Assembly (NCBI GenBank): GCA_937949615.1
Contig: CALEDQ010000008.1
Span: forward strand, 243,586 to 307,585
Reading direction: 5' to 3'
Length of the DNA: 64,000 nt
Source of the DNA: an uncultured bacterium
GTDB taxonomy: Bacteria; Muiribacteriota; Ozemobacteria; Ozemobacterales; Ozemobacteraceae
The notes under the pieces are model-generated. The model searched no databases, was not told the origin of the DNA, and worked only from the letters and a program-made list of their open reading frames with translations. A program made the translations under genes and the position numbers. Shown here piece after piece: positions 1 through 64,000 of this stretch. The first letter of the stretch is position 1. Each line of letters opens with the position of its first letter.

Positions 1-2289
1 CTGCATGCTGAAAGGCTTGTGAAGACTGGCGGCAAAACCGTGTGAATGCGGGCTGACCATTGCCTGGTTTTCTGAATAGCCGCTCATGACAAAAGCCGGC
101 GCCAGCAGCCCGAGACGCCTTATCGCCGCCAAAGCTTCAACTCCTCCCATTCCTCCAGGTATGGTAAGATCGAAAAGCATCGCCGCAATCCGTTCCTGAT
201 CTATGATCCGATCTTTCAGCATAGTCAAGACCTCATCACCACTGGCAGCAGTTACGACCGTATAGCCAAATGATTCCAGAGTTTTAATCAGAACCTCTCT
301 GATAACCACCTCGTCATCCATTACGATGACAATTCCGTGCCCCCGGTGCTGCACCCCGTCTTCTGTTTTTTCGAGCAGCAGAGACTTTTCTGAAGCCGGC
401 AATATCACATGAAAGGTTGCTCCGGCACCCACTTCAGTATCGACATCGATGCAGCCCCCGTGGTTTCTGACAATCGAGTAGCTGGTAGCCAGCCCAAGCC
501 CATGACCACCCGGCCGGGTCGAAAAAAACGGGTCAAAAATCCGCTTGAGAATGCTGGCGGGAATCCCCGGCCCGCTGTCTTTGAAGGAAATCTGAATATA
601 CTGCCCGGAAATCAGCCCCGGGTGTTCGTTTTCAACAAAGCCGCGGTTGCGCAGCATCACTTTAAGACTGCCACCAGAAGCTTTCATCACCTGCACGGCA
701 TTGATGACAATATTTTCAACTACCTGCCCAAGCTGATTGCGATCAAAATACCCGGCCGCCAGGCCATCTTCGATCTCGAAGGAACACGAAACGTTTGAAC
801 CGCTCAGAGCAAACCTGACAGTATCTTCGATAAACGGCATAAAATGCTGTGCCTTACAGTCGGGGGCACCGCCTCTGGCAAAAGTAAGCAGCTGTTGCGT
901 CAGGTTTCTTGCGCGTCCCATGGTAGTAAGACAGGCACCGAGACATTTTCGTGTTTCAGACGACTGGTCGGTACAAAGTGCCAGCTCAAGAAAACCGTAG
1001 ATACCGCCGAGCAGATTGTTAAAATCATGAGCAATACCACCGGCGAGGACTCCGAGTGATTCAAGCTTGTCAGCCCGTTGAGCGCTTTCAATAAACTTTT
1101 TTCTCTCAGAAACGTCACGCACCACGGCGATAATACGCTCGTCGCCGCCCAGTCGCGAATGACTCAGAGCCACTTCGGTTGGAAACAGTTCGCCGGAAAA
1201 GCGCCGGCACAGCCATTCGAACTGTTTTTTTTCGCCCTTTATCAGCGCCTCGACATGAATCCTGGCCTCATTCTTAGTGTATGGCTGAAACCCTGCCGAC
1301 AATTCTTCCATGGAACAGTCCAGGATTGTTTCCTTGTCAGGGTAGCCATACATCTTAACTGCGGTATCGTTAACATCGAGAAGCCGAAAAGACAGGTCAT
1401 GAATAAAAATCGCTTCTGAAGTGGCATTGAATATTTCACGGTGCCGCTGCTCACTCTCATGCAGCCTCTGAACCTGACGAATATGCTCTGAAACATCGAC
1501 ATGAATTCCAACAATTATATCTGACAGACTACCATTTCTATCGGCAATAATTTTGCCGCGGGCCCAGATTGCGACATAACTGCCATCTTTGCGACGAAGC
1601 CTGAAGCGGCTGTCGTAAAGATCCGTTTTTTTTGCAGCCACGTGGCCAAAAAACTTCTTCGTCGCCGCGTCTTTGTCTTCCGGGTGCAGCAGATTGATCC
1701 AGCCCGAAAAAATGTCGAGGCGGCCATTTTCATAGAGATCTTCAGCAGAATAGCCAAGCATCGAAAAATACTCTTCGCTGCACCAGATAAGGTTGGTCTG
1801 ACTGTTGTATTCCCAGACTCCTGCTGTCAGAATCTGTATAATTGAACGATAACGCCCTTCGGATTTCTGCAGTTCATCCTGCACCCTACGACTCAGGGTA
1901 ACATCTTCACAGACGCCTTCCATGGCGATCAGCTGGCCATTTTCGCTTACCGGGCCGTAAATTATTCTAATCACTCGATCTTCGCCGGCAGGATGGTGGT
2001 AGAGCAGCTCAACACACTGGAATCTACCGGTGCTGGTGATCAGTTCGTCAGAAGCGTTGCCGGTATCCATCGACTCCTGTGAAAATTTGAGTTCCCGCCA
2101 GTTTCGGCCAACGAATTCCTCTGCTTCAAAGCCAAACACGGTTTTGAAACCAGGGCTCAAATAGGTGAAGACACCTTCCGGGGTATGTGAAAAAACACAG
2201 TGCGTCTGTGAAAGTCCTTCGACCAGACGGCGAAATTTATCTTCGCTCCGCTGCAGGTTCTCAATAGTTGTATTGGGTGAAAGATTCAT
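1..2289 (-). CDS. Hybrid sensor histidine kinase, partial (PAS-PAS-HisKA-HATPase_c-receiver). The C-terminus runs off the window start.
   Basis: My minus-strand translation starts at an ATG around 2287-2289 ('MNLSPNTTIENLQRSEDKFRRLV...'). It gives an H-box 'LAGGIAHDFNNLLGGIYGF', an ATPase G-box 'RPGGHGLGLATSYSIV', then a receiver ('VIVMDDEVVIREV...MLFDLTIPGGMGG...KPF'). No in-frame stop through position 1. It is not in the ORF track because it has no stop inside the window. The plus-strand ORFs listed here (409..798 and others) are antisense artefacts. Confidence 0.8.
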   Translation of the reverse strand, partial: MNLSPNTTIENLQRSEDKFRRLVEGLSQTHCVFSHTPEGVFTYLSPGFKTVFGFEAEEFVGRNWRELKFSQESMDTGNASDELITSTGRFQCVELLYHHPAGEDRVIRIIYGPVSENGQLIAMEGVCEDVTLSRRVQDELQKSEGRYRSIIQILTAGVWEYNSQTNLIWCSEEYFSMLGYSAEDLYENGRLDIFSGWINLLHPEDKDAATKKFFGHVAAKKTDLYDSRFRLRRKDGSYVAIWARGKIIADRNGSLSDIIVGIHVDVSEHIRQVQRLHESEQRHREIFNATSEAIFIHDLSFRLLDVNDTAVKMYGYPDKETILDCSMEELSAGFQPYTKNEARIHVEALIKGEKKQFEWLCRRFSGELFPTEVALSHSRLGGDERIIAVVRDVSERKKFIESAQRADKLESLGVLAGGIAHDFNNLLGGIYGFLELALCTDQSSETRKCLGACLTTMGRARNLTQQLLTFARGGAPDCKAQHFMPFIEDTVRFALSGSNVSCSFEIEDGLAAGYFDRNQLGQVVENIVINAVQVMKASGGSLKVMLRNRGFVENEHPGLISGQYIQISFKDSGPGIPASILKRIFDPFFSTRPGGHGLGLATSYSIVRNHGGCIDVDTEVGAGATFHVILPASEKSLLLEKTEDGVQHRGHGIVIVMDDEVVIREVLIKTLESFGYTVVTAASGDEVLTMLKDRIIDQERIAAMLFDLTIPGGMGGVEALAAIRRLGLLAPAFVMSGYSENQAMVSPHSHGFAASLHKPFSMQ

Positions 2290-2299
2290 TTTATTTATT

Positions 2300-3418
2300 T
2301 CAGGCGCCCTGCTGAATCATTTCATCGTTCTGATGCAACCGGTCACGAATGCAGGCCAGGTCAAAATGTATCTGTCTGAAAGCCTCGACAATTTCTGGGT
2401 CAAAATGTGAGCCGGAGCTTTCAAAAATAATATTACAGGCAGTTTCGTGCGAAAATGGCGGTTTATATGGTCGACGCGATCTAATCGCATCATAGACATC
2501 AGAAATTGCCATAATTCTGGCGCAAAGAGGTATCGCATAGCCAATCAGACCGTCGGGATAGCCACCACCGTTCCATTTTTCGTGATGCGACCGGGTAAGA
2601 GCGATACTCAGATTCAAAAAATCGTTATCAGGGTAACGGCCCCTGATACTTTCAAGAGTTTTGACGCCGATCATCACATGCGTTTTCATTATTTCAAACT
2701 CTTCAGCAGAAAGTTTTCCGGGCTTGAGAAGAATCTGGTCCTGAATACCGACCTTGCCAATATCATGCAGAGGGGCAGCAAAATAAAGATTGTTGATAAA
2801 CCGGTCATCGATCTGTGCCGCATACCTTGAGGTTTTGCGCAGCTGCTCGGCAATGGCACGGCAAAAATCCTGAGTTCTCTCGATATGCCCGCCGGTTGCA
2901 TGGTCGCGCGATTCTGCCAGATTTGCCAGAGCGGTGATCGTTGCAAGCTGTGCGTCAGAAATATCCTGAATTTTTTCCTGAACCAGATCTTCAAGATGCA
3001 GATTATGACGAATAAGCTGGCGCTGCATCGACTGCAGCCGCAGATGGGTTTTCACTCTGGCGAGCACCTCTTCTACTCTGAAGGGCTTGGTAACATAGTC
3101 AACCCCGCCGCTGGAAAAAGCGCGAACCTTCTCTTCTGCCTCGCTCAGCCCGCTGATAAAAATGACCGGCGTCGCTTCAAGACATTTTTCGGCTTTTAAC
3201 TGTTCGCAGAGTTCGAAACCATCCATTTCCGGCATAGTGATATCGAGAATAAAAAGATCGGGTGCGCTGCTCACTGCCTCTGCAAGAGCACGTCGACTGC
3301 TCGAAAATGGCAGCACCCGGTAACCGGCACCTTCGAGCATGAACTGAAGAAGCCGCAGGCTCTCAGGGGTGTCGTCAACAACCATTATTTCAGCATTTTC
3401 TCTCTCTGTCATAACCAA
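2300..3418 (-). CDS. Response regulator with receiver domain and HD-GYP phosphodiesterase domain (RpfG-like c-di-GMP hydrolase)
   Basis: N-terminal receiver ('MVVDDTPESLRLL...FILDITMPEMDGFEL...YVTKPF'). HD-GYP motifs 'PLHDIGKVGI' and 'HHEKWNGGGYPDG'. Its stop lies 10 nt upstream of the kinase start, so they form one operon. Confidence 0.9.
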   Translation of the reverse strand: MVMTERENAEIMVVDDTPESLRLLQFMLEGAGYRVLPFSSSRRALAEAVSSAPDLFILDITMPEMDGFELCEQLKAEKCLEATPVIFISGLSEAEEKVRAFSSGGVDYVTKPFRVEEVLARVKTHLRLQSMQRQLIRHNLHLEDLVQEKIQDISDAQLATITALANLAESRDHATGGHIERTQDFCRAIAEQLRKTSRYAAQIDDRFINNLYFAAPLHDIGKVGIQDQILLKPGKLSAEEFEIMKTHVMIGVKTLESIRGRYPDNDFLNLSIALTRSHHEKWNGGGYPDGLIGYAIPLCARIMAISDVYDAIRSRRPYKPPFSHETACNIIFESSGSHFDPEIVEAFRQIHFDLACIRDRLHQNDEMIQQGA

Positions 3419-3495
3419 CCGCCTCCAGAATTATACAGCTTTATAAATATCTGACCATGCCAACCAGCCGAGAGTGCAGCGAAAAGCTGCCCACC

Positions 3496-4848
3496 CTACC
3501 CGGCACCCGGAAAAATCTGCTCTTCATGCGCCATAATCTCATGCGTGAATCTCGCCAGATTCCGGGCATAGAAGTTATAGCCGAGATTCGCCGGAATCGC
3601 GACAGCCGGCAGACACCGCGACCCCGAAAGCCTTTTAAAAATCGAACGCAGCGAATAGGCATGCTGCCACGCATAGATCAGGCCACGCTGCAGATACTCC
3701 GGCGACATATTCTTCGGCCTGAACACCACATGCTCGGCGTCATAAAGCGACCAGTTGCGCTCGATTATGCGCCCCTGACTCTCAAGTTCAGCAAATACCT
3801 GAGTGCCGGGGAAAGGCGTCAGCACAGAGAACTGCGGCAGATCTATCTCGCAGTCGTAGACGAAGTCGACAGTGCGCTTGAAAACATCGCGGTCATCGGT
3901 ATCGAGGCCAAAAACGAAGCAGGCCTGCACCCCGATACCGTGGGCATGCAGCTTTTTGACGGCCTCTTTATATTGCCCGACCTTGTTGAAAGGCTTGCGA
4001 ACCTCATGCAGTGAATCCTGAGAAACCGACTCAAAGCCGATCAACAGGCCGCGGCAACCGCTCTCGGCCATGGTCGCAAGAAATTTCGCATCATGTGCCA
4101 CATCGATGGTGGCACAGCCAACCCACCATTTTTTCAACGGCTTCAGAGCCTTGAAAAATTCCAGCGAAAATTCGCGGTCACAGGTCATGCTCGGGTCGAG
4201 AAAACAAAGCTCCGGCCCGGCAAGGGTTTCGATTTCAGCCATGAGCTCAGCAACCGGCCGCGTAAAATAGCGGTTGTTCCAGGCGGTTGCCACCGCACAG
4301 AACGAACAGCGATGCGCGCAACCACGGGTTGCCTCGATTGAATTAACGGTAACGTATTTTTTCCGGTCGAAAATCGAACGGTCTGGAACCGGCCGGCGGC
4401 ACGAACCCCAGTCAAAATCAGCGCGCATGTGATAGAAAGGCTGCAGTCTGCCGGCCCTGAAATCGCGCAGAGCCTGCGGCCAGGTGTCTTCGGCCAGGCC
4501 GGTGATGACACAGTCGGCGTGCTGTTTTGCTTCATGCGGCATGAGTGTGGCATGAATGCCGCCAATGACGACCGGAATGCGATTCTGCCTGAAAAAATCG
4601 GCAATCGCATAGCCGCGCCGCGCCGTGCCGGTCATTGAGCTGATACCGACCAGATCGACGTCGAGGTGCGAGCGGGGGTCCCAGACTTCGGCACCCTCAT
4701 CGACAACCCTGACTTCGGCCTGCAGTTCAGGCGGAATCAGTGCGACAAGGGTTGCCAGAGTAAGCGGAGCATAGCGCAGCGAGCGCTTATATGAGCCGGA
4801 AACCGCCCGATGAATCGGGCCATGCGGCAGAACCAGCAAAATCTTCAT
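3496..4848 (-). CDS. Cobalamin (B12)-binding radical SAM protein (class B)
   Basis: N-terminal B12-binding-like region ('MKILLVLPHGP...'). Radical SAM cysteine triad 'CAHRCSFC'. ATG start confirmed in the text at 4846-4848. Confidence 0.85.
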   Translation of the reverse strand: MKILLVLPHGPIHRAVSGSYKRSLRYAPLTLATLVALIPPELQAEVRVVDEGAEVWDPRSHLDVDLVGISSMTGTARRGYAIADFFRQNRIPVVIGGIHATLMPHEAKQHADCVITGLAEDTWPQALRDFRAGRLQPFYHMRADFDWGSCRRPVPDRSIFDRKKYVTVNSIEATRGCAHRCSFCAVATAWNNRYFTRPVAELMAEIETLAGPELCFLDPSMTCDREFSLEFFKALKPLKKWWVGCATIDVAHDAKFLATMAESGCRGLLIGFESVSQDSLHEVRKPFNKVGQYKEAVKKLHAHGIGVQACFVFGLDTDDRDVFKRTVDFVYDCEIDLPQFSVLTPFPGTQVFAELESQGRIIERNWSLYDAEHVVFRPKNMSPEYLQRGLIYAWQHAYSLRSIFKRLSGSRCLPAVAIPANLGYNFYARNLARFTHEIMAHEEQIFPGAG

Positions 4849-5035
4849 TTAACAGGTCTCCAGCAGAGTACATCTGAACACTGCCTCTCAATCAGGTCTG
4901 CCTCACAAACAGAGATAACTATCTTTTTTTCAAGTATAATCCTGCCACAATGGAAATTCAAGGTTGAACTGACGACTCGATCTGTTGTAGTTTAAAAAAG
5001 TGCATGCTCGCAAATCTTTTTGAGGAGTACTATTT

Positions 5036-6151
5036 GTGAAATTCCGCACCCTGATCGCTCTGGCTGTCTGTTCCTGCACTTCAGGCCTCTGGGCCGAACC
5101 CTCTGCCCTGGTAAACGATCCGCGCGATCTGCGCCTGATCAACCTCAAAGAAGTCTCCAGCTTCCTTGAAGAAGACCTCGATCTCGGAAAAGGCATAACC
5201 GAAGTGATCGGTAAGCAGGTTATCGACCGCAAATTCCGCAAAGCCGGTATTCCCGACCCCGTTAAATCTCAGCTCAGCTACGCCATCGTTGCCCGTGAAA
5301 TGCCTGCCGAGCAGCTGAACATCTGCTTTATTCTCAAAGGCAATGTCGTGCCCGAAAAATTTCTTGAATTTGCCGGCAATCGCTACGATCGCTATTTCGA
5401 AACCCTCAAAAGCCAGAAACTGGTAAAAGACACTCCGGCACCGGCAGACAAAACCATCGCCGGCAAAAACGCCCGCGTTTTCCCATTCGCTTTCAGAAAT
5501 GCCGAAGCTGTTGTGACCTGGTTCCCCGGTCATACGGTCATTTCAACGGTTCCGGCTGGCGATTATTCGCTGATCAGCGAAACCATCAATGTTCTCGAAG
5601 GCAAAACCCCGGCTTCGAAGGCACAGCCAGATAAAATCGGCTTTATTTCAACATTCGTGCCGATCGACCAGGAAAGAAGCGAAATCCGCAACTTCGAAAA
5701 CCGCTACGATGGCTTTGCCGCAAAAACCCGCAAAAAATTCAAAAAGATTTTCAACCGTGATGCCTATCAGAACAGCGAAGCAATGGCAAAGGCCGAGCAG
5801 CAGCTCAAAAACGCCCTCGCCGACATCGCCCGCTTCTCTTACGATATCAACGCCCGCAAAGAGGGCGAAGGCTATGCCTATGAAGCCAGCATGATCTTCC
5901 GCTGCGCCAACCCCGAAAAGGCCACCGAACTCAAGGAAATGCTGCTCACCTGGCTCGCCTACACTTCTTCCAAATCGCTTTCAGAAGAAGATCTGGTTTC
6001 GATGCGCGCCAATCGCGTCGCCGCGACCGGCTCGACCTGCGTTTTCAATATCAGACTCGGCTCAAGCCAGGAAGAACAGTATCAGTTCTCTTCTCTGATA
6101 ATGAGCCTGATGATGCAGGACCGCCGCTTCAATTCTCTCTTCAAGGGCTGA
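5036..6151 (+). CDS. Secreted hypothetical protein with signal peptide
   Basis: GTG start 6 nt after 'GAGGAG'. N-terminus 'MKFRTLIALAVCSCTSGLWA'. No recognisable catalytic motif. Divergent from the B12-binding radical SAM gene. Confidence 0.6.
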   Translation: MKFRTLIALAVCSCTSGLWAEPSALVNDPRDLRLINLKEVSSFLEEDLDLGKGITEVIGKQVIDRKFRKAGIPDPVKSQLSYAIVAREMPAEQLNICFILKGNVVPEKFLEFAGNRYDRYFETLKSQKLVKDTPAPADKTIAGKNARVFPFAFRNAEAVVTWFPGHTVISTVPAGDYSLISETINVLEGKTPASKAQPDKIGFISTFVPIDQERSEIRNFENRYDGFAAKTRKKFKKIFNRDAYQNSEAMAKAEQQLKNALADIARFSYDINARKEGEGYAYEASMIFRCANPEKATELKEMLLTWLAYTSSKSLSEEDLVSMRANRVAATGSTCVFNIRLGSSQEEQYQFSSLIMSLMMQDRRFNSLFKG

Positions 6152-6156
6152 TCGTT

Positions 6157-8409
6157 TCAGCAATCAGAACGCTGCGGTTCAATCTGAGCCGCAGCGTTTT
6201 TCTTTTTGCGGCCGAACATCAGAATCAGCACCGGCAGCACCAGCAGGTCGCCGGCCAGGCCGATGACGACAACCAGAGTGCCGATCAGGCCAAAGTAAGT
6301 GAATGGCTTGAAGGTGCTGAGCATGAAGATGGCGTTGCCCAGCATCAATAGCAGCGATGATGAGCTCACCGGCACCGCCAGATCGCGAATGGCGGCCATG
6401 ACTTTGCGGGCCTGCGTCGGTTGACGGTTTTCCTGAAGAAAGGTCAGCAGATGCAGGGTGTCGTCGACGATCAGCCCGCTCATGACGCAGCCGACCACGG
6501 CAGTCGAAGGGTTGAGCGGCAGACCAAAATAACCCGCCGCCGCATAAGCCAGCAGAATCGGGTAAAAATTGACCAGCAATGCCACAAATGCCAGATACAG
6601 GCTTCTGAAGACGAGATAGAAAACCGCGATAATCATCAGAACCGCAGCCACAAACGACCAGGTGATGTTTTCGAGTATGCTTTTCTGCATCAGCGCGTTC
6701 AAATAGACATCACCGGTAACATCGACACTCAGAGAAGCCGGCAGGGTTGCAGCAGCCGCAGCCAGAATCTGGACGCGCAACGGCACAATACTGAAGTCAT
6801 CGGTCAGGCTTGTGTGAATCCGCAGCAGCGTCGTCGAAAAATCTGGTGCAATCAGCAGATCGGCAATGCCACGCTGCCCGAAAAAGTCGATCACCGCACG
6901 GCCGAGATCAGGGGTCGCCGGCAACACCGCCGCACCGGTGAACTGCTTATTGAACGCCAGCATCAGGTCGACGATCGAAAAAACCCGGTTGATGCCGGGT
7001 ATCGCCTCGACGCGTTTCTGAAATTCGGCAATCCCGGCGAGTCTTTCTGGTTCCATCAGATCGGGCGCCGAAATCATCACCTGAAAATGGCCCGGCCCAC
7101 AGAACCGGTTGCTGATAAAGGCATGCGCCTGCAGCAGCGGGTCAGCGGCCGAAAAATTGTCAGTCAGCGCATTGCGCGTCTCGATTTTTTGCAGCGCCGG
7201 CACGACCAGCAGCAGCGAAACTGCCGCAAACGCCAGCACCTTCCCCGGGTGCCTGAAGACGATATTGCGAACCAGACGCTGTAGCCAGCGCAACCTGCCC
7301 GGGTCTGAACCTCTAAGGCTGAATTTTGGCTGATAAAGCTTAAAGCAGGCGAAAATCAGGCCGAAAGTCACTATATAGGCAAAAAAGCAGGCCAGCGAGG
7401 TATAGAGCGAAAACAGTCTGATACTTGGCGATGGGCTTTGTGACAGCGACAGAAAGCCGATCAGCGTTGTCAGTGTATTGATCAGACAGGGCCCGATCAG
7501 ACGCCGGTAGTTCTGCTGATGCAGCTCAGCGTAATTCTGGTGCGCGTTTTTTCGTTCTCTGACGAAAAAACTGACAATGTAGATAATCTCGTTGAGCGAG
7601 ATGATCAGAGCGAACGGAATTATCGGCGAGGTGAACAGGTTGATTTTATTGCCGTTCATGAAATAGACGGCGAAGGTCAGCGATGTCGGGGCGGCGATTG
7701 CCAGCAGAATCAGCCCCAACACCAGCGGATCGGGGAACAGATACCAGGCGAGAACCGTGCAACAGATCAGGCCGAGCGTCAGAAAGCGCCGATTGTTTTC
7801 GACGATGAACTCGAAAAACCTTTCCTGAATATACGGAAACCCGAACACATGCAGCTTGACCCGCCCGCTCATATCGACCTGCAGCTCTTTGAGGTGGTTG
7901 TAGAGCGTATGCCGGTAATCTGGTGCGCGAATATCTGGCACAATCAATATCTGCAGCGATTTAAGGTCTTCAGAAACCAGATAACCGCGAAACAATCGGT
8001 CGTTCTGCAGCAGCTCAACCAGATTGCGGATACGAAAGTCCTTGAGATAGGCCGCAAACTCGTCGACCCGGCGAAACGGCCTGAGCACATCGAGAATCGA
8101 CAACACCTGCCGCACTTCAGGCCAGCTGTGAATGCGGTCGACAAGCTCCCAGGCGGTTAAAAGGGAATTGCGATCGATGCCGTCAATATCGAAAGCCAGC
8201 AGAATTGCCTGCTCATGCCCGAAATACCGCCGGTATTCGGCGCGGGTCGCAATTGCCTGCGGGTCAGAAATTCCCGCTTCGAAGTCTTCATCGACTTCGA
8301 CATGCGAAAAAGCGCCAAAACTCATGAGAAAGCTGGCAATAATGACCGCAATGACCGCACCCGGGTGCCCGGCGATAATTTTATAAATCAGACTGGTGAT
8401 TTTCTGCAT
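6157..8409 (-). CDS. MMPL/RND-superfamily exporter, 12 transmembrane helices with two large periplasmic loops (HpnN-like lipid-exporter type)
   Basis: 750 aa. Two blocks of hydrophobic helices are separated by soluble domains. Block 1 includes 'LGLICCTVLAWYLF...LILLAIAAPTSLTFAVYF', block 2 'FVAAVLMIIAVFYLVFRSLYLAFVALLVNFYPILLAYAAAGYFGLPLN'. Last gene of the minus-strand operon. ATG confirmed at 8407-8409. Confidence 0.8.
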   Translation of the reverse strand: MQKITSLIYKIIAGHPGAVIAVIIASFLMSFGAFSHVEVDEDFEAGISDPQAIATRAEYRRYFGHEQAILLAFDIDGIDRNSLLTAWELVDRIHSWPEVRQVLSILDVLRPFRRVDEFAAYLKDFRIRNLVELLQNDRLFRGYLVSEDLKSLQILIVPDIRAPDYRHTLYNHLKELQVDMSGRVKLHVFGFPYIQERFFEFIVENNRRFLTLGLICCTVLAWYLFPDPLVLGLILLAIAAPTSLTFAVYFMNGNKINLFTSPIIPFALIISLNEIIYIVSFFVRERKNAHQNYAELHQQNYRRLIGPCLINTLTTLIGFLSLSQSPSPSIRLFSLYTSLACFFAYIVTFGLIFACFKLYQPKFSLRGSDPGRLRWLQRLVRNIVFRHPGKVLAFAAVSLLLVVPALQKIETRNALTDNFSAADPLLQAHAFISNRFCGPGHFQVMISAPDLMEPERLAGIAEFQKRVEAIPGINRVFSIVDLMLAFNKQFTGAAVLPATPDLGRAVIDFFGQRGIADLLIAPDFSTTLLRIHTSLTDDFSIVPLRVQILAAAAATLPASLSVDVTGDVYLNALMQKSILENITWSFVAAVLMIIAVFYLVFRSLYLAFVALLVNFYPILLAYAAAGYFGLPLNPSTAVVGCVMSGLIVDDTLHLLTFLQENRQPTQARKVMAAIRDLAVPVSSSSLLLMLGNAIFMLSTFKPFTYFGLIGTLVVVIGLAGDLLVLPVLILMFGRKKKNAAAQIEPQRSDC
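6168..6207 (+). terminator. Rho-independent terminator for the 5036..6151 gene, embedded in the 3' coding end of the convergent MMPL gene
   Basis: Stem 'aacgctgcgg' / 'ccgcagcgtt' with an 11-nt loop, followed by 'ttttctttttg'. Confidence 0.6.
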
Positions 8410-8478
8410 TAACGCCCATTTTAAAACAGAACCCCGGCAGACTCCAGCGTTTTTCTGCCCGGCAACAAATAGCTGCAG

Positions 8479-10971
8479 TCAGCACTGACCGGCAGCGAGA
8501 GATTTGAGCAGCGTGGCGGCGCCTTTGGCGGTTTCGAGAAGTTCGAGGGCGAGATCCTTTTCAGCAGAATCTGCACCGGTCAGCCCGGCCCAGAGGGCAG
8601 CAGGTTCCTGAATGCCGGTGATACGGCAACCGGCTGTGAACAGCATTTTTCGTGCTTCGACTCCTGGCTTTTCAGCCTGCAGTATTCGCCAGACTTCACT
8701 CAGCGCGGCCAAATCAAGGCAGTTGAGCAGACTCTGCATTATTTCGGCGGCGTGCGGGTCACAGCCATCGGCTTTCAACCAGGCGCTGAGCGCAGCAGAG
8801 TTCAGCGCCACACCGTGTGCACCAGCAACACAGGCCGTAATCTTTGCCGGGCAATCGCATTGATCGTGCATTGCAAGCAATTCGAGAAGGGCAATCGCCG
8901 GCAGCCCCGGCAAAAACTGCAGCAGCTTCAGTAACAGCTCGACAAAAATCCGGTCACGCCTGACGCTTGTCAACGAGCTCACTTCTTGCCTGAGACCACA
9001 GGCACCGGCCAGCTGTTCAACCCGGGTCATCAGATCGGCCTGCAGAGCGGCAAGTGCCACTTCAGCGCGAACCCGGTCTTCTGGAAACCGCCGGCCACAT
9101 TCTTCCAGCCAGCCGGCCAGCTCGATCGAGCGCCACTTTTCGCAGCTTTTCATCGCCGCGGCTCTTACTCTGGCCTCTTTATCGAACAACAGCTGCCTGA
9201 GAAGGTCTGAAAAACACCTGTGCGGCAGCTCGCCCAGAACTGCCGCGGCACTGGCCCGACAACCGGCTTCGTCTGATTTTGCCATGGCCAGAAGATCGGC
9301 AAGAGCCGGGCGCAGACTCTCTTCGTCTTCTGCCAGTCTGATCAAAGCAAGAACCGAATTTGCCCTGACGCGATTGTCTGAATGCGACAGCAGCTGCTGC
9401 AGCCACGGAATTGCCCGCCCGCCCGACAATCGATAAGCAGATTCGACCGCATCGGCAATGACTCTCGGAGCATGCCGGCCGGATAAAAAACCGTTCAAAT
9501 CGGCTTCGAGCGAGTGATGACCGTTGCGCCCGGCAATTCTTATCAGCATCGACAATTCTTCGTCAGAGTTCACTCTTTTCAGCATGCCAGCGATGATACC
9601 GGCAGCGAATTCCTGATTGCGCCGGCTCATTCTGCCAAAAAGATACGGCCAGGTCTTCACCGGCTGCCCCGCAACCCGTGCCATTTCGGCTTCATAATCG
9701 AGAACTTCGAAGCCCTCACCGCCCGCGAATCCGATGTCGCGCTCTCTGCCGGCAAGGTTGGCCTGCAGAGCCTTCTGGTAGTCATTAGCGGCCCGACGCG
9801 CCAGCAGCAGATAAAAGCTGCCGGCCCCCAGCAGCAGCCAATAAAAAACCGCATCATCAGCCAAGCCGGCGACAGTTTTCAGCAGCAGCCCGGTCAGAAT
9901 AACCGTCGATGCGAAAATGATACCGTCAGAAAAAAATCTGAACTGATTTCTCAGGGCCTTCTCATAGAGGTTCAGAAAAAGATTGACGAGATTCTGATCG
10001 AAAGTTCTGATACTGAGCAGCAGCATGAACTGAAAAGCCACCAGCCCCTCGAATCCTGGATAAACAAGCATGGTTGCCGCCCCGGCCATCAGAATCGCCG
10101 GCGTCAGAAACAGCAGAGCCGTCGGCCGGAAGCGCTTCAGAAGCCATGGCAGCAGCAGTGACTGAGAAAACAGAGAAATCAGGCGCAGCGAGCTTTCAAA
10201 GGCCCCCGAAAATGAAGCCAGGTCACGTTCATCGACGAATTTTCGACTCAGAGCCGATGCAAACAGATAAGACGAAGAATAGCGGCTGAATGCAAGAACC
10301 ACCATTGAACCGACAATCAGCAGGCTCAATGGATGCCCGGCGGCCAGGCTCAGCGTTTTTTGCCAGCTTACTGTGTGTGTTTCATTTTTCTCTGGCTCAT
10401 CACCCTCTTTTCGTGGCAGAAGGGCTACACATAATGGCAGAAGCAGAAAAATCACGGCACAGGCATAATGACAGGCCGCGTATGAAAACAGCGAAAATAA
10501 GGCCGGCATAAGATAACCAAGCACGATACCACCCGAAAACATTACCCCGGCAATCACCCCGACCCACTGCCGCATCTCGCGAACGGTCAGCAGACTGTTG
10601 GCCGTATTCCAGAAAATTATGCCAAAATAGACGTCATACAACGAAACTGCCACATATACAGCCATTAACTCGAGTTTTCCGAGAACCGCATACTGGCTTC
10701 CGGCAGCACTGATAAGCAGAGCAAAAATCGGCGCCACGATATAACTGGCTCTGAGGCTGGTCTTTTGCCACCTGCGACTGCCCACCATCACCAGACCTGC
10801 GATAAGCGAAAAAACCGAAAGCCAGATGTAGTATTCGGGCAGTGCCGCACGACCAGCGATTTTAAGAAATGATGAAAAGCTCAGCAGCACAGCGAAGGTC
10901 GCCCCGAGTTTGTAGACAAAACCACAGAGGCTCAACAGCAGAATGCGCTTGTCGACAAAACTGTCAGCCAT
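8479..10971 (-). CDS. Fusion protein: N-terminal multi-helix transporter-like domain (MFS or ATP/ADP-translocase-like) plus C-terminal HEAT / PBS-lyase repeat domain
   Basis: About 440 aa of hydrophobic helices, then a soluble region with repeated 'xRVRAxAxxAL' units ('NRVRANSVLALIRLAEDE', 'EARVRAAAMKSCEK', 'DRVRAEVALAAL'). The likely real start is the ATG of 'MADSFVDK', inside the sequence 'aATGGCTGAcag'. That ATG overlaps the TGA stop of the upstream gene by 8 nt. The track start at 11007 is a non-ATG codon. Confidence 0.7.
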   Translation of the reverse strand: MADSFVDKRILLLSLCGFVYKLGATFAVLLSFSSFLKIAGRAALPEYYIWLSVFSLIAGLVMVGSRRWQKTSLRASYIVAPIFALLISAAGSQYAVLGKLELMAVYVAVSLYDVYFGIIFWNTANSLLTVREMRQWVGVIAGVMFSGGIVLGYLMPALFSLFSYAACHYACAVIFLLLPLCVALLPRKEGDEPEKNETHTVSWQKTLSLAAGHPLSLLIVGSMVVLAFSRYSSSYLFASALSRKFVDERDLASFSGAFESSLRLISLFSQSLLLPWLLKRFRPTALLFLTPAILMAGAATMLVYPGFEGLVAFQFMLLLSIRTFDQNLVNLFLNLYEKALRNQFRFFSDGIIFASTVILTGLLLKTVAGLADDAVFYWLLLGAGSFYLLLARRAANDYQKALQANLAGRERDIGFAGGEGFEVLDYEAEMARVAGQPVKTWPYLFGRMSRRNQEFAAGIIAGMLKRVNSDEELSMLIRIAGRNGHHSLEADLNGFLSGRHAPRVIADAVESAYRLSGGRAIPWLQQLLSHSDNRVRANSVLALIRLAEDEESLRPALADLLAMAKSDEAGCRASAAAVLGELPHRCFSDLLRQLLFDKEARVRAAAMKSCEKWRSIELAGWLEECGRRFPEDRVRAEVALAALQADLMTRVEQLAGACGLRQEVSSLTSVRRDRIFVELLLKLLQFLPGLPAIALLELLAMHDQCDCPAKITACVAGAHGVALNSAALSAWLKADGCDPHAAEIMQSLLNCLDLAALSEVWRILQAEKPGVEARKMLFTAGCRITGIQEPAALWAGLTGADSAEKDLALELLETAKGAATLLKSLAAGQC

Positions 10972-12067
10972 TCCAGAGGTCCGTCCAGGTGCGGTTGAGC
11001 ATGGCATCCCTGCGAATCTTGTCGTTCAACTCATTGAAGGCCTCAAGTGCTTCGCCGGCTTCTCCAGAAGCCTGGTGCCCGATGCGGTCAACTGCCCGCC
11101 CCTGCCGCAACTGTTTGAGACCGGCAATCAGAAGCTGCAGAGGCCTGATAAAGACCGCGGCGGCCCTGAGCCCGAAAAAAACTGCGAGGGCCGCAATTAT
11201 CAGCAGATAAAAAACAACACGGTTGCGCAGATGATCCAATAGACCGGTAACCGATGTTTCAGGCATGCCGACGCAGACTTCAAGGCCAGCTTCCTGAACC
11301 AGATGCAGCGAGAAAAGATAGCCGGCGGTGCGCATCGATTCAGCCAGAAAATGATTTTCGGCATCGATGCAGGTCGGTGGTATTGTTCCGGTCTGCACCA
11401 GTACACGGCCCTGATGATCGAGTAAAGCAATGCAGGCATCGGGAGCCGGTTTCATCGCTTCCATGCTTTCGCCGAGTCGCGAGGTCTGATCGAGAACCAT
11501 GCCGCAGCTGAGAATACCTTGCAGCTGGCCGCCAGCCTGCACCGGCAAAATGAAAGAACTCATCAGTCTTCCGGAATCGGATTTGAAAAAACGCGAAAAA
11601 ACCAGACTGCCCTGATCGCGGGCTTTCAGCAGATCCTGATAAAGATTGGCAGTGGCCGGGTTTTCACCGTATTTCATAAAATTCTCGCCGGCATACTGGC
11701 TGAGATCTCGATTATCGGCATAAGCAACCGCCACCAGCGGCCCCGACGGCGAAAAATAGTAGATATTATTGAACATGCTCGATGAAAACAGAGCAGCCGC
11801 AAGAAATTTCTGAATCGCCTGTGAATCGCCTGAATGAAGAATTTCATTGGCTGCAAGCCTCTGCATCGCCTCTCTGGCATCACGGGCGCGCTGATTCAGA
11901 CCGGCCCCGATCGCCGCAGCCACATTGTCGATGGCTGTCGATGCCTGCGCCAGAATCACCCGGCGGCTCTCATGGTAACTGAGCCAGCCGGAAACCATTA
12001 TTGCCACAACGCTGATAGCGACGAACAGAAAGGCGGTCTGATAATAAAGACTGAATCTGAATTTCAT
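10964..12067 (-). CDS. Membrane sensor with periplasmic Cache-like domain, second transmembrane helix and cytoplasmic HAMP domain; no output domain
   Basis: TM1 'FLFVAISVVAIMVSGWL', a periplasmic domain of about 250 aa, TM2 'VVFYLLIIAALAVFFGL', then HAMP-like 'IRPLQLLIAGLKQLRQGRAVDRIGHQASGEAGEALEAFNELNDKI', ending 'WNG*'. Probable start is the ATG of 'MKFRFSLYY', preceded by 'AGGTGA'. The track start at 12112 is upstream of that. Confidence 0.7.
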   Translation of the reverse strand: MKFRFSLYYQTAFLFVAISVVAIMVSGWLSYHESRRVILAQASTAIDNVAAAIGAGLNQRARDAREAMQRLAANEILHSGDSQAIQKFLAAALFSSSMFNNIYYFSPSGPLVAVAYADNRDLSQYAGENFMKYGENPATANLYQDLLKARDQGSLVFSRFFKSDSGRLMSSFILPVQAGGQLQGILSCGMVLDQTSRLGESMEAMKPAPDACIALLDHQGRVLVQTGTIPPTCIDAENHFLAESMRTAGYLFSLHLVQEAGLEVCVGMPETSVTGLLDHLRNRVVFYLLIIAALAVFFGLRAAAVFIRPLQLLIAGLKQLRQGRAVDRIGHQASGEAGEALEAFNELNDKIRRDAMLNRTWTDLWNG

Positions 12068-12071
12068 CGGA

Positions 12072-13205
12072 TCACCTACTGAAGCGACTGCAGAGCATGC
12101 CTTTGATGCCAAGCTGCCGCTCGATTATCAATGCTTCGAAATCGAAACCGTAACAGCTTTTGCCGTGCCGGCTGCACTGGTCACAGTTCTTGAAATGACT
12201 GACAACCGTTTTGCGAAAATCATCGAGAACCTGGCTTCTGCTCCAGATATCGACGATATCATCCTCGGGCAGTCGCCCCAGGCAGAGTTCTGGGTTCAGA
12301 TAGCTCGCATAATGATGTGGCCAGACCCGCCCGTCGGCTGTGAGACAAAGGGCAGTAAACCCCGCCGGTACCGGAATTTCGACCGGCGCCGGCCGCCTCT
12401 GGCTGCCGATCGCAGAGCAGGCCACCGGGTATGCCGGGTATTGCCGCTGCAGTGCTTTAACCCTGACAGCAAGTTCTTCAAGGGCATTTTCGTCGAGCAG
12501 CAGATGCTGCATGTTTCTCGCCCTGCCGATCAGGCGAATGTGAAAGATATTCATACCGGCGCTGCAGGTGGTTGCCCAGGCGAAAATCTCTTCGAGGCGG
12601 GCAAGATTCTGGCGGTGCGCCAGCAGATTGATACGCACCGGCACCCGGTTGGCGGCGAAAAGCTGCAGAGAGCGATGCACCGAGGCGAAAGCACCCGCCC
12701 CACGCAGGGCATCATGAACATCGGGCGGGCCGTCGACGCTCACGGTCACCTGATCGCAGGCAAGCGCGGCAAGCTTCGCGACAAAAACGTCGGGGTCGTC
12801 ATATACCCCGTTGGTCTGCAGCGAGACCACAAGACCGAGCCCGCGGGCATATTCGAGGATCTGAAGCAGGTCTGAACGAAGCGAAGGTTCGCCACCGGTG
12901 AATCTGACGTTGATAACGCCTGCAGCGGCCAGCTGGCGCAATACCGCAAAAACGGTTTCTGACGGCAGCTCTGAGGGATCAGCAGTTCGACAGCTGGCAA
13001 AACACTGCTGGCAATGAAGATTGCATCGCCTTGTCAGCTCGTAATAAACAGCTACCGGCGACGATATTATATCTCTACGCCCGTTTATAACAGCAGAAAC
13101 TGGTTTTGCCCCAGATGGACAGGCGGCGGTTTCAGAAAAAACCGTAGAAAAATTCTGTGAATCAAATATGGCGCTGCCAAAAAATTCCGGTCTGAAAAAC
13201 TTCAT
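12072..13205 (-). CDS. Radical SAM protein with C-terminal SPASM/twitch auxiliary Fe-S domain
   Basis: Radical SAM triad 'CNLHCQQC'. C-terminal cysteine cluster 'CLGRLPED...CDQCSRHGKSCYG'. ATG at 13203-13205 lies 2 nt after the stop of the upstream B12-binding radical SAM gene. Confidence 0.85.
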   Translation of the reverse strand: MKFFRPEFFGSAIFDSQNFSTVFSETAACPSGAKPVSAVINGRRDIISSPVAVYYELTRRCNLHCQQCFASCRTADPSELPSETVFAVLRQLAAAGVINVRFTGGEPSLRSDLLQILEYARGLGLVVSLQTNGVYDDPDVFVAKLAALACDQVTVSVDGPPDVHDALRGAGAFASVHRSLQLFAANRVPVRINLLAHRQNLARLEEIFAWATTCSAGMNIFHIRLIGRARNMQHLLLDENALEELAVRVKALQRQYPAYPVACSAIGSQRRPAPVEIPVPAGFTALCLTADGRVWPHHYASYLNPELCLGRLPEDDIVDIWSRSQVLDDFRKTVVSHFKNCDQCSRHGKSCYGFDFEALIIERQLGIKGMLCSRFSR

Positions 13206-13207
13206 GT

Positions 13208-14566
13208 TCAGTTTTCTCCGGCAGCAGCGGTTTTCAAGGCCTCCGCACTGGTTTCACTCATATTTTCTACTGCCGAATAGGCCGCTCTGACGATTTTCAC
13301 CATCTGATCATGCTTGAAAAAGACATTCACATCAGATGCTGGCACACTCGAATACCGTGCCAGCTTTGCATCGGCAAGGCGTTCTTCTGACGGAACACTG
13401 ATCGCCTGATGAATCTGCGACTGCCACAGATCGGCGCCGAACTGCTGTGAAAGCTGGGTTCCGGCATAGAGAACCACCGGAAAAAAAGTGCAGTCGCTCA
13501 TGCCAAGGCGCTTCAGTTCGATGGCAAAATTAACGGTCGCTGCCATTTCTTCAGGGGTTTCATCAGGAAACCCGAGCATGAAGAAACCGCGCGAGTAAAT
13601 GTGGCGTTGCCCGAGAAAGCCCACAGTGCTGCGCACCCGGTCAAGGTCGAGAAACTTTTGCAGCGCCTTCTGGCGCTCGCGGCTTGCAGTTTCAACGCCC
13701 ATCGAAACGAAATTACAGCCGGTTCTGGCCAGGTCATCGGCAATTTCAGCGGTAATGTGATCGGCACGCCCGATGCAGCTGTAAGTTACATCGAGCTTTG
13801 CAATACCGGCGAAAAAATCGGCAAGCCAGCGGCGGTCACTGAAGAACGAATCATCGAGAAAACCGATATTGATGCGGCCATAGCGCCCGGCATGAAACGC
13901 AACTTCGCGCAGCACGCGATCGACCGAATAGCGCCTGACTTTGCCCGGCCAGAGTTTTGGCGAGGCACAGTAGGTGCAGCGGCAGGCGCAGCCACGCGAA
14001 GTCGTCATAAATACCGAGCGCGGCACTTTGAGCTGATCCTGCAGAGCAAAGTAATCTGGCATCGAAACGAGCTGATAATCAAGAAATGGCAGAATATCGA
14101 GATTGGCAATTTCATTGCCGTTAATTGTCACTGTTGCTTCTTCGGCCGGGCGATCTGATCTGATCAGGTCTTCAAGTGCCGTTTCGCCTTCGCCGACAAT
14201 CGCAAAATCAACAAGATGCGCATCGATTATCCGGCCCGGCATTGCCGTCAGCAGGGGACCGCCGCCAATTGTTCGAATTTCGGGCACTTCAACCTTGAGA
14301 GCCCGGCACAACTTTGCTGCGGTAGCCTCGGTGCCCTGATAGAAGGGAATCCCAACCCATTTCGGGGCGACAGCCCTTATTTCTGCAAGCGTTTGTGGCA
14401 GGTCGAGCTGCTGCTGTGAGGCGTCGAGAATTCTGGTGCCGATTCCCTTAGAGTTCAGCCATGAAGCAAGATAAATCAGGTTGACCGGTGGCTTCAGATC
14501 GACCATTGCGCGCGTATCCCAGCTCAGGGGGAACGAAACGAGTATGACTTCACTCTGACTGTTCAT
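13208..14566 (-). CDS. Cobalamin (B12)-binding radical SAM protein (class B)
   Basis: B12-binding-like N-terminus ('VILVSFPLSWDT...LIYLASWLNSKG'). Radical SAM triad 'CACRCTYC'. The track start at 14584 is TTG. An ATG ('MNSQSE') at about 14566 sits 6 nt after 'GAAAGG' and is the more likely start. Confidence 0.85.
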   Translation of the reverse strand: MNSQSEVILVSFPLSWDTRAMVDLKPPVNLIYLASWLNSKGIGTRILDASQQQLDLPQTLAEIRAVAPKWVGIPFYQGTEATAAKLCRALKVEVPEIRTIGGGPLLTAMPGRIIDAHLVDFAIVGEGETALEDLIRSDRPAEEATVTINGNEIANLDILPFLDYQLVSMPDYFALQDQLKVPRSVFMTTSRGCACRCTYCASPKLWPGKVRRYSVDRVLREVAFHAGRYGRINIGFLDDSFFSDRRWLADFFAGIAKLDVTYSCIGRADHITAEIADDLARTGCNFVSMGVETASRERQKALQKFLDLDRVRSTVGFLGQRHIYSRGFFMLGFPDETPEEMAATVNFAIELKRLGMSDCTFFPVVLYAGTQLSQQFGADLWQSQIHQAISVPSEERLADAKLARYSSVPASDVNVFFKHDQMVKIVRAAYSAVENMSETSAEALKTAAAGEN

Positions 14567-15581
14567 CAAAAACCTTTCTGACAAAAGACTCAGGCGAAAT
14601 TTCGCGGGCGGTGACCGCCAGCAGGCTGCCGGAACCCTCGATATGCCTCAGACCGGCGACCATGTCGGCACAGCTTAAGCCAATCTGTTCAAGTCCGGCA
14701 AGATTTACCGGAAGTCCAAGACGCACACACATGGCACGAAACTTTTTCAACAGGTCGTATGAGCCGGTTTGCCCGGCAAATGCCCAGACATTCATCAGTG
14801 ACCCGGCGGCAACCAGTTCGCCATGAAATGGCTTTAATGCGTCATTGTAGAGATGGCTTTCCATTATCGCATAATAGAGTTTGTGCTCGCCGCCGGCGCT
14901 CAGCTCGGTATTGCCGCGCTTGATCACCATCAGCGAGCTGGCATGCGAGTAGCGGGCAAGACGGCGCATGGCCATGCGGTTGAAGCCATTAAAGCGGTTC
15001 AATACCCAGTCGATGGCATTGAAATAGAAAGCGGCGAGTTCTTCAATTTCAGAGCGACTGAAACTGCCGCTTTGAAAGCTGTAATCGATGGCAGCACTGA
15101 TGCCGGCAAAAAAGTCACCGAAACCGGCGCGTGCCGCCCGCAGAACCGTAGGGTTAACTGCGGTTTCAAGAAATTCATCGAGAATAAAAACCGTTTCAGG
15201 GGCCCGGGTTTTGCTGGCTCTGAATTTTCCCTCGTATTTGAGCACGCTGCGGTCAACACTGATGCATGAAGTCGACAGAAATGTCGGAATCAGCAAAAGC
15301 GGCCGGTCGGCAACATGAGCGCAGGCCCTTGCCACATCGAGAGCGGCACAGCCCCCCACCCCGACGTATCTGACGGCCTTGCCGCTTACGGCAATTATGG
15401 CCTCGATGTTGCGGGCGCAGTTCGAGTCGATGACACGCAGCAGCGGCAGCTTCTGCAGTCTTTCCTGCTGTGAATCATCGGTGATGAAAAATGTCTGACC
15501 GTCGTCGAGTGCCGCAGTGAGTTCGAGCAGCGACGACGCCGTAAAAACCAGCTCAGGCCTTTTCCATAGCGAATTCTGCAT
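14550..15581 (-). CDS. DHQS/Fe-ADH-superfamily enzyme: sugar-phosphate cyclase, glycerol-1-phosphate-dehydrogenase-like or iron-containing alcohol dehydrogenase
   Basis: Nucleotide-binding motif 'YVGVGGCAALDVARACAH' followed by 'LLLIPTFLSTSCISVDRSV'. Compare the dehydroquinate synthase pattern 'GGGvvgD...vPTTLLSQVDSSVGGK'. I take the ATG at 15581 ('MQNSLWKRPELVFTAS') as the start. The 42-codon track extension to 15707 is Cys/Trp-rich and unconvincing. Confidence 0.65.
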   Translation of the reverse strand: MQNSLWKRPELVFTASSLLELTAALDDGQTFFITDDSQQERLQKLPLLRVIDSNCARNIEAIIAVSGKAVRYVGVGGCAALDVARACAHVADRPLLLIPTFLSTSCISVDRSVLKYEGKFRASKTRAPETVFILDEFLETAVNPTVLRAARAGFGDFFAGISAAIDYSFQSGSFSRSEIEELAAFYFNAIDWVLNRFNGFNRMAMRRLARYSHASSLMVIKRGNTELSAGGEHKLYYAIMESHLYNDALKPFHGELVAAGSLMNVWAFAGQTGSYDLLKKFRAMCVRLGLPVNLAGLEQIGLSCADMVAGLRHIEGSGSLLAVTAREISPESFVRKVFDEQSE

Positions 15582-15733
15582 TGAAAATCCCGACAACCGA
15601 ACTTGATGAGCCGCCACAATTATACCTGTACAACCGCAAAAACCTAAGCCCCATCTGCAGATTTTCAATGGCAATCTTTGCAACAGTTTCTCGAAATTAT
15701 CGAACAACCTGCTTATGCCATAAAAACTCAGTT

Positions 15734-16468
15734 TTATCTGGTCGAATTTGCGGCAAGCACGCCGGCAAGCGCGTCGGCAACGTCGCCGGAGTAAACGCCG
15801 CCGTGGTAATTGATAATCTCGCTGATTTTGAGGCTTTGCATTTTTCGAATCGATGCGAGGGCAGCGTTCATATCGAGCGTGAACTGCGGGTTCGGCAATA
15901 TCATCCGGCCGTCCTCGACAGCAGTGGCATCACCGGCAACAAAGATTCCACGATCTTCGACGTAGAGTGAAATGTGCCCCGGGGTGTGGCCGGGCGTCGC
16001 AATGACTCTGACACTCTCGCTGAGACGCTCGCCGTCATCAACCAGCCGGTCGACCGGGCAGATGTCGATGGTCTTCAGATAAGCGGCAAAACGTTCACCA
16101 AAATCCCGCTCACTGCCAACAAGCGTCTTATTGTGTTCTTCAGCCTGCTGCAGTCGCAGCGAAACCTTTTTACCGGCAATATAATCTGCTTCTGAACGGC
16201 CGGCAACGATTCTGACCGCCGGGTGCATCATTTTCAGAGCCAGCAGAGAACCGACATGATCATGGTCGTGGTGCGAAACGACAATCATGGTCAGGTCTTT
16301 AACCGCCAGGCCATGTCTGGCCAGTTCCCTGGCAATATCCTCGGCCTGCCCCGGGTAACCGGCATCAAAAAGAATCCGCTCGTCATTGTCGATGAACAGA
16401 ACCGGGTTAACTTCTGACTTAAAGGCCCCAAAATCCTTAACAAGACGCAAAATATGATGTATAAACAT
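15734..16468 (-). CDS. MBL-fold metallo-hydrolase
   Basis: 'MIVVSHHDHDHVGS' (HxHxDH zinc motif) and 'ATPGHTPGH'. First gene of the minus-strand operon. ATG confirmed in the text. Confidence 0.85.
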   Translation of the reverse strand: MFIHHILRLVKDFGAFKSEVNPVLFIDNDERILFDAGYPGQAEDIARELARHGLAVKDLTMIVVSHHDHDHVGSLLALKMMHPAVRIVAGRSEADYIAGKKVSLRLQQAEEHNKTLVGSERDFGERFAAYLKTIDICPVDRLVDDGERLSESVRVIATPGHTPGHISLYVEDRGIFVAGDATAVEDGRMILPNPQFTLDMNAALASIRKMQSLKISEIINYHGGVYSGDVADALAGVLAANSTR

Positions 16469-16608
16469 GCCAATTTCCTTTCTTTGTCATGATTTTCTCA
16501 CAAACTGCTGTTACGACAAAGATAAAGATGATAAACAATTTGCCTGGTGGCATTTAACAGAATCAGGGTAAAATACCACGATAAAATCTTCACCCCGATA
16601 AGCTGAGT

Positions 16609-17178
16609 ATGACGACCATGAAAAAAATACCCGTGCCGGTTCTTCTGATTGCCCTGCTGCCGGTGATCACCGCCCTCTGGCTCAGATACAGCGGCAGAAA
16701 CTGGCTTGCCCCTGATGGCAGTCTGCGTCTCTGGTATGGGCTGGCAAACGGCTCCGGCACCTCACAGCACCTTCTCGACCCATACAGTTTCACGCATTTT
16801 CTGCACGGGTTTATTTTCTGCTGGCTGATAATGCTGGTCGGAAAAAGCCTGCCGTATCTCTGGCAGCTGACCCTGACTATCGCTGCCGAATCTGCCTGGG
16901 AAATAACCGAAAACTCAGAAACAATAATCAACCGTTACCGCGAAGCCACCGTCGCACTCGGCTATTTCGGCGACAGTATCATCAACTCGATGTCAGATAT
17001 TCTCTTCTGTGCACTCGGCTTTGTTGTCGCCGCCAGGCTCGGTTTTAAAAAAAGCCTGGCGGTCTTCGTCATCATCGAACTGCTGCTTCTGCTCTGGATC
17101 AGAGACAATCTGACGCTGAACATCATAATGCTCTTAAGACCGGTCGAAGCCATCAAAGCCTGGCAGGGCGCCATCTGA
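16609..17178 (+). CDS. Small integral membrane protein of unknown function (about 4 helices)
   Basis: 'MKKIPVPVLLIALLPVITALWL' plus three further hydrophobic segments. Divergent from the radical SAM operon. Confidence 0.55.
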   Translation: MTTMKKIPVPVLLIALLPVITALWLRYSGRNWLAPDGSLRLWYGLANGSGTSQHLLDPYSFTHFLHGFIFCWLIMLVGKSLPYLWQLTLTIAAESAWEITENSETIINRYREATVALGYFGDSIINSMSDILFCALGFVVAARLGFKKSLAVFVIIELLLLLWIRDNLTLNIIMLLRPVEAIKAWQGAI

Positions 17179-17242
17179 AACAGAGCCCCTGCAGAAAGCC
17201 GATCGCGCAGGCCCGGCAGGGGCGCTTCCGTTAACGCCGCGA

Positions 17243-18418
17243 TTGCTGTATATTTGTTGTGAAAAACCACTCAGGAGATTTCATATCAACAGCTCAATCA
17301 AAACCGGTCTGCTGCTTTTTTCGTTTGTTGCCTCAACCCTGCTGACCCCGGCAGTCTGCACCGCTCAGCGCGCCAGCAATCCAGACTTTCCGCAATATGA
17401 AAGTTCTGGTTATTCAGATTATCCTGAAATGACCGAGCCTGAACCGGGCGCCGATGAATCGACCAGCGTCTACGAATACCTCGATCGTGAAGGCGAATCT
17501 GGCAGTGAAGACTCAGAAAATTATTATGACGAGCCCAATTATGAATCTGCCGGCACCGGCGAATACGACGAAACCACAGATGTCAGCGAAGCTGCTGAGT
17601 CCGCTCCGCCACCGGCACGCCAGCTGCTCAAGCCCGGCGCCCCGATCGATATCGCCGAAAAAACCATTCGCGTCGGGCGTATCCCCTACCTCAGCGTTAA
17701 ACAGCTGATGGCCCAGGCGGTACCGCTGCTGCGCAATCTGCAGAAACGCACCGGCGCCAAAGAAGTCAGGCTGGTTTCGAGCGGCTCATATTCAGATATC
17801 ATCAGCGCCCTGGCCCGCGGAAAAATCGATTTCGCCTGGGTGGGCCCGACCGCCTATCTCAAACACCGCGACAAAGAGAACCTGATGGCGGTTGCCAAAG
17901 CAAAATTCGGCGACGAAACCGCCTACCGCGGCGTCTTTATCGCGCCGGCCAAAGGCAAAGTGCAGGGCCTCGAAGATCTCAGCGGAAACATCGTCGGCTT
18001 CGTCGACCCCGAATCGGCAAGCGGCTACATCTACCCCAACTACCTTCTGAAAACTCTGAAAATCAGACTGAACAAAAAGACCCGCGTCGCCTTTCTCAAA
18101 AACCACGACAATGTTCTGCTGGCGGTTTTAAAAGGCAAAATCGACGCCGGGGCCTGTCTCGAAAAGACCATTACCGCCTCGAAAATCAAAGATCTCGATA
18201 AAAGAATCATCGTTCTCGCAAAGACCGAAGAAATACCCTCTGACGTCATCGTCTGCCGTCAGGACTGCGCAGCGAATCTGCGCGAAAAATTTCAGGAAGC
18301 CCTCACCAGCATCAAACCAGGCGAACTGCCCGGCAGTCCGCTGACCTTTCTTGCCGCCAGCGACGATGAATTTGCACCTGTCGAAGCGGTGATGCGCTAT
18401 CTCAAGCTGCTACCCTGA
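17243..18418 (+). CDS. Phosphonate/phosphite-type ABC transporter substrate-binding protein (PhnD-like) with an acidic Tyr/Glu/Asp-rich N-terminal extension; no cognate ATPase or permease adjacent
   Basis: Signal-like segment 'LLLFSFVASTLLTPAVCTA'. Acidic tract 'YESSGYSDYPEMTEPEPGADESTSVYEYLDREGESGSEDSENYYDEPNYESAGTGEYDETTD'. PhnD-like core 'GRIPYLSVKQLM...DFAWVGPTAYLKH...YRGVFIA...GNIVGFVDPESASGYIYP'. The track start is TTG. Confidence 0.7.
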   Translation: MLYICCEKPLRRFHINSSIKTGLLLFSFVASTLLTPAVCTAQRASNPDFPQYESSGYSDYPEMTEPEPGADESTSVYEYLDREGESGSEDSENYYDEPNYESAGTGEYDETTDVSEAAESAPPPARQLLKPGAPIDIAEKTIRVGRIPYLSVKQLMAQAVPLLRNLQKRTGAKEVRLVSSGSYSDIISALARGKIDFAWVGPTAYLKHRDKENLMAVAKAKFGDETAYRGVFIAPAKGKVQGLEDLSGNIVGFVDPESASGYIYPNYLLKTLKIRLNKKTRVAFLKNHDNVLLAVLKGKIDAGACLEKTITASKIKDLDKRIIVLAKTEEIPSDVIVCRQDCAANLREKFQEALTSIKPGELPGSPLTFLAASDDEFAPVEAVMRYLKLLP

Positions 18419-18447
18419 ACAGAGGCGGCAACAGCTGGATTTTCTGC

Positions 18448-18486
18448 AAACAGCCCTGACAGTTCAGGGCTGTTTTGCTTTTTCGG
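18448..18486. terminator. Bidirectional rho-independent terminator between convergent genes
   Basis: Stem 'aaacagccctga' / 'tcagggctgttt' with loop 'cagt', then 'tgttttgcttttt'. The stop codon of the 18464..19444 gene lies in the right arm. Confidence 0.6.
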
Positions 18487-19444
18487 CCTGCAATAGCAGC
18501 AACCAGAAGGCAAAAAGCCCGATAAGGCCAGTAAAAATGTTGCTGAAAAGTATCCCCGGCATGGTGGCAAAAACCATGGCCACCACCGGCCCGACCGGCC
18601 GCTGATACTTGCGGAATTTAAAAACCATGACAATAAAAAAGATGAACAGGACAAAGCATAAAAGCTCCTGTATGGCAAAAATTCCCCGGAACATACTGTG
18701 ACTCATCATAGCCTGAACACCCATGCTGAGTGTCACGGCCAGATAAATTGTCTGCAGACCGGTCCACAGAGCTGCTCCAGCTGTCACACCGGCCCAGAAA
18801 TTCGTCTGCCAGTTACCGCTGCGCTTCAGAAACAGCACGGCGCCAGCCATCGCAATCAACATTTGCATCACTAAAACCGGCATCTGCCCATATGCGATGG
18901 TGAAGCGTCCCAGTGCCCGCAAAGCCGGGTTCATTCTGTCGAGGCTATAGGGATCGGGGTTGAAACCATCGATGGTTTTCTGCCAGAGTTTCTCATCGAT
19001 GCCGGACTTCTGGCACTTATCAATAAAATAAGCCCGCACCGATTCAGCTGTTACTTTGTCCTCATCGTCTTCAATAAAACCATGCTTCACACAATAGATG
19101 TCATATTTATGACTATCCTGGTGCGCAGCGCCAGCTAAAGCCCACGGCACGACAGCATACCTGCACCCGGGCAAAAGAAGCTTATGAGATTCAATGTCCT
19201 TGATCAGTGCCTGCTCAATCAGTGCCTCGAGCGGAATCTCGCCAGTCGACGGGTCAGCGCGCAGCTCTGGCGGGGGAAAACCGCTACCGCCACTTTTAAG
19301 AGCGTCCGTATATTTGGTCAATTCCTCTAGAATTTCCTGACAGCGCCGATATTCGGTCTTTGCACGCCTGGAAGCTTCTGCTGTCAGAGGAAGAAGAATC
19401 ACAATAAAACACAATAAAACCGTAAAAAGCTTTGACCTGTTCAT
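18464..19444 (-). CDS. Hypothetical membrane protein with N-terminal signal peptide and C-terminal transmembrane helices
   Basis: 'MNRSKLFTVLLCFIVILLPLTAEA'. C-terminal hydrophobic helices. Last gene of the GGDEF-TAXI-ankyrin operon. Confidence 0.55.
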   Translation of the reverse strand: MNRSKLFTVLLCFIVILLPLTAEASRRAKTEYRRCQEILEELTKYTDALKSGGSGFPPPELRADPSTGEIPLEALIEQALIKDIESHKLLLPGCRYAVVPWALAGAAHQDSHKYDIYCVKHGFIEDDEDKVTAESVRAYFIDKCQKSGIDEKLWQKTIDGFNPDPYSLDRMNPALRALGRFTIAYGQMPVLVMQMLIAMAGAVLFLKRSGNWQTNFWAGVTAGAALWTGLQTIYLAVTLSMGVQAMMSHSMFRGIFAIQELLCFVLFIFFIVMVFKFRKYQRPVGPVVAMVFATMPGILFSNIFTGLIGLFAFWLLLLQAEKAKQP

Positions 19445-19453
19445 TTTATCAAC

Positions 19454-20872
19454 TCATCTCTCTGTTTTTTCAGCAACAGAATTTTCGATTATCTTCAAAA
19501 GACGCAGGTAACGCATCTTTTCAGCAAAACTGCGCGGTGAATCGCCGGTTTTGTCTTTTATATCAGGATCGGCATGCCATTTCATAAGAGTTTCAACCAG
19601 CTCTGGCTCATTGAGTTCGACTGCGTAACGCAGAGGTGTCTTCCCATCGTTGTCTGGCTGATTGATTACCAGGGGAATAAATTCGGCATAATTATAATAA
19701 CGCGCCGAACTTTCGCTGACAAAACTACCCAGCATCAGATGAAGAAAGCTTTTGCCATTTTTATCAACAGCCGTGCATTCAATGCCGTTGGACTGCAGAA
19801 TTTTAAACACAGCCGGATCACGGGTAAACAAAGACAGATAAAACAGGTTTTCACCATTGTTTACAGGGACTCTGGCGCCAAGTTTGATTAGTTCCTGTAT
19901 CAGTTCGGAGACCGGCTCGAATCTGCTGCTCAATGCCGCGGCAATCAAAGATGTTCCATCTGCCTTGACCGGCTGGTTGAGATCGGCGCCGTAACTTGCC
20001 AGCATGTGCACATAAGGAAGTGATTTTTTGCCGTTACTGTGCAACCCGACAGCCAGGCCAAGCGCTGTTTGATCAGGGGTCTCAGACAGCCAGAGATTCG
20101 GGTCGGCCCCGGCTTTAAGAAGCATTTCGGTGATCTGCGGGCTGCCATAGCCTCGAATTGCCCACCACAGGGGGCGATAGCGGTAATTTCCTGCAGGTTT
20201 GTTCAGATCTGGCTTCTGCGTCAACAGCCATTCTACCAGAGCGTCCTGATGCTCATCGACGGCCCGGCACAGGGCAGTTTCGAGCGGATTTTCAGTAATT
20301 TCTCCTCTTATACCTTCAAGCAGAGGTGCAAAGCGGTCGGTTCTGCCATTTTTTGCAGCCCTGATAAGCGCATCCATGTAACTTCCGGCAATGAACGGCA
20401 ACGAGGCGGTCAATAATATGCCGACAAAAATTGTCAAAAATGCGGTTCGACCGGGGCTTAACTCCGTACCCTCTGCAGAAGAGGGTTTTGCCACAATTCT
20501 GTTGGCCCAGTATAAGAACCAGAGCCCGAACAGCAGCCAGTATGGCCCAAGAAAAGGCAGGTTTCCGACATAATCTCTTATCAATCCCGGGGTAATTCTG
20601 AGGACCAAAAGTGAGAGAACCATAACGAAAACCCAGAGAACATAAGCAGCCGGCAACCATTCTGCCTGTTGCTGTTTTGCCTTTTCAAGATTGAGAACGG
20701 CAACCGGAAGCCAGAACAATGCCAGCAGCACCCCGGTCAGGCGAACCCAGAAAAAAGAGATCTGGGCAAATTCGAGACAGGCAAACAGCGCGATTATTAT
20801 ACCGACGACCCGGGCCTGAAAAGGGAATCGCCAGCTTATTACCGGCACAGTTTCATCTGCATGATCATTCAT
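19454..20872 (-). CDS. Membrane-anchored ankyrin-repeat protein
   Basis: N-terminal hydrophobic helices (about 170 aa), then repeated ankyrin-like units: 'TALCRAVDEHQDALVEWLL', 'LWWAIRGYGSPQITEMLLKAGADPN', 'TALGLAVGL...', 'TPLRYAVELNEPELVETLMKWHADPD'. Its start overlaps the TAXI gene stop by 8 nt. Confidence 0.8.
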   Translation of the reverse strand: MNDHADETVPVISWRFPFQARVVGIIIALFACLEFAQISFFWVRLTGVLLALFWLPVAVLNLEKAKQQQAEWLPAAYVLWVFVMVLSLLVLRITPGLIRDYVGNLPFLGPYWLLFGLWFLYWANRIVAKPSSAEGTELSPGRTAFLTIFVGILLTASLPFIAGSYMDALIRAAKNGRTDRFAPLLEGIRGEITENPLETALCRAVDEHQDALVEWLLTQKPDLNKPAGNYRYRPLWWAIRGYGSPQITEMLLKAGADPNLWLSETPDQTALGLAVGLHSNGKKSLPYVHMLASYGADLNQPVKADGTSLIAAALSSRFEPVSELIQELIKLGARVPVNNGENLFYLSLFTRDPAVFKILQSNGIECTAVDKNGKSFLHLMLGSFVSESSARYYNYAEFIPLVINQPDNDGKTPLRYAVELNEPELVETLMKWHADPDIKDKTGDSPRSFAEKMRYLRLLKIIENSVAEKTER

Positions 20873-21866
20873 CTGTCTTTTTACCTGCCTTCAATCCTGA
20901 TTCTCTTATGAAACGGGCAGTGCCGGCATGTAGAAAACCTTCCGGAATGCCATTCAACATCGTTTCAGGTTTGATATCATGCGCCCGCTCGTGTATGGTC
21001 TTCAAATAGTCGAGCTCTGCGAACAACGTGCCGACGAGACGGTTGCCAAGCTCCTCTGAAAGCCTGGTAGTGGTAACGAGCATCGCCATCAACGCTGGAA
21101 CTTTGACTTCCTCGTTGACACCACCATAAGTCAGCGCCGGAATCTTAACACCGGAAAGATACGGCAGAGTTTCCGAAATGCTTGCCAGATCAGCATCTGA
21201 AAAATTCATGATGCGCACCGGCATGCGTCTGGCCAGCTCGTCAACCATCTTTGTCGGAATACCCGCAATGATGATCGCGGCATCACATTCGCCGCGTTCC
21301 ATGGCCTGTATCGATTCGTCGTAACCCAGATAAAGCGGTTGGTAATGCCCCTCTCTGACCCCAAGTGCTGACAACAGTTCGACCGAAGTCATCGCATTAC
21401 CGCTGCCACGGGCCCCGACCACAATACGTCTGCCACGCAACTGGCTGACGCTGGTAATCGTGGCCGAAGCCGGGGTCAGCACCTGCACGACTTCAGGGTA
21501 GAGAGCCAGCAGCACCCGTAGTTCGTTTACGGGCGCACCCGTGAACTGTCCGGTGCCGTTGATTGCGGCAAGAACCATATCGCTCTGGGCAATCGCCAGG
21601 TCGAGCTCGAGGTTCTGCAACAGATTGATGTTGTCGAGCGAGCCACGTGTCGAATGTGCCTGCACGCTCAGCTTTTCTGACCGCGTTGTCCAGGCATTCG
21701 CAAAGGCGTTACCAAGCGGAAAATAGGTGCCGGTCATCGAACCGGTGCCAAGAGCGAGAAAGTCGACGAGTCTGCTGACCTGCACCGTGGCATTTTCAGC
21801 GGCGGTGGCGCAGCAGATACTGATCAGAATAAAAAAGACTGCAACGATGATGTTTCTGCTTTTCAT
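20865..21866 (-). CDS. TAXI-family TRAP-type periplasmic solute receptor; no TRAP membrane subunits adjacent
   Basis: Signal peptide 'MKSRNIIVAVFFILISICCATAA'. TAXI-like core 'TGTYFPLGNAFANAW...LSVQAHSTRGSLDNINLL...RRIVVGARGSGN'. Its start overlaps the GGDEF gene stop by 4 nt. Confidence 0.75.
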   Translation of the reverse strand: MKSRNIIVAVFFILISICCATAAENATVQVSRLVDFLALGTGSMTGTYFPLGNAFANAWTTRSEKLSVQAHSTRGSLDNINLLQNLELDLAIAQSDMVLAAINGTGQFTGAPVNELRVLLALYPEVVQVLTPASATITSVSQLRGRRIVVGARGSGNAMTSVELLSALGVREGHYQPLYLGYDESIQAMERGECDAAIIIAGIPTKMVDELARRMPVRIMNFSDADLASISETLPYLSGVKIPALTYGGVNEEVKVPALMAMLVTTTRLSEELGNRLVGTLFAELDYLKTIHERAHDIKPETMLNGIPEGFLHAGTARFIRESGLKAGKKTDE

Positions 21867-24058
21867 TTTTCTGATACCACTCCCATCTGCTCTGAATAAA
21901 TCGATGACTGGTTGCGCCCCTTTTTCTTACATTCATAAAGGGCTGTATCGGCCTTGCGAATCAGCTCGAGCGCTTCGGTCGCGTGCAACGGGTATTCAGC
22001 GAGACCGATACTGATCGTGACCTTCAGCGGGCTGGTATGGCCGGTAAATTCGTGCGACTCGATTGCCTGCCGCAGGCGTTCGGCAACTACCAGACCGCCT
22101 CTGGCATCGGTTTCGGGCAGCAGAGCGATCATTTCTTCGCCGCCATAGCGGGCCGCCATGTCGATATCTTCGCGCAGATTGCCACGAAAGATTGCTGCAA
22201 CCTGTTTGAGCACTTCATCGCCGATCTGGTGCCCATAAGTATCGTTGAATTTTTTGAAATGGTCGATATCGAAGAACAGAATCGAAAATATCTTGCCGTA
22301 ACGGCGGGCACGCTTGATTTCTTCGTTCAGGCGGTTTTTGAAATGCCTTACCAGATTGAGTCCGGTCAATCCATCAGTGATCGCCAGCTTGAAAAGCTTG
22401 GTATTATCGAGCACCAGAGCCGCCTGATTCGCCATTGTCTGCAGCAGGTCGGTATCGGCACGACTGAAGCCCTGCCCATCCTTGCGGTTGACAATGTTGA
22501 TAACGCCAAAGGTCACGTTCTTAACCTTCAGTGGCACACACACAAGCTGATTCACACGGTTTTTCTCATTGGCATACTGCTTAAAATCCTGATGCGAATC
22601 GGGGTCGTTGATGGTCGCCATTTCGCCGCTCTGCAGCACTTTGCCGGCAATCCCTTCACCGACTCTGATATTGATATTGCGGGCAAAATCATGCACCGCA
22701 ACCGTCTGGCCGGCTTCGGCATCCCAGATGCGCACACGCTGCAATTCGAGAACTTCCTGATTTTCATCGATCAGCATCAATGAGCCACGGGTGGCGCAGG
22801 CAGCCTCGATAGCCTTGTCGATAATTACATCGAGCAGCTTTTCGAGATCGAGCCCGACTTCGACCATGGTGCGGCCAATCTTGTAAAGAACCCCGACTTC
22901 GAAAACCTTGCGATCGAGCTCGATATTCTTCTGTTCGATCGTGTCAGAGCGCAGTTTCAGTTCTTCGTAGGCAGCTTTCAGTTCGCGCATCTTATCTGCC
23001 AGGCTGTCGGCCATGAAGTTAAAATTGTTCGCCAGCTGCCCGACCTCATCGGTGTTGTTAACACTGATGCGCACATCATAACGGCCGGCGGCCAGTTCAT
23101 TTGTGCCTCTCGTAACCTGCAGAATCGGCAATGCAATGTTCTGCGAAATCATCAGCGCAATCACTACCGCGACCAGAATCGTGAAAAGAAGAATCCAGTA
23201 AAGATTACGCTGAAAAGCTTCGACCAGGGCATAGACTTCCTGCTGATCCTGCAGCAGTATCACTCGCCAGCCCAGCCCAACCACCGGCAGCATCGAGGCA
23301 AGAACCGGCTTTTTCAGACTTTCTGCAGTGGCAGAAAAAACACCGTTCGAAAAACTTCTGATCTGCTCGCCAAACAGATGCAAATCATTGTCATCAGAAG
23401 CCTCAGGCACCGACATGACCGGAGCACCACCGGCATCGATGAGAAAAGCCCGGGTACTGTTACCCACAAGATTTTCGCTGATGATACTGGTCAGCAGAAA
23501 ACGGTTCAGCTCGATCACCAGCAGGCCATAGGTGTCATTGCTGCGATCACTGAGAGCCATAACAAGCGCTGGACCGCCGCCGATTTTAGAATCGAGCAGA
23601 ACGTATTCACGACTTTTCGTTTCTGCCAGAATTCTCTCTGCATGAGGCAGCTCGCCGGCAATCGAAGCGACGGAACCACACAGCAGCCTGCCTGCAGAAT
23701 CGTAAACCCCGATCCTTTCTATGGCAAAGTAACGCCGGTCGTGCTCCTGCGCCAGTATCGCGAGCTTTGCAAGATCACGGTCAAGTGCCGGCTCACTGTT
23801 AACGAGCAGTTGCGCAATTTCCTGCTGATGGCTGACGAACCGCTTCAGATCGATCGCCGTTTTTCGTGCATGCGCCAGCGAATTGCTGACAATTACATTG
23901 AGAAGGCCATTTGAAGCATTCTGCAGCATCACATAGCTGATATAAATCAACGGCGTCAGTGTGATGATGAGAAAGCTCACGACAAGTTTGGTTTTGATAC
24001 TGTTTAAATAGGCGTGTACCCTGTTTATCAGGTTTTTCTCGCCATTCTGGTCCGGCAT
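21863..24058 (-). CDS. Sensor diguanylate cyclase: transmembrane / periplasmic sensor / HAMP / GAF / GGDEF, with a variant 'GGEEM' active-site motif
   Basis: Transmembrane helix 'LVVSFLIITLTPLIYISYVM'. HAMP 'ALPILQVTRGTNELAAGRYDVRISVNNTDEVGQLANNFNFMADSL'. GAF-like 'GSLMLIDENQEV...GEGIAGKVLQSGE'. GGDEF domain 'DGLTGLNLVRHF...ILFFDIDHFKKFNDTYGHQIGDEVL...ARYGGEEMIALLPETD'. Confidence 0.85.
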   Translation of the reverse strand: MPDQNGEKNLINRVHAYLNSIKTKLVVSFLIITLTPLIYISYVMLQNASNGLLNVIVSNSLAHARKTAIDLKRFVSHQQEIAQLLVNSEPALDRDLAKLAILAQEHDRRYFAIERIGVYDSAGRLLCGSVASIAGELPHAERILAETKSREYVLLDSKIGGGPALVMALSDRSNDTYGLLVIELNRFLLTSIISENLVGNSTRAFLIDAGGAPVMSVPEASDDNDLHLFGEQIRSFSNGVFSATAESLKKPVLASMLPVVGLGWRVILLQDQQEVYALVEAFQRNLYWILLFTILVAVVIALMISQNIALPILQVTRGTNELAAGRYDVRISVNNTDEVGQLANNFNFMADSLADKMRELKAAYEELKLRSDTIEQKNIELDRKVFEVGVLYKIGRTMVEVGLDLEKLLDVIIDKAIEAACATRGSLMLIDENQEVLELQRVRIWDAEAGQTVAVHDFARNINIRVGEGIAGKVLQSGEMATINDPDSHQDFKQYANEKNRVNQLVCVPLKVKNVTFGVINIVNRKDGQGFSRADTDLLQTMANQAALVLDNTKLFKLAITDGLTGLNLVRHFKNRLNEEIKRARRYGKIFSILFFDIDHFKKFNDTYGHQIGDEVLKQVAAIFRGNLREDIDMAARYGGEEMIALLPETDARGGLVVAERLRQAIESHEFTGHTSPLKVTISIGLAEYPLHATEALELIRKADTALYECKKKGRNQSSIYSEQMGVVSEK

Positions 24059-24183
24059 ATGGTTTTGTTCCTGACTTGCGACTTTGCAAAAATTTTTATC
24101 TGATTCAGGCAGTCTACATCAAGCCCTGAAACCATGCAACGCACAATCAGGGGAGCCGACGATAAAATGCACTCAGAGCGTCA

Positions 24184-24609
24184 TCAAACCATAGATTCAC
24201 GCAGCAGACGGATACCGATTTCGGTAAGCTCAACCATCTTCAGATCAGGAAGTGGCTCAAGTCGATGCCAGTCACAGCGATCAGTCGAGCCAGAAAGTTC
24301 GTGCCGCAGCTCTCCACCTATTATGTCGGCATGATAAATAATTCTGATCCCCTGAAAGTCTTCGTAGTCACGTTTAACCACAATCGAATCTATACCGGCA
24401 ACATTTTTCACCTTGATTTTCAAGCCCGTCTCTTCTTCGACCTCTCGAACTACAGCTTCTTCAGGGCTTTCGCCAAATTCAAGCCCGCCACCCGGAAGGG
24501 TCCAGCAGCCTTCCCATTCCGGCAGTTCCTTCGACAAACGGCAGAGCAGAACCCGCCCGTTGTCATGCAAAAGAGCATAAGCAGCGATTCTCAGCCTTTG
24601 CACCTTCAT
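24184..24609 (-). CDS. NUDIX hydrolase
   Basis: Nudix box 'GGGLEFGESPEEAVVREVEEETGL'. 141 aa. Confidence 0.85.
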   Translation of the reverse strand: MKVQRLRIAAYALLHDNGRVLLCRLSKELPEWEGCWTLPGGGLEFGESPEEAVVREVEEETGLKIKVKNVAGIDSIVVKRDYEDFQGIRIIYHADIIGGELRHELSGSTDRCDWHRLEPLPDLKMVELTEIGIRLLRESMV

Positions 24610-24763
24610 CCGGCCCTCCCTCTTTCTGTAACCCTGACAGTGTGTAGAGAAATATCACAGCGCAATTCAGAGCATATTGTCAGCATGATAACAGCCTGCA
24701 GCCATTGTAACAACAACGACTGAAAAAAACCTCACCGATTCATCAGCGGTTGCCACAGCAGAT

Positions 24764-25075
24764 ATGACTGCGACTATCCACCCTGCCGGCCTGCTGATGC
24801 CGGTTCTTGCCGGTGCAGTCACCCTGTTTTTCTGGCGCCTTATCGCAATCTTTCTAAGGCGCCGGTCTGCCATAAAATCAAGACGAACCGAATACCTGCA
24901 GCAACACCCGGAACCCCTTAAGGAAATACGCGACTGCATCATGCAGGGAAAATATGATGCGCGGATGGCTCCGGCAGAGCTCGAGCTGGTGGCGGGCATG
25001 AACATATTTTCAGATATAAAAAATCGAACCCTGATCTTCTTCATCGGCGATCTTCGTCGACAGCAGAAAAAATAA
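24764..25075 (+). CDS. Possible small membrane protein (hypothetical)
   Basis: One hydrophobic helix 'LLMPVLAGAVTLFFWRLIAIFL' then a basic segment. No homology-level evidence. A competing antisense ORF (24667..25086) is Cys/Arg-rich and looks spurious. Confidence 0.3.
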   Translation: MTATIHPAGLLMPVLAGAVTLFFWRLIAIFLRRRSAIKSRRTEYLQQHPEPLKEIRDCIMQGKYDARMAPAELELVAGMNIFSDIKNRTLIFFIGDLRRQQKK

Positions 25076-25187
25076 AACTTTCCCAACCAAGAAGAATTGC
25101 ACGACAGATTTTGATTGAACGGTTGGACAGGTCCTGCTAAAATATAAAAAAATAATATTCTGAAAGATCAGCACAGGATCAAGGACG

Positions 25188-27863
25188 ATGCTTTCCCCCG
25201 CTATAATCAGCCATCGGTGCCGACATAAGGCTTTTTGCACCTTCTTTCTTCTGTTGCTTGCCTTTAACTGCCTTATAACCTCAGCAGCTGCAGACTCTTC
25301 CGGGCTGCCGGTCATAAATATGCAGCTGAAATGGAAACATCAATTTCAGTTTGCCGGCTATTACGCAGCGGTCGAGAAGGGTTTTTATCGAGAAGAAGGC
25401 TTCGAAGTCAACCTCATCGAGGCCCCAGAGACAGGCGAACCAGCCATGGAAGTCATCAACGGCCGGGCTGAATTCGGCACAACCGGCCCTGACATACTGT
25501 TGCAGCGAGCCAAGGGGCACCCGGTCGTCGCGCTGGCAGTCTTTTTTCAGCATTCACCGATGGTTCTTCTCGCACGCAAAGAGTCGGGCATCAACAGTAT
25601 TCACGACCTGGCCGGCAAAAAAGTCATGATAGAGCACGCATCGGCTGAACTTGAGGCATATTTTCAGGTTGAACGCCTCACCCCGGATAAATACACACGT
25701 CTCGCCCACACCCACGCTCCCAATGATTTCATATCCGGAAGAGTAGACGCCATCTCGGCATACAGCAGCGACGAACCTTTTCTGATCAGCGAGACCGGCT
25801 GTGAGTATATAACACTGAGCCCAAGATCGGCAGGTATCGACTTTTATGGCGACCTGCTTTTTACAACGCAACAGCAGATAGATAACAATCCTGACCGGGT
25901 AAAGGCCTTTATCAGAGCCTCTAAACGCGGCTGGGAATACGCTCTGCATCACCCCGAAGAGATTATCGATCTGATTCTGGCAAAGTATTCAAAACGCCAC
26001 AGTCGTGAACATCTGCTTTTTGAGGCCCGCGAAACCCAGCGCCTGGTTTTTGCCGAAATCGTCGAAGTCGGCTACATGAATCCCGGTCGCTGGCGCTTTA
26101 TTGCCGATACCTATGCCTCACTCGGCATGATGCCCAAAGACTATTCTCTCAGCGATTTTCTCTACAATCCAGACCCAACCATCGATATGCGGCGAATATA
26201 CAATATCGCCATCACCCTGTTTGTTTTAATGATTCTGGGTTTCAACTTCGCGCTGTCGCACCTGGTCAAAAAACGCACCCAGCAGCTGTCAATCGCCAAG
26301 GAGAACGCCGAAGCCGCCAACCGTGCCAAGTCGCAGTTTCTTGCCAATATGAGCCATGAGCTGCGTACACCACTTAATGGCGTTATTGGCTTCACTGAAC
26401 TACTCGTCAGTTCGCCGCTCGACACCGTGCAGCGGCAATATGCTCAGAACGCCAACATTTCAGCCCACGCTCTGCTTGGTATCATCAACAACATTCTCGA
26501 CTTCTCGAAAATCGAGGCGGGCAGAATCGACCTCGAAACCATCAAAACCGACCTGATAAGGCTGATGGAACAGACAATTTCAATAGTCAGATGTCAAGCC
26601 GAAAAAAAAGGCCTCGAACTCCTGCTCAACATCCCCCCCGAAACACCCAGATTCATTTTTTCTGACCCGGTTCGACTGGGGCAGGTTCTCATCAATCTGC
26701 TGGGCAACGCCGCCAAATTCACCGAAAAAGGCGAAATTGAGCTGCGGGTTGAATTCAAGCCAGAAAACACCACCACCGGCTATTTTAACTTTTTTGTGCG
26801 CGATACCGGCCTCGGCATCGAAAAGCACGACCGCGAAAATATTTTCAAGGAATTTACCCAGGCAGACAGCTCGGCTACCCGCAAGTTCGGCGGCACCGGC
26901 CTTGGTCTGGCGATTTCCCGCACACTCATAGAAAAAATGGGTGGAAAAATCGATTTCATCTCTGAACCCGGTGTCGGAAGCATGTTCTTTTTCTCGCTGA
27001 AATGCCGCTTTGAGAATGGCGAGCCTCTGGCAACAAAAGACATCGAAGGAATCAAAAAAATTCTGCTGGTGGATGACAGCAAAGATAATCTGACAATACT
27101 GCATCGAACCCTGGAGCACTGGCAAATAAATGCTCAAACCTGCACCAGCGGTAAAGAGGCGCTCAATAAGCTTACGAGCGGCGAAACCTTCGATGTAATC
27201 ATCATCGATTACATGATGCCTGAAATGAATGGTATCGAAACCATCAGGCAGATACGGCAGAAATGTGCCAGAACCGGCAGCAGGCAACCATTCATTCTTC
27301 TTTACAGTTCAATCGACAATTCATTTGTTTCAGAAGAATGCAAAAATCTAAATGTCCAGCTTAAGCTGGTCAAGCCGGTCAGAGCCGATGACCTTTTTGC
27401 CTGCCTCTGTCAGATTTCTCAGAAGCCGATTGAGGTATCGCAGGTGGTCACTCGCCCGGAGTCTTTGACGAATGTCAAAAAATCCCCACATGTTCTGGTT
27501 GTTGAAGATGTGGCTATGAACCGCATTCTGGTCTGCGAGCTCGTAAAAAAACTCATCCCCGACTCGGTCGTGATCGAAGCCACAAATGGCCGCGAAGCCA
27601 TAGAGCGCTTTCAGCATGACAAATTCGACCTGATTTTCATGGATATCCAGATGCCGGTTCTCGATGGTTATTCGGCGAGCTGCGAAATCAGAAGAATCGA
27701 AGACACTTCAGCAGCGGCGAGAACTCCGATTGTCGCCCTTACAGCCAGCGCCGTCAAAGGTGAATACGAGAAATGCATTGCCGCCGGCATGGATGAATTT
27801 ATCACCAAACCAGTCGATCCGCATCACTTCACCAGAATTTTCCAGACTTATCTGAAAATGTAA
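25188..27863 (+). CDS. Hybrid sensor histidine kinase with periplasmic NMT1/SsuA-like solute-binding domain, HisKA, HATPase_c and two receiver domains
   Basis: ATG after 'AAGGA'. Signal/transmembrane N-terminus. Periplasmic substrate-binding-like domain ('LKWKHQFQFAGYYAAVEKGFY'). H-box 'MSHELRTPLNGVIGFTELL'. G-box 'GGTGLGLAISRTLIEKMGG'. Receivers 'ILLVDDSKDN...IIIDYMMPEMNG' and 'VLVVEDVAMN...IFMDIQMPVLDGY'. Confidence 0.9.
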   Translation: MLSPAIISHRCRHKAFCTFFLLLLAFNCLITSAAADSSGLPVINMQLKWKHQFQFAGYYAAVEKGFYREEGFEVNLIEAPETGEPAMEVINGRAEFGTTGPDILLQRAKGHPVVALAVFFQHSPMVLLARKESGINSIHDLAGKKVMIEHASAELEAYFQVERLTPDKYTRLAHTHAPNDFISGRVDAISAYSSDEPFLISETGCEYITLSPRSAGIDFYGDLLFTTQQQIDNNPDRVKAFIRASKRGWEYALHHPEEIIDLILAKYSKRHSREHLLFEARETQRLVFAEIVEVGYMNPGRWRFIADTYASLGMMPKDYSLSDFLYNPDPTIDMRRIYNIAITLFVLMILGFNFALSHLVKKRTQQLSIAKENAEAANRAKSQFLANMSHELRTPLNGVIGFTELLVSSPLDTVQRQYAQNANISAHALLGIINNILDFSKIEAGRIDLETIKTDLIRLMEQTISIVRCQAEKKGLELLLNIPPETPRFIFSDPVRLGQVLINLLGNAAKFTEKGEIELRVEFKPENTTTGYFNFFVRDTGLGIEKHDRENIFKEFTQADSSATRKFGGTGLGLAISRTLIEKMGGKIDFISEPGVGSMFFFSLKCRFENGEPLATKDIEGIKKILLVDDSKDNLTILHRTLEHWQINAQTCTSGKEALNKLTSGETFDVIIIDYMMPEMNGIETIRQIRQKCARTGSRQPFILLYSSIDNSFVSEECKNLNVQLKLVKPVRADDLFACLCQISQKPIEVSQVVTRPESLTNVKKSPHVLVVEDVAMNRILVCELVKKLIPDSVVIEATNGREAIERFQHDKFDLIFMDIQMPVLDGYSASCEIRRIEDTSAAARTPIVALTASAVKGEYEKCIAAGMDEFITKPVDPHHFTRIFQTYLKM

Positions 27864-27870
27864 CAGAGCA

Positions 27871-27914
27871 AAAAACCGCCCCGCAACTCAATTGTGCGGG
27901 GCGGTTTTGTTTTG
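27871..27914. terminator. Bidirectional rho-independent terminator
   Basis: 'aaaaaccgccccgca-actcaatt-gtgcggggcggttttgttttg': 10-bp GC stem flanked by an A-run and a T-run, between convergent genes. Confidence 0.75.
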
Positions 27915-27935
27915 CTTCAGATCTTATCGCAAGAA

Positions 27936-28319
27936 TCAGAGGCTGCCATGAACCTGCAGAAATTTGACTCTTTCGTTGAGAGAGATTTCTACCTGATAAC
28001 CAAGGTCTCTGTAAGTGCCCTGGCTGGCTTTGTATGATTCAACAACGGCGCGGGCGGCTTCGACTTCTTTGGCGGTTTCGATGCTGCTGATTTCGGTGGT
28101 GATGGTTTTCCAGGCTTCGCCAAGGCGTTTGTTCATTTCGCCAAACATCGGGTTGGTCCAGGGCTTGGGCATACCGGGGTGCATCAGATGATTGAGATAT
28201 TCACCGGCATAAGCTGCACTATCCATGGCCTTCGACAAATTGCTGGTATTCAGAGCAAAAACCGGCAGAGTCATGACCACGAGCAGAGCCACAAGCACGA
28301 GACGCATAATTTTATTCAT
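27936..28319 (-). CDS. Small secreted (periplasmic) hypothetical protein
   Basis: ATG of 'MNKIMRLVLVALLVVMTLPVFA' preceded by 'AGGAGA'. Mature part of about 105 aa, helical and Lys/Glu-rich. The track extends 17 codons further upstream. Confidence 0.55.
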   Translation of the reverse strand: MNKIMRLVLVALLVVMTLPVFALNTSNLSKAMDSAAYAGEYLNHLMHPGMPKPWTNPMFGEMNKRLGEAWKTITTEISSIETAKEVEAARAVVESYKASQGTYRDLGYQVEISLNERVKFLQVHGSL

Positions 28320-28379
28320 TTTCTTTCTCCTGATGTTTTTAGTTGGTGACCGCAGTAAAGCAAAAGCCATGCCAACCCC

Positions 28380-28600
28380 ATAACACGCATCAGATAAAGC
28401 TTTTTTCGATTGTACCCCGCGACTATGTTAAAAATTTAACAAGCCGGCCGCCGAAAACCCGGCAACCGCATTTGCTTCAATTCTACTTTGCAGAAATAAA
28501 TAGATAATATTAAAATAAACTTGCGCTTTTATAGATTTTTGTTTAATATATCTATAAATAAACCGATATTATTATTATAAATCTAAAAGGAGCCATAATT
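28380..28600 (+). promoter_or_regulatory. Strongly AT-rich intergenic promoter region with repeated 'AAATAAA(C)' motifs upstream of the regulator gene
   Basis: About 25-30% GC against about 55% background. 'gaaataaatagataatattaaaataaac...ctataaataaaccgatattattattataaatctaaaaggagcc' ends in the ribosome-binding site 'aaaaggag' before the ATG at 28601. Confidence 0.5.
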
Positions 28601-29356
28601 ATGAAAACCCGCGACGACCTGTTCGACCTGCCGGTCGAAATTCTCAAACAGGGCTTCAACGATCACACAAACCACCTCGAATGCCTGGCCTGCGGTCGTG
28701 AAATCGAAAAAGGGCTGATCTATCGCGATGGCGAAACCCTCTACGAAGCGCACCGCTTCATGCAGCTGCACATCAGCCGCTCACATGGCTCGGTCTTCGA
28801 ATTTCTGCTGGGGCTCGACAAAAAAAGCACCGGCCTGTCTGAGCATCAGACAGAACTGCTGACCCGCTTCTACAAAGGTCTTTCCGACCAGCAGATTCAA
28901 CAGGAAATGCAGATAGGCAGCATTTCAACCATACGTAACCACCGTTTTTCACTAAAAGAAAAAGAAAGGCAGGCTAAAATGTTTCTAACCCTGATGACGC
29001 TCCTGCGCGAGCGCGAAAACGAAAAACCCCGCTACATTCAACCGCACGAAACCGCGACCATGGTCGATGACCGCTATAAAGTGACCGAAGAAGAAAGCGA
29101 AAAACTGCTGAAAAAGTATTTTCCCGATGGTTTGAACGGCCCCCTCAAAACCTTCGTGCTGAAAGAAAAATGCAAACTCGTCGTGCTGCGCCACATCGCA
29201 CAGCGCTTCGAGCACAACCGCATCTATAACGAAAAAGAAGTGAACGCCATTCTTCAGGAAGTCTACAGCGACTACGTGACCATCCGTCGCTACCTGATCG
29301 AATACGGTTTTATGGACCGCAAACCCGACTGCAGCGCTTACTGGCGCAAAAGCTGA
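28601..29356 (+). CDS. Putative transcriptional regulator: central LuxR/sigma-70-region-4-like helix-turn-helix plus C-terminal DUF2087-like domain
   Basis: 'LSEHQTELLTRFYKGLSDQQIQQEMQIGSISTIRNHRF' is helix-turn-helix-like. C-terminal 'FVLKEKCKLVVLRHIAQRFEHNRIYNEKEVNAILQEVYSDYVTIRRYLIEYGFMDR'. Good ribosome-binding site. Family assignment from memory only. Confidence 0.55.
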   Translation: MKTRDDLFDLPVEILKQGFNDHTNHLECLACGREIEKGLIYRDGETLYEAHRFMQLHISRSHGSVFEFLLGLDKKSTGLSEHQTELLTRFYKGLSDQQIQQEMQIGSISTIRNHRFSLKEKERQAKMFLTLMTLLRERENEKPRYIQPHETATMVDDRYKVTEEESEKLLKKYFPDGLNGPLKTFVLKEKCKLVVLRHIAQRFEHNRIYNEKEVNAILQEVYSDYVTIRRYLIEYGFMDRKPDCSAYWRKS

Positions 29357-29380
29357 CCAGACAATCGCCGACAGTCTGCA

Positions 29381-29418
29381 AAACAGCCTGGCCGGAAAAC
29401 CGGCCAGGCTTTCTTTTC
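29381..29418. terminator. Rho-independent terminator overlapping the stop of the convergent 4Fe-4S membrane protein gene
   Basis: Stem 'agcctggccgg' / 'ccggccaggct' with loop 'aaaa', then 'ttcttttc'. Confidence 0.65.
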
Positions 29419-30388
29419 AGATGCGGGCGACGGCAAGAAATACAGCGTGCAGTGAGATTATCAAAACGATGAACACGGCCCGCGCCTTTTCTTTATCGAG
29501 CAACGGCAGACGGTAACCGATCTGGCCGCTGTGGCAAGCCGAAACGCAGTCGCCACAGAGTGTACACGACCACCCGACCTGCCGTTTCAGAATATTATCG
29601 CGTTCGAGAGCCGAATAACGGCAGACACGCCGGCACTGCATACATGCTGTACAGCCGGCATCAATACGCATGCGCCAGGGTGAAAGGCGACCCAGCCAGT
29701 TGCCGACCAGGCCCACCGGGCAGAATGCCGTACAATGTGCCATCAGACCAAGCCGCCGTGAAGCTGCCAGCATGACCCCGACCCCGGCCAGGCCGAATAC
29801 GGCTGCCAGAAGAAGTGCCGCCTGCCAGCCAACCGCAAAATAGCGCAGCAGAGCGGCACAGGCGATAACCAGTAATAAAATGCCGTGGCGCACCAGCGAC
29901 CAGCGGCCGGGCAATTGGGCCGGTTCTTTTTGAACACGGCTGCAGAAGTCATCCCAGGCACCGATATAGCAGAGATGACTGCACCAGGCCGTACCGACCA
30001 GCAATGCCGTTATCGTAAACAGAATCGTCATGAAAAAGTCGCTACCGCGATAGATCGGCCCGGCAACGATCAGCGCCGGCACCGGCAGGTGCAGTTTGCC
30101 GGTCATCAGCAACCGCTCGATACCGGCAAGCCCTAAAAACAGCTGCAGAAAAAAGACCAGCGAGAACAGCAGCCAGATGCGGGGCCTGAGCCGCCGCGCT
30201 GTCATTGGATCGGCCATCCGCCAGGCAAGCAGACCTGCATAAATAGACATGACCACAATCTGCACCCAGCCGGCGCCTGGATAAAAGCGTTCGGCCAGCA
30301 GCAGTGGCAGTCTCGGAAAAACCTGCACAGGCACCAGCAGCAGCGCAGTGAGCACAGAGGCGGACAGTCCGCTCAGCCGGGGGTTCAT
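29417..30388 (-). CDS. Integral membrane ferredoxin-type protein with two 4Fe-4S cysteine clusters (NapH/MauN-like)
   Basis: Multiple transmembrane helices, then 'CTACMQCRRVC' and 'CTLCGDCVSAC'. Its ATG overlaps the stop of the FNT gene (ATGA). Confidence 0.7.
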   Translation of the reverse strand: MNPRLSGLSASVLTALLLVPVQVFPRLPLLLAERFYPGAGWVQIVVMSIYAGLLAWRMADPMTARRLRPRIWLLFSLVFFLQLFLGLAGIERLLMTGKLHLPVPALIVAGPIYRGSDFFMTILFTITALLVGTAWCSHLCYIGAWDDFCSRVQKEPAQLPGRWSLVRHGILLLVIACAALLRYFAVGWQAALLLAAVFGLAGVGVMLAASRRLGLMAHCTAFCPVGLVGNWLGRLSPWRMRIDAGCTACMQCRRVCRYSALERDNILKRQVGWSCTLCGDCVSACHSGQIGYRLPLLDKEKARAVFIVLIISLHAVFLAVARI

Positions 30389-31164
30389 GCGGCGGCAGGT
30401 TCTGCCTGTTGCCTTCCGGCCAGATAGTAGCCACCGCCAAGCACAAGAGCGCCGCCGAGCAGATTGCCCAGGCCAACCACACCCAGATTATAAAAATACC
30501 CGGCCATGGTGACTTCAGGGCCCGGAGCCGCCAGCAGACCAATGGTCAGCACCGTCATATTGGCGATACTATGCTCAAAACCGCTGGTGATAAAAGCAAA
30601 CAGACACCACCAGATCATGATCAGCTTCGCCGTTTCTTCTTTGAGTTTCAGGCTGCAGAGAACCGCCAGACAGACGAGAACATTACACAGAAACCCCTGA
30701 AAAAACAGATTCATAAAGGGCGCCGACATTTTAGCCGCCGAAACGGTTCCGGCAAAAGCCCCGGTCGAACCGGCAGCACGGCCGCCCAGATAAAACAATA
30801 CCGAAACGAGAAGGGCGCCAGCCCAGTTGCCGAACCACGACCAGACCCAGATACGCAGACTGTCGCTCCAGGGCACTTTACCGTCGAGACTGGCCGCGGT
30901 CATGATCATGTTATTGCCGGTAAACAATTCTGAACCAGCCATGATTACCAGGCTAAGGGCAATACCGAAACTGACACCCATCAGGGTTTTCGTCAGCGGA
31001 TCAGTGCCCATCTGCCCGCCAATGGTAAGAATCAGAATGATACCGAGTCCGACATAGAGACCTGCCAGCATCGAAACGATAAAATATCTGAGTCGGCTGC
31101 CGTTGAGCAGCTGAACTTTGGCTAGGGCCATTGCTACCATCTTCTGAAGGGTTTCCTGGTACAT
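30385..31164 (-). CDS. FNT-family channel (formate/nitrite transporter family); positioned like the hydrosulfide-channel (HSC) type next to asrABC
   Basis: FNT hallmark 'ITSGFEHSIANMTVL'. 6 transmembrane helices, 259 aa. Immediately downstream of asrC. Confidence 0.8.
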   Translation of the reverse strand: MYQETLQKMVAMALAKVQLLNGSRLRYFIVSMLAGLYVGLGIILILTIGGQMGTDPLTKTLMGVSFGIALSLVIMAGSELFTGNNMIMTAASLDGKVPWSDSLRIWVWSWFGNWAGALLVSVLFYLGGRAAGSTGAFAGTVSAAKMSAPFMNLFFQGFLCNVLVCLAVLCSLKLKEETAKLIMIWWCLFAFITSGFEHSIANMTVLTIGLLAAPGPEVTMAGYFYNLGVVGLGNLLGGALVLGGGYYLAGRQQAEPAAA

Positions 31165-31205
31165 GCGACTCCTTATTATTTTTTATTTTTTTTTACGATC
31201 CGGTT

Positions 31206-32210
31206 CTATTTTGGCGTTTTCAGATTTGCGTCGTTGAGCGTGTTGTAGCCCGGCCACTGAATCGTCTTTGCCATGCGGGCTTCCGGGTTCAGAACCACGC
31301 CCTGCAGCACCTCATCGCGAAAAACGTTGAAACCGGTTCGATCAACGATGTAGCCGATGTGTTCCTTCGGCAGGCAGCGCAGAATGTAGCGGTCGACATA
31401 GGCCATGGTATTGGCGATGACCTTCGTCACCACTTCTTCGTTTACCCGGTCGAGAAACGGCATCGCCAGACGCGGGTTCTTCTTGCCGGTGCGTCCCATG
31501 ACCAGCAGCCGGTAATATTTGCCGGGTTTGCGGGTCCAGGCTGAGATCGGGCATGCGAGCACACACTCGCCGCAGCCGATACAGCGCCGCTCATCGCGCA
31601 CCACTTTGCTGCCGTTCATGTCGAGAGCACCGGTAACCTTGCGCTGGCATGCTTTCACACATGCTTCGCAGCCAATGCACTGGTCATAATCGTATTCCGG
31701 AATACAGATGGCGATAATGCCGAAATCCTGCATGTGCGCCTTGATACAGTCATTCGGGCAGCCGGTAATTGCAATCTTGGTATGAAAATCGTGCGGGTAG
31801 ACAACCGCTTCGATGCGCTGCGCCAGCCCCGTCGTATCGGTGTTGGCAAACGGACAGGTGCGGTTGCCGATGCAGGCCGAAATGTTGCGCATGCCGGCGG
31901 CCGGGTACCCTGCTGCCGGATTGTCGATCTTAACTCCATGTTCGAGTTCGAGCTCTTCGATCAGAGGCCTGAGAGCCGCGTTAACTTCGGCCATTTTCGC
32001 GAACGGGATATTCGGAATCTCAAAGCCCTGGCGGGTCGTGATATGCAGATTGCCATCACCGAACTGCTCGGCGATTTTTGCAATCCGGGCAATCTGTGAG
32101 GCATTGAGATGCCCACCCGGCACCCTGATTCTGATCGCCGTATAATTGCGGCGCTTGGTTATTCTGAAGGCGTTTTTGGTAACGGTTTTTCTGTTCAGAT
32201 CGAGTGACAT
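31206..32210 (-). CDS. asrC: Anaerobic sulfite reductase subunit C (siroheme / Fe-S catalytic subunit with ferredoxin insert)
   Basis: 'CIGNRTCPF', 'ITGCPNDCIKA', ferredoxin insert 'CIGCEACVKAC...CIGCGECVLACP'. 334 aa. Ribosome-binding site 'GAGAGG'. Confidence 0.8.
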   Translation of the reverse strand: MSLDLNRKTVTKNAFRITKRRNYTAIRIRVPGGHLNASQIARIAKIAEQFGDGNLHITTRQGFEIPNIPFAKMAEVNAALRPLIEELELEHGVKIDNPAAGYPAAGMRNISACIGNRTCPFANTDTTGLAQRIEAVVYPHDFHTKIAITGCPNDCIKAHMQDFGIIAICIPEYDYDQCIGCEACVKACQRKVTGALDMNGSKVVRDERRCIGCGECVLACPISAWTRKPGKYYRLLVMGRTGKKNPRLAMPFLDRVNEEVVTKVIANTMAYVDRYILRCLPKEHIGYIVDRTGFNVFRDEVLQGVVLNPEARMAKTIQWPGYNTLNDANLKTPK

Positions 32211-32220
32211 GGTTTACCTC

Positions 32221-33015
32221 TCAGTCGATAAGTGTCGAAGCGTGCGACAGATTCATTACCGGACCATCGACGCAGATGTAGGTCGAATCGATCTTGCAAT
32301 GCCCGCATTTACCAAGTCCGCATGACATCAGGCGCTCGAACGAAACCCAGACATTGTCGACCGGTACACCCAGCAGTCTGAATTCGGCAGTCGCAAACTT
32401 CATCATCACCGGTGGCCCGACAACGATAACCTGATAGTCATCAGGAAGGTCGAGCTTCAACCGGCGAATATGCTCGGTTACCAGGCCGGTATCACCGTTC
32501 CAGCCTTCCTGGGGCTTGTCGATCGTCAGGGTCATATCGCATTTCTGCTTCCAGGACTGAATATCTTCGGTAAACAATATGCTTTCTTTAGATTTGAAGC
32601 CGGTAATCAGCTTCAACGATTTAACCGGCAGCGTGCCGGCAACGATCTGGCTGACCAGCGGCCGCACCGGTGCCGCGCCCGAGCCACCTGCAACGATGAT
32701 CAGGTTACTGTTAGCGAGCTTTTCGACCGGAAACCCATGCCCGTAAGGCCCGCGAATAAACAAATTCTCGCCGACCCTGAGGCTCTGAATCGCCCCGGTC
32801 AGACGCCCGACCGCGCGAATTGTGAACTGCAGCCAGTTTTTGCCATAATTGCTGATTGAGATCGGTGCTTCACCAATCTTCGGCAGCGATATCTGAAAAA
32901 ACTGCCCGGGCACCATGTCGAGACTCGCATCGACCGTCATTGTGAATTCAACGTCGCTTTCACTGACGATCTTCGTAATTTTCACCGGAAAAGGCTGATA
33001 TGGATTTCCGCTCAT
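32221..33015 (-). CDS. asrB: Anaerobic sulfite reductase subunit B (flavin/NAD-binding with C-terminal 2Fe-2S)
   Basis: Ferredoxin-reductase-like 'GPYGHGFP...IIVAGGSGAAPVRPL' and C-terminal 'CGLGKCGHCKIDSTYICVDGP'. Start taken at the 'MSGNPYQPF' ATG, which overlaps the asrA stop (ATGA). The track extends 34 codons upstream. Confidence 0.8.
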   Translation of the reverse strand: MSGNPYQPFPVKITKIVSESDVEFTMTVDASLDMVPGQFFQISLPKIGEAPISISNYGKNWLQFTIRAVGRLTGAIQSLRVGENLFIRGPYGHGFPVEKLANSNLIIVAGGSGAAPVRPLVSQIVAGTLPVKSLKLITGFKSKESILFTEDIQSWKQKCDMTLTIDKPQEGWNGDTGLVTEHIRRLKLDLPDDYQVIVVGPPVMMKFATAEFRLLGVPVDNVWVSFERLMSCGLGKCGHCKIDSTYICVDGPVMNLSHASTLID

Positions 33016-34037
33016 TTGTCGCTGCCCCCTTTGAGAGTTCGGCTGAGCTTGTTGATGCAACTCGAAAACGAGATATATTCGGGGCAGACGTCGTCGCAGC
33101 GACCGCAGCCGACGCACATGTCGAACCCGAAGCGCTTTCTGAAATCATAAATCTTGTGAAAAGCCTTGAAACGCATGCGTTCGCCCTTGTTCTTGCGAAA
33201 CGAATGCCCGCCGGCCATGTCAGAGAAACCATCGAGGTGGCAGCCATCCCAGACGCGCCGCCGTTCACCACACTGCCGGCTGTCGGCATAAAAAAGATCG
33301 ACGGTGCTGAAGCAGCTGCAGGTCACGCACGAGGTGTTGCAGCGCCCGCAGGCAATACAGCGGCTGTCGTATTCTTCCCACATCTTGTGGTTGAACATTT
33401 CGGCCGGCATTGTCTCGACGGTCGGCAACTCGACCTGTTTGTCATTCTCGCTGACAAACTCCGGGGAAAAGCTGCCGGCGCGGCCCTTCTGCCCGAACAG
33501 ACCTTCGTAGCGCTGATCTTTAATCTGCGCCGCGACCCGGTCGCCGGCAAAGCGCAGCGCCACTTCGTAATTGTCGGTAGTATTCGATTTCATACTGACA
33601 CAGAAGCAGTTTTCGAATGATTCACGACATTCGATCATAAAGAAATGCAGACGCTGGCGCCGCCGCTGGTAATATGGGTCAGCCTGCCCGCCATTTTCGA
33701 GAAACATTTTGTCGAGACGGGCAATGCCGTTGATGTCGCATGGCCGCAGCAATACGATGATTTCGCCATTCTCTTTAAGCTGCGGCTGGCTGAATTCGTG
33801 ATCGTTAAAATGAAAAATCGTTTCATCAGCCGGGAAAACCAGCGATTTTGGCGACAAGCTGCTCTTTTCGGCCAGTTCAAGCTCGTCTAACGAGGCCAGC
33901 GGCGCATATCTGACCAGGTCGGTATCAGAGAAACGCCCGCGGCCAACGAATCTCTTCGGACCATAAATCTGATAAGTCTTCTGCAGTTCGGCAAAAACGG
34001 CGGCAAATTCTTCGCGCGAATAATCGTATGCTGACAT
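33012..34037 (-). CDS. asrA: Anaerobic sulfite reductase subunit A (Fe-S)
   Basis: 341 aa with cysteine clusters 'CIACGRCNTSCVTCSCF' and 'CVGCGRCDDVCP'. Ribosome-binding site 'AAGGGAG'. Precedes asrB and asrC in order. Confidence 0.8.
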   Translation of the reverse strand: MSAYDYSREEFAAVFAELQKTYQIYGPKRFVGRGRFSDTDLVRYAPLASLDELELAEKSSLSPKSLVFPADETIFHFNDHEFSQPQLKENGEIIVLLRPCDINGIARLDKMFLENGGQADPYYQRRRQRLHFFMIECRESFENCFCVSMKSNTTDNYEVALRFAGDRVAAQIKDQRYEGLFGQKGRAGSFSPEFVSENDKQVELPTVETMPAEMFNHKMWEEYDSRCIACGRCNTSCVTCSCFSTVDLFYADSRQCGERRRVWDGCHLDGFSDMAGGHSFRKNKGERMRFKAFHKIYDFRKRFGFDMCVGCGRCDDVCPEYISFSSCINKLSRTLKGGSDK

Positions 34038-34048
34038 CTGCTGCTCCC

Positions 34049-34533
34049 TTAACGGTTTCTGGCGCGCCAGGCGGCCATAGCATCGCTGAGTGCTCTGAAA
34101 TGGCCTACTTCTTCACCGATCAGGCGGTCAAGATCAGGAACCGCTTTTTCACTGAGAAGACTGTATTTGACCGATGTGTAGAAAAATACCGAATTTTTCT
34201 CGATCAGCATCGCTTTTTCAAGTATTTCCGGGTAGGTGTCGCCATCTTCGATCTGGCATTCAGTCGAAATGATGCGGTCTGAGGTCAAGGCCTGCAGATA
34301 GGCATCTGACTCTTCATCAGACTCTGGCTGCCTTTCATCAGAGCTCTTTTCGAATTCGGCAAGAATATCGCTGAAATGCTTCGCATGCCCTGCTTCCATT
34401 TCGGCCAGCTGCGTCAACAAATGCATTTCGCTGCCCGATGCCAGTTTGGCAGCATCAGCATAGAACCTGGCGCCGCGCATTTCGAGCTTGACTGCCGCCA
34501 TCAACACATCAAAGGTATTAAGTTTAATCTGCA
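34049..34533 (-). CDS. Ferritin-like / rubrerythrin-like diiron protein (no rubredoxin domain)
   Basis: ExxH pairs 'EMEAGHAKHF' and 'IGEEVGHFRAL'. Start at the 'MQIKLNTFDVL' ATG after 'GGGGGGAGAGA'. The track ORF extends 128 codons upstream with no domain content and overlaps the next gene's promoter on the other strand. Confidence 0.65.
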
Positions 34534-34661
34534 TTCTCTCCCCCCCGTTGTGAATCTCTTCACTATTATGACACTCTTTTAGTAGTCTTTCAAGAATTAA
34601 ATTAAAAAAACTATTTTTGCAGAGTTGCAGTATAATTTGCATATTCAGAAGGAGAAACTCC

Positions 34662-35639
34662 ATGAAAAAACTTGCAGTAATGTTTCTAATAGCGTTTTTG
34701 GGCACCTGCTTTTCTCTTCTGGCGGCCACCCCGTTCACAGAAGACGCTGTAAAACCAGATGATTCAACCAATGTCGCCACCGGCGACAAAAACACAAAAG
34801 TTGATGACAAATTTCCGGTTGCCGGTACAATCGAAGCCGGCAGTCGCCTGCGCCTGCGCTCATGGCCATGGGGCGTCGTTCTTGGCCTCTTCGAACCCGG
34901 CAGTTCGGTAACCGTCACCGGCGTTTCGGGCGAATTTTACCAGGTCGAAATCAATGGGCAGAAGGGCTATATGCACAAGAACTACATCTCGATCCCCGGT
35001 GCCCCTGCCTCCCAGGAAGAACCATACTACCCGGGCGACACCCGCAATGGCGGGCACCTGTCAATGACAGAAGGCAAAACTGCTTCTGAAGAAGGTGAAA
35101 AGAATAAATCCAGCTCCAGTTCAAGCAGTTCTTCGAGCTCGAGCTCAGCCAATGACACTGGCGCCATCTCGACCTACAAGGGCGGCAAGCTTTCACCCGA
35201 AGAATTCTCAAGAATCTTCGGCCCGGTCGCCCGCGAAAATATGCGCAGAACCGGCGTGCCCGCTTCCGTAACCCTGGCTCAGGCAGCCCTCGAAACCGGC
35301 TGGGGCTCTTCGAGCATCGGCGACGCGAAAAACATGTTCGGCATCAAGGGTACCGGCCCTGCTGGCTCGATCAGAGTTTCGACCCAGGAATTCGTTAACG
35401 GCAGCATGATCACCATTCAGGACAATTTCCGCAAATATCACAGCTGGCAGGAATCATTCGACGACCACGCCAAGCTGCTGCAGAACTCACGCTATGGCTA
35501 CGCGCTGCAGTACAAGAACAACCCCGACCGCTATGCCCAGGAAATCCACAAAGCCGGCTACGCAACCGACCCGAACTACGCTTCAAAACTGATCAGCATC
35601 ATGAAAGCCAACAACTTCTACCAGTGGGACGTTAAATAA
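34662..35639 (+). CDS. Secreted peptidoglycan hydrolase: SH3b-like domain, poly-Ser linker, C-terminal glucosaminidase (FlgJ-type muramidase) domain
   Basis: 'AGGAGA' ribosome-binding site. Signal peptide 'MKKLAVMFLIAFLGTCFSLLA'. 'SGEFYQVEINGQKGYMHKNYI' is SH3-like. S13 run 'SSSSSSSSSSSSS'. Glucosaminidase motifs 'TLAQAALETGWGSS...NMFGIKG'. Confidence 0.8.
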   Translation: MKKLAVMFLIAFLGTCFSLLAATPFTEDAVKPDDSTNVATGDKNTKVDDKFPVAGTIEAGSRLRLRSWPWGVVLGLFEPGSSVTVTGVSGEFYQVEINGQKGYMHKNYISIPGAPASQEEPYYPGDTRNGGHLSMTEGKTASEEGEKNKSSSSSSSSSSSSSANDTGAISTYKGGKLSPEEFSRIFGPVARENMRRTGVPASVTLAQAALETGWGSSSIGDAKNMFGIKGTGPAGSIRVSTQEFVNGSMITIQDNFRKYHSWQESFDDHAKLLQNSRYGYALQYKNNPDRYAQEIHKAGYATDPNYASKLISIMKANNFYQWDVK

Positions 35640-35651
35640 CGAGGTAAATCA

Positions 35652-36371
35652 ATGAAACGCATACTTCTCTCTTCTCTGTTCGCAGCAGCTCTGATGTATA
35701 CCATACCGGTGTTTGCCGACCTTGAAGTGCCTGGCGAAGCCAACCCGGTTCTTTCTGAAAACTCGATCGTTCTCAACAAAGCCAAATTCAGCGTGATCAA
35801 GCGCATCGACCAGGGAACCGTCACCCTGAAAGTGCTCGGCGTCGACGGCAAAGAAATGTGGGCCTCGCTGCCCCTCGGCGAACAGGAAAAACTGTTCATC
35901 ATCGACGGCGCTGCCAGCCCGCTCACTGTCAAAGACCTGACCGGTGACGGCGTGCCAGAAATCATCACTGCGGCCATGACCGGCCCCGAAACCAGCGCTC
36001 TCTACGTATTCAAATACGATGCCGCAGGCAAAAAGTTCGTCGGCATGAATTTTAAATACGAAAAAGAACAGCTGAGCCGTGATTTCATGGTTTCAGACAT
36101 GTATCAGAAAAATGGCGAAGATATCGTCTTCATGCCCGAAAACCAGGTTCGCGCCCTCGGCAAAATCTTCAATGAAGACGCAGGCCCGACCGCCGGCTTC
36201 TACTTCTTCAAGCTGACCGGCGACGAATTCGTCTGCTCCGAAATCATCCCGGTTCCGACCGATGCCCCGGCCGACGCGCAATCTGAAGACGCTGGCGCTG
36301 GCGCTACCGCCTCCGCCACGACCGAAACCCCGGCACCGGCCGCCACTGACGCGCCAGCAGCCGGTAACTGA
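35652..36371 (+). CDS. Secreted hypothetical protein with Ala/Thr/Pro-rich C-terminal tail
   Basis: Signal peptide 'MKRILLSSLFAAALMYTIPVFA'. Ribosome-binding site 'GAGGT'. Tail 'APADAQSEDAGAGATASATTETPAPAATDAPAAGN'. Confidence 0.55.
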   Translation: MKRILLSSLFAAALMYTIPVFADLEVPGEANPVLSENSIVLNKAKFSVIKRIDQGTVTLKVLGVDGKEMWASLPLGEQEKLFIIDGAASPLTVKDLTGDGVPEIITAAMTGPETSALYVFKYDAAGKKFVGMNFKYEKEQLSRDFMVSDMYQKNGEDIVFMPENQVRALGKIFNEDAGPTAGFYFFKLTGDEFVCSEIIPVPTDAPADAQSEDAGAGATASATTETPAPAATDAPAAGN

Positions 36372-36440
36372 TAAAAAGCGGCCCGCCTTTAAATAAAGAC
36401 CGGGCAAACCGCGGATTATAGACCTGTTGTAAAAGTAAAA

Positions 36441-36485
36441 TAAAAGCCCCCGACCGGGTCGAACCGGCCGGGGGCTTTCTTTTAT
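36441..36485. terminator. Bidirectional rho-independent terminator
   Basis: 'aaaagcccccgaccgg-gtcgaa-ccggccgggggctttcttttatt' between convergent genes. Confidence 0.75.
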
Positions 36486-36502
36486 TGCGTTCGCTTCAGG
36501 AT

Positions 36503-37153
36503 TTATTCAGGAATCGCTACAACAATGCCGTTCTGTTCGACGATTTTAAAACCGGCAACAGTTTCGGCTGAGTATTTGCCGTTTTCGCCGCTGACTTTAA
36601 CGGCCCAGCGATAGCGGTGATCTTTTTTCAGGTAGCCTTCATCGAAACCGATATGGCCATTGATGGTGGCAACTCTTTCCCAGATGGTTTTCTGTTCGGT
36701 GAGGTCGAAAAGAGTGACGGCGGCATAGCGGCTGTCGGTTTTCCAGGTGAAAATCGGCTTCAGAGTGGCGCCGACTTCAGCAAGGGCAAGAGCGGTCGGA
36801 GCTTCTGGCTTCTGAGCAGAAGGCACGTCAGCGATCTTCAGTTCAACTTTGAGGTTGCCGGCCATCGGCACTTCGGGGTGTTTCGGCAGTCTGACCTTAA
36901 CGTAATAGAAGGTCGGAGTCAGCATTTCGCTTTCGATAACCAGTTTGCCCATACGCAGATCGAGGTTGCGGGCGACAAAAATCTTGCCCTGCATGGCGGC
37001 GGTTTCCGGCAGGTCAATGCGGTGTTCCCAGCTCTGGGCAACTTCACCAACCTTCAGCTGGTGAAAAAAGTTCTGCTCGATGGTCTGAGCCTGAGCTGCA
37101 AAAGCAACCAGAGACATGAAAAGAACCGCGATCAACAAATTAATTTTTCGCAT
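36503..37153 (-). CDS. Secreted hypothetical protein
   Basis: Start at 'MRKINLLIAVLFMSLVAFAAQA' (signal peptide). The track extends 19 codons upstream. No recognisable motifs. Confidence 0.5.
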   Translation of the reverse strand: MRKINLLIAVLFMSLVAFAAQAQTIEQNFFHQLKVGEVAQSWEHRIDLPETAAMQGKIFVARNLDLRMGKLVIESEMLTPTFYYVKVRLPKHPEVPMAGNLKVELKIADVPSAQKPEAPTALALAEVGATLKPIFTWKTDSRYAAVTLFDLTEQKTIWERVATINGHIGFDEGYLKKDHRYRWAVKVSGENGKYSAETVAGFKIVEQNGIVVAIPE

Positions 37154-37309
37154 TGAAAGCCCCCTCTTGTATAAAAAACTACCATGTAAGTTTACGTCTG
37201 CCCGCTGCACCCCAGAAAGGTATTTTTAATGCATATCTCCGGCAATGGTAAGTGCCGGGCAACAAAAATTCAGCTCCCGGCAAAGGTTACATTTTTTATG
37301 TAACGCCGT

Positions 37310-38740
37310 CTATTCGATCTCGGGGCGCATGCTGACGTCAGCGGGTTTTTCCTGAAGATATTCGGAGGGGCTGCCAGGCAGAGCAAAGTTGAGAATTATT
37401 GCTGTCAGGCCACCAGAAATGATGCCAGAGCTCAGCATGCCATGCAAAGACTGCGGCAGAGCTTTTATCAGTGCCGGTTCAAAGCTTACGCCCAGGCCGG
37501 CAGCCATCGACACTGCCAGAATCAGCGTGCCGCGCCGGTCAATATGCTGCGTGGCGATGATTCTGATACCCGATGCAGCAACGGTGCCGAACATGAGAAA
37601 AGTAGCACCGCCAAGAACCGGTGCCGGCATCAGAGTGGCCAGTCCTGAAAAATAAGGAATCAGGCCAAGAATCGTAAGAAAGCCGGCGACAAAATAACCG
37701 ACATAGCGGCTGGCAACCCCGGTCAGCTGAATAATGCCGTTGTTCTGGCTGAAAGTCGTATTCGGAAAAGTATTGAACACCGATGCCAGCAGCGAATTGA
37801 AGCCGTCAGCAAAAACTCCGCCGGTAACCCGCTCAAAATAAACATCGCCTTCGAGCGGTTCACCAGAAACAAGAGATGTTGCCGTAATATCACCGATGGT
37901 TTCGACCAGAGTCACCAGATACAGCAGTGCAATGCCGAGAAAAACCGAAATATCAAAATTGAAGCCATATTTAAAAGGAACCGGAATCATTACCCAGCTG
38001 GAAACCGGCATGGCACCAAAGTTGACACCGCCCCCGAGGGCAGCGATGGCATAGCCGAAAACCAGGCCGACAAAAATCGAACTCATGCGAATCCAGCGGT
38101 TGTTAAGGCTGTTGAAAATCAGAATCGTCACGATGACAATTACAGCAAGCAACAGATTGTTCTGCACCACCGAAGCCGGAACATTACCGTTCAGAAAGCC
38201 GTCGATGACTGGCTGACCACCGGCACAACTCTTTACTGCCGAGCTGATCAGGGTCATACCGATAAGTGTCACGACAATACCACAAACCAGAGGCGTGATA
38301 AGAAGGCGCAGGGGTTTGATAAACCGGCTGCAGATCATTTCAATGAATGAGCCAACGAAACACAACCCAAACAGCAGCGGCAACGCCGACTCTGGCGAAT
38401 TGCCGGCACCGATATGGCTTTTCCCGGCGGCGATGAGAACGCCGATAAATGCGAAGCTTGTACCTTGAATGCTCAGCAGGCCTGAGCCGACAAAACCGAT
38501 TTTTTTGACCTGAATGAAGGTCGCAACCCCTGAAACCAGCAGCGACATGCTGACAATGTAACTGGTGTCAGCAGCATTAATACCAAGCACGCTGCAGATA
38601 ATCAGTGCCGGCGTCATTATCGACACGACAATCGCCATCAGATGCTGCAGAGCGGCAAAAATGGCCTCCCCGAGCGGCGGTCTGTCGTGCAGACCATAAA
38701 TAAGACTTGCCTTGATCGCTTCACGGTTCTGACTGCTCAT
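37310..38740 (-). CDS. NCS2-family nucleobase (xanthine/uracil-type) permease
   Basis: 476 aa, about 13 transmembrane helices. Typical NCS2 composition: 'GLQHLMAIVVSIMTPALI', 'IQGTSFAFIG', 'TLVETIGDITAT', 'FSQNNGIIQLTGVASRYVG'. Confidence 0.8.
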   Translation of the reverse strand: MSSQNREAIKASLIYGLHDRPPLGEAIFAALQHLMAIVVSIMTPALIICSVLGINAADTSYIVSMSLLVSGVATFIQVKKIGFVGSGLLSIQGTSFAFIGVLIAAGKSHIGAGNSPESALPLLFGLCFVGSFIEMICSRFIKPLRLLITPLVCGIVVTLIGMTLISSAVKSCAGGQPVIDGFLNGNVPASVVQNNLLLAVIVIVTILIFNSLNNRWIRMSSIFVGLVFGYAIAALGGGVNFGAMPVSSWVMIPVPFKYGFNFDISVFLGIALLYLVTLVETIGDITATSLVSGEPLEGDVYFERVTGGVFADGFNSLLASVFNTFPNTTFSQNNGIIQLTGVASRYVGYFVAGFLTILGLIPYFSGLATLMPAPVLGGATFLMFGTVAASGIRIIATQHIDRRGTLILAVSMAAGLGVSFEPALIKALPQSLHGMLSSGIISGGLTAIILNFALPGSPSEYLQEKPADVSMRPEIE

Positions 38741-38867
38741 GTTTTTTCCTGTTTATTTTGGATTCTCTCAAGCAACGAAAGATTTTACCATGCCCCAAGG
38801 CGCCGGCCGCAGAAATCTTCCAGATTGTGCCATGATTCTTATCATGTTTCTGGCATCGGGGCGACCG

Positions 38868-40013
38868 TCACGTCTCCTGCCCGGGAAGTGCAGGAGGAAA
38901 CTGACCGCCGGCGCCAGGCAAGCGAAGAAGCAGACGGGTTCTCTCTTCGCCAAGAGTTTCCATAGTAAGAGTGCCGTGCATAGTCCGGGTCATCAAAGAC
39001 GCAGAGTAAGCGCCCAGCCCGGTACCGCCTTTCTTGCCCATGGTAACGTATTTCTGGAAAAAGCTGTCACGGATTTTTTCTGGCACCACACCGTGATTCT
39101 CGATGACAATTTCTGCCCATGAACAGGCCCGCAGTTCAAGCCGAACCGGCTTTCCCGCAGGCGTGGCTTCCCAGGCATTCTTCAGAAGGTTCCCAAGCAG
39201 AGTGTAAATAAGCCCCTCTTCCCCTGTCACCATGAAATTGGCTGACTCCTCCGGGCTATTTCCATCGCAGCTCAGCTCGAGAGTCGAAGCCCGCGTCGAC
39301 GCGAGTGGCTCCATATCGCGAGTCAAAGTCCGAACGATAGCGAGAAGATCGACCTGGGCCGGCTTGAGGCGGTAGGTTCCCATCTCCATTTTGAGAAGGT
39401 CGAGAGATTGATTGATCATGGTCAGAAGCCGGTAGCCGGAACTTCGAATAAGAAGCAGGCATTCCTTCTGGTCCTCGGTCAGATTAGTCGCCGAAAGCAT
39501 AAGGCATGGAAATTCTATGATCGGCGTCAGAGGCCCCTTCAGGTCGTGACGGGTGATTCGTTCCACTTCTTCGCGCAACCGCAGATAGTCACGCAGCTGA
39601 TCATTCTGCGCCTCAAGTTCTGCCTGGGCACGACGCATGGCCAGATGGGCCTGCACGCGGGCTCGCACCAGAGCGGGGCTGAAAGGTTTGGTGACATAGT
39701 CGACCGCACCCACATCGAAGCCTCTGATTTCGTCACCCTCCTGGTCGCGGGCGGTCGCGAAAATAACGGTGATCGAAGCCAGGCTCGGGTCAGCCTTGAG
39801 TCGACGACAAACCTCATAACCATTCAGGTCAGGCATTTCGATGTCGAGCAGAATAAGATCGATGGGACCGGCCTTGGCCATTTCCAGAGCCCGCTCCCCG
39901 CTGGTAGCCACTTTCAAAGTAGCCAGACCATCGAGAATGTTGCCCAGAAGATCGATGTTGCGGGGTTGGTCGTCGACAAGCAGAACGACCGGCTTCTTGG
40001 CTGCTGTTGTCAT
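38868..40013 (-). CDS. Response-regulator / histidine-kinase fusion (N-terminal receiver, then HisKA-like and HATPase_c)
   Basis: 'VVLLVDDQPRNIDLL...LILLDIEMPDLNGYEV...YVTKPF' (receiver). 'ITRHDLKGPLTPII' (H-box-like). 'LGNLLKNAWEAT...GGTGLGAYSASLM' (ATPase). Start taken at the 'MTTAAKK' ATG. The track starts at a GTG 8 codons upstream. Confidence 0.8.
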   Translation of the reverse strand: MTTAAKKPVVLLVDDQPRNIDLLGNILDGLATLKVATSGERALEMAKAGPIDLILLDIEMPDLNGYEVCRRLKADPSLASITVIFATARDQEGDEIRGFDVGAVDYVTKPFSPALVRARVQAHLAMRRAQAELEAQNDQLRDYLRLREEVERITRHDLKGPLTPIIEFPCLMLSATNLTEDQKECLLLIRSSGYRLLTMINQSLDLLKMEMGTYRLKPAQVDLLAIVRTLTRDMEPLASTRASTLELSCDGNSPEESANFMVTGEEGLIYTLLGNLLKNAWEATPAGKPVRLELRACSWAEIVIENHGVVPEKIRDSFFQKYVTMGKKGGTGLGAYSASLMTRTMHGTLTMETLGEERTRLLLRLPGAGGQFPPALPGQET

Positions 40014-40033
40014 AAAAGATCTCTCCTGTTGTC

Positions 40034-43000
40034 TCACTTCATATGGGTTGTCGGCGGGGGTAGCATCGCGATAATACGGTCGAGCAGGGCGACAGCCTCT
40101 TCGAACCGATAGGCACCGATCACCTGCTCCAGCTCATGAGTCAGCCCGGAAAAGGCCAGCAACGCCGGTTCCATGGTTTGTAACAGAGTGGTTGCCTTGA
40201 AGTCGCTTTCCAGCAGAGCCTGCCGCAGCTCGGCCAGTGCCTCCCGATCTACAGATGCAGAAGATGGAAAGGCGGGTGCGGCTTCCGGCAAAGCAACAGC
40301 CAGGCAGCGTTCCAGGGAAAGTGCTGTCGTATCGAGTGCGTCGCGCAGTCTGGTCAGGCTGATGTCTGCCTGTTCAGAGCTCTCCCGGCGGCAGCACATT
40401 TCAAGATCAGCCGCGGCAACAGCCAACAGGGTAAGACCGAGATTGCCGGCCACCCCTTTCATGGCATGAGCCCGAGCCCGGGCTTCTGTCCACTTCCTTG
40501 CCGACAGCCACTGTTCAAAAAGCTTTATCACCCCATCGTGGTCATGTTTAAACTGTTCCAGCAGATGGCGCCAGCGGCGGCAACGGCCGCCACAGCGTGC
40601 CACGCCACCGACAGCGTCAAGGCCGGGAAGCTCCAGCCATTCCGCCGGGATTGCTTCATCGGCTGGAGTGGCGGTCGAAAGCATCGCCGACTTCACGTCA
40701 ACTTCAGATGCAGGTTCAGAGGAACTCCGCCTGCTCCAGTGAGCCAGACAACTGTAGAGATCAGTCGGATTGATCGGCTTCGCCACGTGGGCTACCATAC
40801 CGGCTTCCTGTGCCAGAGTGCGATCATCCACCGACACATCCGCAGTCATCGCAACGATGGGAAGTTCCGGGTGCTTTCCTTCAGCAATGATACGCCGGGT
40901 GGCCTCATAACCATCCATGACCGGCATCTGCACGTCCATCAGTACAATGTCATACCGGGCCTGATTGACCGCAGCCACAGCCGCAACCCCGTCTGCCACA
41001 ACGGTAACAATCGCCCCCACGTCAGAAAGAAGATCCTGGGCCAGCTCCTGATTGATCGGGTTATCCTCGGCCAGCAGCACCTGCAGCCCCTGCAGCTTCG
41101 GCCGCCATTCTGCGGCGATCTTGACCAGACTGGTCGTCGTCTTGCGGCGAACACCTGGCCGGCCGAATATTTTCATTATGGCGTCAAACCAGTCAGATGC
41201 CGTTACCGGGTGCACAACCCGCGCTCGAATCCCGAGCTCGTGCATTCGTTTTTCTTCAGAATCGCAACCGGTGGAGCTGACAAAAATTACTGGCGGAAGA
41301 TGCTGCCCGCTCGCCATTAATGCCTCAGCAAAACCGAGGCCGTCACCGTCAAGTAACTCCGCGAGAACCAGCAGATCAAAAGAGGCATTTTCAGAACTTT
41401 GCCTCAGCAACTCTCTGGCATGGGCACCATCTACCGCCTCCTCCACCTGAAAACCTAACCCTTTGAAGGTATCCCGCATTGATTTTAGAACGACTTCTCG
41501 ACTGGCAAGCAGCAGAGCACGACCGCGCGGCAGATTCTCTGGAAGCTGCAAAACACGTTCGCGCCAGCTTCCGACCGGGAACCAAAGCTGAAACGTGAAC
41601 TCTGTGCCGTGCGACAACCGCGACGAAACCTCCAGCTCCCCTCCCATCAGGCGCACAAGATTATGGGAGATGGCCAGACCAAGCCCCGAGCCGCCGAATC
41701 GTCGGGTAGTGCCCGAATCGGCCTGAGAAAACGGCTGAAACAGTCGCTTCTGCTGGTCGGGGGTCATGCCGATGCCGGTGTCGGATACAGCAAAACCAAG
41801 CCGGACCAGATCGTTTTCCTCTCCGAGAAGAATAACGCTGAGAACGACATGGCCGGCCGAAGTGAATTTGATGGCATTCGAAAGCAGATTGGTCAAAACC
41901 TGCGTCAGACGCAGAGAATCGCCGACCAGGGGATAAGGCAGACCAGGATGTATATCGAAAAACAGACTGATACCTTTATCACGGGCCACCTGTCTGAACA
42001 GACTTGCCAGATTATCGAGCATCTCACCTGGGTGAAACTCGGCCACCTCTATTTCCAGACGCCCCTCTTCTATCCTGGAAAAATCAAGAATATCGTTTAT
42101 GAGCCCCAGAAGCAGTTTGCCGGAGGAATGCAGTCTTTCGACGAGTAAACGCTGCCGCTCGTTGAGTGAGGTGTTGGCCAGCAGATAGATCATACCAAGC
42201 ACAGCGTTCATCGGGGTGCGAATCTCGTGACTCATGCTGGCCAAAAACATGCTCTTGGCCCTGGTCGCGACCTCGGCTGCGTCTTTGGCTTCTGCCAGCG
42301 CCGTTTCAACCCGCTGCCGCAGAACGATCGACCAGAGATCGTTGCCGATAAGCTGCAATTGTTCGACGTCAGATTGATCATAAGGCGTCGCCTTGTTGCC
42401 CACACCAATCACGAGGCGAACCTTGCCGCCATCGATCACCGGAGCTCCAATGTGGCGGATAAGAGGAATATGTTCACCGGGAACACCCTTTCGGTCGGCG
42501 AGATTCTGGTAATCGTTGTGGATAACCGGGCGTCGAAGCAGAATTGCGTCACCCCACACACCTGCGGCCGACATCGCATAATGGCCATCGGCGCTGGCGG
42601 AACATTTTTTCAGCGTCTCCGATGACCAGGCTCGCAGAGAAATCGTTTCCTGATCTTCATCGATGAAATGCAGACAACCAATCTCGCTGCCGGTCAACCT
42701 GACCGCCTCGTCGACACCCATTTTCAGAAGCTGCTCCTCGTCGAGTTCGTGCAATTTCTGACTCATGGCGAGCATCGCCGACAGACGCTGGTCGCTGAGA
42801 GACAATCGCCGATTGGCATTCTCGAGGTCGAAAGTGCGTTGTCGCACAAGCTCTTCAAGGCGCTGCCGATGCCCCTCCAGTTCCTTCTCGTCGTTGCGCA
42901 TCCTGGTGATATCGCGCCCGACCCCCAGAACACCGATAAGACGGCCATCACCGCTGTAGATCGGGGTCTTGATCGTCTGTAAAAGTTCGCGATGGCCATC

Positions 43001-45316
43001 AGAGGCAAAGGTGATTTCCTCTTCGTTAATAGTAAAACCGCCATTGGCAATGGCCGCCTGATCTTTGGCCCTGAAAAACTCGGCCAGTGAAGCCGGAACG
43101 AAGTCAAAGTCGGTGCGCCCAACGATCTCAGACTCACTTGCGCCAAGAAACTGTTCAAAACGTCGGTTACAGGTCAGAAAAACTCCGTTGACGTCTTTCA
43201 GCCATACCAGATCAGGGAGAGTAAGCAGGAGGGTGCGCAGTCGGGCCTCACTCTCCTGCAAAGCCGCTTCAGCGATTTTCCGCCTGGTGATATCCTGAGC
43301 GAGGCCGATAATGCGTTCCGGCTGCCCATCGTCAGTATAGTGAATGGTGCCATGATCTTCAATCCAGATTGTTTTTCCCTGAAAAACAATCCGGTACTGG
43401 CAGAAATACGGAGTCCTGGTGGCCAGAGCCTTCTGAATGGCCGCATCGCTGAGCCCCCGGTCTTCTTCGTGCCTGATCGACTCCAGCCATTCGATTGACG
43501 GCTCGATCGAGGGCAGGCCAAATATCGAATAGATCTCGGGCGACCAATACAGGCGGTTGCCTGAAAATTCAAATTCCCAGACACCCATTCTGGCGGCACT
43601 CGTCGCCAGCCGCAGACGCTGTTCACTGTCTTCCAGCCGTTGCCGGGTCTTTTTGCGTTCACTTATATCGCTCCAGAGAGCCAGAATATACCGATGGCCT
43701 TCGACTTCTATCGTTCGCCCGCGAATTTCGACGTCTACGATGCTGCCATCCTTGCGACGAAGTCGACTTTCGAATACTCTCCCCTGATTTTCAGGGGTCG
43801 AATAAATCCTCTGGTAGATGTCCTCTTCTGTCATATCAATATGAGTATCAGGCAACCTGAGCCGGGCGTATTCCTCACGGGTGTAGCCGAGAAGGCTGCA
43901 GGCAGCGTCGTTGAACTCAAAAATCCGCAGAGTTTTCAGATCCGTCATTTCGATAGCGTCACCAGCCCGGCTGAAGATGGCACTCAACACGGCCTCTCGA
44001 TGGCGCAGAGCTTTTTCAGCCTGTTTGCGGCTCGTCAGATCGAGTGCAAATAACACCACTGAACCAGCACTGTCGTCGAGGCGGCCGCCCCCGATCAGAA
44101 TAGGCACTTGATGGCCGGCCCGATGGCGATATGCCTTCTCATAAGGTATGCAGAAGCCATTCTGCTTAATCTCATCGATCGCCGCCAGGTCGAGTTCACT
44201 GTATTCCGGGGGCGTGATCTCACCCCAGCAGATATTTCCAGACTCCAGGTCAGCCCGGGAATACCCGATAAGTGTCAGATAGGCATCGTTGGCTTCAGTA
44301 ATGCCACCGACAAAATTCCAGACTGCCATAGGAACCATATCGTTCGTAAAGATGCGGCGAAAACGCTCCTCACTTCGCTGCAGCGTTGCACGCTGTTCAA
44401 GAAGAGAGGCGTAGGCCTGTTGTAGATCACGTGTGCGGGCCGCAACCTGACGCCTCAGCATAAATATCCAGAAAAGTGCGATCAGACCGATTCCGGCCAT
44501 GGCGGCTAAGATCGTGGCAAAATCATGTATATAACTGTCCAGATCTGGCAGGGGCAGGCCGAACCATTTTTCCTCAAGTCCCTTCAATTCGACCTTGTCG
44601 ATAGCTGCCATACCGCGTTTCACCAATTCGAGGGTCTCCGGGTGACCCCTGGGAACACCGCGACGGAATTGACCGGTATAAAGGCGAAAGGACCGGCGAA
44701 AATCGCTCTGCAACCCGAGCTTATTCAGATAGAAACCGGCCGGAATTTCGTCGACACAGAAAATTTTGATTTCTTCCCGCTGCGCGGCATCGAAAAGCTC
44801 GGCATAATTTGCAAACGAAGCATGGTGGGTAATACCGCGCTGATAAAGCATTTCACGGCAGGCATCCCCTTCCTCGACGCCGATGCGAAACCCTTTCAGG
44901 GTGTCCACTCCGGTGATGCCGCTGATGGACTTATGGGTGTAGACGCTGACAGGCAGGTCAGCATAGGGGTCAGTGAAATCGTAGAGAGGCTCACGCGCCG
45001 GTGTCTTGAAAATCATGTCGATGACATCAGCCTCGCCGGCCAGCACCTGTTTTTGCGCCTCATCCCACCGGGTGGCGGTCAGGATTACCGGAACGCCGGT
45101 CTTGCTTTCCCAAAGTTTCCAGTAGTCGACGAGGTAACCGATGACCGCGCCTTCATCGTTGCGGTACAAAAAAGGGGGAAAATTGTCGTCGGTAATGACC
45201 CGGAGTTGAGCGGGCTGACCTGCCACAGCGATAGCTGGCAGCATGGCAGACAGCCAGATCACCATAATGGTTGCCAGGAATCCAGAATGATATTTGCATG
45301 CTCGCCCGAAATTCAT
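40034..45316 (-). CDS. Giant (1760 aa) multidomain hybrid sensor histidine kinase
   Basis: Periplasmic solute-binding-protein-like domain ('LRVITDDNFPPFLYRNDEGAVIGYLVDYWKLW'). Several PAS/PAC units. GAF-like region. H-box 'MSHEIRTPMNAVLGMIYLL'. G-box 'GGSGLGLAISHNLVRLMGG'. Two receiver domains ('VLLAEDNPINQ...IVLMDVQMPVMDGYE'). C-terminal Hpt-like 'AHAMKGVAGNLG'. Confidence 0.9.
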   Translation of the reverse strand: MNFGRACKYHSGFLATIMVIWLSAMLPAIAVAGQPAQLRVITDDNFPPFLYRNDEGAVIGYLVDYWKLWESKTGVPVILTATRWDEAQKQVLAGEADVIDMIFKTPAREPLYDFTDPYADLPVSVYTHKSISGITGVDTLKGFRIGVEEGDACREMLYQRGITHHASFANYAELFDAAQREEIKIFCVDEIPAGFYLNKLGLQSDFRRSFRLYTGQFRRGVPRGHPETLELVKRGMAAIDKVELKGLEEKWFGLPLPDLDSYIHDFATILAAMAGIGLIALFWIFMLRRQVAARTRDLQQAYASLLEQRATLQRSEERFRRIFTNDMVPMAVWNFVGGITEANDAYLTLIGYSRADLESGNICWGEITPPEYSELDLAAIDEIKQNGFCIPYEKAYRHRAGHQVPILIGGGRLDDSAGSVVLFALDLTSRKQAEKALRHREAVLSAIFSRAGDAIEMTDLKTLRIFEFNDAACSLLGYTREEYARLRLPDTHIDMTEEDIYQRIYSTPENQGRVFESRLRRKDGSIVDVEIRGRTIEVEGHRYILALWSDISERKKTRQRLEDSEQRLRLATSAARMGVWEFEFSGNRLYWSPEIYSIFGLPSIEPSIEWLESIRHEEDRGLSDAAIQKALATRTPYFCQYRIVFQGKTIWIEDHGTIHYTDDGQPERIIGLAQDITRRKIAEAALQESEARLRTLLLTLPDLVWLKDVNGVFLTCNRRFEQFLGASESEIVGRTDFDFVPASLAEFFRAKDQAAIANGGFTINEEEITFASDGHRELLQTIKTPIYSGDGRLIGVLGVGRDITRMRNDEKELEGHRQRLEELVRQRTFDLENANRRLSLSDQRLSAMLAMSQKLHELDEEQLLKMGVDEAVRLTGSEIGCLHFIDEDQETISLRAWSSETLKKCSASADGHYAMSAAGVWGDAILLRRPVIHNDYQNLADRKGVPGEHIPLIRHIGAPVIDGGKVRLVIGVGNKATPYDQSDVEQLQLIGNDLWSIVLRQRVETALAEAKDAAEVATRAKSMFLASMSHEIRTPMNAVLGMIYLLANTSLNERQRLLVERLHSSGKLLLGLINDILDFSRIEEGRLEIEVAEFHPGEMLDNLASLFRQVARDKGISLFFDIHPGLPYPLVGDSLRLTQVLTNLLSNAIKFTSAGHVVLSVILLGEENDLVRLGFAVSDTGIGMTPDQQKRLFQPFSQADSGTTRRFGGSGLGLAISHNLVRLMGGELEVSSRLSHGTEFTFQLWFPVGSWRERVLQLPENLPRGRALLLASREVVLKSMRDTFKGLGFQVEEAVDGAHARELLRQSSENASFDLLVLAELLDGDGLGFAEALMASGQHLPPVIFVSSTGCDSEEKRMHELGIRARVVHPVTASDWFDAIMKIFGRPGVRRKTTTSLVKIAAEWRPKLQGLQVLLAEDNPINQELAQDLLSDVGAIVTVVADGVAAVAAVNQARYDIVLMDVQMPVMDGYEATRRIIAEGKHPELPIVAMTADVSVDDRTLAQEAGMVAHVAKPINPTDLYSCLAHWSRRSSSEPASEVDVKSAMLSTATPADEAIPAEWLELPGLDAVGGVARCGGRCRRWRHLLEQFKHDHDGVIKLFEQWLSARKWTEARARAHAMKGVAGNLGLTLLAVAAADLEMCCRRESSEQADISLTRLRDALDTTALSLERCLAVALPEAAPAFPSSASVDREALAELRQALLESDFKATTLLQTMEPALLAFSGLTHELEQVIGAYRFEEAVALLDRIIAMLPPPTTHMK

Positions 45317-45775
45317 ATTGAAGCGGTCTCCTCTGCTGGAAACGACACCAACTTTCGCCTGAGTAAAGAGCGATCACCCTCGAAAGATCCGTCATTCAGT
45401 TCAGGATGGATTTCTACCCATCTCTAATTAAGATTTATCGCACTCTTGTTTTTCTGTCAAAAACTTTAGCTCCCACAGAAACAGGAATAAGCAGTCGGTC
45501 ACCACAGTTTCTGTTTTTGAACGCATCTCCCGTTAAATTCCTCATTGATTTTTTTGTTTTCCCACCGTCTTCATATTGCCACGGAAATAGAAAAAATGTA
45601 AGAGTTTATACCAGATTTTAACTCAACATCGCTCTTTATTCTCACACAAGTCGCGATTTGTCTTGATTCAGGCAACCACGTCATCTCGAAACATGCTCCA
45701 ATACAGACAACCAGGAAACGACAGTTTAAAATCGCCGGGGCTGTTGTTTAAACCCTTAAAAAGCTGCTGCATGAC

Positions 45776-45806
45776 TTGACAAAAAAAAAAATCGCGGTTA
45801 TGATTC
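45776..45806 (+). promoter_or_regulatory. Candidate sigma-70 promoter for the RRM-protein gene (about 120-nt leader)
   Basis: 'TTGACA' at 45776-45781, 17-18 nt of spacer ('aaaaaaaaaaatcgcgg'), then 'TTATGAT'. The leader contains the hairpin 'caaaccag-c-ctggtttg'. Confidence 0.4.
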
Positions 45807-45924
45807 ATTTGTTCTGCAAACCAGCCTGGTTTGTGGCTGTAAACCGGTTTCTCTGGTGGTTTTTCCGGTCTGCGGCCCGTTCGCGAAATCACCCCGGACA
45901 TCACGCCTTTAAGGATTTTTCTGA

Positions 45925-46326
45925 ATGAACATTTACGTTGGTAACCTGCCCTACAGTGCAACCGAAGAACAGCTCAAAAACATGTTTGGTCAGTACGGTG
46001 AAGTAACGAGCGCAAGCATTATCAAAGATCGCGACACCGGCAGATCAAAAGGTTTCGGGTTTGTTGAAATGCCTGACAATTCAGCCGCCGAAGCAGCCAT
46101 CCAGGCCCTGAACGAAGCAGACATGAACGGTCGCAACCTCAAAATCAACCAGGCTCGCCCCAAAGAAGCCCGCAGCGACAGCAGACCCCGCGGTGGCGAT
46201 CGCGGCGGATATCGCAGCGACAGAGGCGATAGAGGCGACAGAGGTGGTCGCGGCGGTTACAACGATCGCGATGATTATGATGATAAGGGCGACCGCGGCT
46301 ATCGCGGCGGCAGAGATCGCTATTAA
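45925..46326 (+). CDS. RNA-binding protein with one RRM domain and an Arg/Gly/Asp-rich (RGG-like) C-terminal tail
   Basis: RNP2 'IYVGNL', RNP1 'KGFGFVEM'. Tail 'RGGDRGGYRSDRGDRGDRGGRGGYNDRDDYDDKGDRGYRGGRDRY'. Confidence 0.85.
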   Translation: MNIYVGNLPYSATEEQLKNMFGQYGEVTSASIIKDRDTGRSKGFGFVEMPDNSAAEAAIQALNEADMNGRNLKINQARPKEARSDSRPRGGDRGGYRSDRGDRGDRGGRGGYNDRDDYDDKGDRGYRGGRDRY

Positions 46327-46341
46327 TCCAGATTTAACTGG

Positions 46342-46376
46342 CCGCCCCGCCTTAAGGCAGGGCGGTTTTTTATTTT
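46342..46376 (+). terminator. Rho-independent terminator of the RRM gene
   Basis: 'gccgccccgcc-ttaa-ggcagggcgg' followed by 'ttttttatttt'. Confidence 0.7.
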
Positions 46377-46833
46377 AGCGCTTTAGCGAATAAACCATTT
46401 CGCGGTGCACAATACCGGCCTCGACAAATTCGTCGCCAAAAGCAATGAAGCCCATTGCTGCATACCATGATTCAACCTGCTTCTGAGCATGAATAAGTAC
46501 CTGCCGGCAGCCGGCGATATTCTCCGCCTGCCGCAGCAGTTCAGCCACGATCAGATTGCCAAGACCGCGGCCGCGAAATTCCTTTAAAACAGCAACCCGG
46601 CCAAGCCGCATGGTCGAACGACTCTGCGGGTCATGGAAAATGCGCCCGGTACCTGCCGGCCTGTCGTCAACCCGCAACAGTACATGCGTGGAAACAGCGT
46701 CAAATTCATCGCGCTCGAGCTCGACCGGGACCCTCTGCTCTTCGACAAAAACCGCTGTGCGAATCTGCATTGCCTGCACAAACTCTGGCGCCTGGCCAGA
46801 AAAACTCACAACGGTCATTGCAAACTGCTTCAT
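46375..46833 (-). CDS. GNAT-family N-acetyltransferase
   Basis: 'RLGRVAVLKEFRGRGLGNLIVAELLRQAENIAGCRQVLIHAQ' is the acetyl-CoA-binding motif A (R/Q-x-x-G-x-G/A). Confidence 0.8.
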   Translation of the reverse strand: MKQFAMTVVSFSGQAPEFVQAMQIRTAVFVEEQRVPVELERDEFDAVSTHVLLRVDDRPAGTGRIFHDPQSRSTMRLGRVAVLKEFRGRGLGNLIVAELLRQAENIAGCRQVLIHAQKQVESWYAAMGFIAFGDEFVEAGIVHREMVYSLKR

Positions 46834-46865
46834 TTTCAGCCTCCATTGTCAGCTACAGCAGCTTA

Positions 46866-48263
46866 TCAGTCACGGGCATCCTCATGCACAGCCGGCTCCA
46901 TGGTAAAACCGGTGAAACCGTAAATCATCGAAACAATCGGATTTATCAGATTCAGAAAGGCATAGGGCAGATAAGCAAACGGATGAATGCCAAGTGCCGT
47001 TGCCATGAATGCCCCGCAGGTGTTCCATGGAACCAGCGGTGAGGTGAGAGTCCCGAAATCTTCAAGGCAACGCGACAGGTTCTTCGGTGCCAGTCCCTTT
47101 TCTGCAAAGGCATCTTTATAAATGCGCCCTGGTATGACAATCGAAAGATACTGATCGCCGGCGGCCAGATTACAGAAAACACAGGTGAAAAAAGTCGCGA
47201 CCACCATTGAGCCGGTAGAACGGGCATAGGTTAAAATTCTCAGGGCGATAGAGTGCAGCATGCCAGAGCTTTCCATTACCCCGCCAAGAGAAAGGGCGAT
47301 CATGATCAGCGAAATCGTGCCCATCATGCTTTCGAGCCCACCGCGGGTAAGCAGCTTGTCAACAGCCTCGACCCCGGTTTCTGAGACGAAACCGGAATGT
47401 GCCGCCTTGATGATTGCCGCCATACCGGCATTTTGAAAGACAGCCGCGAACAGGCCACCGAGCACCACTCCGCCGAACAACCCCGGCAAAGCAGGTGTGC
47501 GCATTACCACCATTCCGATAACCAGAACTGGTGGAATCAGCAGCCAGATATTGATCGTGAAGTTTTTAGACAGTGTGTCGAGAATCGTGTTGATGCCAGC
47601 AGCATCAAGTTCCTTACCCGCGAAGCTCATACCCATGATCGCATAGATCACACATGCAATCAGCATGCTCGGGCCGGTTGTCCAGGCCATATGCCTGACA
47701 TGATCGAAAAGCTTCGCACCGGCCATTGCCGGCGCCAGATTGGTAGTGTCTGACAGCGGTGACATCTTGTCGCCGAAATAAGCGCCAGAAATGATGGCAC
47801 CCGCCACCATGTTAACCGGTATGCCAAGACCGGAACCAACGCCGATCAGAGCGATGCCGACGGTGGCGGCAGTGGTCCATGAACTGCCGGTGGCGAGCGA
47901 AACTATGGCGCAGATAACACAGGTTGCCACCAGAAAAATACCTGGCGAAATGATCTTCAGGCCATAATAAATCATCGCCGGCACAATGCCTGCCAGCACC
48001 CAGACGCCAATGATACAGCCAATGATCATCAGAATCAGAATCGACTGCATGCCCATGCCAATCGTGGTCAGAATGCCCTTTTCGACTTCTGACCAGGAAA
48101 ACCCTGACCGGATGGCAACAATCGCAGCGAAAGCCGCAGTAAGAAGAATCGGAATATGCGGCGAAGCACCCAAATACATCAGGCCGCCAACCAGCGAAAT
48201 GATAAGAAAAATGATGACCGCCAGGGCCCGTGAAAAAGACATTCTGCCCCTACCCTGTTCCAT
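46866..48263 (-). CDS. NhaC-family Na+/H+ antiporter
   Basis: About 460 aa, 11-12 transmembrane helices, NhaC-like blocks 'GSSWTTAATVGIALIGVG' and 'FGDKMSPLSDTTNLAPA'. Same strand as, and immediately upstream of, the GNAT gene. Confidence 0.8.
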   Translation of the reverse strand: MEQGRGRMSFSRALAVIIFLIISLVGGLMYLGASPHIPILLTAAFAAIVAIRSGFSWSEVEKGILTTIGMGMQSILILMIIGCIIGVWVLAGIVPAMIYYGLKIISPGIFLVATCVICAIVSLATGSSWTTAATVGIALIGVGSGLGIPVNMVAGAIISGAYFGDKMSPLSDTTNLAPAMAGAKLFDHVRHMAWTTGPSMLIACVIYAIMGMSFAGKELDAAGINTILDTLSKNFTINIWLLIPPVLVIGMVVMRTPALPGLFGGVVLGGLFAAVFQNAGMAAIIKAAHSGFVSETGVEAVDKLLTRGGLESMMGTISLIMIALSLGGVMESSGMLHSIALRILTYARSTGSMVVATFFTCVFCNLAAGDQYLSIVIPGRIYKDAFAEKGLAPKNLSRCLEDFGTLTSPLVPWNTCGAFMATALGIHPFAYLPYAFLNLINPIVSMIYGFTGFTMEPAVHEDARD

Positions 48264-48616
48264 TGAAGTCTCCCTGAACTCAAGTATTTAATTTTACCCT
48301 GTAATGATAAATGCGCAGCTTCTGTTAACCAACATTTTTCTTCTTTTTGTATCTGCGATCAACGCAACAATGACTCAGACAGGTTTTTAATCACCCCGCA
48401 TCAGAGGCAATACAATGAATAAACCCACATATTCACCCGGTATTTTGACATATGCGTTGAAAAAAAGCGTTCGGCAGAATTTTCGAGATAATTAAAAAGC
48501 AACAATTCAACCATGGCGCAATAAAGATTCTGGTTCACGAATTCCTCACCTGAAGCCCGAACTCCGTAGTTTATTTTCGGCGCTGTTGACATTTCTATGT
48601 TTTTCGGCTAAAACGG

Positions 48617-48632
48617 ACTGACTAGTCAGTCT
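48617..48632. promoter_or_regulatory. Perfect 16-bp palindrome, candidate TetR operator, about 25 bp upstream of the tetR-family start
   Basis: 'GACTGACTAGTCAGTC' read directly from the text, flanked by T-runs, in the divergent nhaC/tetR intergenic region. Confidence 0.6.
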
Positions 48633-48657
48633 CGTATTTTTTTGAAAGATTTATCAT

Positions 48658-49233
48658 ATGGCACGCAAACCGACCAAACAAGACCTGCTGCTCGAAGCCG
48701 GCCTCGACATCTTCTACGAAAAAGGCTTCGACCGCGCCACGATCGACGATATCGTCAGTCGCGCCAACTGCGGCAAAGGCACATTTTATCGTTACTTTAC
48801 CAGCAAAGAAGCCCTTTTTGACGCTCTCGAAAACCGTTTTCGCGACTATCTTCTTACCGAACTCGAAACCTGCTGCCCCTACACCATGCCCCCAGCTGAA
48901 TTCATGCAGGCAGCCATGCAGATCACGATCAGGATTTTCAAACAACACCAGCGCCTCGGCCTGGTTAAGTTTGCCCGCGACCAGCAGACCGGCGACCGCG
49001 CCGAAAATTGCCACCCAAAACACCTTCCAAGCATCGTATACCTGCACAAATACCTGCAGCAACAGATCGAAAAGGGTAAAATCAAACCTTTCAAGCCAGA
49101 AACAATAACTTCTACCCTTTTTGGCGCCGCCCATTTCTATCTTTTCCGCGACTACAAACTCGGCCTGCCTGTCACCAGTCAGGAACTCGAAGAAACCGTC
49201 GAAATCATTCTCAAGGGAGTACTGCCACAATGA
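48658..49233 (+). CDS. TetR/AcrR-family transcriptional regulator
   Basis: N-terminal helix-turn-helix 'LLEAGLDIFYEKGFDRATIDDIVSRANCGKGTFYRYFTSKEALF'. Confidence 0.9.
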   Translation: MARKPTKQDLLLEAGLDIFYEKGFDRATIDDIVSRANCGKGTFYRYFTSKEALFDALENRFRDYLLTELETCCPYTMPPAEFMQAAMQITIRIFKQHQRLGLVKFARDQQTGDRAENCHPKHLPSIVYLHKYLQQQIEKGKIKPFKPETITSTLFGAAHFYLFRDYKLGLPVTSQELEETVEIILKGVLPQ

Positions 49234-50588
49234 TTCACCGCAAACTGATTCCCGCCCTCATGCTTTTCTGTCTGCCCATGACCACTGGCTGGTCAGCCAA
49301 CCTTTCAGAGCTGGCTCAGACAGCGCTTTCGCGCAACCTCAGTCTGCAGATTTCCGATCTGGAAATCGAGCAAAGTTCTATTGAAGAAAAAAAGGCATTC
49401 AACGCAATGGTTCCTGACGTTAATTTCAACGTCAGCAAAACCCACAAGGATTTTAAGGACGATTATCAGAAAAAAAGTCCGACCAGTATCGATAACATGC
49501 TTAGTTACTCGCTCAAATTGACTCAGAGCTATCCTGGCCTCGGCCGAATCCCGATGATTCAGCGTGAAATCACCGCCCTGAGATCAGATATTAAGAAAAC
49601 CTACAAGGAAAACCAGAAAATCAAGGTGCTGCGCGATCTGACCCGCATCTACTTCAAGATGGTACGCGACCAGGAACTGATGAAAATTCACGAAACCGAT
49701 CTGATTCTCATTGGCGAACTGATGAAAGTTGCCAAACTCAATGAAGAACTCGGGCTGGTACTGCACAACGACATTCTCAGAATCGAAGTTGAGCAGTTGA
49801 ATTCTAATTCAGAGCTGGTCAAAGCCCGCAACAGTTTTGGCGACCTGAAATACGATCTCGCCGCCGTTCTCGACATTCACAACCCAGAAGAAATCAAGCT
49901 CGACCTGGCAAAGGGCCTCAGATTCGCGCCGGCCAGCCATACCACCGAAAGCCTGCTTCCCGACCTCTTCAAGATCGATAATGACATCAATCTCGCCCGC
50001 ACCGATCTGCAGATTCTCAACAAAACGGTAAGATCGGCCCGCAGCGCCAATCTGCCAACCCTGACCATCGATGCATCATACAACCACGGCCGCAAACTCG
50101 GCCCGATCGAAGGCACCCGTGACTTTGCCACCACCTTCATTCTCAGCACGCCCGTCTATAATGGCAATGACATTGAAAATGCCGTCAGACTGGCACAGAA
50201 GTCAGAAGAAATAGCGAAACTGCGCATAGAAGACCTTTCCAATACCAAGAAAGCCCTGCTTGAAAAGGCAGTCGCCGACTACAACGAAGCCCTTTCCCGC
50301 ATCAGCTTCGCCGAAAAAATGGTTGAACAGAGTATTGAAAACATGCGCATCGTGTTTACCCGCTATCAGGAAGGGGCCTCGTCGATCGTCGAGCTCATCG
50401 ATGCTCAGCGCCTGCTGACCAACTCGTCGCAGACCGCGATCAAAGCCTTTTATGACGAACGCGAGCGCCTTGCCGAAATTCTGCTGCTGCTGCACCGGTT
50501 TGACGAACTGTTCAATCTCGACCAGAACGCCTCGGTTCTCAACACCGACTTTCTCATGCAAACTCTGAAACTTGGAGAAAACAAATGA
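49230..50588 (+). CDS. TolC-family outer-membrane efflux protein
   Basis: Signal peptide, 452 aa, duplicated helical coiled-coil repeats typical of outer-membrane efflux proteins. Overlaps the tetR stop (ATGA) and the next gene's start. Confidence 0.8.
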   Translation: MIHRKLIPALMLFCLPMTTGWSANLSELAQTALSRNLSLQISDLEIEQSSIEEKKAFNAMVPDVNFNVSKTHKDFKDDYQKKSPTSIDNMLSYSLKLTQSYPGLGRIPMIQREITALRSDIKKTYKENQKIKVLRDLTRIYFKMVRDQELMKIHETDLILIGELMKVAKLNEELGLVLHNDILRIEVEQLNSNSELVKARNSFGDLKYDLAAVLDIHNPEEIKLDLAKGLRFAPASHTTESLLPDLFKIDNDINLARTDLQILNKTVRSARSANLPTLTIDASYNHGRKLGPIEGTRDFATTFILSTPVYNGNDIENAVRLAQKSEEIAKLRIEDLSNTKKALLEKAVADYNEALSRISFAEKMVEQSIENMRIVFTRYQEGASSIVELIDAQRLLTNSSQTAIKAFYDERERLAEILLLLHRFDELFNLDQNASVLNTDFLMQTLKLGENK

Positions 50589-51661
50589 AGCCTCGAATCA
50601 TCGCCTGCCTTTTCTCTCTGCTGCTGTCTTCTGTTGCTGTTTTCGGACAAACCAGTGTTGTAACCGTCAAACCACAGTCAGGAACAATCAGAAAACTCCT
50701 GCAATTCACCGGTGAAACAAGACCCGTCGTCGAAGCCTACGCCGCCGCCGACGTCAATGGCCCCGTTTCGCAGATCATGGTCGAAGACGGGCAGAAAGTC
50801 GCGCTTAACCAACCCCTCGGCAAAATCGACGAGATTCGCTTCGCCATTACCCTGCGCCAGATGGAAGCGGCGCTCGAACGTGCCAAACAGCAGCTGCAGG
50901 ATGACGAAAAAGATTACGAACGCAACAAAACCCTGTTCGACAGCAAGGCGATCACCCAGAAGAGCCTCGACGCCGCCCTTACCAACTACATCAAAGGTAA
51001 AACAACGGCAAAGCAGGCGCAGGCCGATTATGACAAGGCAAAACTCGATCTCGACCGCTGTGTCATCAGATCACCAATCGCAGGCTATTTCGTCGACCGC
51101 TCGATCGAACTCGGCCAGGCGATGGCCCGCGGCCAGAACATGGGTAAAGTCATCGATCTCGATGATATCTACGTCGATGCCCGCATACCTGAATCTGAAA
51201 TCAGAAATATCAGAAAAGATCAGAAATGTCTTATCGAAGACAAATATGAAGGTATCGTCGAGCATATCGATCTCTACGCCGACAATTCACGCTCCTTCAA
51301 AGTGCGCATAAGAGTGAAAAACCCCGATCTGTTTTTCCGGGGCAATATGTTTGTCAAAGGGCACATTACCCTCGAACAGTTCGACAATGCACCACTCTTT
51401 CCGTCACAGGCCATTCGTAATTTCCGTGGCGACCTCTACGTCTTTACCGTCAAAGACGGCAAAGCAGTGCGCAACAAAATCAATCTGATCGCTCAGGAAG
51501 GCGAATCGAGCTATGCCGACCCGATGGGTCTCGACAGCGAAATCATCACCGTTGGTCAGGACAGCCTCGACAACGGCAGTGAAGTCATTGTCAGAAACAA
51601 TGGAAATGGCAACGACAATGGTCACCAGAAACCAGTCGACGGCGATGCCGCAAACAAGTGA
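50585..51661 (+). CDS. RND efflux periplasmic adaptor (membrane fusion protein, HlyD-like)
   Basis: Signal/lipo N-terminus 'MKPRIIACLFSLLLSSVAVFG'. Biotinyl-lipoyl-like 'GPVSQIMVEDGQKV...QPLGKID', a coiled coil, and beta-barrel 'IRSPIAGYFVDRSIELGQ'. Confidence 0.85.
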   Translation: MKPRIIACLFSLLLSSVAVFGQTSVVTVKPQSGTIRKLLQFTGETRPVVEAYAAADVNGPVSQIMVEDGQKVALNQPLGKIDEIRFAITLRQMEAALERAKQQLQDDEKDYERNKTLFDSKAITQKSLDAALTNYIKGKTTAKQAQADYDKAKLDLDRCVIRSPIAGYFVDRSIELGQAMARGQNMGKVIDLDDIYVDARIPESEIRNIRKDQKCLIEDKYEGIVEHIDLYADNSRSFKVRIRVKNPDLFFRGNMFVKGHITLEQFDNAPLFPSQAIRNFRGDLYVFTVKDGKAVRNKINLIAQEGESSYADPMGLDSEIITVGQDSLDNGSEVIVRNNGNGNDNGHQKPVDGDAANK

Positions 51662-51676
51662 ACCTGAAAGAGTAAT

Positions 51677-54600
51677 ATGAGCATACCAAGAACATCAATC
51701 AATCGCCCCATCTCGGTTACCATGCTGATGCTTGGCATGGCACTGATCGGCTTCGGTGCCTTTCTCACCTTCAACGTCGCGCTTTTCCCCAATATCGATA
51801 TTCCGGTCGCTTTCGTACAGGCCCCCTACCCCGGCGTCGATCCTGCCGAAATTGAAACCATCGTCACTAAAAAGATCGAAGACGAAATCAACTCGGTCGA
51901 AAATATCGATAAAATCGAATCCTACTCCGCCGAAGGTTATTCGCAGACGGTAATCAACTTTAAATTCGGCACCGATCTCGATCTGGCCGCCGTCGACCTG
52001 CGCGCCAAAGTTGACCAGGCAAAGCGCAACCTGCCCCGCGACATGGAACAGGTAACGGTTTCGAAGGTTGACATCAACGCCTTTCCGGTTCTGAATATTG
52101 CGCTTGGCGGCAACTACGATCTCGTCGAACTGCGCCGCATCGCTGACCGCGAAATAAAACCGGCTTTTCAGCAGATCAGCGGCGTCGCCAACGTCGAAGT
52201 CAAGGGCGGTCTGCAGCGCGAAATCAGGGTCAAAATCAGCCCTGAACGCATGCTCGCTTATGAACTGACCATCGATGACGTAATCACTGCCGTCAGCAAA
52301 GACAATCAGAATACGCCGCTTGGCAATATCAACGAAGGTTCTTTCAGATACCTGCTGCGCTCGGAAGGGCAGGTCTAAAACCCGCAGCAGCTTGGCAACA
52401 TAATTATCAAAGAAATCAACCGCCGGCCGATCTATCTGTCAGAAATAGCCACGATCGATGATCAATACAAAGAAATAGAATCAACTTCGCGCATCAACGG
52501 GCAGCCTTCGGTTACCCTCGAAATCAAAAAAACTGCCGACGCCAACCCGGTTCTCATATCTGATGCTGCTCAGGCGTTGATTCCAAAGCTTGAAGAAAAA
52601 TACAAGGGCCGCCTGACCATCATCGTCGGTAACGATCAGACCGGCTTCATCAGAGACACCATTCAGATGGTTAAAGATAATGCTCTGGTGGGCGGGCTTC
52701 TGGCAATCATTGTTCTCTTCATCTTTCTGCAGAACTATCGATCGACTTTCATCATCGGAACCAGTATCCCGCTGGCCATCATTTCAACCTTCGGCTTCCT
52801 GTCGTTCCATGAAGACATTTCGCTCAACCTGATGACTCTCGGGGGGCTCGCCCTGGGCATCGGCATGATGGTCGACAACGCCATCGTCGTCATGGAAAAC
52901 ATCTATCGTTTCTATGCCGAAAACCCGCAGGGCGATCGCATAGAACTGGCAACCAAAGCCTCAGAAGAAGTTTTTATGCCGGTTCTCGCTTCGACCGCCA
53001 CCACAGTTGCGGTTTTTCTTCCGATCGGCTTTGTGCCGGCAGTGGTTGGTGAGATCTTCTTCAACATGTCACTGGCAATTATCTATTCGCTGCTGGCATC
53101 GCTTCTGGTAGCAATCACCTTTCTGCCAATGCTCTGCTCAAGATTTCTCGTGCTCGATGGCCTTTTCATTGAAACGATCATCGTGAGAATGTACAAAGCT
53201 CTGGCTCAGTGGGCGCAGAAGCATCCGCTCAAATCGATTACCGCTTTTATCAGTCTGTTCTCCCTGCCGGCTATCGGCTTCTATTCTGGTCTGAAAAATC
53301 CGGCAGTTATCAGTCTGCTCGAAAAAACACCACTGGCCGGGCACGCCTTCAGTCCAGGCTTTGACAGTCTTTTCGCTTCAGCTGCAATTATTCTGACCAT
53401 TCTGCTGCTGCCTCTTGTAATCGCCGCTCTTTTCAAGGCATTCAACTTTCTCACTGCGAAAATCCTTTTTCCGATCATTGACGGCCTGATTATGAATGTT
53501 CTTCGCGGCCTGTATCTGCAGGTTCTCAAAGCGCTGCTGAAACACTGGTATCTGCGCCTGGCATACTGCGCGGCAATCTTTGCCCTGTTTCTCATGGCAA
53601 TCTTCAACCAGCCGGCGATGAGCTTTTTCCCTGACATGGACCGCGGCGAAATGACCATCGAGTTTGAAACCCCTGAAGGCACCAGTGTCGAAAAAACCGA
53701 CGAAATCACGAAACAGATAGAGTCGGCTCTTCTGCAGATACCCGAAATCAGCAAAGTCATCACCAACTCGGCCGTCGGTAAAGGCACCCTGGCGGTCAAA
53801 CTGACCCCCAAAAAAGAGCGCACCAAAGCGACAAAAGATATTATCGACCTGGTTCGCCCGCAGGTCGACATTATCCCCGGCATCCGCACCATCGACTACA
53901 AAGAGCCCAAAATGGGCAAACCTTCGCGCGGCAAATCGATTCAGATCGAAGTCATGGGCGACGACTTCGAAGTTATCGAAGAGATCTGCCTGCAGGTCTA
54001 CGAGCGAATAAAAGACATTCCCGGTCTTAAAGATCTCGACAACGGCATCAAAACAGGGCGCCCCGAATTCAGACTGGTTTTTGACCGCGAAAAGATCCGA
54101 GATATGGGCCTCAGTCTCGTTAAGATCGCCGAAATGGCCCGCAGCCATGTTTACGGCACCCTCGCCGGCAAATACCGCGAGAACAACGACGAATTCGACA
54201 TTCGCGTCGAAGCTGCCGACCTTTCGAAAGATAAGATCGCCAAGCTCAAAGACCTCGAAATCTCACTCGAAAAGGGAAAATTCATCAAACTCGGTCAGGT
54301 GGCGAAGTTTCTGCCTGCCACCGGTTACAGCGTCATTGAGCGCAAAAATATTGCGCGCCGTCTCATCGTGCAGGCCAACCCCGATGAACGCCCTATCGGT
54401 GCAATTACCAACGATATCAATGAAAAGATCAAAGATATCAAAATGCCTCCGGGTTACGTTATCAACTTCGGCGGCGAAAACGAAGAAATGGTCAAGGCCT
54501 TCAAATATCTTGCCGTTGCCCTGCTCGCCTCGGTTCTTCTCGTTTACATGATCATGGCTTCGCAGTTTGAATCTCTGCTCTACCCGTTCCTGATCATGTT

Positions 54601-55030
54601 CACGATTCCACTGTCATATATCGGCGTTGTGGCTGGTCTGCAGATCATGGGTTTTGCCTTCAGCGTCACCGCAATGATCGGCATCATCATGCTCGCCGGG
54701 ATCGCCGTTAACAACGGCATCATCCTTATCGAGTTCATTCTGCAGCGCCGGCGCGAGCTGAACGAAAGCGATTTCGATGCCGCCATGGCCGCCGGCAGCC
54801 TGAGATTCAGACCGATTCTGATGACAATGATGACGACTCTTCTCGGGATGTTTCCTCTGGCAATGGGCATTGGCGCTGGTGCAGACTTCTACCAGCCGCT
54901 GGCAATATCCGTTTCAGGCGGCCTGCTGGTCTCGACAATGATTACCCTGACGTTCGTTCCGACCATCTTTATCATGGCCGAAAATATTATCAGCTTCATC
55001 AAATCATTCATGGCTGATTTTACCAGATAA
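51677..55030 (+). pseudogene. RND efflux permease (AcrB/HAE1-like) interrupted by a single in-frame TAA at 52376..52378
   Basis: Track ORFs 51677..52378 and 52577..55030 are in the same frame. My translation of 52379..52576 has no further stop and is conserved RND sequence ('...LRSEGQV*NPQQLGNIIIKEINRRPIYLSEIATIDDQ...'). The second ORF's 'M' is a TTG. Uninterrupted it would be about 1117 aa. Confidence 0.65.
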
Positions 55031-55052
55031 TCCACAGGCAGATTTACAGCTG

Positions 55053-55086
55053 AAGCGGGGGTTGCACAACCCCCGCTTTTGTTGTA
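55053..55086 (+). terminator. Rho-independent terminator after the RND permease gene
   Basis: 'aagcgggggttg-caca-acccccgctt' then 'ttgttgt'. It overlaps the track's upstream extension of the next ORF. Confidence 0.65.
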
Positions 55087-55127
55087 CACTGTCTGCCCAC
55101 AGATTAGAGAAACCAAAAAGGATGACT

Positions 55128-56378
55128 ATGAAATCACAGCAGAATAAGTTTGACGTATCGATCAATTCAGAAATCGGCGAACTCGAAGGTGTTATTCTGC
55201 ACACACCCGGCCTCGAAATTGAAAACATGACCCCCGGCAATGCCGAGCGCGCACTTTACAGCGATGTTCTCAACCTCTCGGTCGCGTCACTCGAATATGA
55301 CCAGCTGCGTATAGTTCTCGAAAAACATACAAATGTTTTTCAGGTCAGAAAGCTTCTTGAACAGGTTCTTCACAATTCCAAGGTCAGAGCCAGTCTGATC
55401 GAACGCATCTGCCGCAACGAAAACGCCCTCGAAATCATGCCCGAACTGCAGGCCATGAAAGAAAAAGAACTTTGCCGCTGCCTGCTCGAAGGCGTTCTGA
55501 TGAAAAAAGACAACCTTTCACGCTTTCTCAGCAACGAACGCTACTCGCTGCGACCTCTGCACAACTTCTTCTTCACCCGCGACCTCTCAGTCGTCATCAA
55601 TGACTGGGTAATGATTGCCCGCATGGCAAACAAAGTCAGAAGCCGCGAAGCCATGATCATGGAAGCAATTTTCGATTACCATCCGATGTTTTCGGTTAAA
55701 ACCCTCAATATGCAGGCCGTCGAAACTGCTCACATAGAAGGCGGAGACGTGCTCGTAGCCAGAGATGACATTCTGATTATCGGTATCGGCGCCAGAAGCA
55801 CACCTGAAGCCGTCGATCTGCTGGTCGAACATTTCAAAGCTCTTAAAAAACCTCAGCATATACTCGTTCAGGAACTTCCTCTGATACCTGAATCTTTTAT
55901 TCATCTCGACATGGTCTTTACTCTGCTCGATCATGACACCTGCATGATTTACGAACCGGTCATCATGCAGCCGAACCGCTATAAAACAGTATTGATCAGC
56001 ATCGATAATGGCCAGGTCAAAATCTCGGAAGAACGCAACCTGCTGACTGCACTGGACCGGCTCGGCATGCCGATGATTCCGATTCTCTGTGGCGGAACCT
56101 CCGACTCATGGATTCAGGAACGCGAACAGTGGCACAGCGGCGCCAACTTCTTCGCCATGGGCCCCGGCCGCATCATCGGCTATCGTCGGAATATCAACAC
56201 GATCGAAGAACTTGATCGCAAAGGCTTTGCTATTATCGATGCCACCGACGTCGTAGAAAACAAGGTCGATCTCAATCGTTACGGCCGTTGCGTCATCACC
56301 ATCGACGGTTCAGAGCTGGCGCGCGGCGGCGGTGGCTGCCGCTGCATGACCATGCCCATCCGCCGCAAACCGGTTTAA
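55128..56378 (+). CDS. Arginine deiminase-family (amidinotransferase-superfamily) enzyme
   Basis: N-terminal 'SEIGELEGVILHTPGLE'. C-terminal catalytic-Cys motif 'GGGGCRCMTMPIRR'. About 416 aa. Start chosen at the ATG 6 nt after 'AAAAAGG'. No ornithine carbamoyltransferase or carbamate kinase gene nearby. Confidence 0.7.
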   Translation: MKSQQNKFDVSINSEIGELEGVILHTPGLEIENMTPGNAERALYSDVLNLSVASLEYDQLRIVLEKHTNVFQVRKLLEQVLHNSKVRASLIERICRNENALEIMPELQAMKEKELCRCLLEGVLMKKDNLSRFLSNERYSLRPLHNFFFTRDLSVVINDWVMIARMANKVRSREAMIMEAIFDYHPMFSVKTLNMQAVETAHIEGGDVLVARDDILIIGIGARSTPEAVDLLVEHFKALKKPQHILVQELPLIPESFIHLDMVFTLLDHDTCMIYEPVIMQPNRYKTVLISIDNGQVKISEERNLLTALDRLGMPMIPILCGGTSDSWIQEREQWHSGANFFAMGPGRIIGYRRNINTIEELDRKGFAIIDATDVVENKVDLNRYGRCVITIDGSELARGGGGCRCMTMPIRRKPV

Positions 56379-56443
56379 CCTGAAGTTTTCAAAGTCTGAT
56401 TGGCAAACAGTCTCTGACATGAGATAATGATCAGAGAGGTTAT

Positions 56444-59254
56444 ATGCAGAGTCAGCAGACAACCAGCAGCCTGACCGAAAAACTCACGCTGTTTTTCATG
56501 ATCGCTGCCATATTTGCGACAGTTTTATGGGGTCTCGAATCATGGTTCGAAACCCGCATTAATTCATACCAAAACGACCTGCAGACCCGGCGCCGGCAAC
56601 TGACAGAAAGTATTGCCGCTGTCACCGAACCAGAACTTTTCATCACCCGCAGTATCCTGCCGGTGCTGCGCCAGGTAAGCGAAAATCCGCAAATCGACCT
56701 CGATAAGCTGCGGTCACAACACCTGCAGAAAAACCACCTCGACATGACCATGTATCAGTTCGATGCCCGAGGCGAACTGACCAGAACCGCTCCGACCCGT
56801 GCTCCCAATCTGTGGTTGATGCGCAACCTGTTCACCAGCCTGCGCGAAACCGATATCCGCAAGGTTTCGCAGGCCCGCAAAGGCCTCGACAAAAAACTCG
56901 AATTCGCTTTCGGCTTCGGCAAAGATCTCAACTCGATTCGCGAAAACCCCGAAACCATAATCAACACGGCCTCTGGCGACAAAGAGGGCATGCTCGCCTG
57001 GACCAGTCGCCCGAACGGTGGCCTGATCATCACCTGCCAGGAAGCCCCCAAAGCCCGCGACATCTTTCGCTTGCGGCCAGAGATTCCTTCATCAGACTCG
57101 ACCCTTGTCAAAACCGGCATCCTGGCAACCGTCAACAATGGTCTCACATTGGCCGGACAGGCACACGCCTTTCTGGCTCGGGCCGGCCTCGATACCGGAC
57201 AATATGCCGGCCAGCAATGGTTTTTTGTCAGCACTCGCAGCGCCCGCAAGGTTTTTGCCGCCTTCCGGACACTGCCATGCCCGTTCACCCGCGCTCTACA
57301 CCTGATCAGACTGGTAATCGCCGCAGCCGCCCTCGCGATCATGCTCTTTTTTGCCATTGCCGGCACCAGCATGGCTGTCAGCCTGAAAAAACTGGTTATC
57401 ACCATGTTTTTCGCCTCGTCGTTGATACCGCTCAGTGGTATTGCCTCAACGACCCTCGACAACCTCGATGTTTTCACACAGATTCACAACAACAAAACCA
57501 GAGCCGCCAAAGAAGAGACTCTGAGCAACATGGTACAAAACTTCAACAAACACCTGGCCTCAAGTTCTGCAACCCTGGTTCGCCTCACCGAAAACCCGGG
57601 CAACGGCGGCAAAGACCCGTCGACTCTGCAGATGAACCGTGCAATCACCGCCATTTTTCCAGAAGCGCGCGTCACCCTGCGCAACTCCGCCGGCGATCTG
57701 ATCTTTTCCAACAGCCCCGATTTTTCATCAGGCCGCGAAACGGTTTTCAAATCACTGTCACGCCGCCTGGTCGAACGCTACATCCCCGAAAGACTCGATG
57801 AACACAAATACAACGGCAACCCGTTTTCCGATTCCATGGTTCGCAAAGATGACATGGGTTTCGGTACCCTGCTGAACTACCCGAATCGACTGCAGTTCGT
57901 CAGAACCGGCAATTCCGAAATGCTGCTGTTTTACCGGCTGCTGCCGGCTGCAAAAGGCCCCGCCGCCATTGCCCAGATCGAATTGTCGACCAGCGCCACC
58001 GTAAAACGCTACCTCAAAATCGTCGGCCGCCAGCCGATCACCGTCGACAACAATGCCATGACGATCTCAGCCTTCTACCCCAAAGGCTTCCGCTGGTCAC
58101 TGCCCCCATCTGCCCAGCACCAGAAAAGAATCCTGCAGATTGCCGAAGCCGCCCATGTAACCGGCAAAGCTCAGTTCAGAAGATTGACCGGCGATGTCGA
58201 CGGCTTTGCCTTATGTATCCCCGCTTCCGAACTGGCGGGAAACTGCCTCGTAGCCTTCAGTTCAGCCCAGCCACTCGACGAAGCACTTGCCCGCATGAAA
58301 ATCCGTATTCTGACAGGCACCGTCATTGCCCTGATTCTCCTGATCTCTGTGGCAACCTGGATTTCCCGGCAGCTGATCAGCCCGCTCAGCGACCTGGAAT
58401 CCGGTATCAAAGCTCTGGCTGCCCGCAATTTCGAAACCCGTCTCAGTGTCCCCCCCGGCAAAGATGAGCTCTCGCAACTGTTTCACGCCTTTAACGACAT
58501 GATGGCCGAAAGCTACGACATGCAGATCGCTCACAGCGTCCAGGAAGGCCTGGTGCCCAGCGAATTCCCGGAAATCGCTGACTACAGCATTTTTGGCATG
58601 CTGCAGTCAGCATCCGATCTCGGCGGCGACTGCCTCGACTGCTTTCTTCTTCCCAATGGCCATCTGCTGTTCCTCGTCGGCGATCTGACCGGTCATGGTG
58701 TCGGATCGGCCCTGATGATGGCTTTTGCCCGCGCCGTCACCTTTCACTGGAGCCAGAAAGGCAACCTCACCCCCGCCAGCCTCGTCGATCAGATCGACAA
58801 CATGCTGCGCGAAAACCGCACCGAACGTATGTTCATGGGCATCATCTGCGGCGTGCTCAACCCCGAAAGCCACGAAATCGAACTGGTAACCAAAGGGCAC
58901 ATCTACCCGTTAAAAGTTTCGGCTGACGGCAAATGCGCCTGGAAAGGCCAGCCGGCCTACCCACTCGGCATTGCCCGCCAGACTGCAGCCACCTCGTTCA
59001 GATTCACCATGAATCCTGGCGATGGACTGCTGTGCATGACCGATGGCTTTCTCGAAGCCTACAACCGCCAGCTGCGCACCATAGGTTTCGATGGCATCGA
59101 AGAATGGGCGGCCGCAACCGCCGGCAACGATGCCCGAGGCTGGGTGCAGGCCCTTGAAACCAGATTTAAAACCTGGTGTGATAACCGGCAGTCCGACGAC
59201 ATTTCGATCTTTGCCCTGAAACGCCAGGCGGAGGCAGATAAGCATGTCAGCTGA
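56444..59254 (+). CDS. Membrane-anchored signalling protein: large N-terminal sensor region, HAMP domain, C-terminal PP2C-type (SpoIIE/RsbU-like) serine phosphatase
   Basis: Transmembrane helices 'LFFMIAAIFATVLWGL' and 'AAALAIMLFFAIAGT'. HAMP 'ISPLSDLESGIKALAARNFETRLSVPPGKDELSQLFHAFNDMM'. PP2C motifs 'DLGGDCLDCF', 'LVGDLTGHGVGSA', 'GDGLLCMTDG'. Confidence 0.8.
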   Translation: MQSQQTTSSLTEKLTLFFMIAAIFATVLWGLESWFETRINSYQNDLQTRRRQLTESIAAVTEPELFITRSILPVLRQVSENPQIDLDKLRSQHLQKNHLDMTMYQFDARGELTRTAPTRAPNLWLMRNLFTSLRETDIRKVSQARKGLDKKLEFAFGFGKDLNSIRENPETIINTASGDKEGMLAWTSRPNGGLIITCQEAPKARDIFRLRPEIPSSDSTLVKTGILATVNNGLTLAGQAHAFLARAGLDTGQYAGQQWFFVSTRSARKVFAAFRTLPCPFTRALHLIRLVIAAAALAIMLFFAIAGTSMAVSLKKLVITMFFASSLIPLSGIASTTLDNLDVFTQIHNNKTRAAKEETLSNMVQNFNKHLASSSATLVRLTENPGNGGKDPSTLQMNRAITAIFPEARVTLRNSAGDLIFSNSPDFSSGRETVFKSLSRRLVERYIPERLDEHKYNGNPFSDSMVRKDDMGFGTLLNYPNRLQFVRTGNSEMLLFYRLLPAAKGPAAIAQIELSTSATVKRYLKIVGRQPITVDNNAMTISAFYPKGFRWSLPPSAQHQKRILQIAEAAHVTGKAQFRRLTGDVDGFALCIPASELAGNCLVAFSSAQPLDEALARMKIRILTGTVIALILLISVATWISRQLISPLSDLESGIKALAARNFETRLSVPPGKDELSQLFHAFNDMMAESYDMQIAHSVQEGLVPSEFPEIADYSIFGMLQSASDLGGDCLDCFLLPNGHLLFLVGDLTGHGVGSALMMAFARAVTFHWSQKGNLTPASLVDQIDNMLRENRTERMFMGIICGVLNPESHEIELVTKGHIYPLKVSADGKCAWKGQPAYPLGIARQTAATSFRFTMNPGDGLLCMTDGFLEAYNRQLRTIGFDGIEEWAAATAGNDARGWVQALETRFKTWCDNRQSDDISIFALKRQAEADKHVS

Positions 59255-62114
59255 TAAACGACGCCTTTCTGCATCTTTTGGCCGGCTCGGCCTCATCTTT
59301 GCCGGTATTCTTCTGCTGTTCGTCTCATTGACCGCATCGCAGACCGCCGAAAAGCTGCAGCGCGAACATGAAAGACAGTTGCTGAAAACCCTCGAATACA
59401 GCCTTGATCCGTTGATTGCCGCCACCTCTGATGAATCGTACATTTTCAACCGGATTACTTCTCTCGTAGAAGCCGCAAGAAGCGGCGGCATCGATGGCTC
59501 CGGACTTGCTGAAGCCGTCAAAACAGCCTCCGATACTTTCAGCGTGTCTGTAAAAGCCTTTTTTTACAGAAACATGCAGCTGCAAAGATCTTTCAACGCC
59601 TCATCGACTGAACTGCCGTTGTTTGAAAGTCTTATGGCTGACCTTAACCAGACCGAAACAGCCTTTGAAGAAGCACAGCGGCGTGTACATCAGTCACTGC
59701 TCGACAATTTCGGTTCCGGTCATCGGTTAGAATTGATGAGCGCCTCCCGGGGTACACAGAAACGTTATAAATTCCGCGAGGCAGATCAGTTCTACTATTG
59801 GAACAGCTGGCCAGACGGGCTCGGAGTTTTTATAATCGTCACCGGCTTTCCCGATTTTCTTGAGCGATTCGCAAAAATCGAAACCGACCGCAGAATCTTC
59901 GGCGCCGGCACCCCTTCAGACGGCCGCTATTCTCCACCGGCCGGCGTTACTGCAGACCAGACCGCGGCCGCCCATATCAAAGCCAAACTCAATGGCCAGA
60001 ATCATACCGAAGCCTTCGACCGCATCTGGCTGTTCCAGGAAGACGAAACCGGCAGCTTCTGGTGCCGCGTCATGTCATTGTCTGAGGCAGCACACAGCCG
60101 CCCGGTATGGGCCGACTGGCTTTTACTGTTGTCAGAAGCCCTGCTGCTCGTTTCTGTCGTTTTCTATCTGACCGCCATTGCCGGTCTCAAACCCGGTGCC
60201 TCGGTTGCTGCATGGCTTGATTCGCTGTCGATTCGTTACCGTCTCATGGGTCTCTTCTCCATGGCCTCGGTTTTTCCCGTGCTGCTGTCAGTTCTGATCG
60301 GTGCAACTTCGCTCGCCGACCGGCGCGAGGTCATAGAAAACAGCGTGATTGCCGAATCAATCTCTGCCATAGAACCGCTAGAAAAGATGTACAACATCCG
60401 CATCGCTCAATCAGAGGCTCTCGGGCGTGACATCCGCCAGGCACTCCTCACAGAGCCACCCTCCGAAGAAATGTTCCAACGCTACCTTAAAAAGCATTCG
60501 CTGCCCAGATTTCTTGCCCGTCTTGAGGTCAGAGACGGTGACGGCCAGACAATCTTTTCGACCGATGACCGCCAGGTGCATGGCGTTGCCGAAGCCATGG
60601 ATATTCTCAGCCGCATGACAATCAAACTGCACTCGCCTCACAGGATGAGCCCGGCTGCCGCCACCAGGGTTTCGCCCGCCGAAATCGTCAGCGAATCGGT
60701 CATGTCGACAGACGAAATCGGTATGGCGACCATCATGCGCCTGCGCGGCCGCCAGTGGCACTTCCACATGGGCACCTTTCCCACCACCTGGTTCTGGGAT
60801 GTTTACCCTGAGATAGCCAGCGGGCCGGGCTTCATGTGCCAGACCAATCAGCTCCTCGAAATCTACCTCAAACAGGTCGAAGAAACCCTTGGCCAGGCCC
60901 GTGTCAGCAGCGACACCCTACAGCTGGCAACCGAATTGAACTACCATTTCAGCAGCTTTAGAATCTTTCCGAACTACAGCTTTCTTCCCGAAAATAAACT
61001 GCTGAAGGCCGCCATAACCAGTTTTCGCACCAACCGGGTGCTGTTTCGTGAAATTGAAGCCGCCGGGCAGAAATGGTGGCTGACCTGCAAACCCGAAAAA
61101 AATATCAACTCGCACGTTTTTATGCACCTGATCTCGCAACCGGCACGACTGCAGGCTCTGGAACCTTTCAAATGGCGCCTGCTGGCCGGCGGTATTTTTG
61201 CCCTGATCATCTCTCTGCTTGGCGCCATGCTGATTACCAGGCTGATAATTCTGCCGGTCGGTGACTTGAATTCTGGTATAACCGCGATCAGAGAGCGCCG
61301 CCAGGATTTTCGCATTCCTTTCCGCCGCGATGACGAATTTGGTGCGCTGGCAAACGCTTTCAACAAGGTTATCGGCGAGCTTAAAGAGCTTGAATACGGC
61401 CGCATCGTCCAGGAAAGCCTGCTTCCACGTGCTGCAATCGTTCCAGAAGGCTATGACATCGCATTCTTCAACACTTCGGCAACCGACCTGGCCGGTGACT
61501 ACCACGACTGCGTCAGACTCAACGACGGCCGCCTGGCAATGGTTCTCGGCGACGTCACCGGCCACGGCATATCAGCAGCACTGGCGATGGCGATGGCCAA
61601 AGCCACGGTGAATTACGCCGCCGCTGACGGCAAATTGTTCCCGGTCGGAGTTATGGATATGCTGAACGCCCTGTTTAACCGTGAGCTCAAACCGCGGCAC
61701 AAATTCATGACTCTGGTTACCATCGTTCTCGACCCTGCCAGCGGCAAAATCGAGGTCGATAACGCCGGCCAGTCATACCCGAGGTTTTACAAAGCCGCCG
61801 AAGACTGCTCAGAAGAAATCGAGCTGCCAACCATGCCGCTCGGCGCCATGAAAAAACGCCGCAGTAAAATCGAAACCCGTGTAATGCGATCCGGTGATGC
61901 CATGATACTGTATTCTGACGGCATCATCGAATGCAGCGACGCCACCGGCGACATGTACGGCTACAATCGCTTCAGCGACAGTTTCGAACGACTGATGCGT
62001 GCGAAAACCCCGGCAGACAAAGCTCTGCGCGAAATGATGTGTGAGCTCGACACTTTCAGAGTCCCCGGCCCATACCCCGACGACGTCACTCTGGTAATCA
62101 TTCGAAAACTCTGA
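59244..62114 (+). CDS. Paralogous membrane HAMP-PP2C (SpoIIE/RsbU-like) phosphatase, overlapping the previous gene by 11 nt
   Basis: Same architecture: HAMP 'ILPVGDLNSGITAIRERRQDFRIPFRRDDEFGALANAFNKVIGEL'; PP2C 'DLAGDYHDCV', 'VLGDVTGHGISAALAMAMA', 'GDAMILYSDG'. Confidence 0.8.
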   Translation: MSADKRRLSASFGRLGLIFAGILLLFVSLTASQTAEKLQREHERQLLKTLEYSLDPLIAATSDESYIFNRITSLVEAARSGGIDGSGLAEAVKTASDTFSVSVKAFFYRNMQLQRSFNASSTELPLFESLMADLNQTETAFEEAQRRVHQSLLDNFGSGHRLELMSASRGTQKRYKFREADQFYYWNSWPDGLGVFIIVTGFPDFLERFAKIETDRRIFGAGTPSDGRYSPPAGVTADQTAAAHIKAKLNGQNHTEAFDRIWLFQEDETGSFWCRVMSLSEAAHSRPVWADWLLLLSEALLLVSVVFYLTAIAGLKPGASVAAWLDSLSIRYRLMGLFSMASVFPVLLSVLIGATSLADRREVIENSVIAESISAIEPLEKMYNIRIAQSEALGRDIRQALLTEPPSEEMFQRYLKKHSLPRFLARLEVRDGDGQTIFSTDDRQVHGVAEAMDILSRMTIKLHSPHRMSPAAATRVSPAEIVSESVMSTDEIGMATIMRLRGRQWHFHMGTFPTTWFWDVYPEIASGPGFMCQTNQLLEIYLKQVEETLGQARVSSDTLQLATELNYHFSSFRIFPNYSFLPENKLLKAAITSFRTNRVLFREIEAAGQKWWLTCKPEKNINSHVFMHLISQPARLQALEPFKWRLLAGGIFALIISLLGAMLITRLIILPVGDLNSGITAIRERRQDFRIPFRRDDEFGALANAFNKVIGELKELEYGRIVQESLLPRAAIVPEGYDIAFFNTSATDLAGDYHDCVRLNDGRLAMVLGDVTGHGISAALAMAMAKATVNYAAADGKLFPVGVMDMLNALFNRELKPRHKFMTLVTIVLDPASGKIEVDNAGQSYPRFYKAAEDCSEEIELPTMPLGAMKKRRSKIETRVMRSGDAMILYSDGIIECSDATGDMYGYNRFSDSFERLMRAKTPADKALREMMCELDTFRVPGPYPDDVTLVIIRKL

Positions 62115-62317
62115 CCCTCTTTAATTTGAATCAGTAGTTTTCTCGTCATTCGCGTGTAGACGAAAATCTTGTCTGCCCTGACGTTTAATGGCGCCTGCCT
62201 GTTACCCCACATTATGTGGCAAGGACCATCCAGCATGCAGGTAATCTGCCATGGCCGGCATCTTGTCAAACTTCACCAGGCCGCTGAAAACTTTATCATC
62301 AAGAATCAGGCATAAGA

Positions 62318-62348
62318 AAAGGGCCCGGAAAACCGGGCCCCAATTTTC
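62318..62348. terminator. Bidirectional rho-independent terminator
   Basis: 'gggcccgg-aaaa-ccgggccc' is a perfect 8-bp GC stem, preceded by 'aagaaaa' and followed by 'caattttc'. It sits between convergent genes. Confidence 0.7.
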
Positions 62349-62375
62349 AACTTAACGCTTAGAGATTTACGGAAA

Positions 62376-64000
62376 TTACTTCTTGGTGCGGAGAGAATCG
62401 TATTCCTTTTTGGCTGCGTTCATCGCTTCGGCAACCTTGAGAGCGTCATCCTGGCGACCCTGGCGCAGCATTTCGTTATAGAGTTTGTAAAGTTCCTGAT
62501 ACTTGCTGTAGGCAAGCGCAACTTCTGATTCATAATCACCAACGACTTCGCCACTGATGGTAACAGTATCGTTCTGGCTGGCAGTCGGGGCGGGAGTAGA
62601 TTCGTCGCCACCGATGGTAATCACACCACCGCCAACCGGTACGCCAGCGCCGGTGGGCATTGCGATTTCGGGCATATTGGCCGGGCCATCTTTGCGGAAC
62701 ATACCGGCGATTTTCTGAGCGGCCCAGTTACCGAGGTAACCACCGACCATACCACCGACAATTGTGCCCACGGGGCCGAGGAACGAACCAAGAGCGGCAC
62801 CGGCGGTAGAACCAATAGCCTGACCGGTTACGCCAACCCAGTCAATTCTCTTGAAAGCTTCGCGGATCGAGAATTTGCCATTCTTCAGGTCGCCGGCGAC
62901 ATAAGCACCGACTGAAGAACCGACGATTGAACCGAACGAAGGAGCAAGGGCGCTGAGAACACCACCGACAACCGGTACTGCGCTCAGGAACGGAACAAAG
63001 AATGAACCTGCAGCTGCACCGAGAACGGCACCACCGACGCCACCGGCGAATTCGGCGCTGCATACGGTCTTGAGAGCTTTCTTCATGCTGGGCTTTTCAC
63101 CGCGCATGATCTGGGTAGCCAGGTCAACACCAACGGTGATACCAGCGGTGATAAGAATGTTCTTGGCACTGAAGCCTGACTTGAGGCTGTCTTTAACATT
63201 CTGAATACCCTGGTTGGTCATACCCTTACCGGTTTCGTAACCGGCTCTGAATTTGTCACCGACAGTCGCCTTGTTGCCAGAAGCCTGAGCGGCGTCATCA
63301 GCAACCGAACCGGCACCGGCAGCACCGGCCTGAGCAACGTCATCAGCTGTTGAACCAGCGGCAGCCACATCGTCAGCGGTTGAGCCGGCGGCGGCAACAT
63401 CGTCAGCGGTAGAACCGGCAGCTGCAACGTCGTCAGCAGTTGAACCGGCGGCCTGAGAACTCTGTGAGCTCTGAGAAGAAGAACCTGACTGAGCAACGTC
63501 ATCAGCAACTGAACCACCGGCGGGCGGGTCCATCAGACCGCGCTTGATAGCTTCTTCGTGTGAAATGAAGCGGCCGGTCTGCGGATCTCTGGGGTGTCTT
63601 GCGGCATCCCAGGTTGTTTTGGTGGTTGAAGTTTCAGAAGTGGTGGTAGTGGTAGTCTTGCTGGTTGAAACATTTGAAGACTGACCGGCGGCGGCCACGT
63701 CATCAGCAACGGTGCCGGCACTTACGGCATTACCCTGTGAAGACGAAACCGGAGCATTCGTATTGCCGCTGGTAGAAGTAGAACCAGCCTGAGCAACGTC
63801 ATCTGCTACCGAACCGGCTGATACGTTTGAACTGCTCTGAGAGTTAGAAACGGTTGAACCTGAGCTCTGAGTCGAGCCGGCAGCCACGTCGTCCGCCAAA
63901 GAACCGGCGGCAGCAACGTCATCTGCAGTTGAGCCGGCAGCCGCATTGGTGCTGCTCTGAGAATTTGAACTGGTTGAGCCTGAGCTCTGATTTGAACTGC
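62376..64000 (-). CDS. Large repetitive Ala/Asp/Val/Ser-rich protein with tandem 'AAGSTADDVA' repeats and a Gly-rich hydrophobic (glycine-zipper-like) C-terminal region; N-terminus beyond the window end
   Basis: The track 'M' at 63899 is a TTG (Leu) inside an open frame that continues to 64000 with more 'ADDVA' units. C-terminal 'GGVGGAVLGAAAGSFFVPFLSAVPVVGGVLSALAPSFGSIVGSSVGAYVAG...GTIVGGMVGGYLGN' and a coiled-coil-like end. Confidence 0.55.
   Translation of the reverse strand, partial: SSNQSSGSTSSNSQSSTNAAAGSTADDVAAAGSLADDVAAGSTQSSGSTVSNSQSSSNVSAGSVADDVAQAGSTSTSGNTNAPVSSSQGNAVSAGTVADDVAAAGQSSNVSTSKTTTTTTSETSTTKTTWDAARHPRDPQTGRFISHEEAIKRGLMDPPAGGSVADDVAQSGSSSQSSQSSQAAGSTADDVAAAGSTADDVAAAGSTADDVAAAGSTADDVAQAGAAGAGSVADDAAQASGNKATVGDKFRAGYETGKGMTNQGIQNVKDSLKSGFSAKNILITAGITVGVDLATQIMRGEKPSMKKALKTVCSAEFAGGVGGAVLGAAAGSFFVPFLSAVPVVGGVLSALAPSFGSIVGSSVGAYVAGDLKNGKFSIREAFKRIDWVGVTGQAIGSTAGAALGSFLGPVGTIVGGMVGGYLGNWAAQKIAGMFRKDGPANMPEIAMPTGAGVPVGGGVITIGGDESTPAPTASQNDTVTISGEVVGDYESEVALAYSKYQELYKLYNEMLRQGRQDDALKVAEAMNAAKKEYDSLRTKK
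63290..63950 (-). repeat. In-frame tandem and dispersed approximately 30-nt repeats encoding 'A(A/Q)AGS(T/V)ADDVA'
   Basis: Four perfect-phase 30-nt units at about 63335-63454 ('gcaacgtcatcagctgttgaaccagcggca', 'gccacatcgtcagcggttgagccggcggcg', 'gcaacatcgtcagcggtagaaccggcagct', 'gcaacgtcgtcagcagttgaaccggcggcc'). At least six degenerate copies lie between 63290 and 63950, and the pattern continues past 64000. Confidence 0.8.

What the first reader, a model, noticed from the sequence alone, without database searches (positions are those of the whole stretch)
62376..64000. Large low-complexity protein with in-phase 30-nt tandem repeats ('AAGSTADDVA') and a glycine-zipper-like hydrophobic C-terminus, truncated by the window end
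Four perfect-phase 30-nt DNA repeats, plus at least six degenerate copies, encode an Ala/Asp/Val/Ser/Thr-rich array interspersed with Ser/Gln/Asn-rich spacers. The C-terminal 250 aa instead hold Gly-rich small-residue helices ('GGVGGAVLGAAAGSFF...GTIVGGMVGGYLGN') and a coiled-coil tail. Repeat arrays like this are prone to copy-number change, and short-read assemblers tend to collapse them. The protein could be a surface/S-layer-like or phage-derived structural protein, or a membrane-inserting toxin-like element. I cannot assign a family.
Basis: seen in the sequence. Interest (0 to 1): 0.6.

Follow-up and report, generated by a model that had tools for sequence, protein, structure and literature searches.

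The report
Riflebacteria exported repeat protein, glycine-zipper anchor
This is a real, strongly conserved gene of an uncultured Riflebacteria bacterium: a 659-residue exported envelope protein with a small head domain, a variable acidic repeat spacer and a conserved glycine-zipper membrane module, belonging to an uncharacterised family so far seen almost only in that phylum, which is interesting but not extraordinary.

Summary
A minus-strand ORF (stop at 62376-62378) stays open to the window end. It carries four in-phase 30-nt units (63333-63452) encoding AAGSTADDVA x4, and six more dispersed G-S-[TV]-ADDVA copies. Downstream come a Gly-zipper helical region and a C-terminal helical hairpin.

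A contig from the same strain (2219/2220 nt identical) supplies the missing end. Only 119 residues are lacking, so the protein is 659 aa, not "large". It starts with a Sec-type signal peptide and a ~56-aa conserved head domain.

The gene is coding and under purifying selection (dN/dS 0.03-0.11 in the module). The tandem run varies from 3 to 5 copies among near-identical strains.

The conserved part is a ~200-aa module: an internally duplicated Gly-zipper helical hairpin, followed by a linker and a helical hairpin. It defines a family whose taxon-labelled members are mostly Riflebacteria. Other members carry different N-terminal regions.

The repeats align in register with the DotG/IcmE decapeptide repeats but score below Pfam's threshold. 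A conserved island in the spacer resembles a single plakin repeat.

Best reading: an exported, membrane-anchored envelope tether. Phage, S-layer and toxin readings are not supported. The physiological role and the membrane involved remain unknown.

The parts
62376..64000 (-). Partial CDS (C-terminal 540 of 659 codons plus the stop codon). The 5' end lies 357 nt beyond the window.
   Evidence: Open frame. It is 539/540 identical to P0238 residues 120-659. The same-strain contig L038 gives the ATG and a GGAG ribosome-binding site.
62320..62341 (-). Terminator-like GC-rich hairpin followed by a T-run, 35 nt after the stop codon.
   Evidence: 9-pair stem with 8 G-C pairs, then TTTCTT. This is a pattern match only.
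63291..63998 (-). Low-complexity acidic/polar spacer. This is the in-window part of the 271-aa linker, which is S 22%, A 21%, D 10%, net charge about -20.
   Evidence: Composition. Hypervariable in length and sequence among 37 loci. Still coding: dN/dS 0.07 against L001 over 90 unambiguous codons.
63333..63452 (-). Four tandem in-phase 30-nt units encoding AAGSTADDVA x4.
   Evidence: TRF. The units differ only at synonymous sites. The run has 3-5 units in closely related strains. In-register similarity to DotG/IcmE decapeptide repeats. Pfam Decapeptide scores 24-26 bits, below the cutoff of 45.
63879..63932 (-). Two adjacent degenerate copies (GSTADDVAAAG, GSLADDVAAG).
63789..63812 (-). Dispersed copy SVADDVAQ.
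63690..63713 (-). Dispersed copy TVADDVAA.
63489..63512 (-). Dispersed copy SVADDVAQ.
63285..63308 (-). Last, degenerate copy SVADDAAQ, at the junction with the conserved module.
63525..63611 (-). Conserved island in the spacer: WDAARHPRDPQTGRFISHEEAIKRGLMDP. The core is W-D-P-x-x-HPRDPxTG[RK]F, extended by a plakin-repeat-like stretch.
   Evidence: Pfam Plectin PF00681 scores 22.1 bits against a cutoff of 20.5. phmmer against desmoplakin and periplakin gives E 0.002-0.36. Conserved in most loci, while the surrounding sequence is not.
62691..63290 (-). Conserved ~200-aa Gly-zipper helical module that defines the family.
   Evidence: 60-98% identity across 37 loci. The profile finds 100 cluster representatives at E<=1e-10. 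AF2 with a 74-sequence alignment gives pLDDT 85-91, all helices. dN/dS 0.03-0.11.
62880..63086 (-). Gly-zipper helical hairpin 1 (model helices 69-97 and 109-137).
62697..62840 (-). Gly-zipper helical hairpin 2 (model helices 151-171 and 173-198). It contains the Pfam Gly-zipper_Omp match at 62709-62825.
   Evidence: hhalign of hairpin 1 against hairpin 2 gives probability 96.4%, E 1e-9, over 41 columns.
62541..62690 (-). Variable G/P/T/V-rich second linker, predicted disordered.
   Evidence: pLDDT below 50 for model residues 209-251. Variable in the alignment.
62379..62540 (-).
   Evidence: Model helices 253-276 and 280-303 at pLDDT ~95. Conserved Y..Y..Y pattern. Local Foldseek matches to ROP-like hairpins are generic only.

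Best explanation
The gene encodes a 659-aa exported envelope protein of a Riflebacteria bacterium, a diderm lineage. It is built as head, spacer and anchor.

Proposed sequence of events:
1. An N-terminal Sec-type signal peptide (MRKKTLRVLSSLMCLFFLASLFQAPLMA|A) sends the N-terminal part across the cytoplasmic membrane.
2. That part consists of a ~56-aa beta-rich head domain and a ~270-aa acidic, S/T/Q/N-rich, probably disordered spacer.
3. The spacer is studded with about eleven G-S-[TV]-ADDVA motifs and one conserved WDPxxHPRDPQTGRFISHEEAIxRGLMDP island.
4. The conserved C-terminal module holds the protein in a membrane and probably drives self-association through glycine-zipper helix packing. 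The module consists of an amphipathic helix, a polar helix and two homologous Gly-zipper helical hairpins.
5. The terminal Tyr-rich helical hairpin provides a further interaction or dimerisation surface.

On this reading the protein works as a tether. A membrane-fixed base displays a small head and multivalent short motifs on a flexible line that can reach across the periplasm. The layout resembles IM-anchor/spacer/distal-domain proteins such as DotG/VirB10, TonB or TolA, but with reversed polarity.

The spacer evolves by slippage or recombination of its 30-nt units (3-5 tandem copies among strains), while the two ends stay fixed.

What is shown: the coding status, the architecture, its conservation, the copy-number variation and the internal duplication.

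What is inferred: export, membrane insertion, oligomerisation and the tether role. I slightly favour the cytoplasmic membrane, but which membrane is involved is not decided.
For: Full-length architecture:
- Taken from the same-strain contig L038 and from P0238.
- The signal-peptide-like N-terminus has the highest hydropathy in the protein (KD 2.06, crude Hessa sum +1.5).
- It is conserved in the full-length loci.
- By a crude hydrophobic-run test, about 100 of 146 profile-search hits, some of which share only the Gly-zipper, also have one.

Extracytoplasmic N-terminal parts: family members P0139 and P0144 carry ComEA-type HHH_3 domains behind a signal peptide.

Conserved ends, hypervariable spacer:
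- Seen in the 37 loci and the 21-sequence alignment.
- dN/dS is 0.03-0.11 for the module, 0.04-0.15 for the hairpin and 0.07-0.35 for the spacer.

Module structure:
- All-helical at pLDDT 85-91 with the deep alignment.
- 15 GxxxG motifs.
- Pfam Gly-zipper_Omp matches 24 of 87 profile-search hits scanned.
- The two hairpins are homologous to each other.
- K/R-rich segments flank both hairpins and the turns are short and neutral (sequence).

Spacer: the repeats resemble the DotG decapeptide repeats in register. The number of DotG repeats also varies between strains (PMC6761968).

Host and context:
- Riflebacteria are diderm Terrabacteria (preprint 10.1101/2021.05.31.446380), and an AcrB-type RND pump lies in the window.
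- The gene looks monocistronic, with a terminator-like hairpin downstream.
- The chromosomal context is conserved.
Against: - No experiment, and no homologue of known function.
- No signal-peptide or topology predictor was available. The Gly-zipper helices are only marginally hydrophobic (crude Hessa sums +3.4 to +6.9 kcal/mol), similar to the helices of SlyB, which end up in the outer membrane. The target membrane and even stable integration are therefore uncertain.
- K/R-rich segments lie on both sides of the polar helix 42-62, so the positive-inside rule does not fix a topology.
- The head domain matches no family, so no ligand can be named.
- Very high conservation of an 'anchor' suggests the module has a function of its own, such as a channel or complex subunit, which the tether idea does not explain.
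- No conserved operon partner was found for this orthologue group.
Confidence: 0.45

Rival explanations
1. The whole protein is exported. The two Gly-zipper hairpins then insert from the periplasmic side into the outer membrane (or the outer leaflet of the inner membrane) and oligomerise. This would be functionally like SlyB/PCP-type Gly-zipper lipoproteins, which form rings or nanodomains that stabilise the outer membrane.
For: - The hairpin helices are as weakly hydrophobic as SlyB's.
- All K/R-rich flanks could sit on one face, with short neutral hairpin tips.
- Pfam Gly-zipper_Omp, Rick_17kDa_Anti and YMGG matches occur among the profile-search hits scanned.
- Riflebacteria are diderm.
Against: - There is no lipobox at the signal-peptide cleavage region (sequence).
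- hhalign against E. coli SlyB gives 13.6% probability over 13 columns.
- No known route would take a non-lipoprotein helical protein to the outer membrane.
- The Pfam match is at or below the cutoff.
Confidence: 0.2
2. A Sec-secreted pore-forming bacteriocin or toxin. Its conserved C-terminal Gly-zipper domain would depolarise target membranes, and the variable N-terminal part would mediate targeting. Comparable cases are CdzC/D, TelE, EsxX and pore-forming colicins.
For: - Gly-zipper motifs are required for the toxicity of several membrane-depolarising effectors (titles and abstracts listed: PMC10434224, PMC12744356, PMC5380434).
- The N-terminal regions vary while the C-terminal module is constant.
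- There is strain-level variation.
Against: - No small immunity-like gene is conserved next to it. The neighbours are convergent HAMP-SpoIIE genes, and the upstream genes vary.
- The module is under strong purifying selection.
- It is present as conserved syntenic orthologues in many species, with two paralogue groups per genome.
- There is no PADLOC hit and no toxin-family hit.
Confidence: 0.1
3. A surface fibril or S-layer-like protein whose repeat spacer is displayed outside the cell, possibly glycosylated on its S/T-rich stretches.
For: - A signal peptide is present.
- There are long S/T/Q/N-rich low-complexity stretches.
- Length is hypervariable among strains.
Against: - No SLH domain, S-layer domain, autotransporter, sortase signal or secretion-system signal is detectable.
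- The hydrophobic module would keep the protein in a membrane.
- No route across the outer membrane is evident.
Confidence: 0.07
4. A phage-derived structural protein (tape-measure-like) or prophage remnant.
For: - The profile matches a phage tape-measure protein in the PDB over 55 Gly-zipper positions (E 1.8e-4).
- PHROG matches include a tail-associated lysin family (E 1e-5).
- A tape-measure-like protein with an SLT domain (P0152) appears among the weak profile hits.
Against: - All these matches cover only 35-55 Gly-zipper residues.
- There is no significant BFVD fold match.
- The neighbourhood is chromosomal (RND pump, arginine deiminase, PP2C phosphatases) and syntenic across species.
- The protein has a signal peptide.
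Confidence: 0.03

Closest known systems
[quoted passage not shown]
   Same: - Both have a 10-residue period with an in-register consensus. Here it is A-G-S-T-A-D-D-V-A-A; in DotG it is A-G-F-[ST]-A-x-[ED]-L-K-x.
- In both, the repeats sit in a variable middle region between a membrane-embedded end and a conserved distal end.
- In both, repeat number differs between species and even strains (PMC6761968; here).
   Different: - The score is below Pfam's cutoff (24-26 bits against 45). The best single stretch scores only 16 bits; the low full-sequence E-value sums many repeat-on-repeat matches.
- The hydrophobic F and L of DotG are S and V here.
- Only 4 units are tandem; the rest are dispersed.
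- There is no TrbI/VirB10 domain and no T4SS genes nearby.
- Polarity is reversed, with the anchor at the C-terminus.
Glycine-zipper membrane domains (Pfam Gly-zipper_Omp PF13488, Rick_17kDa_Anti/SlyB, YMGG)
   Same: Both have helix-turn-helix hairpins rich in GxxxG / small-xxx-small motifs. The Pfam match falls on hairpin 2.
   Different: - The match is borderline (25.2 and 24.9 bits against 25).
- There is no lipobox.
- No homology to E. coli SlyB is detectable.
- Here two homologous hairpins are fused with two further helices and a C-terminal helical hairpin in one conserved ~300-aa unit.
Plakin (plectin) repeat, PF00681, of eukaryotic cytolinkers (desmoplakin, periplakin, plectin)
   Same: DPQTGRFISHEEAIKRGLMD matches the repeat core DPxTGxxLSxxEAxxxGLID. 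It scores above Pfam's cutoff (22.1 against 20.5) and hits desmoplakin and periplakin chains.
   Different: - There is a single ~21-residue copy inside a disordered bacterial spacer, not an array of 4.5 repeats forming a globular plakin repeat domain.
- The part conserved across the wider family is the preceding WDPxxHPRDPxTG[RK]F, not the plakin-like helix.
- Common descent is unproven.
Periplasm-spanning anchor-spacer-head proteins (TonB, TolA, VirB10). This is a functional analogy only.
   Same: Both have a membrane-embedded end, a long low-complexity spacer of variable length, and a small conserved distal domain, in a diderm envelope.
   Different: There is no sequence or fold relationship. 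Polarity is reversed, the anchor has several Gly-zipper helices rather than a single TM helix, and no ExbBD/TolQR-type partner lies nearby. This comparison rests on general knowledge and was not tested here.
Glycine-zipper membrane-depolarising toxins (CdzC/CdzD, TelE, EsxX)
   Same: Both have a Gly-zipper-rich hydrophobic C-terminal region (papers listed).
   Different: There is no LXG or other trafficking domain, no type I, VI or VII secretion context and no immunity gene. The gene is a conserved core-like chromosomal gene under purifying selection.
Tim17/Tim22/NDUFA11 four-helix Gly-rich membrane fold
   Same: This is the recurrent top group among the (non-significant) Foldseek PDB matches for both models.
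   Different: E-values are 0.4-5 and TM-scores are at most 0.4. This is not evidence of relationship.

Membership tests
Pfam Gly-zipper_Omp (PF13488) | hmmscan score at or above the curated gathering score (25 bits) | tested here: inconclusive
   The window fragment scores 25.2 bits and full-length P0238 scores 24.9 bits. Of 87 profile-search hits scanned, 24 match at E<=1e-3, the best at 1.7e-10.
SlyB / 17-kDa-antigen type Gly-zipper lipoproteins | Lipoprotein signal peptide with a lipobox Cys | tested here: not met
   The signal peptide ends ...LFQAPLMA|AVE. The only Cys (SLMC) lies inside the hydrophobic core and has no L-[AS]-[GA]-C context (read from the sequence).
SlyB / 17-kDa-antigen type Gly-zipper lipoproteins | Detectable homology to SlyB | tested here: not met
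   hhalign of the family alignment A4 against E. coli K-12 SlyB gives probability 13.6% over 13 aligned columns.
DotG/IcmE decapeptide repeat region (PF25296) | Score at or above the gathering score (45 bits) | tested here: not met
   24.2 bits and 25.6 bits. NCBIfam T4SS_IcmE_DotG scores 12.4 bits against a cutoff of 750.
DotG/IcmE decapeptide repeat region (PF25296) | 10-residue period with an in-register consensus | tested here: met
   phmmer alignments to IcmE chain 7muc_AG pair AGSTADDVAA with AGF[ST]AxELKx repeatedly. The best single stretch scores only 16.2 bits.
DotG/VirB10 | C-terminal TrbI/VirB10 domain and a T4SS gene context | tested here: not met
   No such Pfam or NCBIfam hit. 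The neighbours are PP2C phosphatases, arginine deiminase and an RND pump.
Plakin/plectin repeat (PF00681) | Single-repeat match above the gathering score | tested here: met
   22.1 and 21.5 bits against 20.5, covering profile positions 13-33 of 39. Desmoplakin E 0.002.
Plakin repeat domain | Tandem array of about 4.5 repeats forming a globular domain | tested here: not met
   There is one copy in the window protein. A second, shorter RDPQTGRFISRD copy present in some strains lacks the helical part.
Pentapeptide repeat proteins | Match to a Pfam pentapeptide repeat model | tested here: not met
   No pentapeptide family was listed at E<=0.1. By eye, the repeat also lacks the central L/F expected from the recalled A[DN][LF]xx consensus; that consensus is from memory and was not tested.
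Pore-forming bacteriocin / polymorphic toxin | Linked immunity gene, and a recognised trafficking or toxin domain | tested here: not met
   No conserved small neighbour across 37 loci. No toxin or defence family hit.
Phage tape measure / tail protein | Full-length similarity to a phage family, and a phage gene neighbourhood | tested here: not met
   PHROG hits cover residues 508-556 only. The PDB tape-measure match covers 55 positions. BFVD best E is 0.28. The context is chromosomal.
S-layer / SLH-anchored surface protein | SLH or another S-layer anchoring domain | tested here: not met
   None found in Pfam or NCBIfam scans of the fragment or the full-length protein.
Sec-exported protein (signal peptide) | n-region with K/R, a hydrophobic core, and a small-x-small cleavage site | tested here: inconclusive
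   The sequence MRKKTLRVLSSLMCLFFLASLFQAPLMA|A fits by eye and by hydropathy. No SignalP-type predictor was available.

The most novel reading that the evidence does not exclude
The conserved C-terminal unit (two homologous Gly-zipper hairpins plus a helical hairpin) could be a previously undescribed, largely Riflebacteria-specific membrane-anchoring and oligomerising domain. The phylum would use it to display many different exported N-terminal parts, for example ComEA-type DNA-binding domains, HExxH-containing regions and other repeat arrays. On this reading, this particular protein is a reverse-polarity periplasm-spanning tether. Its DotG-like decapeptide repeats and plakin-like island would act as multivalent docking motifs, and its reach would be tuned by repeat copy number.
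Probability: 0.25. Interest if true: 0.55.

Novelty: new variant of a known kind. Interest (0 to 1): 0.35.

Why it matters
Riflebacteria are uncultured diderm Terrabacteria. They are reported to have the highest load of unknown gene families per genome of any phylum (PMC10849945). Their envelope biology is known only from gene inventories.

A strongly conserved, multi-paralogue family of exported proteins sharing one membrane module is a concrete handle on that envelope. It could turn out to be an anchoring device, an oligomeric channel, or a stabiliser of membrane domains.

The gene is also a clean natural example of a protein whose two ends are frozen while its spacer changes repeat number between strains. 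Its repeats echo the unexplained decapeptide repeats of DotG.

Practically, the locus is an assembly hazard. Public assemblies carry a frameshift in this region (P0002) and an in-frame stop codon next to it (L001). Several also have runs of N (collection masking or scaffold gaps) in or beside the repeats.

If it is simply one more hypothetical membrane protein, little is lost. The finding is solid as an observation but only moderately surprising.

Tried and rejected
1. Named-family assignment. Pfam, NCBIfam, PHROGs and PADLOC gave only borderline or motif-level hits.

2. PDB by sequence, with a single sequence and with a profile. The only hits were the DotG repeats, a 55-residue tape-measure Gly-zipper match and plakin repeats. 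Nothing matched the head domain.

3. Structure.
- The first AF2 run with 21 sequences was poor (pLDDT 61).
- The second run with 74 sequences was good (pLDDT 80).
- Foldseek against PDB and BFVD found nothing significant.

4. SlyB homology: rejected by hhalign.

5. 'Cargo' claim for lytic transglycosylase/LysM. I dropped it after checking. The SLT-bearing hit P0152 is a tape-measure-like protein that shares only the Gly-zipper. MATCAP, LysM and HMA_2 hits were not traced to verified family members and are not used.

6. Operon partners. None is conserved for this orthologue group. The pseudopilin cluster next to the paralogue group is separated by 150-600 nt and is inverted in one genome, so it is treated as neighbourhood only.

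7. The last large-database search, with the 41-aa plakin-like island, returned nothing because of the word filter (an earlier 36-aa attempt was too short).

8. RNA families in the region: none.

9. No sigma-70-like promoter was found upstream in L038.

10. Magnetosome-protein idea (Gly/Leu-rich Mms/Mam proteins; Riflebacteria appear in a magnetosome gene-cluster paper listed). I considered this from memory. There is no supporting neighbour or hit, so I did not pursue it.
Full report
**1. What is in the sequence**

The feature lies on the minus strand. Translating window 62376-63998 (-) gives 540 sense codons followed by a stop codon at 62376-62378. The frame is still open at base 64000.

Tandem Repeats Finder reports one array with a 30-nt period: 4.0 copies at 63333-63452, 82% matches, no indels, score 156. 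It encodes AAGSTADDVA four times.

Six further copies of the core S-[TVL]-ADD[VA]A are dispersed at 63909-63932, 63879-63902, 63789-63812, 63690-63713, 63489-63512 and 63285-63308. S/Q/N/T-rich stretches lie between them.

The four tandem DNA units are not identical. They use different synonymous codons for the same peptide. The repeat is therefore maintained at the protein level and is not a very recent duplication.

Downstream come three parts:
- a ~200-aa region with 15 GxxxG and 22 small-xxx-small-xxx-small motifs;
- a G/P/T-rich linker;
- a Tyr-rich C-terminal segment.

A GC-rich hairpin followed by a T-run lies 35 nt after the stop codon. No Rfam family matches the region.

**2. Extending the gene and identifying the organism**

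The C-terminal 304 aa recover 37 loci in species-representative genomes. Most are labelled Candidatus Riflebacteria, Rifleibacteriota or Ozemobacteraceae. The few with other labels (Erysipelotrichia, Methylomirabilis, Avigastranaerophilus) show the same synteny, so they look mislabelled or misbinned.

Protein P0238 (659 aa) is 539/540 identical to the window fragment, starting at its residue 120. Its contig L038 matches the window with 1 mismatch in 2220 nt.

The gene starts 357 nt beyond the window, at an ATG preceded by GGAG. The missing 119 residues are:
- a Sec-type signal peptide (MRKKTLRVLSSLMCLFFLASLFQAPLMA|A), which has the highest hydropathy in the protein;
- a ~56-aa conserved domain (IPVRVGNQTLNVTPGQWVSVRSGTQITHYNVRFVDGKPVALEMSQYTKLIFG), which matches no Pfam family and no solved structure.

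**3. It is a real, constrained gene**

I computed Nei-Gojobori dN/dS against nine orthologues.

| Region | dN/dS |
|---|---|
| Gly-zipper module | 0.03-0.11 |
| C-terminal hairpin | 0.04-0.15 |
| Repeat spacer, closest orthologue (90 unambiguous codons) | 0.07 |
| Repeat spacer, more distant orthologues (alignment less certain) | up to 0.35 |

**4. Repeat dynamics**

Among orthologues that are >=98% identical in the C-terminal 304 aa, total length ranges from 645 to 696 aa. The tandem GS[TV]ADDVA[AQ][AS] run has 3 units (P0229, P0230), 4 units (window, P0238 and others) or 5 units (P0246, P0247). A ~38-aa segment containing a second RDPQTGRFIS motif is present or absent.

Across the 37 loci the spacer varies from about 200 to 600 aa. 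ADDVA-type repeats occur only in the window's clade; other clades have unrelated S/Q/T/G-rich sequence. The motif occurs in no other gene of the window or the loci.

Public assemblies show problems in or next to this region:
- a frameshifted product (P0002);
- an in-frame TAA where the window has TCA (L001); this lies in the plakin-like island, beside the repeats rather than in them;
- runs of N in or beside the repeats (L007, L009, L010, L013). These may be masking by the collection or scaffold gaps.

**5. The conserved module**

The first AlphaFold2 run used 21 sequences and was poor (pLDDT 61). A 74-sequence alignment raised the mean pLDDT to 80, with 85-91 across the module.

The model shows:
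- an amphipathic helix (model residues 10-39);
- a polar helix (42-62);
- two helix-turn-helix hairpins (69-97/109-137 and 151-171/173-198);
- a disordered stretch (209-251);
- an antiparallel helical hairpin (253-276/280-303, pLDDT ~95).

The two hairpins are homologous to each other (hhalign probability 96.4%, E 1e-9, 41 columns). Shared composition may inflate that score.

Pfam Gly-zipper_Omp matches hairpin 2 at the cutoff: 25.2 bits for the fragment and 24.9 bits for the full-length protein, against 25.

**6. The family**

A profile of the module, searched against 1.84 billion cluster representatives, finds 484 proteins at E<=1e-3, 100 at E<=1e-10 and 52 at E<=1e-30.

Of the ten distant hits I looked up, the four that carry an organism label are all Riflebacteria or Ozemobacteraceae.

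The head domain occurs only in the closest subset (8 of 146 representatives). Most other members keep an N-terminal hydrophobic leader (about 100 of 146 by a crude test) but carry different N-terminal regions:
- ComEA-type HHH_3 domains (P0139, P0144);
- HExxH-containing regions with no Pfam match (P0043, P0050, P0144);
- other repeat arrays (P0070, P0073, P0079).

Weak hits such as the SLT-bearing P0152 are tape-measure-like proteins that share only the Gly-zipper, and I excluded them.

Within Riflebacteria genomes there are at least two paralogue groups:
- The window's group is followed by two convergent HAMP-SpoIIE genes, arginine deiminase and an RND pump.
- The other group lies next to a four-gene cluster that includes prepilin-type (N_methyl) proteins.

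**7. The two small similarities inside the spacer**

(a) The decapeptides align in register with the DotG/IcmE repeats: AGSTADDVAA against AGF[ST]AxELKx. The full-sequence E-value (4.5e-17) sums many repeat-on-repeat alignments. The best single stretch scores 16 bits, and Pfam's Decapeptide model scores 24-26 bits against a cutoff of 45. This is a resemblance, not membership. DotG's middle repeats also vary in number between Legionella species and strains (PMC6761968).

(b) WDAARHPRDPQTGRFISHEEAIKRGLMDP is an island of conservation in the spacer. Its second half passes Pfam's Plectin threshold (22.1 against 20.5) and hits desmoplakin and periplakin. There is only one copy, however. The part conserved across both paralogue groups is the preceding WDPxxHPRDPxTG[RK]F. 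I regard it as a short docking motif or mini-domain of unknown partner.

**8. Mechanism**

The architecture is signal peptide, small head, long acidic flexible spacer, conserved hydrophobic helical module, helical hairpin. That makes this an exported, membrane-held envelope protein. Riflebacteria are diderm Terrabacteria.

I commit to a tether or display role, with self-association through Gly-zipper packing (confidence 0.45).

Which membrane is involved is not decidable here:
- The zipper helices are only marginally hydrophobic (crude Hessa sums +3.4 to +6.9 kcal/mol). That is like the helices of SlyB, which reach the outer membrane.
- K/R-rich segments flank both hairpins.
- They also lie on both sides of the polar helix, so the positive-inside rule does not settle between a 5-TM N-out/C-in topology and hairpin insertion from the periplasm.

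The very high conservation of the module suggests it does more than anchor.

Rivals:
- A SlyB-like outer-membrane oligomer (0.2) remains open.
- A toxin (0.1) is disfavoured by the absence of any conserved immunity-like neighbour, strong purifying selection and core-like synteny.
- A surface fibril or S-layer protein (0.07) lacks any anchoring or secretion domain.
- A phage origin (0.03) rests only on Gly-zipper motif matches.

**9. Verdict**

The gene is a member of an uncharacterised, apparently phylum-restricted family. It is linked to known biology only through the glycine-zipper motif class and through sub-threshold DotG-like and single-copy plakin-like similarities. I rate it a new variant of a known kind, with interest 0.35.

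Noticed in passing
L001 9728-9730 (equivalent to window ~63567-63569): The closest species-representative genome (JANJUX010000016.1) has an in-frame TAA where the window has TCA, inside the plakin-like island. This splits the orthologue into two ORFs. It is either an assembly or consensus error, or a real nonsense allele.
   Followed up: partly
P0002 (NCBI MASR1M12_15410); window alternative-frame ORFs 63218-63517 (-) and 63533-63721 (-): A deposited orthologue contains 'VRPALLMTWPPPVQPVPT', which is the ADDVA repeat read in another frame. This is a frameshift in that assembly. The same off-frame ORFs appear in the window's mechanical ORF list and are artefacts of the repeat.
   Followed up: partly
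L007, L009, L010, L013 (upstream part of the orthologous genes): Runs of N fall in or immediately beside the repeat spacer in four genomes. They could be masking by the collection or scaffold gaps. If they are gaps, they are consistent with assembly trouble in this array.
   Followed up: no
window 56444-62114 (+); L038 818-3713: The gene is flanked by four SpoIIE-type PP2C phosphatase genes. Downstream and convergent are two tandem HAMP-SpoIIE genes (936 and 956 aa) that overlap by 11 nt. Upstream, beyond the window, are a SpoIIE gene and a Tll0287-like+SpoIIE gene, preceded by a B12-binding-domain protein. The downstream pair is syntenic in about 19 loci.
   Followed up: partly
L023, L024, L026, L029-L032 (paralogue group B), e.g. 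L024 1307-5769: The second paralogue group lies 150-600 nt upstream of a four-gene cluster. The cluster encodes a TM protein, an ~850-aa protein with an N-terminal hydrophobic segment, and two prepilin-type (N_methyl motif) pseudopilin-like proteins. The cluster is inverted in L031, so this is neighbourhood rather than a proven operon.
   Followed up: partly
record titles of L007, L014, L016, L017; names of P0002, P0005, P0027: Several MAGs carrying 65-98% identical orthologues, some with Riflebacteria-type synteny, are labelled Methylomirabilis, Erysipelotrichia, Avigastranaerophilus, Clostridiales or Pusillimonas. These are probably mislabelled or contaminated bins.
   Followed up: no
window 63588-63613 (+): A terminator-like hairpin on the plus strand lies inside the coding region, on the antisense strand of the gene (11-pair stem plus T-run). 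The number of such sites does not exceed the shuffle expectation, so it is probably chance.
   Followed up: no
P0070, P0073, P0079 (distant family members): These relatives replace the ADDVA spacer with 4-6 long repeats of the type 'KKWATTPIEGGGxDSAxFxKGYKFGxEAP', separated by S/T/A-rich stretches. This is a different repeat solution in front of the same C-terminal module.
   Followed up: no
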